A stretch of DNA of 64,000 nt from Prochlorococcus sp. AG-679-M23 (lineage in GTDB: Bacteria; Cyanobacteriota; Cyanobacteriia; PCC-6307; Cyanobiaceae). Below the pieces are notes generated by a model. It was not told the DNA's origin. It searched no databases and worked only from the letters and a program-made list of their open reading frames with translations. Location: assembly GCA_003208875.1 (NCBI GenBank), contig QCUR01000004.1, forward strand, positions 64,001 to 128,000, in the 5' to 3' direction. Positions 1 through 64,000 of this stretch are shown here, in pieces (within the stretch, counting starts at the first letter, position 1; each line of letters starts with the position of its first letter). Both the position numbers and the translations under genes were made by a program.

Positions 1-663
1 GGGGGCTCCTTCAAGAATTTGTTTTGTCTGAACATTCTTAGTATCTAAAATTCTCAAAGGATTCTTGTCTATTCTCCTTTGAGAATCTAAATCTAAAGAG
101 TTTTTATTAACCTCTAACCATTTTAAAAATGCCTTTTGAAAGTTTGACCTATCAATATGATCCCCTAAGGTATTAATTTCAAGATTAAGTTCTTTTATTC
201 CTAATTTATGCAAAATATCCCAAGCCAAAGTAATAATTTCAATATCACTACTTACAGATTCATAACCGATAAATTCAACTCCTAACTGATGAAATTGTCT
301 TTGCCTTCCTGCTTGAGGTCTCTCATATCTAAACATTGGTCCCATGTACCAAAGTTTCTGAGAAGGTCTAGTTGATATTCCAGGTTGTATTAATGCTCTT
401 GCCACTGAGGCAGTGCCCTCTGGCCTCAATGTACAGGACCTTTCACCTCTATCTAAAAATGTATACATCTCTTTGCTAACAACATCGGTTCCTTCCCCAA
501 TACCACGCATAAATAATTCAGTCATTTCTAGTATTGGAGTCCTAATTTCCTTTACAGAAGACCTAAAAAGTTGTTGTATTATTATTTTCTCGACATTTTG
601 CCACTTTATTAACTGATCAGGTAACAGATCTATAGTTCCTCTAAGATTTTTAAATTTATTCAA
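1..663 (-). CDS. hisS: Histidine--tRNA ligase (partial; 3' end beyond window start)
   Basis: Not in ORF track. Manual translation from TTG at 663: [15 protein letters not shown]...[16 protein letters not shown]...LRPEGTA...[23 protein letters not shown] (HisRS motifs). Confidence 0.96.
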
Positions 664-761
664 AGTTCTAAATAATAATTCAAAATTTTTTAATTTAAAT
701 AGAAATTAAATTTTACTGAAATTCTTTATGTCATAATTAAATCTAACATTCATAGAAAATA

Positions 762-1187
762 TTGGGAATAACTAATAACAAAGATAGTCAGCATTGTGGA
801 ACAAAACCAAAAAAATTTGCCTTCGGCATTGCTCCCTTAGGTATCGTTTCTATTGGAATTGTACCAATGGGCGTTATTAGTATTGGGGTAGTGCCAATGG
901 GTGTTTTTTCTTTTGGTGCTGTTGCTATGGGAATAGTAAATTTATCCGTAGTTGGCATGGGAATAATTTCTGCTGGAATAACCACTATGGGATTATGGGA
1001 ATATTCTCCTAAATCACATGGCCATGAGCATCGTATTCCCTCTGAGAAGACTTCAAATATTAAAAAAGAGACCCTGATGCCAGGCATTTTTAAAACAAAA
1101 GAGGGTGCCGAAAAAGCTGCATCAGAATATGGATGTATCGGCGCGCATAAAATGGGTGAAAAATGGATGCCCTGTAAAATGCACTAA
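762..1187 (+). CDS. Hypothetical protein: Gly-periodic hydrophobic repeat, His-rich linker, C-terminal DUF3721-like Cys/His domain
   Basis: Gxxxx pentapeptide repeats; SHGHEH; C-terminal AEKAASEYGCIGAHKMGEKWMPC. TTG start uncertain. Confidence 0.7.
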   Translation: MGITNNKDSQHCGTKPKKFAFGIAPLGIVSIGIVPMGVISIGVVPMGVFSFGAVAMGIVNLSVVGMGIISAGITTMGLWEYSPKSHGHEHRIPSEKTSNIKKETLMPGIFKTKEGAEKAASEYGCIGAHKMGEKWMPCKMH

Positions 1188-1216
1188 AGATTTTTCAATT
1201 TTAAAGAGCTGAAATA

Positions 1217-2029
1217 TTAATCCAATATCTGCACTTTAAAATCAAGACTATTTGCTTCTTCGACTGTTAATTTTTTAGCCCAAGCACCTTGCTTAGGATT
1301 ATTCCAGAGGAATCCTGCCTTCTTTGCTAACGATCTATCTTCATAACTCACTAATGCTTTATATAAAAATCTTGGTTCAGTCGCTTTACTAAGAAGTCCT
1401 TCTAAATTTTCACATTTTTTGAAAACCTCCGAAATATAAAAGCAATCTGATAAAGCTCGATGTAAGCTCCAAACTGGTATTGAAAAAGAAAGTGCAAGAT
1501 CAGTAACTGATGGTCTATTTTTTAAGTTTTTTTGAAATGACCAATTAATATCCTCTAAGCTACAAATCCATTTTTTTTCGAGCTTGGGCAATCTGCCCTT
1601 TCCAAACCATTTTTTATCAAATTCAACATTATGAGCAACTATTAAATCAGAACAATCAACAAGTTTTAAAAAGAAATTTAAGCCGTCCTCCCAAGGTTGT
1701 TTAATATTAGTAACTTCTGCAGATATCCCATTAACATATTCAGCTTTATTTGAACTTACTGGGAATAAGAACGAAACCTGCGAGAGGACAGATTTAGAAT
1801 TTACATTAAATAAAATGCAACCTACCTCAATAATTTCATCTTTATTTTCATCTAAGCCAGTTGTCTCAGTATCAAGAATTAAAATGTTTTCTATTGATTG
1901 ATTTTGATTATTATTTTTGGAGCTTGAGATTGATTTATTTAAAAAATTGGTTTTTTCATTATCATTATTTTTAATTTCATTATTAAGAAAATCTAATTGA
2001 TTTATCTTTTTTTTGTTTGGTAGTTCCAA
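1217..2029 (-). CDS. DEDDh 3'-5' exonuclease (DNA polymerase III epsilon-like)
   Basis: ILDTETTGLD, VAHNVEFD and HRALSD motifs. Confidence 0.9.
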   Translation of the reverse strand: MELPNKKKINQLDFLNNEIKNNDNEKTNFLNKSISSSKNNNQNQSIENILILDTETTGLDENKDEIIEVGCILFNVNSKSVLSQVSFLFPVSSNKAEYVNGISAEVTNIKQPWEDGLNFFLKLVDCSDLIVAHNVEFDKKWFGKGRLPKLEKKWICSLEDINWSFQKNLKNRPSVTDLALSFSIPVWSLHRALSDCFYISEVFKKCENLEGLLSKATEPRFLYKALVSYEDRSLAKKAGFLWNNPKQGAWAKKLTVEEANSLDFKVQILD

Positions 2030-2163
2030 TTATCAAAAAAACATCTATTGTATTTTGACGCATTTGATATTATTTTCTTCTAAATTAATAATAATTAAAT
2101 AATTAATGAAAAAAACTAAATCTTGTTGGATATCAACCTAATAATTTGAATATAGAATATTAA

Positions 2164-2886
2164 ATGACTTTTACAAAATATCAATTTAATAATTACTGTT
2201 ATTGGCCTTCAAATCCAAAAAAAATTATAGAATTTATTGGAGGTAGCTATTTAGCATCTAAACCAGATTTAGCTTACAAAAGATTTATAAAAAGCTTAAT
2301 AGATAAAAATTTTGCAGTGCATGCATACAAATACACGCCTCAGTTTGATCATCAAGAACTGGCAATGAGAGCATGGAAAGATTTTAAAAGTTGTCAAAGA
2401 TCCTTATCAAAAAGAATAGGAACATCAATTCCTTCAATAAGAATTGGACATAGCCTTGGTTGTAAACTTCACTTAATTTCTCCAGATGGAGGTAGGAATT
2501 GCGAGAAATTCATATCAATAAGTTTTAATAACTTTAGTGCTAAAAGATCTATACCATTTTTAAAAAAGATTTCTCAAAAATTGGAATTCAATAGTGAATT
2601 CAGCCCAAGCCCAGATAGAACATTTGGAATAATAAAAAAAACTTATTATCAAAAAAATAATTTTCTAATAAAATTTAACTCAGATGAATTAGATCAAACA
2701 GATAAATTACTTTCTTGTCTTAGAGCAAGAAAAGAAGATAACTCAAAAGGGATAAAGCTTAAGGGAACTCATACTATTATTGTTAGCGCAGGACTAAGAG
2801 AAAATTTCTTAGGTGATTGGGCTGACGATGATTTTAAAAGAAATACAATAAAACAAATATCTAATTTGATTGATAAATCAATTTAA
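2164..2886 (+). CDS. DUF1350-family alpha/beta hydrolase
   Basis: [15 protein letters not shown] nucleophile elbow, EFSPSP, LDQT, GTH. Confidence 0.8.
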
Positions 2887-4865
2887 GATATTTCCTTTAA
2901 TTTTTCTAAAACAGAACTATCTTCAAGGGTACTAATATCTCCACTTATTTTTTCGCCTTCTGCCAAAGATCTCAAAATTCTTCTCATTATTTTTCCACTA
3001 CGCGTTTTTGGAAGAGAATCTGAAATTATTATTTTTTCTGGTTTAGCAATAATTCCAATTTCATTAACTACATGATTCTTAAACTCCTCAACTAATTCTG
3101 GAGAACTATTTATATCTTTTTCTAAAGATATAAATGCAACAATAGCCTCACCTTTTAAATCATCTTTTCTTCCGACAACAGCAGCTTCCGCAACTGATTT
3201 ATGACTTACTAATGCGGACTCTATTTCCATAGTTCCCAAACGATGCCCGGAAACACTTATAACATCATCGACTCTTCCCATAATCCAAATATATCCATCA
3301 TTATCAATCCGAGCCCCATCTCCAGCGAAATAAACATTTTTTTCCCCTTTAAAAGAAATATATTCCCAATAACTGTCTAAATATCTTTGGGAGTTTTCAT
3401 GAATTGTACGCATCATTCCAGGCCAAGGTTTTTTAACAATCAAATATCCACCCTCATTTTCCAACACCTTTTCTCCATTTTTATCTACAACTTCAACCTC
3501 GATTCCAGGCAAAGAGAATGTTGCAGAACCTGGCTTTGTAGCAACGGCTCCTGGCAAGGGACTTATCATCACACCACCAGTTTCAGTTTGCCACCATGTA
3601 TCTACTATTGGACACTTATTATCACCAATTACCTCTCGATACCACATCCATGCTTCAGGATTAATTGGCTCGCCAACTGATCCCAAAAGTCTCAAAGATC
3701 TTAAATCGTATTGGTCAGGGATTTCACGTCCAGATTTCATAAATGATCTTATCGCTGTTGGCGCTGTATAGAAAATAGTAACTTTGTATTTTTGAATAAT
3801 TTCCCAAAAAGCCCCTAAGTTAGATGCCCTCGGAACACCTTCAAACATAAGAGTTGATGCTCCATTGGATAAAGGTCCATAGACTATATAACTATGGCCA
3901 GTAATCCACCCAACATCTGCTGTACACCAATAGATATCATCATCTTTTATGTCAAAAATCCACTTGAATGTTAGGTGAGACCAGAGATTATAACCAGCAG
4001 TAGTATGAACAACACCCTTTGGTTTACCAGTGGATCCTGAAGTATACAAGACAAATAATCTATCTTCGCTATTCATAATTTCAGGTTCACACCAATCTTT
4101 TTGATCTTTTAATAGTTCGTGCCACCAAAAATCCCTATTGTTTACCATCGAAATATCTTTTTTAGTTCTTTGAACAACAATAACTTTTTCAACAATCTTA
4201 TTTGCCCCACTTTCAATTGCCGCATCAACAGCTTTCTTAAGCTCAATTACCTTATCTTTTCTAAACCCACCATCTGCCGTTATAACAAATCTGGCATTTC
4301 CATCAATTAACCTATCTTTTAACGACTCAGAGGAGAAGCCTCCAAAAACTACGGAATGAGGAGCTCCAATTCTTGCGCAAGCGAGCATGGCAACCATCGC
4401 CTCAGGAATCATTGGCATATAAATACAGACCAAATCACCTTTTTTTATTCCCAAAGATTTGAAAGCATTTGAAGCTTTGCATACTTCTTTGAGAAGTTCT
4501 TGATACGTATATTTCTTGTTATCTCCAGGCTCACCTTCCCATAGAAGCGCTGTTTTATTCCCAATTCCGTTTTTGATATGTCTATCTAAGCAGTTATAAG
4601 TGATATTCAACTTACCTTCCTTAAACCATTTAAAAAAGGGGGCATTTTCTCGGTCTAAAACAGTCTGAAATGGTTCGAACCAATCAATTTCCGAATTTGC
4701 AAAAGATTCCCAGAATTTTGTTGGGTTTTCTAAAGATTGTTTTTTTAAACTTTGTAATTCCTCAAAACTTTTTATATTTGATAAATCTGAGAATTCTTTT
4801 GAAGGGGGGAAGAGTCTATTTTCTTCAAGAATATTGTTGATTGAATGTTTCTTATCTAGTGTCAT
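2883..4865 (-). CDS. acs: Acetyl-CoA synthetase
   Basis: [32 protein letters not shown]. Confidence 0.97.
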
Positions 4866-4962
4866 TAGATGAATCTAGTCAAAATTTATTTATTCAAGTT
4901 AATTATAATTTTCATAGAATTATAATGTATTTTTAACTACAAAAATTTATTTTTTGATAAAT

Positions 4963-5934
4963 CTAGTAAAGACGACTGAGCACAAATTCGGGTAAAGCTA
5001 ACAAAGCTCTCTTATATTCTGATTCAGGGAGCCATAACAATGCCTCTTTTGAATGGAGAGCAAAATCTTCAGCTAATTTTCTAGAACGTTTTATTGCTTG
5101 AGAGTTCATAACAATATTCAAAGCATTATTCAAATCTTCCTTTTCTACAAGTTCTCTATTTATCAGAACAGACAAATTTTCATTTTCTTCTAGAGCATAT
5201 AAAACAGGAGCAGTTAGATAACCACTTGCAAGATCACTTACAGCAGGTTTACCCAATTGTTTATCGTTACCAGTGAAATCAAGGATATCATCGACAACCT
5301 GAAAAGCTAATCCGATATTCTTTCCAAATTCGTATAAGTGATTCAATTGTTCATCTTCTAAATTACATAGAACTCCAGCTGCCTTTGTACTATTTGCAAT
5401 CAAAGAAGCTGTTTTACAATAGCTTTTATTTATATATTTAGAAAAAGTTTGCGCCGAATCGAATCTATTTAGGTTTTGCTTTATTTCACCTTCTGCTAAA
5501 TCCATTATTACTCTACTAAGAAGTTTAACTACTTTTACATTATCTAAATTTGCCAAATGCCAACTAGCTTGAGCAAATAAAAAATCACCAGCTAATACAG
5601 CAACTCTCGTATTAAATCTACTATGAACAGTATCAACACCTCTTCTTGTGGATGCTTCATCTACAACATCGTCATGAACTAATGATGCTGTATGAATCAT
5701 TTCAGTAATCTCTGCAAGTCTTTTATGTTTGGTTGTCAAAGTAAAATCCTGAGAAATAGCTTTTGAAATCAATAAAACTATCCCAGGTCTTAACCTTTTT
5801 CCACCCGCACTAAATAAGTGTTCAGCGGCTGCTTGAAGAATTGGATGACCAGCACCTATTAAGTTTTTCAGTTCGAGAATAAGATCATCAAGATCATTTT
5901 CAACTGGTTGTAGAAGTTCTGTTACTGTATTCAT
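4963..5934 (-). CDS. sds: Solanesyl diphosphate synthase (polyprenyl synthetase)
   Basis: GGKRLRP; Asp-rich motifs LVHDDVVD and FQVVDDILD. Confidence 0.9.
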   Translation of the reverse strand: MNTVTELLQPVENDLDDLILELKNLIGAGHPILQAAAEHLFSAGGKRLRPGIVLLISKAISQDFTLTTKHKRLAEITEMIHTASLVHDDVVDEASTRRGVDTVHSRFNTRVAVLAGDFLFAQASWHLANLDNVKVVKLLSRVIMDLAEGEIKQNLNRFDSAQTFSKYINKSYCKTASLIANSTKAAGVLCNLEDEQLNHLYEFGKNIGLAFQVVDDILDFTGNDKQLGKPAVSDLASGYLTAPVLYALEENENLSVLINRELVEKEDLNNALNIVMNSQAIKRSRKLAEDFALHSKEALLWLPESEYKRALLALPEFVLSRLY

Positions 5935-5961
5935 AATTGACCTCTTTCATATATTAAAGAA

Positions 5962-6756
5962 TCAATCATTGCTTCGGAGGTTAACCAACTTAATTTCTTT
6001 ATTAATTTCCAACCAATATTTTACTTTTTTAGAAAAATCTTCAATATTTTGGGTGACAAAAAATTTAATATTATCGTTGGAAGTACTCTCATAACTACAA
6101 TTTTTAGGAATTAAAAATGAATTATTAAAGTTATTTACTAAAGCAACTGAGGGATCAATAATTCTAATATTTGAATGCATTTTACTTTTTAAAACGTCAT
6201 AAATCAAAGGATAATGACTACATCCCAGTATTATCTCTTCAATATTTTCTTTTAATAAAGGATTAATATATAAATCGGATAGATAATTTAATTTATTTAA
6301 GTCTAAGTTTGTTTTTTCTATTTCTGGAACAAATTCAGGACATGCTTGTTGGAATACTTTTACATTTTCTCTCTTTGATTCAATTATTTTTTTATAATAT
6401 GAAGTCTTAATAGTTGCAGGAGTTGCCAAAACACCAATATATTTTTTAGTTACTATTTCTGAAACTGAATTAATTAGATCAAAACAAGGAATTTGTAAGT
6501 TATTTTCTAAAATATCTAAGGCACAAGAATTTGTAGTATTACAAGCTATTAGTAATGCATCCAAATTTTTATCCTCAAACCAATTACAAATATCCTTTGC
6601 GATGTATCTTATTTGTCCAATATTTTTATTTCCATAAGGAACTCTCTTTGTATCTGCCAAATAAAAAACCTCAATATCCCCACGGGTTTTCATTAAAGTA
6701 CTAAGGATCGTAAATCCTCCTATACCACTGTCAAATATTCCAATTTTAAGTTTCAC
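5962..6756 (-). CDS. murI: Glutamate racemase
   Basis: IGIFDSGIGG, PYG, IACNT, LGCSHY; GTG start overlaps upstream TAG stop. Confidence 0.95.
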   Translation of the reverse strand: MKLKIGIFDSGIGGFTILSTLMKTRGDIEVFYLADTKRVPYGNKNIGQIRYIAKDICNWFEDKNLDALLIACNTTNSCALDILENNLQIPCFDLINSVSEIVTKKYIGVLATPATIKTSYYKKIIESKRENVKVFQQACPEFVPEIEKTNLDLNKLNYLSDLYINPLLKENIEEIILGCSHYPLIYDVLKSKMHSNIRIIDPSVALVNNFNNSFLIPKNCSYESTSNDNIKFFVTQNIEDFSKKVKYWLEINKEIKLVNLRSND

Positions 6757-7844
6757 TATATCCTAGAAAGATATTCAAGAATACCCTTTGTGATTGCATA
6801 AGCTATTCTTTCACGATGGATAGATTTTTCTAGCCTTCTAGCATCTAACCTTCCTGTTAAAAATCCTATTTCTACAAGTACAGCTGGCATTCTGGTATTT
6901 TTAATAACGAAATATCTACCTTGTCTCACGCCTCTATCTGGACTTCCAGGGGAAACTTTAAGTATTTGTTTTTGAATTTTTTTTGCCAATAGTCGTCCTC
7001 TCCAACCGGTGTAATAAAAAGTTTCTAACCCGTTAATATCTCTTCTTTTACCTCTTGAAGCATTCGCATGAATACTTACAAAAATATCAGCATCAGTTTT
7101 GTTAGCTATTGAGACTCTTGGAGGTAAATCTAAATCAATTTCATTATTTCTAGTTAATTTAACCATCACCCCTTTCTCAGATAATAATTTTTTTACTCGT
7201 TTAGAAACATCAAGTACAACATCTGTTTCTCTTAGGCCTCCTATCCCGATTGCTCCTGGATCTGGCCCACCATGACCAGGGTCAATAACAACATAAAACA
7301 TATTACGCTTGATATCCGGTAATTGCAAAAACTTATAATTTCTTCTCCCTGAGTTAATTGGGTTTTGACTAGCCTTAGGATTGTTAGATGATTTATCAAC
7401 AAGACCTTCACCTATTGTCTGAAAAGATTTTTTTGGTAGAGAAAATAGTTTAATTTTCCATCTATTTTTATCAATAGCAACTAACCTCCAATTAAGAGGT
7501 TTTAAATTATTATTTTCCGAAAATTCGATAACTAATCTGGTTTTACCTTTAGTAGGTTTACCTAATCTAATTTCTTTTATAGGACCGTTCCCATCAATAG
7601 TTCTTGGAGTTTTTAGTTCTCCAGGGAAATCTATCCAAAATCTATCCCCAAAAACATTCCCGCCTTTTTGAAAGTAAGCCTTTAATTTTGAATTTGATTT
7701 AGTTCTTAATTCTAAAATCCCATTAGAATTTAAGATCCAAGCTGCTAGTGCACTAGAAGATTTTGCTGGGTAAATACTTGAATTTAAAAGTAAGAAAATT
7801 GATAAACAACGAAAAAGTTTATTAAAAAAAAACTTTGGCATCAT
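6756..7844 (-). CDS. amiC: N-acetylmuramoyl-L-alanine amidase (AMIN-like + Amidase_3)
   Basis: Signal peptide; IDPGHGGPDPGA, FVSIHANA, PAVLVEIGF. Confidence 0.9.
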   Translation of the reverse strand: MMPKFFFNKLFRCLSIFLLLNSSIYPAKSSSALAAWILNSNGILELRTKSNSKLKAYFQKGGNVFGDRFWIDFPGELKTPRTIDGNGPIKEIRLGKPTKGKTRLVIEFSENNNLKPLNWRLVAIDKNRWKIKLFSLPKKSFQTIGEGLVDKSSNNPKASQNPINSGRRNYKFLQLPDIKRNMFYVVIDPGHGGPDPGAIGIGGLRETDVVLDVSKRVKKLLSEKGVMVKLTRNNEIDLDLPPRVSIANKTDADIFVSIHANASRGKRRDINGLETFYYTGWRGRLLAKKIQKQILKVSPGSPDRGVRQGRYFVIKNTRMPAVLVEIGFLTGRLDARRLEKSIHRERIAYAITKGILEYLSRI

Positions 7845-8668
7845 TTTGCGAACATTTTAGTTTTCCTATGTTTTAAGCATGGCATCTGCTCTCTTATCTT
7901 TTTCACTCTCTCTTTATCTGCAGGGGCAATTGCTGCTCCTTGTGTTTTTCCTGCATCAGACAAAACAGTCCCCCAAGGGTCTATAACCATGGCATGTCCA
8001 TGACTTTGTCTTCTCCCATAGTGAATACCTGTTTGAGCAGGTGCTACTACATAAGCTGTATTTTCTATCGCTCTTGCTTGAAGTAAAATTTGCCAATGAT
8101 CTTTTCCAGTAAAAGCTGTAAATGCGGCAGGAATCATTATAAGTTCTGCACCTTTCGAAGAAAGGTGCCTGTAAAGTTCAGGAAATCTAACATCGTAACA
8201 AATAGATAACCCTATCTTGCAAAGACCTGGAACATCAATAACTGGAGGAAATTCCTCCCCAGACAAAATAGTTGATGATTCTTTGTACAAATTACCATCA
8301 GGCAAGTCAACATCAAAAAGATGAATTTTGTCATATTTTGCTAGAACCTGACCATCTTTCCCAAAAAGAGCTGATCTATTGAAAGTATGACGATTATCTC
8401 CAGCGGGGACTGGATAACCTCCTCCTAAGAGAAAAACTTGATATCTCTGAGACATCGTTTTTAGAAAATTAGTACACTTTGTTGATAATTCAGAAGCCAT
8501 TCTAAGTTTTTCATTATCTTCACCCAAGAATGCAAAATTCTCTGGCAAGCCTATTAGTTCTGAACCTCTTCTAGAGGCTAATTCAATCTGCTCCTCAGCC
8601 TCAGCAAAATTTGCTTCAACATTAGCAGTACTCCTAATTTGTAAGGCGGCAACTAAAAAATCAGTCAA
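7841..8668 (-). CDS. Carbon-nitrogen hydrolase (Nit1 / deaminated glutathione amidase-like)
   Basis: LPENF, YDKIHLFDVD, ICYDVRFPE, ARAIEN. Confidence 0.88.
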   Translation of the reverse strand: MTDFLVAALQIRSTANVEANFAEAEEQIELASRRGSELIGLPENFAFLGEDNEKLRMASELSTKCTNFLKTMSQRYQVFLLGGGYPVPAGDNRHTFNRSALFGKDGQVLAKYDKIHLFDVDLPDGNLYKESSTILSGEEFPPVIDVPGLCKIGLSICYDVRFPELYRHLSSKGAELIMIPAAFTAFTGKDHWQILLQARAIENTAYVVAPAQTGIHYGRRQSHGHAMVIDPWGTVLSDAGKTQGAAIAPADKERVKKIREQMPCLKHRKTKMFAK

Positions 8669-8698
8669 GATCTCACTCCTAAAAAATAAATTCGCGAA

Positions 8699-9427
8699 TT
8701 ATGAGGCACGAATTACACCTCTTTCAACTTGAGTAGGAACAATATCTAAACAATCAAGTTCAGAACAACACTTAAAATCATCTTCATAATCACCAAGACT
8801 TGTTAATCTTTTGCCGTGAGTTGCTGTCCTTAAACATTTTAAGATATCATTCTTCCAAACATTCCAAAGTGCTAATGAAGCTTGTAATTCATCATTAGAT
8901 ATATTTACATCAGAATTATAGTTTTCTTTAATATAATAGGCGAGGGCACCTGCTGCTAAAGAATCCTCTAGAGAATAGGACCCTTCCCATCCACTACCTA
9001 ATATAAGAACGTTTTTCTTATTTAAAGAAATTATCCTTTGAGCCACTGCTTTTCTATTTGGAAGAGACATTGCAAACAAATATTCTACATTTTGAACTCT
9101 CTTTAATGATTTAGTCCCATTAGTTGTACTCATAAATAGTCTTTTACCTTGAACTGTCTTTTTGGTTACAGATAATGGGGAGTTACCTAAATCAAAACCA
9201 TCAATCGTTTTCCCACCTCTTTCTGCGAGCATTACTCTTTTTTTACCGTCCCACTTTTTAGCAGTATCCTTTAATAAATTTAAATCAGAAAAAACTTGAA
9301 TTGAATCTGCCCCGTTTTTCAAAGCCCAAGAGATTGTTGTTGTTGCTCTTAAAACATCAATAACAACAGCAATATCAGAATCTGTTTCTGGAACATCATC
9401 TGCGACATGGTAATAAGAAAGATTAAT
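8699..9427 (-). CDS. comB: 2-phosphosulfolactate phosphatase family protein
   Basis: Frame stays open upstream of the track start (9322) through VVIDVLRATTTI; also LAERGG, FDLGNSP, TTNGT, SLED. Start placed at in-frame ATT 9427 by inference. Confidence 0.85.
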   Translation of the reverse strand: MNLSYYHVADDVPETDSDIAVVIDVLRATTTISWALKNGADSIQVFSDLNLLKDTAKKWDGKKRVMLAERGGKTIDGFDLGNSPLSVTKKTVQGKRLFMSTTNGTKSLKRVQNVEYLFAMSLPNRKAVAQRIISLNKKNVLILGSGWEGSYSLEDSLAAGALAYYIKENYNSDVNISNDELQASLALWNVWKNDILKCLRTATHGKRLTSLGDYEDDFKCCSELDCLDIVPTQVERGVIRAS

Positions 9428-9555
9428 AATAAGTTGCCATTCTACGATTATTATAGAAAACAGTTACTTAACTTTTAATATTTTTTTTTAAAAACAAACT
9501 TATTGATATTATGTACCTATGAAAAAATCTATAGAAATTAAACCAACTTATTAAT

Positions 9556-10872
9556 TTGAATACTAATCATATCCGCACCGTTAAAGGTGGAGGAAGTTTA
9601 CAAGGAACAATAAAAGTACCTGGAGATAAGTCGATCTCGCATAGATCTTTGATAATAGGAAGTATTGCAGAAGGTGACACAAATATTGAAGGGTTTTTAT
9701 ATTCTGAAGACCCACTTTCAACAGCAGATTGTCTTAGAAAATTGGGTGTAAATATTCCTAAAATAAAAAAGAATCAACCTTTTACCATAAAAGGTTTAGG
9801 TATTGATGGTTTTAAAGAACCTGAAGAAATTCTTGATTGCGGGAATTCAGGCACCACAATGAGGTTATTAATGGGTCTTTTGGCAGGACAAGAAGGTAGT
9901 AATTTTATCTTGACTGGGGACAAATCTCTTAATGAAAGACCAATGGGAAGAGTCAGCAAGCCATTATCACTTATGGGAGGCAAAATTTACGGTAGAAAAA
10001 ACGGGTCAAAAGCTCCTATTTCTATTACTGGGAATAGGCTAAAAGGTTGTGTAATTGGAACTCCAGTAGCAAGTGCTCAAGTTAAATCTGCGATATTATT
10101 AGCAGGGTTAAATGCCTCTGGAACTACTTCAGTTATTGAGCCTGCATCCTCGAGAGATCATACTGAAAGAATGCTTAAAGCATTTGGGGCCGACATAAAT
10201 ATAAGAGGAGAATTAGGAAGAAATATAGTAATAAAATCAGGTAATAATTTGACAGGTCAAAATATATTGATTCCAGGAGACATTAGCTCTGCAGCTTTCT
10301 GGATGATTGCCGCATCAATAGTACCAGAATCTGAAATTGTTATTAAAAATGTAGGGCTGAATCCAACGAGAACAGGGATATTGAATGTAATGGATGAAAT
10401 GGGATGCAACTATAAAATTATAGACAAATCTACAATTGCAGGAGAACCCATAGGTTCTATAAATGTAAAATATGTAAGTAATTTAAAACCTTTTAAAGTA
10501 GAAGGAGATATTCTTCCAAAACTTATAGATGAAATTCCAATCCTTACAGTAGCAGCTTGTTTTTGTGGTGGAGTTTCAGAAATTAAAGATGCAAAAGAAT
10601 TAAGAGTCAAAGAAACAGACCGATTAAAAGTTATGGCAACCCAACTAAAAAAATTTGGTGCGAATATTATAGAAAAGGAAGATGGTTTAATCATTAATGG
10701 TGATTCTAAGTTTCATTCTGCTGAAGTTGATAGTGAAACTGATCATCGAGTATCAATGAGCCTTGCTATTGCTTCACTTTTAGCTAAAGGCTCCTCAAAG
10801 ATTTTAAGAGCAGAGGCCTCTAGAGTTTCCTATCCAACTTTTTGGGACGATCTAGAAAAACTAATTAACTGA
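9556..10872 (+). CDS. aroA: 3-phosphoshikimate 1-carboxyvinyltransferase (EPSP synthase)
   Basis: [36 protein letters not shown]. Confidence 0.97.
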
Positions 10873-10885
10873 TCCGAGAGAATTC

Positions 10886-11776
10886 TTGTCAGAATTAAAA
10901 GAGATCTTAACTAAAGACGGGAGTTTCACTCTAAGGAGTCATATTTTTCAAGAGAATTTTCATAGTCTAGAAGGAGCTCTAAAAGAAACTGAAATTAAGT
11001 TCATAAATCCCTCCGATTTAAAAAGATTTAACGATAAGTCTTTAAACGTTTTAGATATCTGCTTCGGTCTAGGATACAATTCAGCTTCATTATTTAATAA
11101 CCTTATTAGACAAAATTCTTTTATAAATTGGTACGCTTTAGAGATTGACAAAAAGCCTCTGAAGTATTCTTTAGAAAATAAATCATTTCAAAAGTTATGG
11201 CATCCAAAAGTTTTAAAAATATTTAAAGAATTATCAAAGAATTCTAAATATAAAGATCAATCTTTTGTATGTGATATTTTATGGGGCGATGCCAGAAAAA
11301 AAATAAAAAATATTCCTGCAAATATTAAATTCGATTTAATTTATTTAGATGGGTTTTCGCCTCAAAAATGTCCTCAAGTTTGGTCAGTTGAATTTCTATC
11401 AAAAGTGACTCAAAAACTTAATCCTCAAGGATATTTAATAACCTACTCTTGTTCAGCTGCGATAAGAAGAACATTAAAAGATTTTGGTTTGAACATTTTT
11501 AATATTAAGCCAAATTTAATCTCTAAAAATCTATGGAGTAACGGAACAATTGCGGTAAAAATTATTGACAAAAAAGCTATCCAAAATAATTTATATTTTA
11601 AAAATTTATCTTCGATGGAAGAGGAACATTTATTGACTAAAGCAAGTATCCCATATCGTGATCCTACTTTAAGTTCAAATAAAAAAGATATCATCCAAAA
11701 AAGAGTTCAAGAGCAATTGTTATCTAATCTAGAGACTTCAAAAAAATGGAGAGATAAATGGGGCATGACGAAATAG
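10886..11776 (+). CDS. MnmC/MnmD-family SAM-dependent methyltransferase
   Basis: DGSFTL...FHS, LDICFGLGYN, YLDGFSPQKCPQVW. Confidence 0.8.
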   Translation: MSELKEILTKDGSFTLRSHIFQENFHSLEGALKETEIKFINPSDLKRFNDKSLNVLDICFGLGYNSASLFNNLIRQNSFINWYALEIDKKPLKYSLENKSFQKLWHPKVLKIFKELSKNSKYKDQSFVCDILWGDARKKIKNIPANIKFDLIYLDGFSPQKCPQVWSVEFLSKVTQKLNPQGYLITYSCSAAIRRTLKDFGLNIFNIKPNLISKNLWSNGTIAVKIIDKKAIQNNLYFKNLSSMEEEHLLTKASIPYRDPTLSSNKKDIIQKRVQEQLLSNLETSKKWRDKWGMTK

Positions 11777-11816
11777 AACTTAAACAGTAAAATTTAGATA
11801 AATTATCTGAATAAAT

Positions 11817-13166
11817 ATGCTAACTGTTGCGATATTAGCTGCAGGTAAGGGTACTAGGATGGCGAGCACACTTCCAAAAGTATTACATAAATTATCTGGT
11901 AAAACTCTTCTTCAAAGAGTTATCAATTCTTGTAATGAATTAAAGCCAGATAAAATATTTATCATCGTTGGTCACAAATCAAAGGAGGTTGAAGATTCGG
12001 TACTTAAAAATAAAAACATTCACTTTATTGTTCAAAATCCTCAAAAAGGAACAGGACATGCTATTCAAGTTCTCTCTCAGCAAGTTAAAAAACATGACGG
12101 TAAATTAATGGTTCTTAATGGGGATGTGCCACTTATCAAAGCCGAAACTTTGAAAGGCCTTATCAAATATCATGAATCAAAAAAAGCCGATGTTTCCTTA
12201 ATAACTTCTAGAAAAAAAGATCCTCATGGATATGGAAGAGTATTTACTGAAAATAATTTAATTGAAAGGATAGTCGAAGAAAAAGATTGCAATAAACATG
12301 AACGTTCTAATTTATTGACGAATGCGGGAATTTACTGCTTTAGTTGGAAAAGTCTATCAAAGATAATTAATACTTTAAAAAGTAACAATAAACAAAAAGA
12401 AATCTATTTAACTGACACTATTGCCTTACTAAAAAATTCCTATAGCTTTGAAGTTGAAGACAATGGAGAACTTCAAGGAATTAATAATAGAGTTCAATTA
12501 TCAGAATGCGAAGAAACTATTCAAACCTTAATTAAAAAGAAACATATGCTTGGAGGAGTAACTATTATCAATCCAGCGAGTTGCACAATAAGTGAAGAGT
12601 CAATAATAGGTCTCGATGTAATAATCGAAGCAAATACTCATATAAGAGGAAATTCTAAAATTTCTAATAACTGTAAAATAGGCCCAAATTCTTTTATAAA
12701 AGATACGGTAATTCATGATAATTGCGAAATTATAAATTCAACGATTTTTAATTCCAAAATAATGGACCATGTAAAAATTGGTCCTTACAGTCAAATAAGA
12801 CCAAATTGTGAAATTTCTTCTCACAGCAAAATTGGAAATTTTGTTGAGATAAAAAATAGCAAATTAGATGAGGAAGTTAAGGTTAATCATCTTAGTTATA
12901 TTGGAGATTCTAAAGTTGGAAAATATACCAATATAGGAGCAGGAACTATTACAGCAAATTTTGATGGCGCCAAGAAATATCAAACAAATATTGGTAAAAA
13001 CTCTAGTATTGGAGCCAATACAGTTTTAATAGCGCCTATTAATCTTGGTGACTCAGTAACTACTGGAGCAGGCTCAGTGATTACTAAAGATTCTCAAAAT
13101 AATTCCTTAGCTATTGCGAGAAGCAAACAAGTAAATATTGAAAATTGGAAAAAAAACAAATCCTAA
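11817..13166 (+). CDS. glmU: Bifunctional UDP-GlcNAc pyrophosphorylase / glucosamine-1-P acetyltransferase
   Basis: [28 protein letters not shown], hexapeptide repeats. Confidence 0.97.
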
Positions 13167-13168
13167 AA

Positions 13169-14539
13169 TTAATCAATTGATTTAATAACTTTTTCAAGCT
13201 GCCAACAACGGCTACCTTTAATAAGGATGAAATCGCCCTTTTTTGTATATTTATTTATAGTTTCACCAACTTTGTTTATCTCATTAAGGAATAAAAATTT
13301 AGTACTATTTTTTAAATAATCTGCATAATAGATTTCTTCATTTTTATCACAAATAAAAATACATTTTTTTATGTCTGATCTATTTATTAAGTCAAAAAGA
13401 TACTTATGGTATTTTTTACTTTTATTACCTAATTCCTGCATACTACCAAAAATTAAAAAATGATTATTTGGATTATCTAATAAATTATCAATACATGCTT
13501 TTACTGATTCTGGAGAAGCGTTATAGGTTTCATCATATATAGTTGTTTTGGTTGATTTCAGGATTTTATTCCTTCCGTTTAAACTGACAAAATTAAATTT
13601 GTTAGTATTTTTGAATTCTATTCCTAACTCTTTTGCAACCGCATACACAAATAAAAAATTAAATGCATTGTGAAAACCTTGAAAAGATATTTCAAAGATT
13701 TTACCTTCTATGATTACAGAATTATTAGATCTATTAAAAAATCCTTGTAAATTACTTTTATTAATACTCCGAGCTTTTTGATTTCTATCTATTAGTTCTA
13801 CTTTAATAATTCTTCCATTCCAATTTTTTTTTAAAGTTTCCTCTAAAAGCAAATCATTTGCAGGAATAATTACAACGCCCTTTGGGTTTAAATGTTTAGT
13901 TATTTCGCATTTTGCATTAGTGATATTTTCTTTTGAGCCTAGTATTCCAATATGTGAGCTTCCAATATTTGTAATAACTGCGATATCAGGTTCAGAAAAT
14001 TTGGACAAATTTTCAATCTGCCCAAGGCCTCTCATTCCCATCTCAAGTATTAAAGTTTTATCTTTCAAGTCAGAATCAAGTATGGTGAGGCCTACCCCAA
14101 TTTCATTATTAAAATTTAACTGACTTAATTTAATTTTCCCTAATTGCTTTAAAACCTCTCCCATCATTTCTTTTGTAGTTGTTTTACCAACTGATCCTGT
14201 AATTCCTACAACAGGTATATTTAATTTTCTTCTTTTAAATAATGCTAATTTCTGAAAAGCCTCTAAAGTATCTGGAACGGTCCAAAAAGGGAACTTATTA
14301 GGTAATAAATTCTGCATCCCATCTTTAATTACAACAGCTTTTCCTCCTTTTTTTATAACCTCATTAAGAAAATTATGTCCATCAAAATTTGTACCTTTTA
14401 TAGCAATAAAAAGTTCGCAACTTAATATTGTACGACTATCTAGACTTATATTTTTAAAACTTTGAAATTGATTTGTAAGATTATCCCAATTTTTTATATT
14501 ACCTAAAATCTTATTAACATCAGGTACAGAAAAATCCAT
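13169..14539 (-). CDS. murF: UDP-MurNAc-tripeptide--D-Ala-D-Ala ligase
   Basis: LDSR, GITGSVGKTTTKEM, NNEIG, YNASPES, KGSR. Confidence 0.95.
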   Translation of the reverse strand: MDFSVPDVNKILGNIKNWDNLTNQFQSFKNISLDSRTILSCELFIAIKGTNFDGHNFLNEVIKKGGKAVVIKDGMQNLLPNKFPFWTVPDTLEAFQKLALFKRRKLNIPVVGITGSVGKTTTKEMMGEVLKQLGKIKLSQLNFNNEIGVGLTILDSDLKDKTLILEMGMRGLGQIENLSKFSEPDIAVITNIGSSHIGILGSKENITNAKCEITKHLNPKGVVIIPANDLLLEETLKKNWNGRIIKVELIDRNQKARSINKSNLQGFFNRSNNSVIIEGKIFEISFQGFHNAFNFLFVYAVAKELGIEFKNTNKFNFVSLNGRNKILKSTKTTIYDETYNASPESVKACIDNLLDNPNNHFLIFGSMQELGNKSKKYHKYLFDLINRSDIKKCIFICDKNEEIYYADYLKNSTKFLFLNEINKVGETINKYTKKGDFILIKGSRCWQLEKVIKSID

Positions 14540-14550
14540 TAAAACTTAGA

Positions 14551-16002
14551 TCACATTTTTTTAAGAGAAGGATCAGCAGATTGCCCATAAGAAAATTTTT
14601 CAATTTCAGCAATATCTGGAGATGGCGCCTTTATGCCACATACATCTTTATACATCGATTCATATTCTAATGCCGATCTCTGCCAACTAAATTCTTGACT
14701 CATAGCTCTGAGCTGTAATGATTTCCAACTTTCTTTATGCCTAAATGCCTCCCACGATCTTACTAGAGCAGTATAAAAGTCAATCGGTTCAAATCGATCA
14801 AAACAAAAACCTGTACCACTATTATTTTCTGGATCATGAGGCAAAACAGTATCAACCAAGCCTCCAACTCTTCTTACTATTGGAATTGATCCATATCTCA
14901 TAGCAAGTAATTGACTGATGCCGCAGGGTTCAAATCGGCTTGGCATTAAGAATGCATCAGATCCTCCATATATAAGTCTTGATAAAGAATCATCATAAGT
15001 AAGAAATACTGAAAATCTTCCAGGATAATCTAAGGCTAATTGCCATAATCCAGATTCTAAAGATCTATCGCCTGTACCTAGAATAGCAATTTGAGAATCT
15101 GTATATGCGAGTAATCTTCGGGAAACTTGCAAAACCAAATCAACACCTTTTTGGTCCACTAGCCTACTTACCATACCTAAAAGATATTTTTTACTATTGA
15201 CCTCAAGACCCATTTCTTTCTGAAGAATAATCTTATTTTCTGATCTACTTTCTAAATTTTTAATATTGAATTGTGCAGGTAACACTTTATCTTTATCAGG
15301 ATCCCATTCATTTAGATCAATCCCGTTGAGGATACCTCTTAATTTCCCAGAAATATAATTCAATAAGCCCTCAAGACTTTCTCCATACTCATGAGTTTTT
15401 ATCTCATCAGCATATGTTGGAGAAACTGCATTAACTCTATCTGCGTATAACATTGCAGCAGCCATTGTATGATCTCCATGCATATACCATGGACACCAGG
15501 TCATTTTTTCAAGCTTCCATCTCCATGGTCCTTGATATTTTAAATTATGTATCGTAAAAACAGTACTTACTTCAGGATCTTGATGCATCCATACTGGAAT
15601 CATACCCGTGTGCCAATCATGGCAATGTAGAACTTGGGGCTTCCAACAATTCCAGGAAAATTCAGCAGTAGCACTAGCAAAAAATGTAAATCGCCAATCT
15701 TCATCTTCTCCTCCATATATTTGGCCCGAATCAAAAGTTGGATGTCCAACTAGGTAGATTACGTAATTATGTATTGGATGGTTTGCTTCATACACAGAGA
15801 AATCATTTCCCATAGTATTTGCTCTAAATACTGGTTCGCTTGATACTTCTAGTAGATTCCATAATTTACCATAGCCAGGGATTATAACTCTTACATCGTG
15901 ACCAAGTTTTATCAATGAGGGTGGTAATGAACCAACTACATCTCCCATGCCCCCAACTTTGATCATTGGAGCGCATTCAGCAGCAGCAAGAAGAATTCTC
16001 AT
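14551..16002 (-). CDS. glgA: Glycogen synthase
   Basis: Start re-placed at [22 protein letters not shown] (ATG 16002); [16 protein letters not shown]. Confidence 0.96.
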
Positions 16003-16045
16003 TAGATTATTTATTATAAAAAGTGCTTTTAAGAGTAAGAAGCTA

Positions 16046-16903
16046 TTAAGGAGTCCATCCGTAATCAGAAAAATCAGGTGGCCTTTTCTCAAGGAAGGCA
16101 TCTCTGCCCTCTTTTGCTTCATCCGTCGAATAAAATAACTGAGTTGTGTACCCAGATAATTCTTGAATACCTGCTATTCCATCACACTCAGCATTAAATG
16201 ACGCCTTAAGTATTCGAATAGCAGTTGGACTATTTCGTAGAATCTCTCTTGCCCAGATTACACCCTCAGCTTCTAATTCTTCAATCTTTGTAATCGCATT
16301 TACCAATCCCATTTCTAAGGCTTCTTTAGAATTATATTTTCTACACAAAAACCAAATTTCTCTTGCCTTTCTTTGTCCCACCAATCTTGCTAAATAGCTT
16401 GATCCAAATCCTGCATCAAAGCTCCCAACTCTAGGACCTGTTTGTCCAAATATTGCATTTTCAGACGCAATACTTAGATCACAAACAAGCTGTAGAACTT
16501 GCCCTCCCCCTATTGCGAAACCGGGCACTAAAGCTATAACCACTTTAGGTAAAGTTTTTATTAACCTTTGCAATTCCAATACATTTAGTCTTTGATTACC
16601 CTCATCATCTTCGTATCCATTTTGACCTCTAATACTTTGATCCCCTCCTGAACAAAACGAAAACACCCCTCTTTTATCTGGACCTGCACCTGTTAGAAGT
16701 ACAACTCCGATCTTCTCATCGTTTCTAACAAGATTGAAAGCATCTAACATCTCACAAATCGTTTTTGGACGAAATGCGTTTCTTTTCTCAGGTCGATTAA
16801 TTGCGATTCTTGCTATCCCATCTCCACTATTATGAAACAAGATATCTTCATAGGATTTCCATTCTGTCCAATTTGAGTTAGTTTTTCCAGGTAAAATTTT
16901 CAT
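16046..16903 (-). CDS. menB: 1,4-dihydroxy-2-naphthoyl-CoA synthase
   Basis: [22 protein letters not shown]. Confidence 0.96.
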
Positions 16904-16933
16904 AGATTTAGATAGTTTGAAAAAGTAAATTCA

Positions 16934-18700
16934 TTAACTTGTGAGAATTTTTTTTAAGATTAAATTTCTTCCTTTCATTTCATTTTCAACATTAATATCG
17001 ACTTTAATTATTACTGATTTTTGCATAGAAAGGCTCCATTCAAAAGCTTCTCTTAATTTATTCAAATCTGAAACATTTTTAATTGGTACTTGATAACCTT
17101 TTGCTAGGTTTTCCCAATTTATAGATTTAGGCATTATGAAAAGTTTCTTTAATTCCTCTTCTTCTAAATTATATTTATATAAATTATTAAATATATTTCC
17201 ACCATTATTGTTGATTAATAAGATAGTTAAATTTAATTCAATTGCATTTTCAATGAGGAACCCATTGATATCATGAATTAATGCCAAATCTCCAGTTACC
17301 AGAAGTACAGGTTTAGTTATTCTTGCAATACCTAAAGCAAGTGATAAAGTTCCATCTATACCTGAAGCCCCTCTGAAGCTAAAACATTCCCTTGTTAAAG
17401 TCGCATTTTCAGAGAATGTTAGCCAATCTCTAATAGGACTGCTAGCTGAGAGCATAATAGGATAATTTTCTGGCCAAATTTTTGGTACAAAATTTGCAAG
17501 TTTATATTCTGTTATTTCAGTATTTGAAAATAGTTGTTCTTTTAAAATTTCTCTTATTTTTGCCCCTTCTTTGATTAAGATTTTTCCCAAATTGATTAAA
17601 GGTTTACTCTTGTTTTTATCATTTGAAAATGCTCCTAAAAGTTGGTTAACAAAATTTCTTATTCCAAAATCATATTCTAAAGATTTTTTTATAGGATCTA
17701 GTTTTCTTATATTATTTTCTTTTACAAGAATTTGTAACCCTTCAAAATTTAATAAAAAATCCTCTAAATCATTAGAAGACGAAAGAGGACCAAGCCTCAA
17801 GATCTGATCACATTGAATAATATTTTTATTTGTTTTAAGAATTAATTCCCAATTTTCAACTAAACCTCTCAATTCAGCTGAAACGCCTGAAACAGGATCA
17901 ACAAGAACAGGCCATCCTGTAATTTCTTGTAATTTTTTTAAAGCACTATTAAAAGAATCCAAATCTTTAGTAGAACCCTGATATGGGCCAACAATAATAA
18001 TTCCAGGATTAGACAGATTTATCCTTTTAAAAAATTTTTCAGAAAATTTAATATTTTTGTTCTGATTATCATGTTTTAAGAATTGATAGGTTTTATTTAA
18101 ATAAAATCTTTCAAAAACCTCGAAATTCTTTTTTTTATTATTCAAAGATATATCTAAAGGTTTTTCAAATGGAATATTTAAATGAATAGGTCCAGGCGAT
18201 TGGAGTATTTGTTTTTTTATAGTTTTTACTATTTTCAAAATGTCATCATCATTATTTTCATGAATTCCATTTAAATTAGTACTCAAATTACTTCTACAAA
18301 CTGAATTCAAAAATTCCTCTTGATTTACTGTTTGATTAGAACCACAATTTTTTAACCTTGAAGGTCTATCAGCTGTTATAAATACAATTGATTTACATGA
18401 TTTATCTGCTTCAATGGCCGCAGGCAATAAATTACCAACTGCAGTTCCAGATGTCGTAACAACTAATGAAACATCTCCAGATGCAGTAGAAATTCCAAGT
18501 GAATGAAACCCAGCAGATCTCTCGTCTATGGAATTAAATACATTTAAGATCCTACGTTTATTTAACTCTCCTGCGGCTATTGCTAAAGGAGCTGATCTAC
18601 TGCCTGGACATAAAATTAAATTTTTAACCCCTATTTTTGTAAAAAGATCTAAAAGTTGTAAACTTCTAAAGAAATTTTGGCATTCTATAGATGATGTCAT
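16934..18700 (-). CDS. menD: SEPHCHC synthase
   Basis: [33 protein letters not shown]...NNNGG. Confidence 0.95.
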
Positions 18701-18751
18701 AATTTATATAAATACTTTAGAAATTCCTTTTTACAAATAAATAATTAAACA

Positions 18752-19336
18752 ATGCAAAATCCAGAAGGGAAAAAAAGTTCAATAATAAATGATTTTAAAA
18801 ATCTTTTTATTTGGATAATAATTGCTTTAATTATACGATGGCAAGTAATCGAACCAAGGTGGATTCCCTCAGGATCTATGCTCCCGACCCTTCAAATCCA
18901 AGACAAAATATTAGTTGAAAAGTTAACTCCAAAAATCACTTCTAAATCAAACTTATCTAAATTAAAAAATAAAATCATTGTTTTTAATGTTCCAGAACAA
19001 TTAATTGAAGCTGGGTATGAATCAGATATTGCGTTAATCAAAAGGGTAATTGGGGTCCCTGGAGACAAAATAGAAGTAAAAGAAGGTAATTTATATTTAA
19101 ATGATATTGCTCAAAATAATTATATTTCTGATAAGAACATCAACTATTCAATAGGTCCATATTATGTTCCTGAGAAATCACTATGGGTAATGGGAGATAA
19201 CAGAAATAACAGTATGGATTCACATATATGGGGATTTCTTCCTTATGAAAAAGTAATAGGAAAGGCTATTTTTAGATATTGGCCATTAAATAAAATTGGG
19301 CCTATTCGGTTCCCTGGTCTTAATAATGTAGGTTAA
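18752..19336 (+). CDS. lepB: Signal peptidase I
   Basis: IPSGSMLPTL, IKRVIGVPGD, MGDNRNNSMDS. Confidence 0.95.
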   Translation: MQNPEGKKSSIINDFKNLFIWIIIALIIRWQVIEPRWIPSGSMLPTLQIQDKILVEKLTPKITSKSNLSKLKNKIIVFNVPEQLIEAGYESDIALIKRVIGVPGDKIEVKEGNLYLNDIAQNNYISDKNINYSIGPYYVPEKSLWVMGDNRNNSMDSHIWGFLPYEKVIGKAIFRYWPLNKIGPIRFPGLNNVG

Positions 19337-19381
19337 AGGGTTCATGGTGTTGTAGGGTTTTTATAAGTTGAAGATGCATAA

Positions 19382-19720
19382 ATGTTCAATCCTGAATTTC
19401 TAGCTACTGAAAATAATGATCCAAATGATGAGAATGATTTGATTCAATACCTACAAAAACAGTCTCCAGAAGTTTTGCAGAGAGTAGCCAAATCGGCTAG
19501 TGAAGATATTCAAGAAATAATAAGGCACAATGTTCAAGGTCTCCTAGGGATGTTGCCATCTGATCAATTTGATGTAAAAATAACATCTTCAAAAGATAAT
19601 ATCGCTAATTTACTTTCTTCTGCAATGATGACAGGATATTTCTTGAGACAAATGGAGCAAAGGAAAGAGCTTGAACAATCACTAAAAAGTGATGAAGAAA
19701 TGTCCATTGAGGAAGAGTAA
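19382..19720 (+). CDS. DUF760 domain protein
   Basis: NDLIQYLQ...HNVQGLLGMLP...SAMMTGYFLRQMEQR. Confidence 0.85.
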   Translation: MFNPEFLATENNDPNDENDLIQYLQKQSPEVLQRVAKSASEDIQEIIRHNVQGLLGMLPSDQFDVKITSSKDNIANLLSSAMMTGYFLRQMEQRKELEQSLKSDEEMSIEEE

Positions 19721-19724
19721 ATCT

Positions 19725-20891
19725 CTAAACATTTACTTTTTTTGGAATTATCCCTAATTCAAATAATTTTTTATATAAATTAACAAGGAATTTATTATCA
19801 TCTGGTAATTTATTCCATTTATCTGAATTAATTTCATCTATTAAATTCTGACAATTTTCTTCTTTGAAATTAATAGGGGCAGAATAATGAGCTGATATCA
19901 AATATTCCATGTTTTCATAAGTTTTAATTTTTTCTAGCCATCCAAGAAGTACTTGTTTTGATCTAGGAAATATTAAATTTTGCAAAACAGGAGCAATCTG
20001 AATTTTTGGAACATTTTCACCCATTATTTCAACCAAAGATGATTCCCAATCTTCATCCCATAAAAAAGGGTAAATTCCAAAATGTGATTTCTTATTTCGA
20101 AGACCTTCTTTAAAAGAGTATTTGATAATTTGTTTCAGAGAGGGAATATTTAATTTTCCTGGTTTTAAAAAGGATGAAAATAATACAATTCTTGCCCAAC
20201 CTTTTTTTCTAGATTCAACGTTATCAAGAATAGGTTCATCGCCTCTATCTCTCGAATGAAATAATAAAGGGGTTGGGTCGAAGTCAAATATTTCTGGAGG
20301 CGTTGATTCGATGCCAACTATTGCGTCTGTAACATGTAGTGTCCTTGTTGAAAGATGAAAACAACTCACCTCCTGGTATGTTCCAAGTCCTAAATTTAAA
20401 GGCCCTAATGAAGACCATTTAAAACATTCTTTATAAGGAGTTCCATCTTTAAAAAGTATCTTTGTCCGCTTCGACGGGATTCCAAGAAAATCTAAAGGAA
20501 GATTAATAGGAAAACTCCATTGGCCAGGACATAACCAAATCTCAGCATCCTTGAAAACTCTAACTAATGCTGGCAATCCAATTTTATGTTCTAATCCAGA
20601 AGCACTAGGGAGCACAATTGTTTTTACTTTTCCATAAATGGAAATTAATTCTTCTAATGCATTTACAAGTTCCTTCGTAGGGGGTAAAGGGTTAATTAGC
20701 ATTAGTCCATTATTAACCTTAATTATTGTCATTCTGATTGGCACTGCAACATAATATAAACCCTGAATCTGTTCCAAGGACCATATTTCGTTAGGAATTA
20801 TTTCTCTAAGAATAGTTTTCTTTTTTCCATACGGATATAGGGGAAATAAAGGCCACCAATTCCAACTTTTATTATTTAGGTAATTTTCCAT
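19725..20891 (-). CDS. DUF4336 domain protein (metallo-beta-lactamase-like fold)
   Basis: WPLFPLYPYG, PIRMT, GLEHK, PGQWSFP, TLHVTD. Confidence 0.8.
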   Translation of the reverse strand: MENYLNNKSWNWWPLFPLYPYGKKKTILREIIPNEIWSLEQIQGLYYVAVPIRMTIIKVNNGLMLINPLPPTKELVNALEELISIYGKVKTIVLPSASGLEHKIGLPALVRVFKDAEIWLCPGQWSFPINLPLDFLGIPSKRTKILFKDGTPYKECFKWSSLGPLNLGLGTYQEVSCFHLSTRTLHVTDAIVGIESTPPEIFDFDPTPLLFHSRDRGDEPILDNVESRKKGWARIVLFSSFLKPGKLNIPSLKQIIKYSFKEGLRNKKSHFGIYPFLWDEDWESSLVEIMGENVPKIQIAPVLQNLIFPRSKQVLLGWLEKIKTYENMEYLISAHYSAPINFKEENCQNLIDEINSDKWNKLPDDNKFLVNLYKKLFELGIIPKKVNV

Positions 20892-20897
20892 TTTTCA

Positions 20898-21770
20898 CTA
20901 ATAACTAGAAAATAATTTTTTAAATTTAAATATCCCGTATCTTGGAGCAAATAAAAAAGCAAATAAAAATATAAACGTTTGAACTAATACAATTGAGCCG
21001 CCAGTTTCAAGATCAAACCAAAAGCTAAAATAAATACCAAATACACTTGAAATGATTGCACTAATTACTGAAATGATGGTCATATTATCAAACTTATCTG
21101 TTAATAAATATGCCGTTGCACCAGGAGTAATCAGCATTGCAACAACCAGAACTATTCCAACAGATTGTAATCCAACTACAGCCGCTAAAGACAAGCATGT
21201 AAGTAATAAATAATGAAGAAATAAGACATTAATTCCTACTGTTTTTGCGTGTCTTGGATCAAAACAATAAAGTATTAAGTCTTTCCTAAAAACTGACAAT
21301 AGAATTACCACTAATAGAGAAATAAATACCGTCTGTTTTACATCTGAGAGAGAAATCCCTAGAGGGCTACCAAAAAGAATTGAGTGAAGATCAATATTAC
21401 TTTTAATCTTTGAAACTAAAACTATTCCAAGAGCAAAAAATCCTGTGAAAACCAAGCCAATTACGGTATCTTCTTTAACTCTGGATTTTTGTTTAACAAA
21501 GCCTATTAAAGCTACAGAACCCACTCCAAAAATGAAAGCCCCAAGCGAGAAAGGAAGTCCCAAAGCATAAGCCACAACAACACCAGGCATTACAGAGTGA
21601 GATACCGCATCTCCCATTAAAGCCCAACCTTTAAGTGTTAAATAACTAGATAAAAATCCACAAACAGCTGCTACTAATGAGCTCATCAATAGAGCTTTTC
21701 TCATAAATTCATGAGATAAAGGATCTGCAACAAAAGAAGTTAAGTTTGTAGATAAAAAGCATAGATCCAT
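20898..21770 (-). CDS. mntB: Mn/Zn/Fe ABC transporter permease
   Basis: LMGDAVSH, multiple TM helices, AMLITPGATA. Confidence 0.88.
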   Translation of the reverse strand: MDLCFLSTNLTSFVADPLSHEFMRKALLMSSLVAAVCGFLSSYLTLKGWALMGDAVSHSVMPGVVVAYALGLPFSLGAFIFGVGSVALIGFVKQKSRVKEDTVIGLVFTGFFALGIVLVSKIKSNIDLHSILFGSPLGISLSDVKQTVFISLLVVILLSVFRKDLILYCFDPRHAKTVGINVLFLHYLLLTCLSLAAVVGLQSVGIVLVVAMLITPGATAYLLTDKFDNMTIISVISAIISSVFGIYFSFWFDLETGGSIVLVQTFIFLFAFLFAPRYGIFKFKKLFSSY

Positions 21771-21781
21771 AAAACTAGATT

Positions 21782-22546
21782 TTAAGATTCAGGTCCAAAC
21801 AAGACATCTGGCGACATCCCTCCAAAAGTACTTGTAATATTTTCTGGGGTAAATACTTCCGAAGTCTCTCCATATGCAACAACTGTCTTATTTATTAAAA
21901 TAACTAAATCACAAAATTCACGAACATGAATCATATCATGAGTAGATATCAAAATTGTTTTCCCCTCATTTTTAAATTGAATAAATAATTCTGAGATAAG
22001 TTTCTCAGTTCTAATATCAACTCCCGCAAAGGGTTCATCAAGTAATAGTATTGATGCCCGTTGTGCAATAGCTCTTGCTAAAAAAGTTCTTTTCCTTTGT
22101 CCCCCAGATAAATTGCCAATTGGGGTAGATGAAAATTCCATAAGATCAACTCTTTCTATAGCATCCTTAACAGCTTGAATATCTGATTCTCTTGGCGATC
22201 TCAGAATATTCATTGACCCATATCGACCCATCATTACAACATCCCATACACTTACTGGAAATTGACTATCAATTCCTTCACTTTGAGGAACATATGCAAT
22301 TGACTGTTCTTGTTGAGCAATTCTTAAAGACTCACCATTTATTCTTATTTTACCTTTTGAGATATTTACAAAACCAGTTAAGGCATTAAAAAAAGTTGTT
22401 TTCCCCGCACCATTCATTCCTACTAATCCACAAATTTGTCCAGCCTTTAATCTTAAATTCGCATCATATAAAGCAACTTTTCCGTGATAATCAACACAGA
22501 TATTTTCTGCCTCAATTCTATAACTTTTATAATTAAGTTCATCCAT
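21782..22546 (-). CDS. mntA: Metal ABC transporter ATP-binding protein
   Basis: GMNGAGKT, LSGGQRKR, LLLDEP. Confidence 0.88.
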   Translation of the reverse strand: MDELNYKSYRIEAENICVDYHGKVALYDANLRLKAGQICGLVGMNGAGKTTFFNALTGFVNISKGKIRINGESLRIAQQEQSIAYVPQSEGIDSQFPVSVWDVVMMGRYGSMNILRSPRESDIQAVKDAIERVDLMEFSSTPIGNLSGGQRKRTFLARAIAQRASILLLDEPFAGVDIRTEKLISELFIQFKNEGKTILISTHDMIHVREFCDLVILINKTVVAYGETSEVFTPENITSTFGGMSPDVLFGPES

Positions 22547-22550
22547 ATTT

Positions 22551-23453
22551 TTAATTGAGGCCTTTTTTAATAAGAGTCAAATTATGTTCAAGCATTTTTA
22601 AATAAGTATTAGCACTCTTATTATCTTGAGAAAGGGAATCAACAAAAAGATCTCCCCCAAACTTTGCTCCTGTTTCACTGGCAACAACCATTTGTGATTC
22701 ATTACTTACAGTGCTTTCACAAAAGACCGATGGGATATTTTTATTTTTTACCAAAGAAATTGTTCTTGCCATTCTTTTCGGTGTAATTTGACTCTCAGCA
22801 TTAACTGGCCATAAATAAGCTTCTTTTAATCCGTAATCATTTGTGAGATAAGAAAATGCTCCTTCACAAGTTACTAGATACCTATTATTTTTCTCAAGAT
22901 TATTAATAAAAAGTGAAAAATCTTTATCTATTTTAGCGATTTTATTCTTGTAGATTCGTCCGTTATTCTTAAATGATTCTGCTTCCGATGGCTTAAATTC
23001 TGATAAAGAATCAACGATAACATCTACATAAATCATTCCCCTTTTAGGAGAAATCCACGCATGAGGATTAGGTTTACCTTTATAGAAATCTTCACTTATA
23101 AAAATCGGTTCTAATTTATTTGAAATAGTTACTCTCTTAATTTGTAAGTTTGAAACAAATTTCTCAGCCCACAATTCAAATCCAAATCCATTATCAATAA
23201 AAACAAAGGCTTTGGAAGCTTTTATAAGATCACTTGGAGTTGGCTGATAACCATGAACTTCAACTCCTGGTTTAGTAATTGATTTAACAACAAACTCCTC
23301 TTTAGCAACATTTTCAATAATATCTGCCAGGACTGTAAAACTTGCCAAAATTACTTCTTTGTTAGTTTCATTTTCAAACACAGTCCTTTTGCAAGAATTT
23401 GCAGTAAGAAATATTAGAAAAGAAAAGACAAAGAGTAATAACTTTTTTTTCAT
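22551..23453 (-). CDS. mntC: Metal (Mn-type) ABC transporter substrate-binding lipoprotein
   Basis: Start re-placed at MKKKLLLF (23453), lipobox-like TANSC; His-His-Glu-Asp ligands (EVHGY, NPHAW, CEGAF, VDSL); no ZnuA His-rich loop. Confidence 0.88.
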   Translation of the reverse strand: MKKKLLLFVFSFLIFLTANSCKRTVFENETNKEVILASFTVLADIIENVAKEEFVVKSITKPGVEVHGYQPTPSDLIKASKAFVFIDNGFGFELWAEKFVSNLQIKRVTISNKLEPIFISEDFYKGKPNPHAWISPKRGMIYVDVIVDSLSEFKPSEAESFKNNGRIYKNKIAKIDKDFSLFINNLEKNNRYLVTCEGAFSYLTNDYGLKEAYLWPVNAESQITPKRMARTISLVKNKNIPSVFCESTVSNESQMVVASETGAKFGGDLFVDSLSQDNKSANTYLKMLEHNLTLIKKGLN

Positions 23454-23488
23454 AATTTTCTTTACGACAAGTTTAATTTTTGGAATTA

Positions 23489-24814
23489 TTAGGTGAGTCG
23501 AATCAATGGAATATTTAACTCTGGTATCAAAGATTTCCAATTTATTTTTTCATTTTCAAAGGCTCTTTCAACGATCTTATCAGAGTTTTCTTTTATAAAT
23601 TCCAAATCAGGTTCTGAGACTCCTTTTGTTAAAGCCATGAAATCGGCCAATGAACTTGATACTACTCTTGTTAAATATGCTGCGCTTATTGCTTGGAATG
23701 CCCCAGTTACTAACCAATTTGGGCCATGCAATTTTGTTAAGCCTATTAAAGTCTGACCACTCCATTCAATTACTCCCTGTGCAATTGCAGTCTTGATTAT
23801 TTGTTTTGATACTTTATCCAATATTTCTGGAGACCAATTACATCCCCATATAGACTTAATTTCTTTAATCATTAAGGAATTTAAAACAGTCATTGATAAG
23901 ACATCTATTGATGGAATCGGAGACAAGAAAACAGAAGTAGCCACGATAATTTGATTTCTCCTCTGTAAATCCTTCAACTGCATTCTTCTTATTCCCTCAA
24001 TCTCAGATTGCCAATTCGTATGCAATCTCTTCAAAAGTCTTTTTTTAGTATTTTCAATATTATTATTTGAACTTATAAAAAACTTACGCAAAGAAAAAGG
24101 TATATTTGCAAAGCTATTTTTAGTTTTGTCAAATCTAATTATTCTGTTTGCATATTCTCCTGAAATCTGAGCCTTAACTTCCTCTATTTCATTATTTAAA
24201 TCTAATCCTTTTGTAAATGATGCAACTAACCAAATGGGCATATTATTAGGAAGTTTTTCTAACCACAAAAAATCATTAGCGGATAAAGGTAATTTTAAAA
24301 AATACAAAATAGCATCGCTATTTAAAATTACTTCAGGAACAATTTCAGAAGAATTATATTTTGGAAGTTTTTCCATAAAATTCAATTTAAACTTATCTTC
24401 TTTAAAGTAATTTTTAAATAATGTTGCATTCGACTCAAAATTCTTCTGCCCAATACAATAAATCTCCTCTTTTTTCTCTCTATTTAGTATTAATTCAAGA
24501 GCTTTTTTTCTATTAATATTTTGTTTTTCTAAATTATTATGTAATTCAATTTCCTCGAAGAAATCTAAATCTTCATTACAAAGTTTTATCCAACCATCTA
24601 AGTCCTTTGGCTCATTAAATTTTGGCTTTTCACTCTTTAAGTAAAAATATCCCCCAAAACATAAAATAAAAAAGCCTATTGAACCTCCTGCAAAATTTAT
24701 TAAATCACTTAAAAACCATTCTCCAAAACCTAAAAAAAGTAGAATTATGAATATATTTTTTTTGGGGAACTTTATTAAATCTTTAAAAAAGTTTTCTTTA
24801 CTAATATCAAACAC
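23489..24814 (-). CDS. YcjF / DUF697 family membrane protein
   Basis: Two N-terminal TM segments; C-terminal SPIPSIDVL...QAISAAYLTR; GTG start. Confidence 0.7.
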   Translation of the reverse strand: MFDISKENFFKDLIKFPKKNIFIILLFLGFGEWFLSDLINFAGGSIGFFILCFGGYFYLKSEKPKFNEPKDLDGWIKLCNEDLDFFEEIELHNNLEKQNINRKKALELILNREKKEEIYCIGQKNFESNATLFKNYFKEDKFKLNFMEKLPKYNSSEIVPEVILNSDAILYFLKLPLSANDFLWLEKLPNNMPIWLVASFTKGLDLNNEIEEVKAQISGEYANRIIRFDKTKNSFANIPFSLRKFFISSNNNIENTKKRLLKRLHTNWQSEIEGIRRMQLKDLQRRNQIIVATSVFLSPIPSIDVLSMTVLNSLMIKEIKSIWGCNWSPEILDKVSKQIIKTAIAQGVIEWSGQTLIGLTKLHGPNWLVTGAFQAISAAYLTRVVSSSLADFMALTKGVSEPDLEFIKENSDKIVERAFENEKINWKSLIPELNIPLIRLT

Positions 24815-24826
24815 AATAATTTAATA

Positions 24827-24836
24827 TCCTTCTCCT
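24827..24836 (-). promoter_or_regulatory. Shine-Dalgarno-like site for the DUF697 gene
   Basis: AGGAGAAGGA ending 12 nt upstream of GTG 24814. Confidence 0.45.
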
Positions 24837-24985
24837 TTTACTTTAGTGCAAGTTGTGAATGAAAAAAAGAAAGATTACATAACTCTTCAATTATGGATAA
24901 AATTTTAAAAGTTCAATTTAAGACTTCTTGCATAACTAGGTGGTAAGTTAATAGACTGTTTAAATAAAAAAAAGGAATCTCTAAG

Positions 24986-25450
24986 ATGTCAAATTCCAAT
25001 TACGACAATAATTATGGTCAAGAGAACTACAGAAGCCGTGGTAATAATGATAGATCTAGCTATAGGAACAGATCTGGAGGAAATAGAGATGGAGGAGGAT
25101 TTCGAATAAGATTAAGTGATAATGAAATGAAAGCTGTTAGATCAATACAGGAGGCTTTTCAACTCAAGTCGACAGTCGCAGTTTTAGGATTTTCAGTTAG
25201 AACACTTAGCGAAATGATTGAAGATAAAGATTTAATGGAATCGATAACAAAATTTGCGAGAAATAACAAAAACACATCGTTATCGGGTAAGGCGACAGCT
25301 TCTGAAAAAAGAAGTGAAAAAGTAGTTCCTGATCCTTTTGCAAGGCCAGTTAAAAATACACCTAGTGAACAGACTCAACCTAACAAAGAAGAACTTAAAC
25401 AAGAAATCAAAGAAATCAAAAAAGAACAAGAAGAAGTGGATGACAAATAA
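24986..25450 (+). CDS. Hypothetical protein, possible ribbon-helix-helix core with low-complexity termini
   Basis: N/R/G-rich N-terminus, FRIRLSDNEMKAVRSIQEAF core, acidic C-terminus; overlaps trpS start. Confidence 0.75.
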   Translation: MSNSNYDNNYGQENYRSRGNNDRSSYRNRSGGNRDGGGFRIRLSDNEMKAVRSIQEAFQLKSTVAVLGFSVRTLSEMIEDKDLMESITKFARNNKNTSLSGKATASEKRSEKVVPDPFARPVKNTPSEQTQPNKEELKQEIKEIKKEQEEVDDK

Positions 25451-26456
25451 AAAAAGGATTCTTTCTGGAGTTCAACCTACAGGAGATTTACATATTGGTA
25501 ACTGGCTTGGAGCTATAAACAATTGGGTTGAACTCCAAGAGAAGCATGAAACATTCCTTTGTGTAGTTGATTTACATGCAATTACTACAGAATACGACCC
25601 CAAACAACTTTCTAAAAATACACTTTCCACTGCAGCTTTATATATTGCTTGTGGTATAAATCCTAAAATTTGTTCTATTTTTGTTCAAAGCCAGATATCT
25701 GCACATTCAGAACTTTGTTGGATATTAAATTGCATGACTCCTATAAATTGGATGGAAAGAATGATCCAATTCAAGGAAAAATCTGTTCAACAAGGAAATA
25801 ATGTTTCTATTGGATTATTTGATTATCCAATCTTAATGGCTGCGGATATTTTATTATATGATGCTGATTATGTTCCAGTAGGGGAAGATCAAAAACAACA
25901 CTTAGAACTTGCGAGAGATATTGCACAACAGAGAATTAATGCCAAATTTAGTAAGGAAGAAAACATATTAAAAATTCCTCAGCCAATAATTATGAAAAAA
26001 GGTTCAAAGATAATGAGCTTAAATGATGGATCTAAAAAAATGAGCAAAAGTGACATTAACGAGGGTAGTAGAATAAATTTATTAGATACTCCTGAAATAA
26101 TTACAAAAAAAATAAAAAGAGCTAAAAGTGATAGTTATATGGGAATGGAATTTAATAACCCCGAGAGGCCTGAATCCAGAAATCTTTTAATGATTTATTC
26201 TTTATTAAGTGGTAAAGAAGTTTCTGAATTAGAGAGAAATTTATCTCAAACTGGATGGGGGACATTTAAAAAAATATTTACAGAACAAATAATAGAATCG
26301 CTTAAACCTATTCAAGAACGATATCAGGTTCTGATAAACGATCCACATGAGTTAAATAAGATACTTATACAAGGTAAAGAGCAAGCTGAAGCAGTGGCAA
26401 ATAAAACCCTTAGTAGAGTTAAATCTGAATTAGGATTCTTTGAAATAGAGAAATAA
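25440..26456 (+). CDS. trpS: Tryptophan--tRNA ligase
   Basis: Start re-placed at MTNKKRILSGVQPTG (25440); HIGN, VPVGEDQKQH, KMSKS. Confidence 0.97.
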   Translation: MTNKKRILSGVQPTGDLHIGNWLGAINNWVELQEKHETFLCVVDLHAITTEYDPKQLSKNTLSTAALYIACGINPKICSIFVQSQISAHSELCWILNCMTPINWMERMIQFKEKSVQQGNNVSIGLFDYPILMAADILLYDADYVPVGEDQKQHLELARDIAQQRINAKFSKEENILKIPQPIIMKKGSKIMSLNDGSKKMSKSDINEGSRINLLDTPEIITKKIKRAKSDSYMGMEFNNPERPESRNLLMIYSLLSGKEVSELERNLSQTGWGTFKKIFTEQIIESLKPIQERYQVLINDPHELNKILIQGKEQAEAVANKTLSRVKSELGFFEIEK

Positions 26457-26459
26457 ATT

Positions 26460-28376
26460 ATGCCAGAAATAACATTGCCAGATGGATCTAAAAAAGTATT
26501 TGAAAAACCGGTAACGATTAAAGAAATAGCTCAGAGTATTGGAACCGGCTTAGCCAAAGCAACAATTGCGGGAAAAGTAAATGATGTTCTTTTTGATGCA
26601 ACACTTCCCATAGATAATGATTCTAAAGTGGTAATTATTACATCCCGTGATAAAGAAGGTATTGAGATAATTAGACATTCCTTTGCTCATTTGATTGGTC
26701 ATGCCGTTAAACAACTTTATCCAAATATAAAAATGGCAATTGGTCCGGTAATTGATAATGGCTTTTATTATGATATTTTTTCGGAATATAGATTTACGCC
26801 TGAGGATTTAATAAAAATAGAAAATAGAATTAATAACTTAATTAAAAAAAATTATGATGTTGAGATTTTACAAGTTACCAAAAAAGAAGCAATTAAAACT
26901 TTTCAAGAAAGAGATGAAACTTTTAAATTAAGAATAATTGAAGAAATTCCTGATGAAGGTCTCATCAATTTATATAAACACGAAGAATATATTGATATGT
27001 GCAGGGGTCCTCATGTTCCAAATACAAGCCACCTTAGACATTTTAAATTATTAAAGTTATCTGGTTCATATTGGAGAGGTAATAGTGAAAATGAATCATT
27101 ACAGAGAATATATGGAACTGCTTGGGCTAAAGAGAAAGAACTCAATGATTACTTAACAAGAATCGAAGAGGCCGAAAAAAGAGATCATAGAAAACTTGGG
27201 AAAAAGCATTCACTCTTTCACATACAAGAAGAATCTCCAGGTATGATTTTTTGGCATCCAAATGGATGGACAATCTACCAAGTTCTTGAAAAATATGTAA
27301 GAGAAATACTTAATAAAAATGATTATCTAGAAATTAAAACCCCTCAAGCTGTTGATAAATCTCTTTGGGAAAAATCAGGTCATTGGGATAAATTCAGAGA
27401 AGATATGTTCACTACGGCATCAGAAAATAGAACTTATGCCATAAAACCAATGAATTGTCCTTGCCATATTCAAGTATTTAATCAAGGTTTAAAAAGTTAT
27501 AAAGATTTACCTATTCGCCTTGCTGAATTTGGTTCTTGTCATAGAAATGAACCCTCTGGTGCATTGCACGGTTTAATGAGAGTTAGAAATTTCACTCAGG
27601 ACGACGCACACATTTTCTGTACAGAAGAACAAATACAAGCTGAAGTGTCTACTTTCATTGATCTTGTTTTCGAGGTTTATAAAACTTTTGGTTTTGATGA
27701 AATTATTATCAAATTATCAACCCGTCCTGAGAAAAGGGTGGGTAGTGAAAATATTTGGGATAAATCAGAAGAGGCACTTATTAAGGCTCTTGATAATAAA
27801 AGTCTTAAATGGGAATTACAGCCTGGAGAAGGAGCTTTTTATGGTCCAAAAATAGAATTCTCTTTAAAAGATTGTCTTGATAGAGTTTGGCAATGTGGAA
27901 CAATTCAAGTTGATTTCTCAATGCCTATAAGATTGGATGCAACTTATGTAGATTTAAATAACGAAAAAAGAAATCCAGTAATGCTACACAGGGCAATTTT
28001 GGGATCTTTTGAAAGATTTATAGGAATCTTAATAGAACAATATGAAGCTAAATTTCCAATCTGGCTTGCACCTTATCAAATAATTTTATTGAGTATTACC
28101 GATAGGAATATTGAGAAATGTTTGAAATTTAATCAATTAATAAATAGTAAGGGATATCGTTCGAAAGTTGATATTAGAAATGAAAAAATAGGCTATAAGA
28201 TAAGAGAAGCAACTATTGGAAGAATTCCGTTAATTGCAGTTGTTGGAGATAAAGAGCAACAAGTTGATTCAGTTGCTTTAAGAGCCTTAGATGGAAAAAT
28301 TTTAGGAATTTTTAAGTTAGATGAACTCTATAAATTAATGAATAATTTAATAGAAAAAAAAGGAAGAACAGAATAA
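26460..28376 (+). CDS. thrS: Threonine--tRNA ligase
   Basis: N-terminal TGS domain, [35 protein letters not shown]. Confidence 0.97.
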
Positions 28377-28385
28377 TTTTCACAG

Positions 28386-29423
28386 ATGAATTTTCTTGCT
28401 TGTGATCTAGGAGGTACAAAAGTTCTTTTAGGAATTTTCAAAAAGGAAGTTAATACTTGTACTCCAAATCTAATTTTTAAAAAAAAATATTTATCTTGTG
28501 AGTGGGATTCAATAGACACAATTTTAGAAGATTTCTTAAAAAATGAATGCAAAAACATTAATCATCCTTTTTCTGCTTGTTTTGCGGTAGCAGGTCCCAT
28601 ATCTAATAACAATGCTAAAATTATTAATTTATCGTGGAATATTTCTGGCGATGAATTAAAAAAGAAATTTAAATTTAAAAATTGCGAGCTAGTAAATGAT
28701 TTTGCAGTGCAAATTTATGGAATACCTTTTTTGAAAAAAAGTCAATATTCGGCTATTCAAAATGGAGACCGGTCAGTAGGCGTCAATAAAGATTTACATG
28801 CAATCGTCGGAGCAGGAACTGGTCTAGGCATTGCAAAAGGCATAATATCTGGAAATAAAGTAAAAGTTTTAGCAAGCGAAGGTGGTCATGTTGAATTCTC
28901 GCCAAAGTCAGAATTAGAATGGGAATTAAAGAATTGGCTCAAATATTCTTTAAAGGTTGAAAGAATATCTTGCGAAAGAATCATAAGTGGGACTGGGTTA
29001 TCAAGAATAGCTGAGTGGAGACTTAGCAAACCTGATGCCAAAAACCATCCTCTACAAAAATACTTAAAAGAATTAAAAACTTCTGATAATTTGAGAAAAG
29101 AACTTCCTCAAGAAATTTGTAATCTGTCGAATCTAGGGGATAAGATAATGATTCAAGTGGAGAGAATATGGTTAGATGCTTACGCCTCATTATTGGGTGA
29201 CGTTGCTCTTCAAGAATTATGTTTTGGAGGGTTATGGATTTCTGGAGGAACCGCTCCAAAACATTTCATAAATTTTAAATCAGGTTTATTTATGAAACAA
29301 TTTTCAGATAAAGGAAGATTAAAAGATATTCTTAAAAATATACCTGTGAACGTAATCTTAGATGAAGAGTTTGGATTATTTAGCGCAGCCTGCAGAGCAA
29401 AAATGCTTTCACAAATAGAATAA
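28386..29423 (+). CDS. glk: Glucokinase
   Basis: CDLGGTK, VAGP, LVNDF, GAGTGLG, SEGGH. Confidence 0.93.
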   Translation: MNFLACDLGGTKVLLGIFKKEVNTCTPNLIFKKKYLSCEWDSIDTILEDFLKNECKNINHPFSACFAVAGPISNNNAKIINLSWNISGDELKKKFKFKNCELVNDFAVQIYGIPFLKKSQYSAIQNGDRSVGVNKDLHAIVGAGTGLGIAKGIISGNKVKVLASEGGHVEFSPKSELEWELKNWLKYSLKVERISCERIISGTGLSRIAEWRLSKPDAKNHPLQKYLKELKTSDNLRKELPQEICNLSNLGDKIMIQVERIWLDAYASLLGDVALQELCFGGLWISGGTAPKHFINFKSGLFMKQFSDKGRLKDILKNIPVNVILDEEFGLFSAACRAKMLSQIE

Positions 29424-29430
29424 TTTTCAT

Positions 29431-30378
29431 ATGTCTTCTCCAGAAGTAGGAAAAAAAATTATAGTAACAGTTCCTTCTACAACTGCTAATTTAGGTCCTG
29501 GATTCGACTGTCTAGGTGCAGCATTAGATTTATATAACGAATTTATATTTACAAGAATAGATGGAGGGGGAGATCGATTTGATTTGATAATGGAAAGTAC
29601 TGATGGTAATCATTTAAGAGGAGGCCCAGAAAATTTAGTTTTTAGGGCTGCGCAGAAAGTATGGGAAAGTGCCAATATCAAACCTTTCGCCCTTGAAGCT
29701 AGAGTTAAATTAGCAGTTCCCCCTGCTCGCGGACTAGGGAGTAGTGCCACAGCAATAGTTGCAGGACTAATCGGAGCAAATGCGATTATGAACTCCCCTT
29801 TACCTAAAGAAAAACTTTTAGAACTTGCAATTGATATTGAAGGTCATCCTGATAATGTAGTTCCATCTCTTTTGGGGGGGCTATGTTTAACTGCCAGGTC
29901 ATCTTCTCAGAGATGGAGAATTATTAGATGTGACTGGCACGATTCCATTAAAACTGTAGTTGCAATACCTGCTATACGTCTAAGTACAAGTGAAGCAAGG
30001 AGAGTAATGCCGAAGAATGTACCTATTTCTGATGCTGTAACAAATATGGGGGCACTTACTTTATTACTAAACGGCTTAAAAACAGGTAATGATGAATTAA
30101 TAAAAGAGGGCATGTTTGACAAATTACATGAACCATATCGATGGAAGCTTATTAAAGGTGGATTGGAAGTTAAAGATGCAGCACTACAAGCTGGCGCTTT
30201 GGGCTGTGCAATTAGTGGGGCAGGACCAAGTATATTAGCTTTGTGTAAAAAGGATAATGGTAGAGAAGTCAGTCAAGCCATGGTAAAAGCTTGGGAAAAC
30301 TCAGGCGTAGCAAGTAGAGCGCCATATTTGAACGTCCAAACTACAGGCAGTCAATTCAGAGACATCTCTGGTAAGTAG
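29431..30378 (+). CDS. thrB: Homoserine kinase
   Basis: TANLGPGFD, PPARGLGSSA, EGHPDN, ISGAGPS. Confidence 0.96.
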   Translation: MSSPEVGKKIIVTVPSTTANLGPGFDCLGAALDLYNEFIFTRIDGGGDRFDLIMESTDGNHLRGGPENLVFRAAQKVWESANIKPFALEARVKLAVPPARGLGSSATAIVAGLIGANAIMNSPLPKEKLLELAIDIEGHPDNVVPSLLGGLCLTARSSSQRWRIIRCDWHDSIKTVVAIPAIRLSTSEARRVMPKNVPISDAVTNMGALTLLLNGLKTGNDELIKEGMFDKLHEPYRWKLIKGGLEVKDAALQAGALGCAISGAGPSILALCKKDNGREVSQAMVKAWENSGVASRAPYLNVQTTGSQFRDISGK

Positions 30379-30456
30379 TTTTACTTAGGCGTTTTTAATG
30401 TTATAGTCTCAAGCTAGAACAACTTCAACTAGAATAAAAAAATTATTCATTATTCT

Positions 30457-32007
30457 ATGAATTTAGAATCTTTTCCTTTGCTATCCTCTATTGTTTTATT
30501 ACCCTTAATTGGGGCATTAATAATGCCTTTCTTAAGTTCTAAGGAAGGAGAAGATAATACACTCCCAAGAAATATCTCATTAAGTTTTTTATTTATAGAT
30601 TTTCTTCTCATAATTGGAGTACTTTTCCAAAAATTTGATACAACAAATAGCTCATTACAACTTGTTGAAAGATTAACTTGGCTACCCTCAATAGGCCTAG
30701 AATGGTCTCTTGGCATAGATGGACTATCAGCGCCACTAGTAGCTTTGAGCGGATTAATTACCTTTTTATCAGCTGCAGCTAGTTGGAAAATAAAGAAAAA
30801 ATCTAATTTATATTTTGCTCTTTTACTAATTCAGGCCTCAGCTCAAGCACTAGTTTTCCTTTCTCAAGATTTCTTACTGTTTTTCTTAGCTTGGGAATTA
30901 GAATTGGTTCCTGTTTATCTTCTTATTGCTATTTGGGGAGGCAAGAAAAAATTATACGCAGCTACAAAATTTATTCTTTATACAGCATTAGCATCATTAC
31001 TAATACTTATAAGCGGACTTGCACTTGCGTTGAGTGGTGATACATTTACCCTAAATCTTACCGAAATAACAAATAAACAGGTTACAGGTAGTCTTGCATT
31101 ATTATCTTATCTAGGTTTTCTAATAGGTTTTGGTGTTAAACTTCCCATCTTCCCATTGCATACTTGGTTACCTGATGCTCATGGGGAAGCTAATGCTCCA
31201 GTATCAATGTTACTAGCGGGAATCCTTTTAAAGATGGGGGGATATGCTCTTTTAAGATTCAATGTACAAATATTACCCGAAGTGCATCTACAACTTGCAC
31301 CTGCTTTAATTATTCTTGGAATTATCAATATAATCTATGGGGCCTTAAATGCATTTGCTCAAGATAACGTGAAAAGAAGAATCGCATGTAGTTCAGTAAG
31401 TCATATGGGTTTTGTTCTTCTGGGTATTGGAGCAGTTGATGCGTTAGGTATAAGCGGAGCAATGCTACAAATGATAAGTCACGGACTAATAGCGGCGGCA
31501 ATGTTCTTCGTCACAGGCTCCTTCTATGAGAGAACAAATACTCTGTCAATTCCAAACATGGGTGGCTTAGCAAAGGTCTTACCAATAACATTTGCTTTTT
31601 TCTTGGCGAGTTCACTAGCGTCTCTGGCCTTACCAGGAATGAGTGGATTTATAAGCGAAATCACCGTTTTTTTAGGAATCACAAGTCAAGAAGGTTTTAG
31701 CTCTCTTTTCAGATCAATCACAATTCTTATAGCGGCAATTGGTCTTGTCCTAACGCCCATATATCTTCTTTCGATGTGTAGAAGAGTATTTTTCGGACCT
31801 AGAATTCCTGCGCTAGCTACCGTAAAAGAGATGAATGGTAGAGAATTGACAATCGGGTTCAGTTTATTATTGCCTACTTTAGTAATAGGTTTTTGGCCAA
31901 AAATTGCTATAAATTTATATGAATCTTCAACAAATGCTCTCAGTCAACAACTAACTTTAGCTAAATTAATTGGGTTCATCTCAAATATTAGTCAATTTAA
32001 TCTTTGA
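30457..32007 (+). CDS. ndhD: NAD(P)H-quinone oxidoreductase (NDH-1) subunit 4
   Basis: Highly hydrophobic; [30 protein letters not shown]. Confidence 0.93.
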
Positions 32008-32011
32008 TAAA

Positions 32012-34099
32012 ATGGAAACTTCAATTTTTAATTACGGAGAATTACCAGATTTTAACAAATTTTCTTCAGATAGAATTAATCAAGAATTTCCAAGCGTAAT
32101 AGAAAAGATAAATCTAGATTTCAAAAAAATTGAAAAATTTTTATCTAATTACTTAGAACAAGAAAATCTAGAGTGGGACAAAGTAATTAATCCTTTAAAT
32201 GAAGTAAATGAGATTCTAAGGTGGAGTTGGGGAGTTATAAGTCATCTTAATGGAGTAAAAAATTCTGAAAGCCTAAGAGAAATTTACTCAAAGTTTCTAC
32301 CTGAAATTATTAATTTAAGTAATAATTTTGGACAAAGTAAAATTATTTATAATGCTCTTTTAAAGCTTAAAAAAACAAATAATTTTGATGAAATCAAAAA
32401 TAGAATTCTAGATAAAGAAATTCTCGAAATGGAACATAGAGGTATTTCATTAAATAAAGACACCCAGAAAGAATTCAATGTTATTTCTGAAAAGCTTGGA
32501 AAACTTTCTACAAATTTCAGCAATAATGTTTTAGATGCCACTAATTCTTGGTCATTAATCCTGAATGATAAATCTCAAATAGATGGAGTCCCAGAAAGGG
32601 TTTTAGAACTAATGTCAATATCAGCTCACAAATATTTAAATAAAGAAGGAGAAGCTGATGCAAAAAATGGGCCATGGAGATTAACTTTAGATATTCCGAC
32701 CTATACCGCGTTTATGACATATGCCAATGACCGTAATCTCAGGGAAAAATTATATAAAGCTTTTGTAAGCAGAGCCTCTCATGGAGAAAAAAATAACTCT
32801 CAAATAATTGAAGAAATTCTATCTCTTAGGACTAAACAGGCTAAACTTCTTGGTTATGAAAGCTGGGCAGAATTAAGCCTTTCAACAAAAATGGCAAAGG
32901 AAATTAATAATGTTGAAAAACTTTTAGAGGAGATTAGAAAGCCTGCCTTTAAAACAGCCAAAAATGAATTAGTTAGACTTAATAAGTTTTCAAAAGATAA
33001 TGGATTCCCTAACTCTGAAAATCTTCAATCATGGGACATTAGCTATTGGTCGGAGCTTCTGAGAAAGAAAAAACTTAATTTAGATCAAGAATCACTTAGA
33101 CCTTGGTTCCCTCTGAATGATGTTTTAAAAGGTCTTTTTAAACTTAGTGAAAAGCTCTTCGACATTAAAGTAATTGAAGCCATAAATGAAGCTCCTATAT
33201 GGAATGATGACGTTTTGTTTTTTAATATCCTAAATAAAGATGATGAAAAAATAGCTTCATTTTATCTGGACCCCTACTCTCGTCCCGAGTCAAAGAGGGG
33301 GGGTGCCTGGATGGACGAATGCCTTAACAAAAACAATATTGGTAAAATTACACTACCTGTTGCTTATTTAGTTTGTAATCAAACCCCGCCATCCAAAGAC
33401 AAACCAAGTTTGATGAGTTTTGATGAAGTTCAAACCTTGTTCCATGAATTTGGTCATGGTCTTCAACATATGCTTACCACAGTAAATCTTCCACAAGCAG
33501 CCGGTATTAATAATGTAGAATGGGATGCTGTTGAACTTCCAAGTCAATTTATGGAAAACTGGTGTTTTCACAAAAGCACTTTATTAAATATTGCGAAACA
33601 CTATAAAACAGGGGAGAAACTATCTGATGAGAATTTCGAAAAATTAGTTAAGAATAGAACTTTTAATTGCGGGATGGCTACTCTAAGACAACTACATTTT
33701 GCAATTACAGATATAAGATTGCATAGCAATATTTATAGTAATCAGGGTAAAAATGCTGATGAGATAAGAAAAGAAATTGCCAGAAATACAACGGTAATCG
33801 AACCTATTCGAGAAGATAAGTTCCTTTGTTGCTTTAGCCACATATTTGCAGGAGGTTATTCAGCTGGATATTATTCTTATAAATGGGCAGAGGTTTTAAG
33901 CGCAGATGCTTTTTCTATGTTTGAAGAGGCTGATTTAGAAAATAATCAAAATATAAAAGTCATAGGTAAAAAATTCAAGGATACTATTTTAAGTCTTGGT
34001 GGAAGTTTCTCTCCTTTAGAGGTATTTAAATTATTTAGAGGGAGAGAACCAAAAACCGAATCTTTGATAAGACACTTAGGTCTATCATCTGTTAATTAA
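32012..34099 (+). CDS. prlC: Oligopeptidase A (M3 family)
   Basis: Start re-placed at METSIF (32012); HEFGH, WDAVELPSQFMENW, GGYSAGYYSY. Confidence 0.94.
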   Translation: METSIFNYGELPDFNKFSSDRINQEFPSVIEKINLDFKKIEKFLSNYLEQENLEWDKVINPLNEVNEILRWSWGVISHLNGVKNSESLREIYSKFLPEIINLSNNFGQSKIIYNALLKLKKTNNFDEIKNRILDKEILEMEHRGISLNKDTQKEFNVISEKLGKLSTNFSNNVLDATNSWSLILNDKSQIDGVPERVLELMSISAHKYLNKEGEADAKNGPWRLTLDIPTYTAFMTYANDRNLREKLYKAFVSRASHGEKNNSQIIEEILSLRTKQAKLLGYESWAELSLSTKMAKEINNVEKLLEEIRKPAFKTAKNELVRLNKFSKDNGFPNSENLQSWDISYWSELLRKKKLNLDQESLRPWFPLNDVLKGLFKLSEKLFDIKVIEAINEAPIWNDDVLFFNILNKDDEKIASFYLDPYSRPESKRGGAWMDECLNKNNIGKITLPVAYLVCNQTPPSKDKPSLMSFDEVQTLFHEFGHGLQHMLTTVNLPQAAGINNVEWDAVELPSQFMENWCFHKSTLLNIAKHYKTGEKLSDENFEKLVKNRTFNCGMATLRQLHFAITDIRLHSNIYSNQGKNADEIRKEIARNTTVIEPIREDKFLCCFSHIFAGGYSAGYYSYKWAEVLSADAFSMFEEADLENNQNIKVIGKKFKDTILSLGGSFSPLEVFKLFRGREPKTESLIRHLGLSSVN

Positions 34100-34679
34100 G
34101 AAGTCTGTCGATAATTTTATCAACAGCATCTGGATTTCTTATCAAATTTTTATGTTTATAGATCTTTAATGATATTTTCTCACCCGAATTCAAACAAGCT
34201 CTCCATCCAGGGAAAACCATAAGATCCCAATAAGTAAAAAAACTAATACAATTTATTCCATTAAGAAGATAATCGTATTTAGAAAGCTCTCTTAATAAAA
34301 GACTATTTATTTTCATCTCAGATATTCCTTTAAAGGGATATTTAGGAATTAATTGGGATGCAAGAGTTCCATTATGTGGCGACCCAATAGTTATAAATCT
34401 TCGCGTTCTTTTATAACCATTCAATTTTTTAATCCAATATCTACCAATTATTCCACCCATCGAAAATCCCAAAATATCAAGCTCTTCTTCATAACCATAT
34501 TTTTCTAAAATCAAATAATTTAATAAATTAGTTAATTCAACAATAGATGTCATTCCATATTCGTGTTTTAATGTTGGGGCAAAATATTCAATTCCAATTT
34601 CATCAAGTTTAGAAGTTATAGAAGAGAAAATATCTGCTGTATTCCAGAGTCCATGAATTAATATTATGGGATTTCTCAT
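34092..34679 (-). CDS. Lipase/esterase alpha/beta hydrolase
   Basis: LIHGLW, GFSMGG, GSPHNG. Confidence 0.85.
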   Translation of the reverse strand: MRNPIILIHGLWNTADIFSSITSKLDEIGIEYFAPTLKHEYGMTSIVELTNLLNYLILEKYGYEEELDILGFSMGGIIGRYWIKKLNGYKRTRRFITIGSPHNGTLASQLIPKYPFKGISEMKINSLLLRELSKYDYLLNGINCISFFTYWDLMVFPGWRACLNSGEKISLKIYKHKNLIRNPDAVDKIIDRLLN

Positions 34680-34690
34680 TGAAAATACCG

Positions 34691-35053
34691 TTAATTATTT
34701 TCAAAAACTCTTACTATTGAAACCTCTCCATCAAAACCAGTAATTGGAGGTTTACATTTCGTTAATATAATTTTAATTCTGCTAAGTTGAAACTCTTCAA
34801 CAATAATTTTTAAAATTTCATTTGAATATTTCTCAATAGTTAAGCAACGTATTTTCTTAGATTGATATTTTAATATTTCAACTAATTTCGAATAATCAAC
34901 TGTACTTTTAATATCATCATTTTGAGTACAATTTTCAAAATCAGCCCATAAAAAAACATCTAAACTAAAAAGTTGGCCTAGGTCTCTTTCTTTTTCTAGA
35001 ACACCAACTCTTGCCCAAAGTTTAATATCCTTAATTTTTAGATATGTTTCCAT
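34691..35053 (-). CDS. folB: Dihydroneopterin aldolase
   Basis: GVLEKER..GQ, TVDY, LTIE, KPPI. Confidence 0.88.
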   Translation of the reverse strand: METYLKIKDIKLWARVGVLEKERDLGQLFSLDVFLWADFENCTQNDDIKSTVDYSKLVEILKYQSKKIRCLTIEKYSNEILKIIVEEFQLSRIKIILTKCKPPITGFDGEVSIVRVFENN

Positions 35054-35062
35054 TTCTAAGAT

Positions 35063-36373
35063 TTAAAAATCTTTATGTGAATAGATTAATTTACCAGATG
35101 AAAAATCATCAACAACGTGGCCTTCGCCTCTTAAAAAATACTTGTAAGTTACTAGCCCCTCCAGTCCTACTGGGCCTCTTGGGGGCAATGTCTGTGTAGA
35201 TATTCCAACTTCTGCTCCAAAGCCATATCTGAAACCATCTGCGAATCTTGTTGAGCAATTATGAAAAACGCCTGAACTATCTATCTCGCTCATAAATTTA
35301 TTAGCATTACTGATATTTTCCGTAATTATTCCATCTGTATGTTTTGAACTAAATTTTTGTATATGAGCAATTGCTTCTTCTAAATCATTCACAATTTTTA
35401 TAGAAAGAATAAGATCTAAATATTCAGTTTGCCAGTCCTCATAATTAGCTTCAAAAGCAACACCCAATTGAAAAGATTTTTTATCTCCAATCAATTTAAC
35501 ATCGTTAGAGTTAAACATTGGAATCGCCTTATTCAAAAATTCAGAGGCAGTATCTTTATGTATTAAAAGAGTCTCAACAGCATTACACGCGGCTGGATAT
35601 TGGATCTTACTATCTAAAACCACTTTTAAAGCTATATCGAGATTTACTTCATTATCTACGTATAAATGACAAATTCCATCAGCATGACCTAACACAGGAA
35701 TTTCTGTATTCTCCTGTATAAATTTTACGAGTTCATTGCTTCCTCTTGGAATTATTAAATTTATATATTTTTCTAAATTCAACATTGCCATACTATCTTT
35801 TCTACTTGTGAGAAGACAGATTGCATTTTCATCAAGATTTGAATCTTGCAAACCCTCCTTAAGTGCAGAAACTATTGCAAGATTAGTTAAATTTGCTTCA
35901 CTTCCCCCTTTTAGCATTACTCCATTACCAGATCTAATGGCCAGAGAACTTATTTGCATAACAGCATCGGGTCTTGATTCAAAAATAACTCCTAATACTC
36001 CTATGGGTACTGTTTTTCTTTCAAGGATTAAACCTTTAGAAAGTTCCCTTTTTATTTGAATTTGACCAACTGGATCAATTAAATTCCCAACTTGTCTTAC
36101 CCCTTCAATTCCTAAATTAAGTTTTTCTTTTGATAGCTTTAATCTAGAAAGTAAGGACTTTGAAATTCCTTTGATTTCTGCTTTTTTATAATCTTCAATA
36201 TTAGCCTCAATTATTTCTTTAGAGTTTTTTTCTAAATAATCAGCCATTAAGTTCAAGGCTCTGATTCTATCATCATTATTTGTTTGACTTGTTTTAATTG
36301 AAGCCAGACGGAGTTGCTTTGCTTTTTCTAAAAGTTCATTATCAGGAGTTGGTACTTCAAATATATCCGTCAT
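35063..36373 (-). CDS. proA: Gamma-glutamyl phosphate reductase
   Basis: IFESRP, IPRGS, ACNAVETLL, STRFADGFRYGFGAEVGIST. Confidence 0.97.
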   Translation of the reverse strand: MTDIFEVPTPDNELLEKAKQLRLASIKTSQTNNDDRIRALNLMADYLEKNSKEIIEANIEDYKKAEIKGISKSLLSRLKLSKEKLNLGIEGVRQVGNLIDPVGQIQIKRELSKGLILERKTVPIGVLGVIFESRPDAVMQISSLAIRSGNGVMLKGGSEANLTNLAIVSALKEGLQDSNLDENAICLLTSRKDSMAMLNLEKYINLIIPRGSNELVKFIQENTEIPVLGHADGICHLYVDNEVNLDIALKVVLDSKIQYPAACNAVETLLIHKDTASEFLNKAIPMFNSNDVKLIGDKKSFQLGVAFEANYEDWQTEYLDLILSIKIVNDLEEAIAHIQKFSSKHTDGIITENISNANKFMSEIDSSGVFHNCSTRFADGFRYGFGAEVGISTQTLPPRGPVGLEGLVTYKYFLRGEGHVVDDFSSGKLIYSHKDF

Positions 36374-36437
36374 AATTTAATTTAATTAACCTAATAATAA
36401 TTCAAAATAAGCATTCTTAAAACTTTTATTTTAGGAA

Positions 36438-39400
36438 TTAATATCTGAAAAATAATTGAACTTGACTTTTCCACTCTCCCTCAGAATCTATAGAACCTAA
36501 TAATTCCAAGTTTGGATTAGCTTGCAAAGTAAGTATTCCTAAAGGTGGTAAATCATCTCTATCTGGAGTAGCTTGAATAGCAAAGTTAACTCTATCAGTA
36601 ATATCAAGACCTATTTCGGCAATCCAAGCTTGACTAGACAAGCCAACATTTGAAGATGATTCATCAGTATCATCTACATCAAGGTTTTCATTAGAAAAAA
36701 CATTATTAATTGGTTCATTATTTTCTATTAGGGCAGGATATAAAGACAATTGAAATTTCTCATTAAATGCATTTGCCGTGTTTAGTTGAGAAATAAATGC
36801 TCTATTTATTAAATTTGCCGAGTTTCCTCCAATTAAACCAATAATTTGAGATCTGTTATAACTTGGAGTACTTCTTAATTGTATTTTTCTATTTTCATCC
36901 TCAAATGATAATTGATCTAAAAATCCTTCATATGATGCTTCAATTTTTATAAGTCTTGTATTACCGATTCCAACCGCTCCAAAACCACTTGAACTAACAT
37001 TCGCATCTAGACCACTTGAAATATTAAGATCTTGATTATTTTCACTAATTGGTATTATTGAATCTGGAACTTTACTAGTTAGTGAAAAGTTAATAAAAGG
37101 AACAATGCCACTTCTAGAGGCAAATAAAATATAATTTTCTTTATTTTTATCTAATTTGAATGGTGTTGTATATAAATTTGCTGTACCTTTACTTAAATTA
37201 ATAAGTCCTCTAGCATTTAAATCTTCTCCAACCCGTCCATTAAAATTTAAATCTAACTTGGTATCTAAATTAGCCTTAACTATACCTGCATATTGAATTC
37301 TAAAATCTGGCCCAAGTTTTAATTTAAGATTCTTAAAACTTAAATTTTCAAGATAATTTGGGAAATTTTTCCCTAAAAGAAAAGAATTTAATATAGTTTC
37401 ATTAGAAATTATTTCAATATTTTTATCTTTTTCCCAAGATAGCTCTGGCCAATTTCTTTCATAATTTCTTTCTTTAAAATTATTTTTTTTATTATTTTTT
37501 TTATCAGCATTATTTAAATTAATAAACCCATTATTTAATGCTAAATTTCCACTAAATATTGGTTCTTTGAATGAACCACTAATATTAATTTTAGAATCAG
37601 TTAGGAATTTTATATTATTAGATTTAATATTAAAATTATTAGTTAATAAGCTAATATCTTTTTTATCCAAACTCTTTTTACTATAAAAAGGTAAAACCCC
37701 CTTAATAAAAATATTTCCAGAAGCATCATCAGAAGCTTTAAAGTTTTTGATTTCTATTTGATCAAAATCAAATATTATAGTGCTATTAATATTTTTAATT
37801 ACATTACTATAGATATCAATTTCAGAATCCTTGATAAAAACAAAACCATTAGCAATAGGTTTATTAACAGTTCCTTTTATTATCATTCTGAGAGTTATAT
37901 CACCTTTCTTAAAAGTGAAATAATCATCGGTAAAGATATCTACTAATTCAATAAACTTTCCATTACCATTTAATCTCAAATCTAATTTATCCTTTTTGTT
38001 CAAAGGAATAGAACCTGAAATATTTATTGGAATATTTGAATTATTCAATAAAAAAGATAAATCTAAATCAAAAATCGAATCACCATAGAGAACTTCTCCA
38101 ATATCTAATGTGATAGGGTTATTATTAATTGATGTATTATTCGAAGAAATATTAGTCGCAAAGAATTTTTTATCTAGATTATAAATTAAATTAATATCCA
38201 AATTTCCTTTAAAGTCTCTAGGTTTATCTAAAAATATATTTATAGTTTTTAAAGGTAATTTATTAATATTCAAAAAACCTTTTCCTGTAAAAATTCCTCC
38301 TTCTAAATCTAGAGAAAACTTTTCTTTAGAACTTTTTTTACTTTCGCTTTCAATATTAAGATATCCATTTAATTTAGTTTTTAATATAAGATTAGATTTA
38401 TTATTTCCTTTTATAGATATATTTGCATCATATCTACTTTGAAATTTATCTAAATATCTTTTTAAATTAAATTTATCTTCCAAAATATTGTCATTATTTA
38501 AAAAATTATTTATTAAAAGTTTTTTTTCGGAAAATGAGCTTTCAATATTATCAATTTCGATATCATCCAAGGCTCTAGAATTACTATTAGGAAGAATTTT
38601 TTTATTATCAAAATTTAAAATATCGACTGCTGTTTGTAATGTCCAACCAGTACTAATATTATTAAAATTTATATTTAAATTATCATCTTTATTAGAATCA
38701 TATTCAAGGTCAATCATACCTCCATCAATTGGATATAGTGATGAATTAACCAAAAATGATTTATTATCAAGAGCAAAATCAAATAATGAATTAGCAAACT
38801 TTATATTCCTATATTTGCCCAAACTCCAAGCTAAACGACCATCAAAATAAGTTTGATCTTTAGATATAAAACCAGAACCATTAACGATTCCACTAATTCT
38901 ATCGAATTCATTATTACCAATAGCCAATTCAAGCTCATCTAAGGGAAAATTATTTGCATTCCAACGATACTTATCATCATCTTTAACTAAATTTATACTA
39001 CCTTTATTAGAATTAAATATTCTGCTAAAAGTTATATTCTCTAACTTAATCTTTGAATCAAGATTAAAGGTAAGAAAAGAAGGCACGGGGGAATATCTAT
39101 TCTTCATATTTACTACATATTTATTATTTTGATTTTTAATCTCACCCTCCCATATTTCTCTTATTCTTATCCCTTTGTAATGAGGATAATCAACATTGAA
39201 ATTGATTTTAATATCAGGTTTATTTATCTCACCTTTTAATTCTCCTTTTGCAGTAATAAAACCTCTTATCTTATCTTTACGAAAAATATTTAAATTAGAT
39301 AATTGGGTTCTATTAAGAATAAAACTTGAATTAATTTTTCCAAAATTTATGCCCCTTTTATCAAACCAATAGGGTACATTTCCTGATAGTTGTATTTCAG

Positions 39401-40385
39401 GATTTAAACTATCTAAATATCCAACATTACCTTTTAAATTTATATTATTAATATTTTTATTTAAAGGAACATTAAGATTAAAATCAGAGATTAAAGTACC
39501 ATAATTAAGATTCTTTGTATCCACGATAATATTATTACCTTGGCATAAAAACCTTATAGAATCACTTTTTATATCCTCTACTAAATTATTAGTTTTCAAC
39601 CTTAAGTTATTAAAAGAGAGATTGCCTTTGCAAAACGTTTTTTGGGAAGATTTATAAAATTTAAAATTAGATTTAATTTTCCCTCCTCTTATAGCAAATT
39701 TCCTATCACCAAAACTATACTTAGATCCCTTTAGGTTTATCCCACGAGATAATATCTCGAGATTCAAAAAGTCTTTATTTAATTTAGTATTTAATTTTAA
39801 ATTTAAATTACCTTTACCCTTAGTATATGTCTGAAAATTACCAAATAACTGTTTAGATTTTGATTTGTATCTTAATTTTCCTTTTACTTTAGTCTCTATT
39901 CCAATATCCTTTAATTTGAAATTTGCAGATTCATTTAAATTAATATTTAGATCATAGTTTACTTTACTTTTTATAAATTTTTTTTCATTATCATCAGATT
40001 TTCCTCTTTTGAAAAAATCTTTATTTATTTCAATTTTAGTTTTTTTTGGTTTTATATTAAAAATCCATCTTTGATTCAAAAATGATCTAATTGGCATTAT
40101 GCCTACGTAGATATTATTAGCTAAGATTTCAGAGCTAGAATTATTTTTATCAATAATTTTTAGATTATTTAAAGATATCCCAAGAAATCTGATCCCAGAA
40201 TAATCCCCCATATCTACTTCTTTATTTAAAAAATTTTCTATCCTATTTTCAAGTATGGGTTTTCTATTAGTATAGAAATCTTCAAGAAATTTATTTAATA
40301 CAAAAGTTCCTATAAAGCTAATTGACAAAGCAGTCCCTAAGAAAAAAAGCTTTTTATTAAAATTTAGAGATCTAATTTTTTTCAA
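36438..40385 (-). CDS. tamB: TamB / DUF490 translocation and assembly module protein
   Basis: 1315 aa; N-terminal membrane anchor, long beta-rich body, C-terminal beta strands ending FFRY. Confidence 0.75.
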   Translation of the reverse strand: MKKIRSLNFNKKLFFLGTALSISFIGTFVLNKFLEDFYTNRKPILENRIENFLNKEVDMGDYSGIRFLGISLNNLKIIDKNNSSSEILANNIYVGIMPIRSFLNQRWIFNIKPKKTKIEINKDFFKRGKSDDNEKKFIKSKVNYDLNINLNESANFKLKDIGIETKVKGKLRYKSKSKQLFGNFQTYTKGKGNLNLKLNTKLNKDFLNLEILSRGINLKGSKYSFGDRKFAIRGGKIKSNFKFYKSSQKTFCKGNLSFNNLRLKTNNLVEDIKSDSIRFLCQGNNIIVDTKNLNYGTLISDFNLNVPLNKNINNINLKGNVGYLDSLNPEIQLSGNVPYWFDKRGINFGKINSSFILNRTQLSNLNIFRKDKIRGFITAKGELKGEINKPDIKINFNVDYPHYKGIRIREIWEGEIKNQNNKYVVNMKNRYSPVPSFLTFNLDSKIKLENITFSRIFNSNKGSINLVKDDDKYRWNANNFPLDELELAIGNNEFDRISGIVNGSGFISKDQTYFDGRLAWSLGKYRNIKFANSLFDFALDNKSFLVNSSLYPIDGGMIDLEYDSNKDDNLNINFNNISTGWTLQTAVDILNFDNKKILPNSNSRALDDIEIDNIESSFSEKKLLINNFLNNDNILEDKFNLKRYLDKFQSRYDANISIKGNNKSNLILKTKLNGYLNIESESKKSSKEKFSLDLEGGIFTGKGFLNINKLPLKTINIFLDKPRDFKGNLDINLIYNLDKKFFATNISSNNTSINNNPITLDIGEVLYGDSIFDLDLSFLLNNSNIPINISGSIPLNKKDKLDLRLNGNGKFIELVDIFTDDYFTFKKGDITLRMIIKGTVNKPIANGFVFIKDSEIDIYSNVIKNINSTIIFDFDQIEIKNFKASDDASGNIFIKGVLPFYSKKSLDKKDISLLTNNFNIKSNNIKFLTDSKINISGSFKEPIFSGNLALNNGFINLNNADKKNNKKNNFKERNYERNWPELSWEKDKNIEIISNETILNSFLLGKNFPNYLENLSFKNLKLKLGPDFRIQYAGIVKANLDTKLDLNFNGRVGEDLNARGLINLSKGTANLYTTPFKLDKNKENYILFASRSGIVPFINFSLTSKVPDSIIPISENNQDLNISSGLDANVSSSGFGAVGIGNTRLIKIEASYEGFLDQLSFEDENRKIQLRSTPSYNRSQIIGLIGGNSANLINRAFISQLNTANAFNEKFQLSLYPALIENNEPINNVFSNENLDVDDTDESSSNVGLSSQAWIAEIGLDITDRVNFAIQATPDRDDLPPLGILTLQANPNLELLGSIDSEGEWKSQVQLFFRY

Positions 40386-40449
40386 GTTAGAATCCCAAAA
40401 TAGAGTAGGCTTACAAAATATAAGAAATTAATCAGTTTAAAGCCACTAA

Positions 40450-40893
40450 ATGTCTTTTTTTGAACTATTAGCAAATACACCTAAAATATTTGGATTTTTA
40501 GGAATATTTCTTTTTCTAGTTACTTTGATTGCATTTATTTTTAACTTTGGTTTTAAATTTAGAATTACAGGTGCGACAATATTTTCATTATTACTTTCTT
40601 TAAGCAGTTGGGCATTTATACAAAGTTATACAGATAATATAAAAATAGATGGAGCAAAATATGTTCCAATTGTTTACGATAATGGATTTGATTTAATTGT
40701 TACAAAAGCTGATAGTGAATTTCCAGAGAAAGCAATTGACCCTACTTTAAAACAATTATCTGAAAATCTTAAAAAAGGTAGTAGATCAGGATCAAAAGTA
40801 AAAATTAAAATCAGGAAACTTGAGAAGATATCCAATGACGTTAGTAAGCCAGTAATTATTGGAGAAATAGAAAAAAGCTTTAATATGAATTAG
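40450..40893 (+). CDS. Ycf51-like (DUF2518) protein
   Basis: Two TM segments, FRITG, VYDNG. Confidence 0.75.
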   Translation: MSFFELLANTPKIFGFLGIFLFLVTLIAFIFNFGFKFRITGATIFSLLLSLSSWAFIQSYTDNIKIDGAKYVPIVYDNGFDLIVTKADSEFPEKAIDPTLKQLSENLKKGSRSGSKVKIKIRKLEKISNDVSKPVIIGEIEKSFNMN

Positions 40894-40901
40894 ATGAATA
40901 A

Positions 40902-41309
40902 ATGATAGAAAAAAATTTTTTAGAAATTTTACCTGAGAATTTTAGACATGAAAAATCTTTTTTAATTAAAGAGAAATTAGACGATTTTACAAGATTAAGT
41001 CAACTTAGTGATTCTGAATTAAATATCATTCAAAAATCTCATTCATTATGTACATTAAATAATTTAAGGAAAATCAGAGCTATTGCTAATTTTAAAAATG
41101 AGCTTTCAATAACTCCATATGAATCTTATTTACTATTACATTGTGGGATAGGGTCTATTAAATCTCTTTCAGTTTTAAACCCATATGATCTCAAAGAGAG
41201 AATTGGAAGATTGGAGAGAAGTCTAAGAACTAAAACTCAAACAAATATAACTTTATCCACTTTAAAAGATTGGATAAAGAGGGCTAATAAAATCTGTAAT
41301 TCTATTTAA
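40902..41309 (+). CDS. DUF4332 domain protein
   Basis: LLLHCGIGS...L and C-terminal WIKRA pattern. Confidence 0.65.
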   Translation: MIEKNFLEILPENFRHEKSFLIKEKLDDFTRLSQLSDSELNIIQKSHSLCTLNNLRKIRAIANFKNELSITPYESYLLLHCGIGSIKSLSVLNPYDLKERIGRLERSLRTKTQTNITLSTLKDWIKRANKICNSI

Positions 41310-41362
41310 TATCTTGGTTAAAAGATTTTTTTAATGTAGAATTTAGAAAAGATTTTAAATAA

Positions 41363-41629
41363 ATGAATAACTTTTTTTTATTATTATTTTTATCTTTAAC
41401 ATATATAAATCCTGTTTTAAGTCAATCAACTCTTTTGGAAAGCGTCAAAAAGAATCCTAATGATGCAATTAAGATGTGTAATAAATTTAAAGAATTAAAC
41501 TCAAAAGGCATCTCTGCAAGTTCAGATAAAGCTATAGAGTTTGTCTCAAAAAAAAATAATTTGAATCCAATTAATGCTGAGATTCTATCTATTTATGTAA
41601 TTGGTCTTCATTGTCCTCAGGTTACATAA
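41363..41629 (+). CDS. Small secreted hypothetical protein with two Cys
   Basis: Signal-peptide-like N-terminus; MC...YVIGLHCP. Confidence 0.7.
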   Translation: MNNFFLLLFLSLTYINPVLSQSTLLESVKKNPNDAIKMCNKFKELNSKGISASSDKAIEFVSKKNNLNPINAEILSIYVIGLHCPQVT

Positions 41630-41637
41630 ACACTTAA

Positions 41638-43215
41638 ATGCGGGAAGTAAAATGGGTTGACAAGTCTTTAAAATTAAATGACGGAGTTGAACTAGTATCA
41701 AGAATCTGGACACCTAAAGATAAAGGTTCTTGGCCCGCGTTATTAATGAGACAGCCATATGGAAGAGAAATTGCTTCGACAATTACTTATTCTCATCCTG
41801 AATGGTGGGCTTCAAAGGGATACATAGTAGTGGTGCAAGATGTTAGAGGTCAGGGATCATCTGGTGGGGTATTCAAAGGTTTTTCTCAAGAACCTAGTGA
41901 TACATCAGAAACGCATCAATGGGTTAGATCTCTAAAAGAATGCAATGGGAAACTTGGCTTATATGGTTTTTCATATCAAGGATTAACTCAACTTACAGGA
42001 ACAAAAGATTCAAAGCCTCCTGATTGCTTATCGCCCGCAATGACGGGGGTAGATTTTAAAAACCATTGGAGTTCAGATGGGGGGGCTTTTTGGTGGAATA
42101 ATAATATAGCTTGGGGATTACAAATAGCTGCGTTAAAGATGAAAAGAGAGAATAATTCTTTAGGATGGGAAGAAATAATATCAGCCTTAGAAAATAAAAG
42201 TTATTTAAGAAAAGGATTAGATCTTTTAAAAAGATATGATCCGAATAACTTCGTACTTGAATGGCTTAACAATCTAAATCAAAATAAAGATTTTCTAGAG
42301 ATAAAACTAATTTCATCATGGTTAAAAAAACCAATGTTAATTATTGGTGGTCTTTGGGATCCTCATCTAGGAGGAGCATTTGACCTTTATCAAAAATCAA
42401 AAGCAGCAGGTGGAAATCCTGACATAATTATTGGAGATTCTACTCATCTGAATTGGTGGGAGGGATCACAAAAAACATTGTTAGATTTTTTTGATACCCA
42501 CCTCAAAACAGATAAAAAAATTAATAAAACAAGTTCTCTTAAACATAAAAAAATTTGGAATCTTTCATTAAAAAAATGGGATTTAATCAAACAGGACGAG
42601 ATTCATTATTACAAGTTTGGTCTTGAAAGTAATGGAACAGCAAATGTCGAAATAATTGAGGGTAGTCTTCTCTTTAATTCAATTGGATCGGGCTGGTTTT
42701 CAATTGTTCATGATCCGTGGAGACCATGTCAAGGAGACGGAGGACACTTAGGACCAAATCCTGGTTTTTTTAATAGATATATTTTTGACAAAAGATTAGA
42801 TGTGGGTGTTTTTCAAACCAATTCCTTCGAGAAAGATCTTCAACTTTCAGGAATACCTGTACTTGAAACCTCTGTAAAGAGTGATAAGAAAAGCTTTGAT
42901 ATATGTCTTGCTTTGTCTCTAGTTAATGAACATGATAAAAATGTTAATCAATTTTCAACTGGATTTTTAAGAGTTAAAAACTCACAAAGAGACGAAAAAT
43001 GTGATTGTAAAATCTCCATGCATCCTACTAACATTACGATCTTAAAAGGTACAAAACTAAGGTTATCTATATCAACTGCTGCATATCCATCTATTGGCGT
43101 TAATTCAGGATTAGGTGACGATCTGCTTGGTGCTCCAACTATTAATCACAAAATAATAACTTTAAGTTTTGAACTTAATAAAACATTTTTGAGAATGACT
43201 CCATTTTTCAATTAA
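41638..43215 (+). CDS. CocE/NonD family hydrolase
   Basis: RQPYG, QDVRGQGSSGG, GFSYQG. Confidence 0.88.
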   Translation: MREVKWVDKSLKLNDGVELVSRIWTPKDKGSWPALLMRQPYGREIASTITYSHPEWWASKGYIVVVQDVRGQGSSGGVFKGFSQEPSDTSETHQWVRSLKECNGKLGLYGFSYQGLTQLTGTKDSKPPDCLSPAMTGVDFKNHWSSDGGAFWWNNNIAWGLQIAALKMKRENNSLGWEEIISALENKSYLRKGLDLLKRYDPNNFVLEWLNNLNQNKDFLEIKLISSWLKKPMLIIGGLWDPHLGGAFDLYQKSKAAGGNPDIIIGDSTHLNWWEGSQKTLLDFFDTHLKTDKKINKTSSLKHKKIWNLSLKKWDLIKQDEIHYYKFGLESNGTANVEIIEGSLLFNSIGSGWFSIVHDPWRPCQGDGGHLGPNPGFFNRYIFDKRLDVGVFQTNSFEKDLQLSGIPVLETSVKSDKKSFDICLALSLVNEHDKNVNQFSTGFLRVKNSQRDEKCDCKISMHPTNITILKGTKLRLSISTAAYPSIGVNSGLGDDLLGAPTINHKIITLSFELNKTFLRMTPFFN

Positions 43216-43269
43216 TTTTTTTTATTTGGTTGATAATTTGATAAACTAATTTCTTAACAGCTACCAGTC

Positions 43270-45534
43270 ATGAAAGAAACTATTCAAGCAGACTGGATTA
43301 AATCAGAAGCTTTCAACCTCGAAAATTGTTGCAATGATAATCCATTAAATATTTTAGGTCCCCATTTCGTTAATGGACAGTGGGTAACAAGAGTATGGAT
43401 GCCTGAGGCAGATGAAGTAAATATTATTTTTAAAGATAAAACATATAAAACAACTAGGTTGAATCATAAATGGCTATTTGAAGTAACACTTCCTGAAGAC
43501 CCCAAAAATAATTATCAAGTAAATGTACTAAGAGGAGGAGTTTCTCATTCACAGCAAGACCCTTGGGCTTACAGGGAAGAATGGATGGGGGAATTAGACA
43601 GACACCTTTTTGCTGAAGGTAACCACCATCACATTTGGAAAAAAATGGGGGCTCACATCCATGAAGAGACAAATCAAAAAGGAGTAATGTTCTGTATTTG
43701 GGCACCAAATGCAAAATCAATCTCAATAATCGGAGATATAAATTCTTGGGACGGGAGACACCATCCTATGCAAAAAAGGCTGGGTGGTATTTGGGAGTTA
43801 TTTATGCCAATAATGAAAGAAGGAGATGCTTATAAATATGAAATAAGAACTCAAGAAGGACATATTTATGAAAAAGCTGATCCATATGGTTTCCTTCATG
43901 AAATCAGACCCCAAAATGGCTCAATAGTATCTAAACTAGATAATTTCAATTGGGAAGATAGTTCTTGGATAACTAATAGAGATTCATCTAGTCAAATTAA
44001 TAAACCTATTTCAGTTTATGAGATGCATTTGGGTAGTTGGATGCATGATTCAATTGATAATAAATATATTGAAAAAAATGGACAGTCAAGATCTCCAGTT
44101 CCTGCAGCAGATTTAAAACCTGGGACAAGATTTTTAACTTATCCAGAGTTAACTGAAAAGCTTATCCCATATGTGAAAGAAAGAGGATTTACTCATATCG
44201 AATTAATGCCTATTTCGGAACATCCTTTCGATGGTTCTTGGGGCTATCAAGTCACCGGTTGGTACGCCCCAACAAGTAGATATGGAACTCCTAATGAATT
44301 CAAAGAGTTTATAAATAGATGTCATGCAGAGGGTATAGGTGTAATTCTCGACTGGGTTCCTGGCCATTTTCCAAAAGATAAACATGGTTTAGCTTTCTTT
44401 GATGGTTGTCATCTTTATGAACACAGCGATCCTCGTATTGGAGAACATAAAGAATGGGGTACTTTAATATTTAACTACAGCAGAAATGAAGTAAGGAATT
44501 TTTTAGTCGCAAACCTTATTTATTGGTTTGAGGAATTCCATATTGATGGAATAAGAGTAGATGCTGTAGCTTCAATGTTATACAGAGACTATTTACGTCC
44601 AGAGGGTGAATGGATTCCAAATGAAAATGGTGGGAATGAAAATTTAGAAGCTGTTAAATTTCTTCAGCAAGCAAACCATGTCCTTTTTCAGCATTTTCCT
44701 GGTGCACTATCTATTGCTGAAGAATCAACAACTTGGCCAATGGTTACCGAGCCGACAAATTTAGGTGGACTAGGTTTTAATTTAAAATGGAATATGGGGT
44801 GGATGCACGATATGCTCGATTACTTTGAAATAGATCCTTGGTTTAGACAATTCCATCAAAATAGTGTGACATTTTCAATAACTTATAATTACACAGAAAA
44901 TTTTATGCTTGCCCTTAGCCATGATGAAGTTGTTCATGGAAAAAGTCATCTTTTACATAAGATGCCAGGAGATGATTGGAAAAAGTTCGCCAATACAAGG
45001 GCTTTATTAACTTACATGTGGACACATCCTGGTAAAAAGACAATTTTCATGGGAATGGAATTTGGACAAAGGCAAGAATGGAATGTTTGGGATGATCTTC
45101 AATGGGAACTCTTAGAATTTGAACCCCACAAAGGTATTAGAAACTTGATTGATGACTTAAATAAACTTTATAAAAATGAACCTTCTTTATGGAAAAATGA
45201 CTTTGATCCTTATGGATTCCAATGGATAGATTGCGATGACACATCCAATTCAGTTATCAGTTTCATGAGAAGGGAAAATGAAAGTAATGAATGGCTTGTA
45301 GTTGTTGCAAACTTTACCCCTAATTTTCATGGATCCTATAAAATAGGTGTTCCTTTAGAAGGCTTTTATAAAGAGATTTTCAATTCAGACGGTTCTAAAT
45401 ATGGCGGTAGTAACAAAGGTAATATGGGAGGTAAAGAAACTTTAAAATATAATATTCATAATTATGAAAATGCTCTTGAAATTGTTTTACCACCACTGAG
45501 TGTAAGTATATTTAAGCATCAACTAAACAGATAA
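43270..45534 (+). CDS. glgB: 1,4-alpha-glucan branching enzyme
   Basis: [35 protein letters not shown]. Confidence 0.97.
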
Positions 45535-45661
45535 TAAAGATTTATTAATTAGACAATTTCATTTAATTCTTCACATAATGATTTTAATCTGCTCCACGTT
45601 GTAAAATTTTTAGATTAAAGATTTTTAATTTTTTTTTAAAACAACATATTGAACTCAAAAA

Positions 45662-46702
45662 ATGGGTGAGAATTTACCACTTTTACTATCTGCTGCCTTA
45701 GGAAAGAAAGTTAATAGGCCTCCCGTATGGATGATGAGACAAGCAGGCAGATATATGAAGATTTATAGAGATTTAAGAGAACGCTACCCAAGCTTTAGGG
45801 AAAGATCTGAGAACCCAGAACTCTCTTATGAAATTTCAATGCAACCTTTTAAGGCTTTCAAGCCAGATGGTGTAATTCTTTTTTCAGATATACTTACCCC
45901 TCTTCCTGGAATGGGAATAAACTTTGAAATAATAGAAAGTAAGGGTCCAATAATAGAGGATCCCATAAGAAATATTCACCAAATAGAAAATTTAAAAGAA
46001 TTAGTTCCGAACGAAAGTTTAAGCTTTGTGGGAGAAGTCCTTTCATCATTAAAAAAAGATGTAAAAAATGAAGCAACGGTTCTTGGCTTTGTTGGGGCAC
46101 CTTGGACTCTGGCTGCATATGTCGTTGAAGGGAAAAGTAGTAAAAATTATTCTTTAATAAAGTCAATGGCTTTTAAAGAACCTGATTTACTTCACAAACT
46201 TCTTGATCACTTTGCAAAATCCATTGGTGAGTATTTAAAGTATCAAATAAAATCAGGCGCTCAAGTTGTACAAATTTTTGACTCTTGGGCAGGACAATTA
46301 AGTCCCCAAGACTATGATATTTTTGCTGGCCCTTATCAAAAAAAAGTTGTTGATATCGTTAAAGAAGAATTCCCAGATACTCCGATAATATTGTATATTT
46401 CGGGAAGTGCTGGGGTATTAGAAAGAATGGCTAAAACGGGTGTTGATATAATTTCACTAGACTGGACTGTAGATATTGAGGAAGCTTGCAAGCGAATTCC
46501 TACAGGAATTGGAATACAAGGAAATGTTGATCCAGGTATATTATTTGGAAATAAAGATTTAATAAAAGAGAGAATTGATAATACTTTTAATAAAGTAAAA
46601 GAGAGAAAATATATTCTTAATTTAGGTCATGGAATTTTACCAGGCACACCAGAAGAAAATGCTCAAACATTTTTTGAACATGGTAAAAAATTAACTTATT
46701 AA
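45662..46702 (+). CDS. hemE: Uroporphyrinogen decarboxylase
   Basis: [29 protein letters not shown]. Confidence 0.97.
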
Positions 46703-46710
46703 TTTATATT

Positions 46711-47694
46711 TTGGCAATTAAAAACTTATTAATAACAGGTTCTAACGGATGTGTTGGTCAATATTTGATTGATTGGTTTTTAAAAAACACTCGATTTAGG
46801 CTTTATCTTATGGTAAGAGATAAAAATAAGCTCCCCCTTGCTATACAGAAGAACAAACGAATTAAATTGCTTATATGTGATATCAGAGAATGCAATAGAT
46901 TTAGTAAAGAAATTAGTAAGATAAATTTTCTTATCCACACTGCAACAGCTTGGGGTGATCCAAAAAGAGCCTATGATGTAAACATAAAAGCATTCGAAGA
47001 GTTACTAGGAATGCTTGACAAAGATAAATTAGAGAAAATTATTTATTTTTCAACAGCCAGCATACTCAACAAACAATGTGAATTAATGAGAGAATCTTTA
47101 ACTTATGGGACAGAATATATTCAAACAAAATATAAGTGTTTTGAAAGACTTAAAGAGAGCGCATTTGCAGAAAAAACATTCGCAGTTTTTCCTACATTAG
47201 TTTTTGGAGGGACTCTTAATAAAAGAAGTAAGTATCCCGTAAGCTATTTAACAAGCGGTTTGAAAGAAATAAATAAATGGCTTTGGTTGGCAAGATTTCT
47301 AAAACTTGACTCAAAGTTTCACTTTATACATGCCAATGATATTGCACAAATTTGTGGATTTCTTATTAAAAATCATAAGGAAGAGAATTACAAAGGGTTC
47401 AAAAAGTTTGTATTAGGTCAAAACTTTATTTCAATTGATGATGCGATAAATATCCTTTTAAACAGAAACGGAATAAATAGATATTTTTCCATCCCCTTAA
47501 CAAAAACAATCATGAAAATATTATTAAGAGTGCTTCCTATTCAGATGACTCCTTGGGATAGCTTCAGCATAAAAAAATATGACTTTAACCATGTGCACAT
47601 AACGAATCCTGAGAAATTAAATTTAAAAAGTTATGCTAGATCCCTGCAAGATGTTTTAAGGTTATCAAAGTTACCAGGTTGTAATATCAATTAA
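46711..47694 (+). CDS. NAD(P)-dependent epimerase/dehydratase (extended SDR)
   Basis: ITGSNGCVG, YIQTK (YxxxK), FHFIHA. Confidence 0.8.
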   Translation: MAIKNLLITGSNGCVGQYLIDWFLKNTRFRLYLMVRDKNKLPLAIQKNKRIKLLICDIRECNRFSKEISKINFLIHTATAWGDPKRAYDVNIKAFEELLGMLDKDKLEKIIYFSTASILNKQCELMRESLTYGTEYIQTKYKCFERLKESAFAEKTFAVFPTLVFGGTLNKRSKYPVSYLTSGLKEINKWLWLARFLKLDSKFHFIHANDIAQICGFLIKNHKEENYKGFKKFVLGQNFISIDDAINILLNRNGINRYFSIPLTKTIMKILLRVLPIQMTPWDSFSIKKYDFNHVHITNPEKLNLKSYARSLQDVLRLSKLPGCNIN

Positions 47695-47752
47695 ACTTCT
47701 CGCGAATTAGTTCCAAAAACCTTGTAATATATATAAATAGTAAATTTAAATT

Positions 47753-48103
47753 ATGTTACGTTCATTTTTTACGGGTTTTTTTGCAATAGTTTTAACTCTT
47801 GGCCTAGGAATTTCTTCTGTTTCTGCTAAAACTGTTGAAGTTAAGCTTGGTACTGACGCTGGAATGTTAGCTTTTGAACCAAGTTCAATAACTATCAGTA
47901 CAGGTGATACTGTTAAATTCATCAATAATAAATTAGCTCCACATAATGCTGTTTTTGATGGCCATGAAGAATTAAGTCATGCTGATTTAGCTTTTGCTCC
48001 TGGCGAATCATGGGAAGAAACATTTGATACAGCAGGAACTTTTGACTACTATTGTGAGCCTCACAGAGGTGCAGGGATGGTAGGTAAAGTTATTGTTGAA
48101 TAA
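47753..48103 (+). CDS. petE: Plastocyanin
   Basis: Signal peptide; PHN and [10 protein letters not shown] copper ligands. Confidence 0.97.
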
Positions 48104-48107
48104 AATC

Positions 48108-48161
48108 CTTAATTAATTAAAAAATATTCACTAAATAGTGCAATTATTTTAATTAATTAAG
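48108..48161 (+). terminator. Long AT-rich hairpin after petE (terminator or 3' stabiliser)
   Basis: Perfect 15-bp inverted repeat CTTAATTAATTAAAA / TTTTAATTAATTAAG with inner CACT/AGTG stem. Confidence 0.55.
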
Positions 48162-48179
48162 TTTATTAAATTGGATTAA

Positions 48180-50762
48180 ATGAAAATTTCCCCAAGTGAA
48201 TTCTCAAATTCTGCTTGGGATATTTTTATTTTATCAAAGGAAATTGCACATAATAATTTTCAGCAAAATGTAGATTCTGAAAATATATTGCTTGCACTAA
48301 TAAAACAAGATATTTTTACCTCTAAAATTCTAAAAAAAAATTGTGTAAATATTAGAAAGATAGAAACAAAGTTAAATTCTTTATTGAATGCGAAAGCAAA
48401 AATGAAGAATAAACAAAAAACTCTATTTATAGGCGAAACCACAGAAAAAGTTTTTTTAAAAGCAAACGATTTAAGAGTTTCGTTTAATGATGTAGTGATA
48501 TCAACAGAACACATACTTTACGGTTTAACATATGATGAAGTTTGCAATGAATTAGTTTTAAATACAAAAAAAATTCCGGAATTTTTAGAACTTTTAAATA
48601 AGATGAAATCTGAATCCACGATTAATGATAATTTTGAAAGTTCAAATGAAACTTTAGATAAATTCGGCATTGATCTTACGAAATCAGCTAGGGATGGAAT
48701 CCTTGACCCTGTTATTGGAAGGGATGAAGAAATCAGAAGAACAATCCAGATTTTAAGCAGAAGAACCAAAAATAATCCTATTCTAATAGGAGAACCTGGA
48801 GTGGGTAAAACTGCAATAGTAGAAGGTTTAGCGCAGCGAATAGTTAATGGAGATGTCCCATCTTCATTAAATAATAGGCAATTAATATCAATCGATATGG
48901 GTTCATTAATAGCTGGAGCAAAATATCGAGGCGAATTTGAAGAGAGAATTAAAAATGTTTTAAAAAAAGTTAAAAGTTCTGAAGGTAAGATTATTCTTTT
49001 TATAGATGAAATTCATACAGTTGTTGGAGCTGGAGCAACTGGAGGATCTTTAGATGCCAGTAATCTTTTAAAACCAATGCTCGCAAGGGGGGAATTAAGA
49101 TGTATAGGTGCTACGACAATTAATGAGCATAAACAAAATATTGAAAAAGATCCCGCGCTTGAAAGGAGATTTCAGAAAATAAAAATTAACGCTCCTTCAG
49201 TAGATGATACGATTTCAATACTTAGAGGGCTAAGAGAAAAATATGAGGTTCATCATAGTGTAAGAATTTCTGATAATGCTCTTGTTGCAGCTGCCAGCTT
49301 AAGTGAGAGATATATAAATGATAGATTTCTACCAGATAAAGCAATCGATTTAATTGATGAAGCCGCTTCAAGATTAAATATGGTAATTACATCCAAACCA
49401 GAAGAAATTGATGAAATTGATAGAAAAGTTTTACAACTAGAAATGGAGAATTTATCCTTAAAAAGGGAATCAGATGATTTTTCTTTAGAAAGGCTAAAAA
49501 GAATTAATAATGAGCTTCAAGATCTTAAGATTAGGCAATCCGAATTAAATAATCAATGGAGAAAAGAGAAAGAAGAAATTGATGAGATTAGTAATTTAAA
49601 AGAAGAAATTGAATCTACTCAATTAAAAATAGAACAAGCCAAAAGAAGTTTTGATCTCAATAAAGCAGCAGAATTAGAATTTGGAACTTTAATTTCTTTA
49701 CAAACAAAATTAAAGACAAAAAGTGAAAATTTAGTAGATTCTTTTAAAAATGGTGAAAAGAATCTTTTAAGGCAAGAAGTTAATTTTGATGATATTGCGG
49801 AAGTTGTCTCGAAGTGGACTTCTATCCCAGTAAATAATTTAAACCAATCTGAAAAAGAAAAACTTTTAAAACTTGAATCAACTCTTAAAGAAAAAATTAT
49901 TGGTCAAAAAAATGCTATCTGCGCTGTTTCAGATTCAATCAAGAGATCAAGGACAGGACTAAATGATCCGAATAGACCAATAGCTAGTTTCTTATTTTTA
50001 GGGCCAACAGGAGTAGGAAAGACTGAACTAAGCAAAGTAATAGCCAAAACAATATTCGACTCAAATTCATCAATAACGAGACTAGACATGTCAGAGTATA
50101 TGGAAAAGCATTCTGTAAGCAAAATTATTGGTGCCCCTCCAGGGTATCTAGGTTTTGAATCAGGAGGCCAATTAACCGAAGCCGTGAGGAAAAACCCTTA
50201 CTCTCTTATACTCCTTGATGAAATAGAAAAAGCCCACAAAGATGTTTTGGATATCTTATTACAAGTTCTTGATGATGGAATTATTACCGATGGGCAAGGA
50301 AGAACAATTAGTTTTAAAAATTCAATAATTGTTCTTACAAGTAATTTAGGAGGTCAATCTATAAACGATTTATCTATTAGGAACGAAGATAAAAATGAAA
50401 TTAATAATGTTGTGCACGTTGAATTGAAGAAATTTTTCAAACCAGAATTCTTAAACCGCCTAGATGAAATAATAATATTTCAAAAGTTGGAATTAAATGA
50501 ATTAAAAGATATAGCTAAAATTCAACTAAAGAACCTAGAAAAAAGGCTAATCAAAAAAGACTTTAACTTTAAAATTACAGATGAGGCTATTGACCATCTG
50601 GTCAAAAATAGTTTTGATAATAGTTATGGAGCTAGGCCATTAAAAAGGATTATTCAAAAAGAAATTGAGACAAAAATTGCAAATAATATTCTCAATAACA
50701 ATTATTTAAATAAAAAAGAGGTTTATATTTCTATTAAAGATGGATATATATTTGTAGATTGA
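48180..50762 (+). CDS. clpB: ATP-dependent chaperone ClpB
   Basis: Clp N-domain, GEPGVGKT, coiled-coil M-domain, [15 protein letters not shown]. Confidence 0.93.
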
Positions 50763-50814
50763 TATTTTAATAATATATAAATTTAAACTTTAAATAAAAA
50801 CTTTTAAATAAATC

Positions 50815-51279
50815 TTAAAACCACTCTGGGAATCTTTCATAACTAGCAGAATTTGATTTATTTTCTTTTGATTCAGTTTTCCAGCAACATGTTCTTCCTT
50901 TATCATTATCCTTCAAGTATTCATTAGCCCATTGCCAAATCATTTCAGAAGAAAATTCCATTCCAACATTATCCATAATCTTCAAATTTAAAGCATCTAA
51001 ATCATGTAATTTCCTCCAGTAATTTAATAAAGGGTCATCACTATTTACAAGAAATGTATGATCAAACTGTTCTTTAAGCCTTTTCTCAAGAGGTTTCAAA
51101 CCAGAAAAATCAACCACAAAACCATTTTTATCCAATTCTTTCGCAGCAAACCAAAAGGTAAATGTCCTCGAATAACCATGAACAAATCTACAGTGTCCAT
51201 CATGGCGCCATTGCCTATGAGAACAGGGAAAATCCTCATAACTTTTGCTGCAAGAAAATTTTGATGAATGAATATCCAT
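50815..51279 (-). CDS. queD: 6-carboxytetrahydropterin synthase / PTPS family
   Basis: SHRQWRHDGHCRFVHGYS, VVDF, FDHTFL. Confidence 0.8.
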   Translation of the reverse strand: MDIHSSKFSCSKSYEDFPCSHRQWRHDGHCRFVHGYSRTFTFWFAAKELDKNGFVVDFSGLKPLEKRLKEQFDHTFLVNSDDPLLNYWRKLHDLDALNLKIMDNVGMEFSSEMIWQWANEYLKDNDKGRTCCWKTESKENKSNSASYERFPEWF

Positions 51280-51342
51280 TAATAAACTGATAAGATAAAC
51301 TTTAGTAAAACAAAGAGTAAGAGGTCTAACACATTAAATATA

Positions 51343-52008
51343 ATGGCTTATTCAAAAAATTTTTCCATAGAAGAACTTCGTTTTGATAATAATGGATTAA
51401 TCCCTGCAATAGCACAAGATTGGTTAGACGGATCCATTCTTATGTTGGCTTGGATGAATAAAGAATCTTTAAATAAAACACTCGAAACAAGAAATGTACA
51501 TTACTGGAGTCGATCTAGATCCGAGATATGGAGAAAAGGAGCAACGAGCGGAAGTACCCAATTTCTTAAAGAAATTAGATTTGATTGCGATAATGATGCA
51601 CTTGTTCTTTCGATAGAACAGAATGGCTCAGGGGCATGTCATACAGGCGAAAAAAGTTGTTTTTTCAATGAAATAGATAGTAATTCAATTAATAAAACAG
51701 CAAAGAAAATAAGTCCTTTTTCTAATATTTGCTCAGAATTATTTGATACACTTAATGAAAGATCAATTAATCCTATAGAAAAAAGTTATACAAATCATTT
51801 GTTAACAAAAGGTAGTAATACTATCTTAAAAAAAATGGGAGAAGAAACTGCTGAATTTATTATGGCGTGCAAAGATAATAACAAAGATGAAATTGCAAAT
51901 GAAGCTTCTGATATAATTTATCATCTTCAAGTTGCATTGCTACATAAGGGAGTTAAGTGGAGAGATGTACTAAATGTTCTTGAATCAAGAAGGAAAAAAA
52001 ATAATTAA
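51343..52008 (+). CDS. hisIE: Bifunctional PR-AMP cyclohydrolase / PR-ATP pyrophosphatase
   Basis: WRKGATSG, DCDND, ACHTGEKSCF, SYT, KMGEE. Confidence 0.95.
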   Translation: MAYSKNFSIEELRFDNNGLIPAIAQDWLDGSILMLAWMNKESLNKTLETRNVHYWSRSRSEIWRKGATSGSTQFLKEIRFDCDNDALVLSIEQNGSGACHTGEKSCFFNEIDSNSINKTAKKISPFSNICSELFDTLNERSINPIEKSYTNHLLTKGSNTILKKMGEETAEFIMACKDNNKDEIANEASDIIYHLQVALLHKGVKWRDVLNVLESRRKKNN

Positions 52009-52058
52009 ATACATATAAATTGGTAAGTAAAAATTTAATCAAATTAATAAATAATTAT

Positions 52059-52090
52059 TATTAATTAAATATTAATTAAATATTAATTAA
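52059..52090. repeat. Tandem 11-bp repeat TATTAATTAAA x3 (third copy 10/11)
   Basis: Copies at 52059, 52070 and 52081 inside a 56-nt A/T-only tract (52041-52096). Confidence 0.8.
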
Positions 52091-52157
52091 TTATTACATG
52101 TATAGCTTATTAAGAAATTAACTATAAGTTAAATACATTACGTAAAAGGTGTAAATC

Positions 52158-53081
52158 GTGAGTTCATTAAGCGATTTTCTTGGAGAAATAGGTCGTCATC
52201 AACTTTTGACACCAGAGAAGGAACTCACTATGGGAAGAAAAGTCCAAGAAATGGTAGTACTTATCAATAGATGTCAAACAGCCGGTGGTAAAGGTCCTGA
52301 TTGTGAATATTCCGAAGAGGAAAAAAAGAAAATAAAAATTGGGGAAAAAGCTAAGAATGAAATGATTACGGCAAATCTAAGATTAGTAGTTAATCTTTCA
52401 AAAAGATATCAAGGGAAAGGTTTAGATTTATTGGATTTAATTCAAGAAGGCACTCTTGGACTTACGCGAGCTGTAGAGAAATACGACCCTTCAAGGGGGC
52501 ATAGATTCTCTACTTACGCTTACTGGTGGATAAGGCAGGGACTAAACAGAGCACTCTCAACGCAAAGTAGAACAATAAGAATACCAGTAAACATTAATGA
52601 AAAGCTTACTAAATTAAGAGCAGCAAAATCAAAATTAATGCAACTTAAAGGTTTTCCTCCCACTAGCATTGAGTTAGCAAATGAACTGAAAATCACTAAA
52701 GAGGAGATAGATGAGCTACTTTCTTGTGAATTAAAGAGTATCACTGTAAGTCTTCAAGGTACGGTAAAATCAAAGTCGGATCCATCTGAACTTGTTGATA
52801 TTCTGCCAAGCGATCAAACGCCTCCAATGGAATTAGCAGAACTAGCTGAGAGGACAGCCTCTGCATGGACATTATTAGACAAGGCAAATCTTACTGAAAA
52901 AGAAAGAAAGATTGTAAGCCTAAGATTCGGTTTAGATGGTTCAAATGAATGGAGAACTTTAGCAGAAGTTGCAAGACATATGAGTTGTAGTAGAGAATAT
53001 TGCAGACAAGTTGTACAAAGGGCCTTGAGAAAGCTTAGGAAAGCAGGAATCCAAAATGGACTAGTTGATAGTGTTAGCTAA
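52158..53081 (+). CDS. Group 2 RNA polymerase sigma-70 factor
   Basis: No region 1.1; ANLRLVV, DLIQEG, FSTYAYWWIRQ, region 4 TLAEVA...SREYCRQ. Confidence 0.93.
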   Translation: MSSLSDFLGEIGRHQLLTPEKELTMGRKVQEMVVLINRCQTAGGKGPDCEYSEEEKKKIKIGEKAKNEMITANLRLVVNLSKRYQGKGLDLLDLIQEGTLGLTRAVEKYDPSRGHRFSTYAYWWIRQGLNRALSTQSRTIRIPVNINEKLTKLRAAKSKLMQLKGFPPTSIELANELKITKEEIDELLSCELKSITVSLQGTVKSKSDPSELVDILPSDQTPPMELAELAERTASAWTLLDKANLTEKERKIVSLRFGLDGSNEWRTLAEVARHMSCSREYCRQVVQRALRKLRKAGIQNGLVDSVS

Positions 53082-53108
53082 AAGTCATTAATTAACTAAA
53101 TTAAAATT

Positions 53109-53483
53109 ATGAATAATAGCTATTACGAAAACAAAGAAAAAATTTATGATGCAGAGGTTTTAGAAAGTTCATCATTAGATGAAAATATCATTATAAAAAT
53201 CTTAATAAGGGCTGGCAGAACTATTGCAAAACCAGCTTTAGAAGTTCTAGAAATGGCCCTCGATCCTTTTACTCCAACGCAAGTAAGAGTTTCCTTAATG
53301 GCCGCACTAGCTTATTTAATAATGCCATTTGATCTATTCCCTGACTTTATGCCTTTAGTAGGTTACAGTGATGACTTTGTTGCCCTCACTGCAGTTTTAA
53401 GTATCTGGAGTAGATATATGACTCCATCAATAAGAGCAAGGGCAGAAAGGAAACTTAATAAATTATTTCCTTTTATTAAATGA
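53109..53483 (+). CDS. YkvA / DUF1232 family protein
   Basis: ALAYLIMPFDLFPDFMPLVGYSDD. Confidence 0.88.
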   Translation: MNNSYYENKEKIYDAEVLESSSLDENIIIKILIRAGRTIAKPALEVLEMALDPFTPTQVRVSLMAALAYLIMPFDLFPDFMPLVGYSDDFVALTAVLSIWSRYMTPSIRARAERKLNKLFPFIK

Positions 53484-53800
53484 GTAAGCTATCTCAGCGA
53501 GAAGAAAAAGAACTTATGTCTTTTATTAAAGATTGGTTAAAATCCCATGGATATACACAAAAAGATCTAGCTAATGAATTAAATATCAAATCAAGCCGAA
53601 CCTCCGAAATTAATCAAAAAGTTAAAGAATTTTATAAAAAAGGAGGAATTTTCAATATTATAAAAAATCTCATAAAGATAGAACAAAACTGGCTAAACAA
53701 TATTCGAACTAATTCTCAAGGAATAAACGAAACTCACCCATATAATCAATTAGATATCGACTCCTTAGTTAACCAAATAAAAAAAGATAGTAGTAAATAA
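53480..53800 (+). CDS. Hypothetical protein with XRE-like helix-turn-helix
   Basis: IKDWLKSHGYTQKDLANELNI; 4-nt overlap with the upstream gene. Confidence 0.6.
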   Translation: MSKLSQREEKELMSFIKDWLKSHGYTQKDLANELNIKSSRTSEINQKVKEFYKKGGIFNIIKNLIKIEQNWLNNIRTNSQGINETHPYNQLDIDSLVNQIKKDSSK

Positions 53801-54014
53801 ATATTTAAACTAAGCAATTTTTTTATTTAAAACATACTTACTTACTTATATAGAGAATATTTTAAAAATCATTTTTATTAAAATTTAAATTATTTCTATA
53901 TCATTTTTCTCATTAAATATAAAAACTTATTTTACAAGTTAAAAATTAATCGCAGTTCTAATAATAAATAAAATTAACTAAAAGATTATCGCTTTTTTAT
54001 TAATTAAAACTTTA

Positions 54015-54287
54015 TTAAAATGCTTGGATCCATGGATAAATATCAAAATTAATCCATATACCTTCTTGCCAATAAATATCTTTCTCAATTAGTTCTCTTA
54101 ATTCATTTTCATTATTAGCATTAAAAATAGCAAATAAATATTTTGTACATTTAGTAGGTCCTAAAGTAATTAAAATATTTCTATCTTTTAAATCCCCAAG
54201 TCTATCAAGATGATTTTTACGGAATGGTTCCCTTTTATTAATTGCATCATCACAATACTGGCCAAATACTATAAATTTTTCCATCAT
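54015..54287 (-). CDS. YciI family protein
   Basis: REPFRKNHL, LGP, DIYW. Confidence 0.85.
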   Translation of the reverse strand: MMEKFIVFGQYCDDAINKREPFRKNHLDRLGDLKDRNILITLGPTKCTKYLFAIFNANNENELRELIEKDIYWQEGIWINFDIYPWIQAF

Positions 54288-54324
54288 TAAAAGATAACTA
54301 ATTGAATAAATATATAATTAATAA

Positions 54325-54354
54325 TTGCACAAATTACACACTAATTGCTATGTT
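54325..54354 (+). promoter_or_regulatory. Putative sigma-70 promoter for cyAbrB
   Basis: TTGCAC-18 nt-TATGTT with extended -10 TG. Confidence 0.35.
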
Positions 54355-54383
54355 AATTAAGAATAACTTTTTATTAATTTATT

Positions 54384-54743
54384 ATGCTAAGCGGTAGCGA
54401 TCTCCTTGCTAAAGTTAAAGAACTTGGTGATGTAAGTAAGTCAGATCTTGTTCGTGCATGTGGATATGTTTCCACGAAAAAAAATGGAAGCGAACGTTTA
54501 AATTTCACTGCCTTTTATGAAGCACTTCTCGAAGCAAAAGGCGTTAACCTAGGCGATGCTGGAGTTGCTGGTATTGGTAAGGGTGGCAGAAAATTAAGTT
54601 ACATCGCGACAGTACAAGGAAATGGTAATCTTTTGATTGGAAAAGCATATACTGCACTTTTAGACTTAAAAGCAGGTGATGAGTTTGAAATAAAACTTGG
54701 TAGAAAACAAATAAGATTATTACCTTCAGTAGAATCCGCATAA
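54384..54743 (+). CDS. Cyanobacterial AbrB-like regulator (cyAbrB)
   Basis: LSGSDLLAKVKEL...CGY...FYEALLEAKG...VQGNGNLLIGKAYT...GDEFEIKLGRKQIRL. Confidence 0.92.
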   Translation: MLSGSDLLAKVKELGDVSKSDLVRACGYVSTKKNGSERLNFTAFYEALLEAKGVNLGDAGVAGIGKGGRKLSYIATVQGNGNLLIGKAYTALLDLKAGDEFEIKLGRKQIRLLPSVESA

Positions 54744-54768
54744 ACTAATATTTTAAATATAAAAAATT

Positions 54769-54795
54769 AAACCCCTTTTCATTTAGGGGTTTTTT
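54769..54795 (+). terminator. Rho-independent terminator (possibly bidirectional, cyAbrB/trpA)
   Basis: AAACCCCT-8 nt loop-AGGGGTTT followed by T-run; A-rich upstream. Confidence 0.75.
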
Positions 54796-54833
54796 AATAA
54801 AATAAACTTACAAAATTAGCTTTAAAATTACAC

Positions 54834-55673
54834 TTATTGATCAGCAGCTTTACGCATTTCTTCACAAAATTTACCAATTTTATTTACAACTGCCTTTTCA
54901 TTACTATTAGATATTCTTTTAACAAATGCACTCCCTATAATTACTCCATCTGCTCCCCATTTGCAAACTTTATTAACATGTTCAGGGGTAGATATTCCGA
55001 AACCAACCGCGACAGGATTAATGCTTATTTCTTTTAATTTTGTAATAAGGTTCTCTACTCTATTTTCCATTTTGTTTCTCTCTCCTGTGACTCCTGTAAC
55101 GCTAACTAAATAAGTAAAACCTTTTGTATTATTTGATATAATTTTCATTCTTTCAGAGGGAGTAGTAGGAGCAACTAATAATATCAAGTCTATAGAATAA
55201 GAACTAATTATTTCTGAAAATTTATATGCTTCTTCCAAGGGTAGATCAGGAATTATTAATCCTGCAACTCCTGCTTCTGATGCCAATTCACAAAAATTCT
55301 CAAGTCCAAAATTTAATATTGGATTAAAATAAGTGAAAAGTATTATTGGGATATGCAATTTATCTTTGAGAGACTCTAATAATTTGACAACCTTTTTTAA
55401 GGTAGTTCCTGACTTTAATGCTCTAGATGCTGACAATTGAATGATTGGGCCATCAGCAAGAGGGTCGCTATAAGGGATCCCCAATTCAATAAGATCAGCA
55501 CCCTTATCTTGCAACTTTAATAAAATCTCAGAGGTAATTTCAATATTAGGATCACCTGCCATTATGAAAGGCATCAATGCTAATTTATTACTTTTCTTTA
55601 GTTCCAAAAACTTCTTATTTATTTTTGATAAAATTTCATTTTTAGGAATTTGCCTTTTCTTGTTTTCTTTCAT
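54834..55673 (-). CDS. trpA: Tryptophan synthase alpha chain
   Basis: MAGDP, ELGIPYSDPLADGPIIQ, VSVTGVTG, VGFGIS. Confidence 0.97.
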   Translation of the reverse strand: MKENKKRQIPKNEILSKINKKFLELKKSNKLALMPFIMAGDPNIEITSEILLKLQDKGADLIELGIPYSDPLADGPIIQLSASRALKSGTTLKKVVKLLESLKDKLHIPIILFTYFNPILNFGLENFCELASEAGVAGLIIPDLPLEEAYKFSEIISSYSIDLILLVAPTTPSERMKIISNNTKGFTYLVSVTGVTGERNKMENRVENLITKLKEISINPVAVGFGISTPEHVNKVCKWGADGVIIGSAFVKRISNSNEKAVVNKIGKFCEEMRKAADQ

Positions 55674-55711
55674 GAATTTTCGATATTTTTAATTAATAAA
55701 TCTTTAGGGGT

Positions 55712-56032
55712 TTATGGATTTTTTTCTAAATCTTCCATTAGTTTTTCCTGCTCTTCTTTTGATAATAAGTTAAATTTGATTTCTAGTTTATCATTCACAA
55801 TTTTTTCATACTCTTTTCTATAGCGCTTCCTTTGTTCCATAAAAGTCATTTTTCCGTTTAAAACTCTAAGAACATAAGATGAAACCCAAGTTATGACAAT
55901 CACAATCAAGATAAAGTTTGAGATAGTACTAGCTGTAAAGTTATCAATACCGATTTGTGGTGCTAATTTATAACTTAATAGTCCTAATAATGAGATTAAT
56001 AAACCTATTTGTAAAACCTTACCTTTAGTCAA
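55712..56032 (-). CDS. DUF3007 family membrane protein
   Basis: Two TM segments; SYVLRV..GKMTFMEQRKRY. Confidence 0.82.
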   Translation of the reverse strand: MTKGKVLQIGLLISLLGLLSYKLAPQIGIDNFTASTISNFILIVIVITWVSSYVLRVLNGKMTFMEQRKRYRKEYEKIVNDKLEIKFNLLSKEEQEKLMEDLEKNP

Positions 56033-56036
56033 CTAT

Positions 56037-56270
56037 TTAACCTTTGCTATTTCCTCTTAATCTGAGATTTAAAAATGGAGAAAATATAATCAAACCTGGA
56101 AAAAAGAGAAAGACTAATCCATAAATTATTAATCTCTCAAATTTTCCCATAACATTCCATCTATTATTCATCCAGTAAAAAAGTATTAACGGAATAACAA
56201 ATAAATAAATAGAAATAATTCCAACGTAGGAAATTAAAGCAGCAAATGAATTATTTAAAATACTTTCCAT
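56037..56270 (-). CDS. ndhL: NDH-1 subunit L
   Basis: YLFVIP...RW...[26 protein letters not shown]. Confidence 0.92.
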
Positions 56271-56349
56271 TTAAAATTCTGGTTTATTTAGTTAAAACAT
56301 AACAACTATTAAAAGTTATCGTAAGAACTAAAAATAATTAGTTTAAGAA

Positions 56350-56435
56350 TGGGAGTGGGGGGACTTGAACCCCCACGAGCTAAAGCGCTCGACGGATTTT
56401 AAGTCCGGCGCGTCTACCAATTCCGCCACACTCCC
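56350..56435 (-). tRNA. trnL: tRNA-Leu(UAA), intron-less, CCA not encoded
   Basis: Acceptor GGGAGTG/CACTCCC, D-loop GGAATTGGTAGAC, anticodon loop CTTAAAA, long variable arm CGAGC/GCTCG, T-arm GGGGG-TTCAAGT-CCCCC. Confidence 0.97.
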
Positions 56436-56436
56436 A
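56396..56436. repeat. Direct repeat copy 1 (5' half of the intact tRNA-Leu; att-like)
   Basis: 40/41 identical to 57898-57938. Confidence 0.92.
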
Positions 56437-56621
56437 TAAGGAATTTGCGCTTTTCAATCGTAGCGGAAAGTATACCAATTAACCAAAAAATATCCCAATA
56501 TTTACACTTTTCTGGAATAGATGGATGCGCCAGAGTAATGATTATTTATTCATTACTGAATAAATAATTGCCTCTTCACAGTCTTTTAGCTAGCAATTAT
56601 GTAATTAACATAATAAAAAAG

Positions 56622-57740
56622 ATGAAAAAATTTATAGCATTATCTTTAATAAGTACGAGCTTTTTCATGTGTAGCAATTCAGTAAAAGCCGACCTAATAA
56701 GAGTAGTTACTTTAGGAAGTAAGAACTATAAAGTTCAACGCGTTAATGAAACAACCAATGAGGCTACTGATTTAGTTGAATTTAATCAACCTAGTGGAAT
56801 AGCATCTTCAGGTTCTTTTCTGGATTCTTACAATAGAAAACTTTATATGGCTGGTGATAGTGATGGATATACTATATATGATATTGACGCAAATACAATT
56901 ACAAAAGTACCTTACGGATTGACTGGCCAGCTTAATAATTTTGTACCTTGGGAAGGTAAAAACGTTATCAAAAAAAATGAAGATGGAACTATTCAGATAG
57001 GTGGGGATACTAATGATGTCGACATAACTTCAGAGGGTTTATCTGTTGATGGAGATCCCATAATTAGCAAGAAAGCAAATGGTGAATTACATATTGGTAA
57101 AAATTCTTGGATTACTAAAGAAGAAAACGGAAGACAAAAGGTTTATGCAAAAGATAATGCAGGAAATCCGATTCCTATTGATTACACAAATGGAACAAAA
57201 CTATTAATTAATGGAAGAGATGTTGAGCAATCGATTAATAATGTAGGGGCATTAAGTGCTGCTTTAACAGGATTACCAACCGTTCCATCTAATACGACTC
57301 TTGCCTGTGGTCTTGGAGCAGGAACTCATGGAGGTGATTTTGCTTTATCAGGAGGTTGTGCCTCTAAAGTTAATAAAACCTTATCAGTTAACTATGCGGC
57401 ATCAATGACAATGCCTGGGCAAGATTATGCAGGTGATTTTGAAGATCAGTTTTCAGCTAGAGCTGGCTTTGTTTGGCAATTAGGAAAATCAAATAAATCA
57501 ACTCAAATTAGTTTGAATCAGAAAAAAGAAATGGATCTAAAAATATCTAAACTAGAAAATAATAATGAATCTTTAAAATCTGATATTGAATTATTCAAAG
57601 AAGAAAACAAGGGACTGAAGGTTAAAAATAATGAAATTATTTCTCTAAATGCAAAGCTTATTGCGAGATTAGAAAGATTAGAAAATATTGCTTTTAAGTT
57701 ACAAAAAAATGAAGGACTTAAGTTATCACAGGGGCATTAA
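56622..57740 (+). CDS. YadA-like trimeric autotransporter / adhesin with C-terminal coiled-coil extension
   Basis: Start re-placed at MKKFIALSL...VKA signal peptide (56622); anchor-like INNVGALSAALTGLP...GLGAGTHGG..ALSGG...SARAGFVWQLG; then 84-aa tail containing heptads. Confidence 0.75.
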   Translation: MKKFIALSLISTSFFMCSNSVKADLIRVVTLGSKNYKVQRVNETTNEATDLVEFNQPSGIASSGSFLDSYNRKLYMAGDSDGYTIYDIDANTITKVPYGLTGQLNNFVPWEGKNVIKKNEDGTIQIGGDTNDVDITSEGLSVDGDPIISKKANGELHIGKNSWITKEENGRQKVYAKDNAGNPIPIDYTNGTKLLINGRDVEQSINNVGALSAALTGLPTVPSNTTLACGLGAGTHGGDFALSGGCASKVNKTLSVNYAASMTMPGQDYAGDFEDQFSARAGFVWQLGKSNKSTQISLNQKKEMDLKISKLENNNESLKSDIELFKEENKGLKVKNNEIISLNAKLIARLERLENIAFKLQKNEGLKLSQGH

Positions 57741-57828
57741 AGATAATAGTTACATCTTAATTTTCATTTATAATCACGCGCGAGATTATTGGTTGGATGT
57801 TTATCCTAATATGGAAGGGTTATATATT

Positions 57829-57859
57829 AAGAAAGGGACTGAGTTTTACCCCAATCCCT
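57829..57859 (-). terminator. Minus-strand hairpin / putative terminator downstream of the tRNA half
   Basis: AGGGAUUGGG-GUAAAA-CUCAGUCCCU: 10-bp stem with two G.U pairs, then UUCUU. Confidence 0.55.
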
Positions 57860-57897
57860 ATTTGACCAGTTAGCTAGTGTATAAGATTATCAATTTC

Positions 57898-57938
57898 ATT
57901 TTAAGTCCGGCGAGTCTACCAATTCCGCCACACTCCCA
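57898..57938 (-). pseudogene. tRNA-Leu(UAA) 5'-half fragment (direct repeat copy 2; att-like)
   Basis: GGGAGTGTGGCGGAATTGGTAGACTCGCCGGACTTAAAAT then unrelated sequence; one D-stem substitution. Confidence 0.9.
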
Positions 57939-58112
57939 AGAGGAATTTACCATTTTCCTAGCCGAAACTATCTCAATTAGACAAGAAAAATGCGAAAATT
58001 TAAATTTTCTCGCCATCTTAAAATTAATTTAAATCTTTCAATCATTAAATTAATCATTCATAAAAAATACTGTACTCATTTTTTTTATAAGTAATACAAT
58101 TTCTTTATCTTT

Positions 58113-59162
58113 TTATTTAACTACTCCCTCTACTTGCCAAGTTAAAGTTTCACCTCCATGAAATGGTTTTATTTGTCCAACAACTTTATTATTCTCAATT
58201 ACTTCAATAAATTCTGGAATTTCACGTGACCTAGATACCAATCTTATTTTTTCGTTATTGATAGGTAAATTATAAAAAGTAGGTCCATTCAAGCTAGCAA
58301 ATTTTTCGAATTGATCTAGTGCATTTTCCTCCTCAAAAACTTTTAAATAACTTTCTATTGCTACTGGAGAATTAAAAATGCCTGCACAACCACAAAAAGC
58401 TTTCCACTGTCTTAGGTGAGGAGCAGAATCTGTGCCTAAGAAAAAACATTCTTTTCCACTTGTGGCAGCTTTCCTTAAAGCAATTCTATTATTTTCTCTC
58501 TTAGCGACTGGTAGGCAGTAAAAGTCACTATTTAAACCTCCAAAGAACATTGCATTCCTATTTATGTGTAAATGATGAGGAGTAATAGTAGCTCCTAAGT
58601 TATTACTCTGAACAAAATCAACTGCATGAGAGGTGGTTATATGCTCTAAAACAATCTTTAATTTTGGAAATTGTTGTATTAAAGGTGAAAGTTCTTTATC
58701 TATAAAAACCTCTTCCCTATCAAAAATATCTACTTCAGGATCAGTTACTTCTCCATGAATTAAAAGTGGCATTCCAAGTTCTTGCATAACTTCAAATATT
58801 TCATAAAGATTTTCTATTTTTTTAACTCCATGTCTAGAGTTTGTTGTTGCATTAGCAGGATACAATTTGGCAGCAAAGAAAACTTTATTATTAAAGCCTT
58901 CTATTAATTCATGTTTTATTGTCTCGTCAGTCAGGTATATCGTCATTAATGGCTCAAACGTGGAATTACCAGATAATGCCTCAGATATAGATTTCTTATA
59001 AGAAATACATTTTTCTATAGAAGTTATTGGGTTTTTGGTATTTGGCATCACAATAGCCCTACCAAAATATTGAGAGGTAAACCTAATAATATTTTTTAAA
59101 ACAATACCTTCCCTTAAATGTAAATGCCAATCATCCGGTTTTAATATAATTAATTCTTTCAA
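58113..59162 (-). CDS. pyrC: Dihydroorotase (homodimeric type)
   Basis: PDDWHLHLR, VMPN, KLYPANATTNS, GTDSAPH. Confidence 0.96.
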   Translation of the reverse strand: MKELIILKPDDWHLHLREGIVLKNIIRFTSQYFGRAIVMPNTKNPITSIEKCISYKKSISEALSGNSTFEPLMTIYLTDETIKHELIEGFNNKVFFAAKLYPANATTNSRHGVKKIENLYEIFEVMQELGMPLLIHGEVTDPEVDIFDREEVFIDKELSPLIQQFPKLKIVLEHITTSHAVDFVQSNNLGATITPHHLHINRNAMFFGGLNSDFYCLPVAKRENNRIALRKAATSGKECFFLGTDSAPHLRQWKAFCGCAGIFNSPVAIESYLKVFEEENALDQFEKFASLNGPTFYNLPINNEKIRLVSRSREIPEFIEVIENNKVVGQIKPFHGGETLTWQVEGVVK

Positions 59163-59270
59163 AATTTTAATTATTTGATTAATCTTAACAGCAAATAAAA
59201 ATTGACAATAGTTTTAAGACAGTTAATGAACAAATTAAAGATATAATCATCTAAATAAGTCTTTCTAAAT

Positions 59271-60350
59271 ATGAGTGAATTTATATTGCCGATAATAGAG
59301 ATCATAATTGGAATAATATTACTTTTTGCAGGCGGAGAATTATTCATTCAAGGGGCCATTTCTTTATCGTTAATTTTAGGGATACCTCAAATAGTAATAG
59401 GATTAACTGTTGTTTCTTTAGGTACAAGTTCTCCTGAATTATTAGTAAGTTTAAATTCAATCTTCAAGGGGAGTGACTCACTCGCAGCAAGCAATGTGAT
59501 AGGAAGCAATATTTTTAATGTTCTTGTAGTCTTAGGAATAAGCTCATTAATAACCCCTTTAAAAGTAAAAAGTAGAATAGTCCGAAGAGATGTACCCCTT
59601 TTAATAGCTATTTCATGTGCAGTCTGGGCAATGTCTTCCACTGGTCTTTTGACTTGGCAAGCAGGAATTTTTCTAATATTCTGTTTAACTTTAAATACAC
59701 TTTGGGAAATAAATACTATTAAGGAAAATGAGGAGGATACAAAAAAAGCCGAACCAGAGATAGAAAAATCTCCAGGCATTGAAAGAGGTGAGTTAAATAT
59801 TATATTAAAATTAATTTCTGGAATTTTTCTTCTAAGCTTTGGTTCAAATATTTTAGTAAATGGTTCTCAATCCTTAGCGACTCTATTAGGGGTAAATGAA
59901 ATTATTATTGGTCTAACTATAGTTGCAACTGGTACCTCTCTGCCAGAACTAGTTACTTCAATAATTGCAGCATTGAAAGGTAAAACAGATCTTGCAATTG
60001 GTAATGTTATTGGAAGCAATTTGCTTAATCAGCTTCTTATTCTTGGAAGTTGCAGTATTTTTTCTGGATTAAAAGGGTTTACAATTGATCAAAGTCTTAT
60101 AAAAGTTGACTTACCATTTATGGTTTTAACGACTTTTGCCTGCCTCCCAATCTTTTGGAGCAAGGGTAAAATCACTAGAACTGAGGGCTTTATACTTTTA
60201 AATCTATATATTTTCTACATCGTTGATAAGATATTGTTCTTAAACGGATTTAACAATCTCTATGAATTGAGAGTTTGTATTTTTGTTTATTTTGCATTTT
60301 TAACAGTATTTCTTTTTGCCCAAGAAAGTCTCAAAATAACTAGAAGATAA
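59271..60350 (+). CDS. Calcium/sodium antiporter (CaCA, YrbG-like)
   Basis: Two alpha repeats GTSSPE...GSNIFN and GTSLPE...GSNLLN. Confidence 0.92.
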   Translation: MSEFILPIIEIIIGIILLFAGGELFIQGAISLSLILGIPQIVIGLTVVSLGTSSPELLVSLNSIFKGSDSLAASNVIGSNIFNVLVVLGISSLITPLKVKSRIVRRDVPLLIAISCAVWAMSSTGLLTWQAGIFLIFCLTLNTLWEINTIKENEEDTKKAEPEIEKSPGIERGELNIILKLISGIFLLSFGSNILVNGSQSLATLLGVNEIIIGLTIVATGTSLPELVTSIIAALKGKTDLAIGNVIGSNLLNQLLILGSCSIFSGLKGFTIDQSLIKVDLPFMVLTTFACLPIFWSKGKITRTEGFILLNLYIFYIVDKILFLNGFNNLYELRVCIFVYFAFLTVFLFAQESLKITRR

Positions 60351-60355
60351 TTTAA

Positions 60356-61735
60356 TTACCCGTACATAGTTACAAATTCCTCTGAAATAGTAGGATGCAA
60401 CGCCATAGTAGTATCAAAATCCTTTTTAGTAATCCCTGCATTTAAAGACACTGCAACCATTTGTATAATCTCAGAAGCTGCTTCTCCAAACATATGGCAG
60501 CCTAGGACCTTATCATTTTTTTTATTGACCACAAGTTTTAACATACATTTAGATTTATTTTTTTTAAAGGTATTAGACATAGGCGTAAAATTACATTTAA
60601 AAACTTGCACATTTACTTCCGAATAAATTTCATTTGCCTTTTCCTCACTTAGTCCAACTGTTGAAATTTCTGGGATAGTAAAGACTGCCTTAGGAATATT
60701 TTCATAATTAACTTTTCTTTTAAGAGCAGCGAAATAATTATCTGCAAAAACTCTCCCTTGTTCAATTGCTACAGGCGTTAAATTTGGTTTTTTTATTATA
60801 TCTCCAATAGCAAATATATTAGAATTACTTGTCTGATTAAGCTCATTAACTTCTATATATATTCCATCCATTTTTAGATTTAAAGTATCTAAATTTAATC
60901 TTTTAAGAGAAGGCTCTCGTCCAGTTGCAACAAGTATATTATCGGTTAATAATTTACTTCCTGATTCCAAGGTTGACTCTAGATCATCATTTATTTTTTT
61001 TATGGACTTTAACTGATTTTTGAATTTTAAATTTATACCTAAGGAAGTCATTGATTTTTCTAAACATTCAGATAAGTCTTTGTCAAAACCATTTAACAAG
61101 TTCTCACCTCTTATTAATTGAGTAACTTCAGTGCCTAAGTTTTTAAAAATAGATGCAAATTCACAGGCAATATAACCTCCCCCAACTATTAATAATTTCT
61201 TAGGAAAATCTTTTAATTCAAAAATATCATCGCTGCTCCACGCTAAATCTGTTCCGGGAATATTTAATTTTTTTGGTTTACCTCCAACTGAAATAAGAAT
61301 ACTTTTGGCACTTACTTTTCTTAAAATATTTTTTGTTTTTGGACAAACTACTTCTACCGTATTTTGATTTAAAAATCTTCCAAGGCCCTCAAAAACTTTA
61401 ACGTTTAATTTTTTTAAAGAATTTGAATGTAAAGCACTTAGTCTAGAAACTTCTTCCCTCACATTTTTTAGTAAAATATTAGATTCAAAAGTTATTTCTT
61501 TGCTTATTAACCCATACCCTTCAGATGAAACCATATTTTTTCTATTATTAGCAGCATAAACCATCAATTTTTTTGGCACGCAACCTCGAATAACGCAGGT
61601 CCCACCAATTTTGTTTACTTCAATTATTGCAACTTTTGCGCCATAACTCGCAGCTCGTTTTGCAGCAGCCAATCCTCCCGAACCAGCACCCACAACAATT
61701 AAGTCAAATTCAAATTCCAAAACCTTTAAAATCAT
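60356..61735 (-). CDS. gor: Glutathione-disulfide reductase
   Basis: GAGSGG, GGTCVIRGCVPKK, GGGYIA, HPTISEE. Confidence 0.94.
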   Translation of the reverse strand: MILKVLEFEFDLIVVGAGSGGLAAAKRAASYGAKVAIIEVNKIGGTCVIRGCVPKKLMVYAANNRKNMVSSEGYGLISKEITFESNILLKNVREEVSRLSALHSNSLKKLNVKVFEGLGRFLNQNTVEVVCPKTKNILRKVSAKSILISVGGKPKKLNIPGTDLAWSSDDIFELKDFPKKLLIVGGGYIACEFASIFKNLGTEVTQLIRGENLLNGFDKDLSECLEKSMTSLGINLKFKNQLKSIKKINDDLESTLESGSKLLTDNILVATGREPSLKRLNLDTLNLKMDGIYIEVNELNQTSNSNIFAIGDIIKKPNLTPVAIEQGRVFADNYFAALKRKVNYENIPKAVFTIPEISTVGLSEEKANEIYSEVNVQVFKCNFTPMSNTFKKNKSKCMLKLVVNKKNDKVLGCHMFGEAASEIIQMVAVSLNAGITKKDFDTTMALHPTISEEFVTMYG

Positions 61736-61771
61736 TTATTATATCGTAAATATAAAGCTTAAATTCAGTAA

Positions 61772-63001
61772 ATGAATAACATATTGAGTTGGCCTGATTT
61801 AAGTAAATTCAAAATTGATGATATTGATAGAGTTAATGGGATAAATAATTCTTATTCAAACTTAAGATTATTTGGGCATTGTGAAAAAGAAGTCGAACTA
61901 ATTTTCTATAGAGATCGACATTCTTGGTGCCCTTACTGTCAAAAAATATGGTTATGGCTTGAATTCAAAAGGATTCCTTACAAAGTGAAGAAAATAAATA
62001 TGTATTGTTATGGCCAAAAAGAAAAGTGGTATCTCAACAAAGTTAGTTCTGGTAAATTACCTGCAATAGAACTGAATGGCAAGATAATAACTGAAAGTGA
62101 TAATATTATTACTTTTTTAGAAAATGAATTTGGAACACTTGGTTCCTCACTATTATCAAACGATCTTAGAGAAGTTAGAAATTTAGAAAGAGAAATTTTT
62201 AGATCATGGTGTAATTGGCTTTGCAGAAAAAGCCTTAATTATTTAGATGTATCCTTTCGAAAAAAGAAATTTAGAGAATCTATTTGCAAATTAGAAAAAA
62301 TATTAAGTTTATCCAAAACAGGATTTATTGATTCACCAATACATGATTCAGAAAAATTAGAGCCAGGTACTGGAGACATAATTTTTATTCCATATATGGA
62401 AAGAATGAATGCTTCATTAAGTTATTACAAGGGGTTCGATCTAAGAAATAATTATCCTTTTATTGATAGATGGTTAACACTTTTTGAAAATTTCAGTGCA
62501 TATAGAGGTACTCAAGGTGATTTTCATACTCATTCCCATGATCTCCCTCCTCAAATGGGTGGCTGCTTTAAGGATATAAATGATCAACAAGTTTCCTTTT
62601 CTAATCTAATAGATGTTGGAGAAGGACTAGGGAGATTGGAATTTAATCAAGATACTGACATGGATTATTACGCTAAATTTGCACTTCAAAGAGTTCTAAA
62701 ACATAAAGACAATATTATTAACGCTAATCCTTATGAAAAAGACTTATTTGAGGAATCATTAAGGGCTGCTCTTACCCATATGATTACCTCCGAAATGAAT
62801 GAAGTGCCCAAAAAGGGAGCTACATCTATCAACTATTTAAAAAATAGAATTTCTGTGCCAAGAGATATGCCCATAATTTCTGCAAGGATTTTAAGACAAT
62901 CTTTAAATAAAATTGAGTCAACGAATCTTAATTCCAAAATTGATAAGATTCCAGAAAAACATAGATATGATCAAGATCCTGCAAGATTTATATTAAAATA
63001 A
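61772..63001 (+). CDS. Glutathione S-transferase family protein
   Basis: WCPYCQK, GKLPAI, ITESD; divergent from gor. Confidence 0.88.
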   Translation: MNNILSWPDLSKFKIDDIDRVNGINNSYSNLRLFGHCEKEVELIFYRDRHSWCPYCQKIWLWLEFKRIPYKVKKINMYCYGQKEKWYLNKVSSGKLPAIELNGKIITESDNIITFLENEFGTLGSSLLSNDLREVRNLEREIFRSWCNWLCRKSLNYLDVSFRKKKFRESICKLEKILSLSKTGFIDSPIHDSEKLEPGTGDIIFIPYMERMNASLSYYKGFDLRNNYPFIDRWLTLFENFSAYRGTQGDFHTHSHDLPPQMGGCFKDINDQQVSFSNLIDVGEGLGRLEFNQDTDMDYYAKFALQRVLKHKDNIINANPYEKDLFEESLRAALTHMITSEMNEVPKKGATSINYLKNRISVPRDMPIISARILRQSLNKIESTNLNSKIDKIPEKHRYDQDPARFILK

Positions 63002-63004
63002 AGA

Positions 63005-64000
63005 TTATAAATTTTTTCTTGAATCGATTTGAAGTAAATCTTTTATTTTTTGAACTTGACTGGCAACATTTGGATCACTTGACAATTTTTTTTCTACTTG
63101 CTCGATAGCATACATAACTGTTGTATGATCTTTACCTCCAAATTCATCTCCAATTTTTGGAAGGCTTAGATCAGTTCCCTGCCTCATTAGATACATGCCT
63201 ATTTGCCTTGCTTGGCTGACTGGCTTTCTTCTGCTTGAACTAACTAATTCTTCAGCTGAAACTTCAAAGAAATCTGAGACTTTTTTAATTACCTGCTTAG
63301 GAGTCACTACTACTCCAACGCTATTTGGATCAAGCATTGGAGCAATTGATTGAACTGTCATAGGTAATCCAGTTATTGAGGCAAAAGCTACTGCCCTAGT
63401 AAAGGCTCCCTCTAATTCTCTAATATTTGAAGAAAATCTTCCTGCGATAAATTGAATCAAATCTCTTGGGAGATTCATTCTTTCTTGTTCAGCTTTTTTC
63501 TGCAGAATCGCCATTCTTGTCTCTATATCAGGAGGTTGAATATCTGCTATTAATCCCATTGAGAATCTTGAAATTAGCCTTTCTTGTAATTTAGGTATTT
63601 GACTAGGAGGCCTATCACTTGCAATAACGATTTGTTTACCCGCTTCATATAAAGCATTGAAAGTATTAAAAAATTCTTCTTGTGTATATTCCTTGCCCTC
63701 CAAGAATTGTATATCGTCAATTAATAATAGATCTACTGATCTATATTTATTTTTAAAGGCATGCATTCCATCTTTTCTAATAGATTGAATTAAATCACTG
63801 CTGAAAGTTTCAGTAGAAACATATAAAACTTTCGCATCTGGATCAATTTCTACCCGATAATGACCAACAGCTTGCATCAAGTGAGTCTTTCCAAGGCCGA
63901 CACCACCACAAATAAATAAGGGATTAAATTCTCTTCCTGGAGATTCTGCCACTGCTAAAGCAGCAGCATGGGCCATTCGACTATTAGGACCTACAACAAA
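63005..64000 (-). CDS. dnaA: Chromosomal replication initiator DnaA (partial; N-terminus beyond window end)
   Basis: Frame open to window edge ([13 protein letters not shown]); [29 protein letters not shown]. Confidence 0.97.

What the first reader, a model, noticed from the sequence alone, without database searches (positions are those of the whole stretch)
56396..57938. Integrase-less micro-island marked by duplication of the 5' half (not the 3' end) of tRNA-Leu(UAA)
Seen: 41-bp direct repeat (56396-56436 and 57898-57938, one mismatch) covering the tRNA 5' end through the whole anticodon loop. It brackets ~1.46 kb upstream of the intact tRNA, with one cargo gene and no recombinase. Established: integrases often cross over in tRNA anticodon loops but usually regenerate the 3' end; Prochlorococcus islands and tycheposon-type elements leave partial tRNA repeats. 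Inference: an element carrying the tRNA 5' half integrated in the reverse geometry and has decayed or is mobilised in trans, at a tRNA that reads TTA, a very common Leu codon in this window.
Basis: partly seen in the sequence, partly recalled or inferred. Interest (0 to 1): 0.75.

Follow-up and report, generated by a model that had tools for sequence, protein, structure and literature searches.

The report
Cyanophage attachment-site gene cassette at tRNA-Leu
The duplicated half of tRNA-Leu marks the docking site of T7-like ocean cyanophages, and the 1.5 kb between the copies is a small integrase-less gene cassette, framed by phage attachment-site DNA, that carries an outer-membrane protein gene and differs from strain to strain.

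Summary
The repeat is longer than reported: it runs on into the tRNA's upstream flank. The 39-41 nt core is not an orphan. It is the known attachment-site core of T7-like cyanopodoviruses (P-SSP7, P-SSP3, P-SSP2 and 90 IMG/VR contigs), where it lies between the phage integrase and RNA polymerase genes. Published work shows these lytic phages integrate into the first half of tRNA-Leu.

In the window, the 120 nt left of the distal half-tRNA are 88% identical to a phage attP left arm. The flank beside the intact tRNA is a foreign-type tRNA upstream region that ends in the phage right-arm boundary motif. An outer-membrane protein gene with a YadA-type anchor sits where the phage genome would be. 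The genome holds no phage-type integrase.

Across relatives the site is polymorphic. Of 26 single-copy loci, 21 are empty. Another 21 genomes carry other cassettes: PspC, MORN, TPR, beta-barrel proteins, lipoproteins, or no gene at all. Two genomes hold tandem arrays.

Most likely this is a CIME-like, integrase-less cassette that entered by core recombination with phage integrase supplied in trans (about 0.5). The main rival is in-situ prophage decay followed by homologous exchange (about 0.35). It is not a tycheposon.

The parts
56037..56270 (-). ndhL, the conserved left neighbour of the site
   Evidence: Pfam NdhL, E=8e-27. It is adjacent to the tRNA in all loci with left flanks.
56349..56436 (-). 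Intact tRNA-Leu(UAA), the only copy in the genome. Its 5' half is the attL core.
   Evidence: ARAGORN; Rfam 56350-56435. It is the single tRNA-Leu(taa) among 38 tRNAs in the genome.
56396..56436 (.). Proximal copy of the repeat: the attachment-site core, identical to phage attP.
   Evidence: The 39-mer matches P-SSP7, P-SSP3 and P-SSP2 (94% over 51 nt of the 60-nt query) and 90 IMG/VR contigs exactly.
56437..56511 (-). Cassette-borne tRNA upstream flank (about 76 nt) of foreign type. It holds a promoter-like site that points at the tRNA (56498-56469).
   Evidence: It is 90.8% identical to the proximal flanks of other class A cassettes but only 71.1% to the window's own distal flank. The promoter-like match comes, where the number of such matches in the region was not above the shuffle expectation.
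56512..56540 (.). Proximal boundary motif (tggat-gcgccagag-taatg), the counterpart of the outer motif of the phage right arm that overlaps the int stop codon.
   Evidence: Class A/B cassettes end their conserved proximal part here, and the cargo starts after it.
56622..57740 (+). Cargo gene: a 372-aa secreted protein with a variable N-terminal part, a YadA-like membrane anchor (residues 219-286) and a C-terminal coiled coil.
   Evidence: Pfam YadA_anchor at 22.7 bits, equal to the cut-off, and matched in 11 of 11 family members. The family is found in 74 of 285 genus genomes. There is no phage match.
57776..57898 (.). Phage attP left arm, which starts with the boundary motif cgcgcgagattat.
   Evidence: 57779-57898 is 88.3% identical to IMG/VR phage contig L134 positions 2881-3000, E=1.7e-38. 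The alignment with 14 phage contigs starts exactly at the motif, about 20 nt from the phage RNA polymerase start codon.
57834..57859 (-). Conserved hairpin followed by a T-run inside the left arm (terminator-like on the tRNA strand).
   Evidence: 4 terminator-like sites found against 0.9 +/- 0.9 in shuffles. The hairpin also forms in the fold, and it is conserved in phage arms.
57898..57938 (-). Distal half-tRNA: the attR core, with one mismatch. It is not a tRNA on its own.
   Evidence: ARAGORN and Rfam do not call it.
57939..58112 (.). Native tRNA upstream flank of this clade, including the pyrC terminator-like hairpin (58013-57992, minus strand).
   Evidence: Its best matches are the distal flanks of the closest relatives (86.8% and 84.2%). 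Terminator-like site.
58113..59162 (-). pyrC (dihydroorotase-like amidohydrolase), the conserved right neighbour.
   Evidence: Pfam Amidohydro_1, E=1e-18. In empty sites its stop codon lies 105-111 nt from the core.

Best explanation
The two repeat copies are the attL and attR cores of the integration site that T7-like cyanopodoviruses (the P-SSP7 family) use in the 5' half of tRNA-Leu(UAA). The 1.46 kb between them is an integrase-less cassette built like a phage with its genome removed. Next to the intact tRNA lies a roughly 76-nt tRNA upstream flank, which must supply the promoter for this single-copy tRNA. That flank ends in the boundary motif of the phage right arm. Next comes a host-type outer-membrane protein gene, and then the 120-nt phage attP left arm and the displaced native half-tRNA. 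Shown here or in print: the identity of the site, the phage origin of the left arm, the absence of any phage-type integrase in the genome, and the polymorphism of the site. Inferred: the cassette arrived as a unit through a crossover in the core, catalysed by integrase from an infecting phage in a cell that survived, and it can leave or be exchanged the same way. In effect it is a cis-mobilizable element (CIME) of a lytic phage. Its likely function for the cell is to vary the cell envelope; that is inference only.
For: (1) The core, plus about 11 nt beyond the tRNA 5' end, matches P-SSP7, P-SSP3 and P-SSP2. In these phages it lies about 80 nt downstream of int and upstream of the RNA polymerase gene. 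The exact 39-mer occurs in 90 IMG/VR contigs. All 17 examined have a long ORF on the left (about 780-805 aa in 16, 517 aa in P-SSP3) and an ORF of about 290-330 aa on the right.
(2) Literature: a 42-bp match to the host tRNA-Leu downstream of the P-SSP7 int (Sullivan 2005, passages). P-SSP7 and S-TIP37 integrate at tRNA-Leu during lytic infection. For S-TIP37, deleting int or attP abolished integration. The attP motifs match the first half of tRNA-Leu (Shitrit 2022, passages).
(3) Window 57779-57898 is 88.3% identical to a phage left arm. All 23 of 23 cassettes compared end in a phage left arm of 84-181 nt.
(4) Homology between host cassettes and phages starts exactly at a motif about 20 nt from the phage RNAP start codon in 9 of 9 class A cassettes, which carry six different cargo states. 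The proximal arm ends in the same motif that overlaps the phage int stop codon. The motif CGCT[AG]G is about 35-fold enriched in phage arms, at three fixed positions.
(5) The window's proximal flank is of a foreign type (90.8% to other cassettes, 71.1% to its own distal flank). The distal flank is the native type of the clade. This is what a core crossover with an imported circle predicts.
(6) Turnover: 21 of 26 single-copy loci are empty. The closest relatives carry other cassettes. G182 and G077 have 96-98% identical flanks and 96% identical arms but unrelated cargo. The same PspC cargo occurs with two different arm classes. The same cargo as in the window sits behind a different left-arm subtype in G064 and G011. 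Tandem arrays occur in G076 and G027.
(7) G000 has no phage-type Int or RNAP (tblastn). Its only Phage_integrase hits are a conserved 390-aa gene 36 kb beyond the window and one weak fragment.
Against: No excised circle, empty-site read or joint across the cassette was seen (contigs only, so rare forms could not show). The window cassette is about as diverged from its orthologues in G064 and G011 (82% nt) as the flanking core genes are (79-81%). That fits old vertical inheritance as well as transfer. Class C cassettes keep fragments of the int 3' end and the RNAP 5' end, with varying end points, so at least some cassettes are true deletion remnants of prophages. The distal cores of G064 and G011 have decayed (5 mismatches each), so there the site is not maintained. 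No excisionase is known for these phages. Stable lysogens have never been obtained, and infection normally kills the cell (Shitrit 2022). The origin of the host-like proximal arm of class A/B cassettes is unexplained: none of the 80 fetched phage contigs has such a right arm. Cargo genes are not found in phages.
Confidence: 0.6

Rival explanations
1. In-situ decay with homologous exchange. A whole T7-like cyanophage once integrated here in an ancestor that survived, and its genome was then lost or replaced. Since then the remnant, with whatever gene lies in it, has been inherited vertically and swapped between strains only by ordinary homologous recombination through the conserved arms and flanking genes. 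Integrase plays no further part.
For: Class C cassettes contain int C-terminal codons (L034, L043, L047 and the second G027 cassette) and 29-37 N-terminal codons of RNAP (L042 c1 and c2, L043), with variable end points. The cargo-less 211-nt cassette of G199 looks like a deletion between the two outer motifs. Cassette divergence between the window and G064/G011 equals flank divergence. Distal cores decay with distance from the tRNA in G027, G044 and G024. Every cassette shares at least 100 nt of homology on each side, which is enough for exchange.
Against: A simple deletion cannot put host-type genes between the arms. The nine class A cassettes, with six cargo states, share exactly the same two boundaries. 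The window's proximal flank is foreign while the sequence directly right of the distal core is native. The inner 50 nt of the window's left arm differ at only 3 positions from a present-day phage contig, while the cargo is 18% diverged from its orthologues. That implies later contact with phage DNA.
Confidence: 0.35
2. A decayed tycheposon or other cellular integrative element of the Prochlorococcus island type.
For: Partial tRNA repeats and small cargo are typical of tycheposon islands (Hackl et al. preprint, passages). The cargo is of the flexible envelope-gene type.
Against: The seven tycheposon tRNAs are Pro, Ser, Ala, Thr, Arg, Met and tmRNA. 'tRNA-Leu', 'P-SSP7' and 'T7-like' each occur 0 times in that preprint. 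Both arms match T7-like phage attP. No hallmark genes are present.
Confidence: 0.03
3. Assembly artefact or a local partial duplication of the tRNA gene unrelated to any mobile element.
For: None beyond the fact that repeats can break or mislead assemblies (G112 is split at this site).
Against: The same architecture occurs in 21 other genomes. Metagenome contigs from other studies bridge both junctions. Phage-homologous DNA abuts the distal copy.
Confidence: 0.01

Closest known systems
attP/attB of T7-like cyanophages (P-SSP7, S-TIP37; Sullivan et al. 2005; Shitrit et al. 2022)
   Same: The same 39-42 nt core in the first half of tRNA-Leu, and the same position of the core between int and the RNA polymerase gene in the phage. 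The left arm next to the window's distal copy is homologous to phage attP.
   Different: The passages I read describe transient integration of whole phages, with no stable product. Here the stable product is a 1.5-kb cassette without any phage gene, carrying a host-type gene. It is one of many alleles of a polymorphic site.
CIMEs (cis-mobilizable elements of streptococcal ICE/IME sites; definition read in Guedon et al. 2017)
   Same: It has kept attL and attR and has lost its integration genes. Tandem accretion at the same site occurs (G076, G027).
   Different: The parent element is a lytic T7-like phage, not a conjugative element. The target is the 5' half of a tRNA, so the element must bring a promoter. 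Descent of the window cassette from a whole element by decay is not shown, and mobilisation is untested.
Tycheposons and tRNA-proximal genomic islands of Prochlorococcus (Hackl et al.)
   Same: A tRNA-anchored, directional, additive micro-island with partial tRNA copies. Older units lie further from the tRNA and are more decayed. The cargo is flexible envelope genes.
   Different: A different tRNA, a different recombinase lineage (phage Int supplied from outside the cell), units of 0.25-1.6 kb, and no hallmark genes.
Integron gene cassettes
   Same: Promoter-poor single-gene units with conserved recombination ends, arrayed at one site and dependent on a recombinase they do not encode.
   Different: There is no intI, attI or attC. 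The ends are the two arms of a phage attP, and the recombinase is not resident in the genome.

Membership tests
T7-like cyanophage tRNA-Leu attachment site | An identity block of about 39-42 nt between phage and the first half of host tRNA-Leu | tested here: met
   94% over 51 nt (query positions 2-52) to P-SSP7, P-SSP3 and P-SSP2. The exact 39-mer occurs in those three phage loci and in 90 IMG/VR contigs.
T7-like cyanophage tRNA-Leu attachment site | [quoted passage not shown] | tested here: met
   It lies 72-105 nt from an ORF of about 290-330 aa in 17 of 17 phage loci. That ORF is annotated as integrase in P-SSP7 and P-SSP3.
T7-like cyanophage tRNA-Leu attachment site | Host junctions carry phage arm DNA beside the duplicated core | tested here: met
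   Left arm 88.3% over 120 nt. Only the boundary motif of the right arm is phage-like in the window. The full right arm is present in class C cassettes and in contig L172.
T7-like cyanophage tRNA-Leu attachment site | Integrase- and attP-dependent recombination | not testable with these tools
   Published for S-TIP37 (mutants) and for P-SSP7 (PCR of junctions). Not tested for this cassette.
CIME (cis-mobilizable element) | Retains attL and attR | tested here: met
   Two cores with 1 mismatch, plus arms.
CIME (cis-mobilizable element) | Lacks integration and transfer genes | tested here: met
   The single ORF has no recombinase domain. The genome has no phage-type Int.
CIME (cis-mobilizable element) | Derived from a complete element by decay | tested here: inconclusive
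   Fragments of int and RNAP are found in class C cassettes of other genomes but not in the window cassette or any class A/B cassette.
CIME (cis-mobilizable element) | Can be mobilised by a related element's integrase | not testable with these tools
   Only indirect evidence: the foreign proximal flank, arm and cargo reassortment, and arrays.
Tycheposon | Integration at one of the seven island tRNAs (Pro, Ser, Ala, Thr, Arg, Met, tmRNA) | tested here: not met
   The site is tRNA-Leu(UAA). The list of seven was read.
Tycheposon | Hallmark tyrosine recombinase and replication module | tested here: not met
   None between the repeats.
Integron | intI with attI and cassettes ending in attC | tested here: not met
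   No recombinase in or beside the array. The ends are phage attP arms.
Prophage | Phage structural or replication genes between the att sites | tested here: not met
   No match of the cassette DNA or protein to 50,697 phage records or to PHROGs.
Trimeric autotransporter adhesin (cargo protein) | YadA-like beta-barrel anchor domain | tested here: met
   PF03895 at 22.7 bits, equal to the cut-off, for the window protein. 11 of 11 family members match, best E=1.2e-5. This is the most conserved part of the family.
Trimeric autotransporter adhesin (cargo protein) | Anchor at the extreme C-terminus, preceded by a coiled-coil stalk | tested here: not met
   The anchor spans residues 219-286 of 372 and is followed, not preceded, by the coiled-coil-like tail. 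No solved relative was found.

The most novel reading that the evidence does not exclude
Lytic T7-like cyanophages drive an integron-like system in Prochlorococcus. Small cassettes that keep the complete phage attP, from one outer motif to the other, but carry a host envelope gene instead of the phage genome, are inserted, stacked, swapped and removed at the tRNA-Leu sites by integrase delivered during infections that the cell survives. The phage's own recombinase would then be the engine that diversifies the cell surface the phages must recognise. The same genome shows the pattern twice, at tRNA-Leu(UAA) and at tRNA-Leu(AAG), with two different phage integrase groups.
Probability: 0.3. Interest if true: 0.8.

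Novelty: new variant of a known kind. Interest (0 to 1): 0.6.

Why it matters
Why lytic T7-like cyanophages keep an integrase and integrate transiently is an open question. Shitrit et al. 2022 state that the benefit 'remains uncertain' and suggest it may bring new genes into hosts. How Prochlorococcus acquires flexible genes without plasmids, conjugation or prophages is also open.

This locus gives a concrete genomic footprint of that integration. It is a polymorphic site in the world's most abundant phototroph where short cassettes, framed by phage attachment-site arms, carry outer-membrane and envelope proteins. At the 3-mismatch threshold it is occupied in at least 23 of 154 genomes.

If the cassettes move with phage integrase, an experimentally tractable system exists to test phage-driven gene flow into the host. 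Int-deletion phages have already been made for S-TIP37 and Syn5. If the cassettes do not move, the site is still a useful marker of past integration by phages that leave no prophages.

Tried and rejected
**Tycheposon origin.** Rejected.

**Prophage remnant carrying phage genes.** The cassette DNA and the cargo protein have no match in 50,697 phage records or in PHROGs.

**Search for a whole prophage in the closest relative G112.** Its two junction contigs end in cassette-like arms only. Contig C30, which holds an extra recombinase hit, has no similarity to the phage loci. The PF00940 search rang nowhere, not even in the controls, and says nothing.

**Metagenome scan for left arm + core + host-type flank.** Only 2 contigs matched, both ordinary integrated forms. 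One has a phage-type right arm. No circular or permuted contig was found.

**Laying contigs of 4 seawater runs.** The pieces were too short. No contig joined across the cassette and no circle junction appeared. One unrelated joint (58012 to 58110) was seen in one run. Depth differences between the core and the cassette are not interpretable.

**Family-wide scan for the core.** It is found in only 3 of 36 genera, and two copies occur only in G000 and G027. Nothing was learnt about Synechococcus.

**Promoter scan.** The promoter-like site upstream of the tRNA is one of 7 matches, against 9.5 +/- 3.1 expected, so it carries no statistical weight.

**PDB searches with the cargo protein and with its family profile.** No usable match. 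NCBIfam gave only weak coiled-coil hits.

**Earlier notes of this scan.** None for this genome.

**Literature searches for a description of cassettes at this site.** None found among the papers listed. The library lacks most subscription-journal papers (for example, recalled: Labrie et al. 2013, Malmstrom et al. 2013, and the final Cell version of Hackl et al.). Supplements were not read.
Full report
**Observation**

The window has the composition of a high-light Prochlorococcus genome (GC about 0.30). Its gene order here is trpA - DUF3007 gene - ndhL - tRNA-Leu(UAA) - one plus-strand gene - half tRNA - pyrC. It extends further than reported: 60 nt at 90% without gaps. With gaps, similarity continues about 76 nt beyond the tRNA 5' end. 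The genome holds exactly two copies of the 39-mer. tRNA-Leu(UAA) is single-copy among 38 tRNAs. TTA makes up 130 of 234 Leu codons in the seven genes around the site. An element that cuts this gene in its 5' half must therefore restore both the 5' half and a promoter.

**What the repeat is**

A megablast of the 60-mer against 50,697 phage records hit seven records of three T7-like cyanopodoviruses: P-SSP7, P-SSP3 and P-SSP2. Identity was 94% over 51 nt, which reaches past the tRNA 5' end. [quoted passage not shown]

The exact 39-mer also occurs in 90 IMG/VR contigs. All 17 that I examined have the same layout:
- a long ORF on the left (about 780-805 aa in 16; 517 aa in P-SSP3);
- the core;
- an ORF of about 290-330 aa on the right, 72-105 nt from the core.

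This site is in print. Sullivan et al. 2005 reported a 42-bp match between P-SSP7 and the non-coding strand of the host leucine tRNA gene, downstream of int (passages). Shitrit et al. 2022 showed by PCR that P-SSP7 and S-TIP37 integrate at tRNA-Leu during lytic infection. For S-TIP37, deleting int or attP abolished integration.

The tycheposon preprint lists seven target tRNAs. Leu is not among them, and the preprint never mentions P-SSP7 or T7-like phages.

**Anatomy of the window's insert**

- *Left arm.* The last 120 nt before the distal half-tRNA (57779-57898) are 88.3% identical to the attP left arm of an uncultured phage group (E=1.7e-38). In an alignment of nine host cassettes and 14 phage contigs, homology begins at exactly the same point. 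That point is the motif gcgctaga(t)tat, about 20 nt from the phage RNA polymerase start codon. No phage coding sequence is retained.
- *Hairpin.* The arm contains a conserved hairpin with a T-run on the tRNA strand.
- *Proximal side.* About 76 nt of tRNA-upstream-type sequence lie beside the intact tRNA. They are followed by tggat-gcgccagag. This is the counterpart of tggac(a/g)cgctagatat, which in the phages ends the right arm and overlaps the int stop codon.
- *Cargo position.* The cargo therefore sits exactly where the phage body, from int to the RNA polymerase gene, sits in an integrated phage.
- *Motif enrichment.* In 51 phage loci the motif CGCT[AG]G occurs 58 times in the arms (4.5 per kb) against 37 times elsewhere (0.13 per kb). 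It falls at three fixed positions and is present in 20 loci. I read these as candidate integrase arm sites or promoter elements. That is inference.
- *Flank types.* The proximal 76-nt flank is foreign. Its best matches are the proximal flanks of other cassettes (90.8%, 90.8%, 88.2%). It is only 71.1% identical to the window's own distal flank, whose best matches are the distal flanks of the closest relatives (86.8%, 84.2%).
- *Recombinases.* G000 has no phage-type integrase or RNA polymerase. Its only Phage_integrase hits are a conserved 390-aa gene outside the window and one weak fragment.

**The cargo**

The 372-aa protein has a signal-peptide-like start (by eye), a variable N-terminal part, a YadA-like anchor and a coiled-coil-like tail. 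The anchor scores 22.7 bits, which equals the Pfam cut-off, but 11 of 11 aligned family members match it, and it is the most conserved region. The anchor is not at the C-terminus, so I do not file the protein as a classical trimeric autotransporter.

The family is a multi-copy Prochlorococcus family. It is found in 74 of 285 genus genomes, often in tandem clusters elsewhere, and G000 has one paralogue on contig C1. It has no phage relatives and no solved relatives.

**The site in relatives**

*Copy counts.* Of 201 genus genomes (including G000), 154 hold the core at 3 mismatches or fewer. By my count of the table, 23 of these hold two copies. This is a lower bound. G064, G011, G153 and G194 have second copies with more mismatches.

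*Single-copy loci.* Of 26 fetched, 21 are empty, with 105-111 nt between the core and the pyrC stop codon. The other 5 have inserts of 184-1195 nt with a decayed second copy or none.

*Two-copy loci.* I read 21 of the 22 other two-copy genomes; G115 was not read. In all 20 genomes where both copies lie on one contig, the intact tRNA is on the ndhL side and the half copy on the pyrC side.

*Shared ends.* All 23 of 23 cassettes end in a phage left arm of 84-181 nt at 81-93% identity. Nine 'class C' cassettes also begin with a phage right arm.

*Cargo.*
- PspC-domain proteins in five genomes.
- DUF3721 lipoproteins in four.
- TPR proteins in three cassettes.
- MORN proteins in two.
- OMP beta-barrel proteins in two.
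- Several proteins with no family match.
- One cassette of 211 nt with no gene, in which the two outer motifs are fused.

*Arrays.* G076 has two cassettes in tandem. G027 has about three, and the cores are more decayed the further they lie from the tRNA.

*Closest relatives.* The closest relatives of G000 carry other occupants. G112 has another cassette, whose right arm is 97% identical to P-SSP3 and ends at the int stop codon. G093 and G034 have PspC cassettes. G015 has a 184-nt gap.

**How it most likely works**

*Shown.* The site is the phage attachment site. The left arm is of phage origin. The cassette has no recombinase. The site turns over between strains.

*Inferred: the cassette entered as a unit by a crossover in the core.* Four lines support this:
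- The proximal flank is foreign and the distal flank native.
- Class A cassettes with six cargo states share identical boundaries.
- Cargo and arms reassort. PspC occurs with two arm classes. G182 and G077 have 96-98% identical flanks and 96% identical arms but unrelated cargo. G064 and G011 carry the window's cargo behind a different left-arm subtype, while the window's inner arm differs from a phage contig at 3 of about 50 positions.
- Cassettes occur in tandem arrays.

The only known recombinase for this core is the phage integrase, and it would have to come from an infecting phage.

*Against this.*
- No excised form was seen.
- The window cassette is as diverged from its orthologues as the flanks are (82% against 79-81%).
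- Class C cassettes hold int and RNA polymerase gene fragments with varied end points, which shows real in-place decay of prophages.
- Infection usually kills the cell.
- The host-like proximal arm of class A/B cassettes has no counterpart among the 80 phage contigs fetched.

*Odds.*
- About 0.9 that this is a scar or product of T7-like cyanophage integrase action.
- About 0.5 that cassettes are still mobilised in trans.
- About 0.35 that only decay and homologous exchange are at work.

**Comparison and novelty**

The attachment site itself is known. [quoted passage not shown] Here the parent would be a lytic phage. It also resembles the directional, tRNA-proximal growth model proposed for Prochlorococcus islands and, loosely, integron arrays.

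Four full-text searches listed no paper that describes cassettes at this site. The library lacks most subscription-journal papers, and I read no supplements, so prior description cannot be excluded. I rate it a new variant of a known kind.

**In passing**

The same genome has a second site of this type at tRNA-Leu(AAG) on contig C1. The half-tRNA and its flank are repeated 1.6 kb upstream. The repeat is preceded by a left-arm-like stretch with the same hairpin, and a 430-aa secreted protein gene lies between the copies. Six IMG/VR contigs carry that 40-mer between a T7-like RNA polymerase gene and a divergent integrase gene.

Noticed in passing
Outside the window: G000 contig C1 65668-67419 (locus L173): A second micro-island of the same design at tRNA-Leu(AAG). 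The 5' half plus upstream flank (56 nt, 92.9%) is repeated 1.6 kb upstream. The repeat is preceded by a left-arm-like stretch with the same hairpin, and a 430-aa signal-peptide ORF lies between the copies. Six IMG/VR contigs carry the exact 40-mer between a T7-like RNA polymerase gene and a divergent tyrosine integrase gene. Among 93 well-assembled genus genomes, only G111 shows a nearby second copy at 3 mismatches or fewer.
   Followed up: partly
Phage loci L058-L137; window 56524-56540 and 57776-57790: The motif (a/g)cgctagat(a/t)t occurs in direct orientation at three fixed places of class A/B phage attP: about -120 and -30 from the core start, and about +85 after the core end, where it overlaps the int stop codon. 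It is about 35-fold enriched over the rest of the loci. The host cargo sits exactly between the two outer copies. Its function is unknown; it could be an integrase arm site or a promoter element.
   Followed up: partly
L042 (G076), L167 (G027): Tandem arrays of two and about three cassettes at the same tRNA. The half-tRNA copies decay progressively with distance from the tRNA (92%, then 82% identity in G027).
   Followed up: partly
L037, L041 versus L044, L045, L054: The same small PspC-domain gene occurs between two different classes of phage arms. In one class the proximal arm is host-flank-like; in the other both arms are of phage type.
   Followed up: partly
window 56622-57740; G000 C1:52743-53546; for example G064 C4:74651-80027: The cargo belongs to a multi-copy family found in this genus (74 of 285 genomes) that has a YadA-like anchor in mid-protein and a variable N-terminal part. 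It often lies in tandem clusters, commonly about 12-13 kb from tRNA-Leu(AAG).
   Followed up: partly
L172 (metagenome contig, 2173 nt): A class A cassette that still has a phage-type right arm (84% to P-SSP7 over 95 nt) as well as the left arm. It may be an intermediate between the two cassette classes. Its interior was not analysed.
   Followed up: no
window 53600-54200: GC content drops to 0.18-0.19 in an apparently non-coding stretch between small ORFs. Not examined.
   Followed up: no
window 57688-57873: A 61-aa ORF overlaps the end of the cargo gene and the phage left arm. It has no meaningful family match and is probably not a gene.
   Followed up: partly
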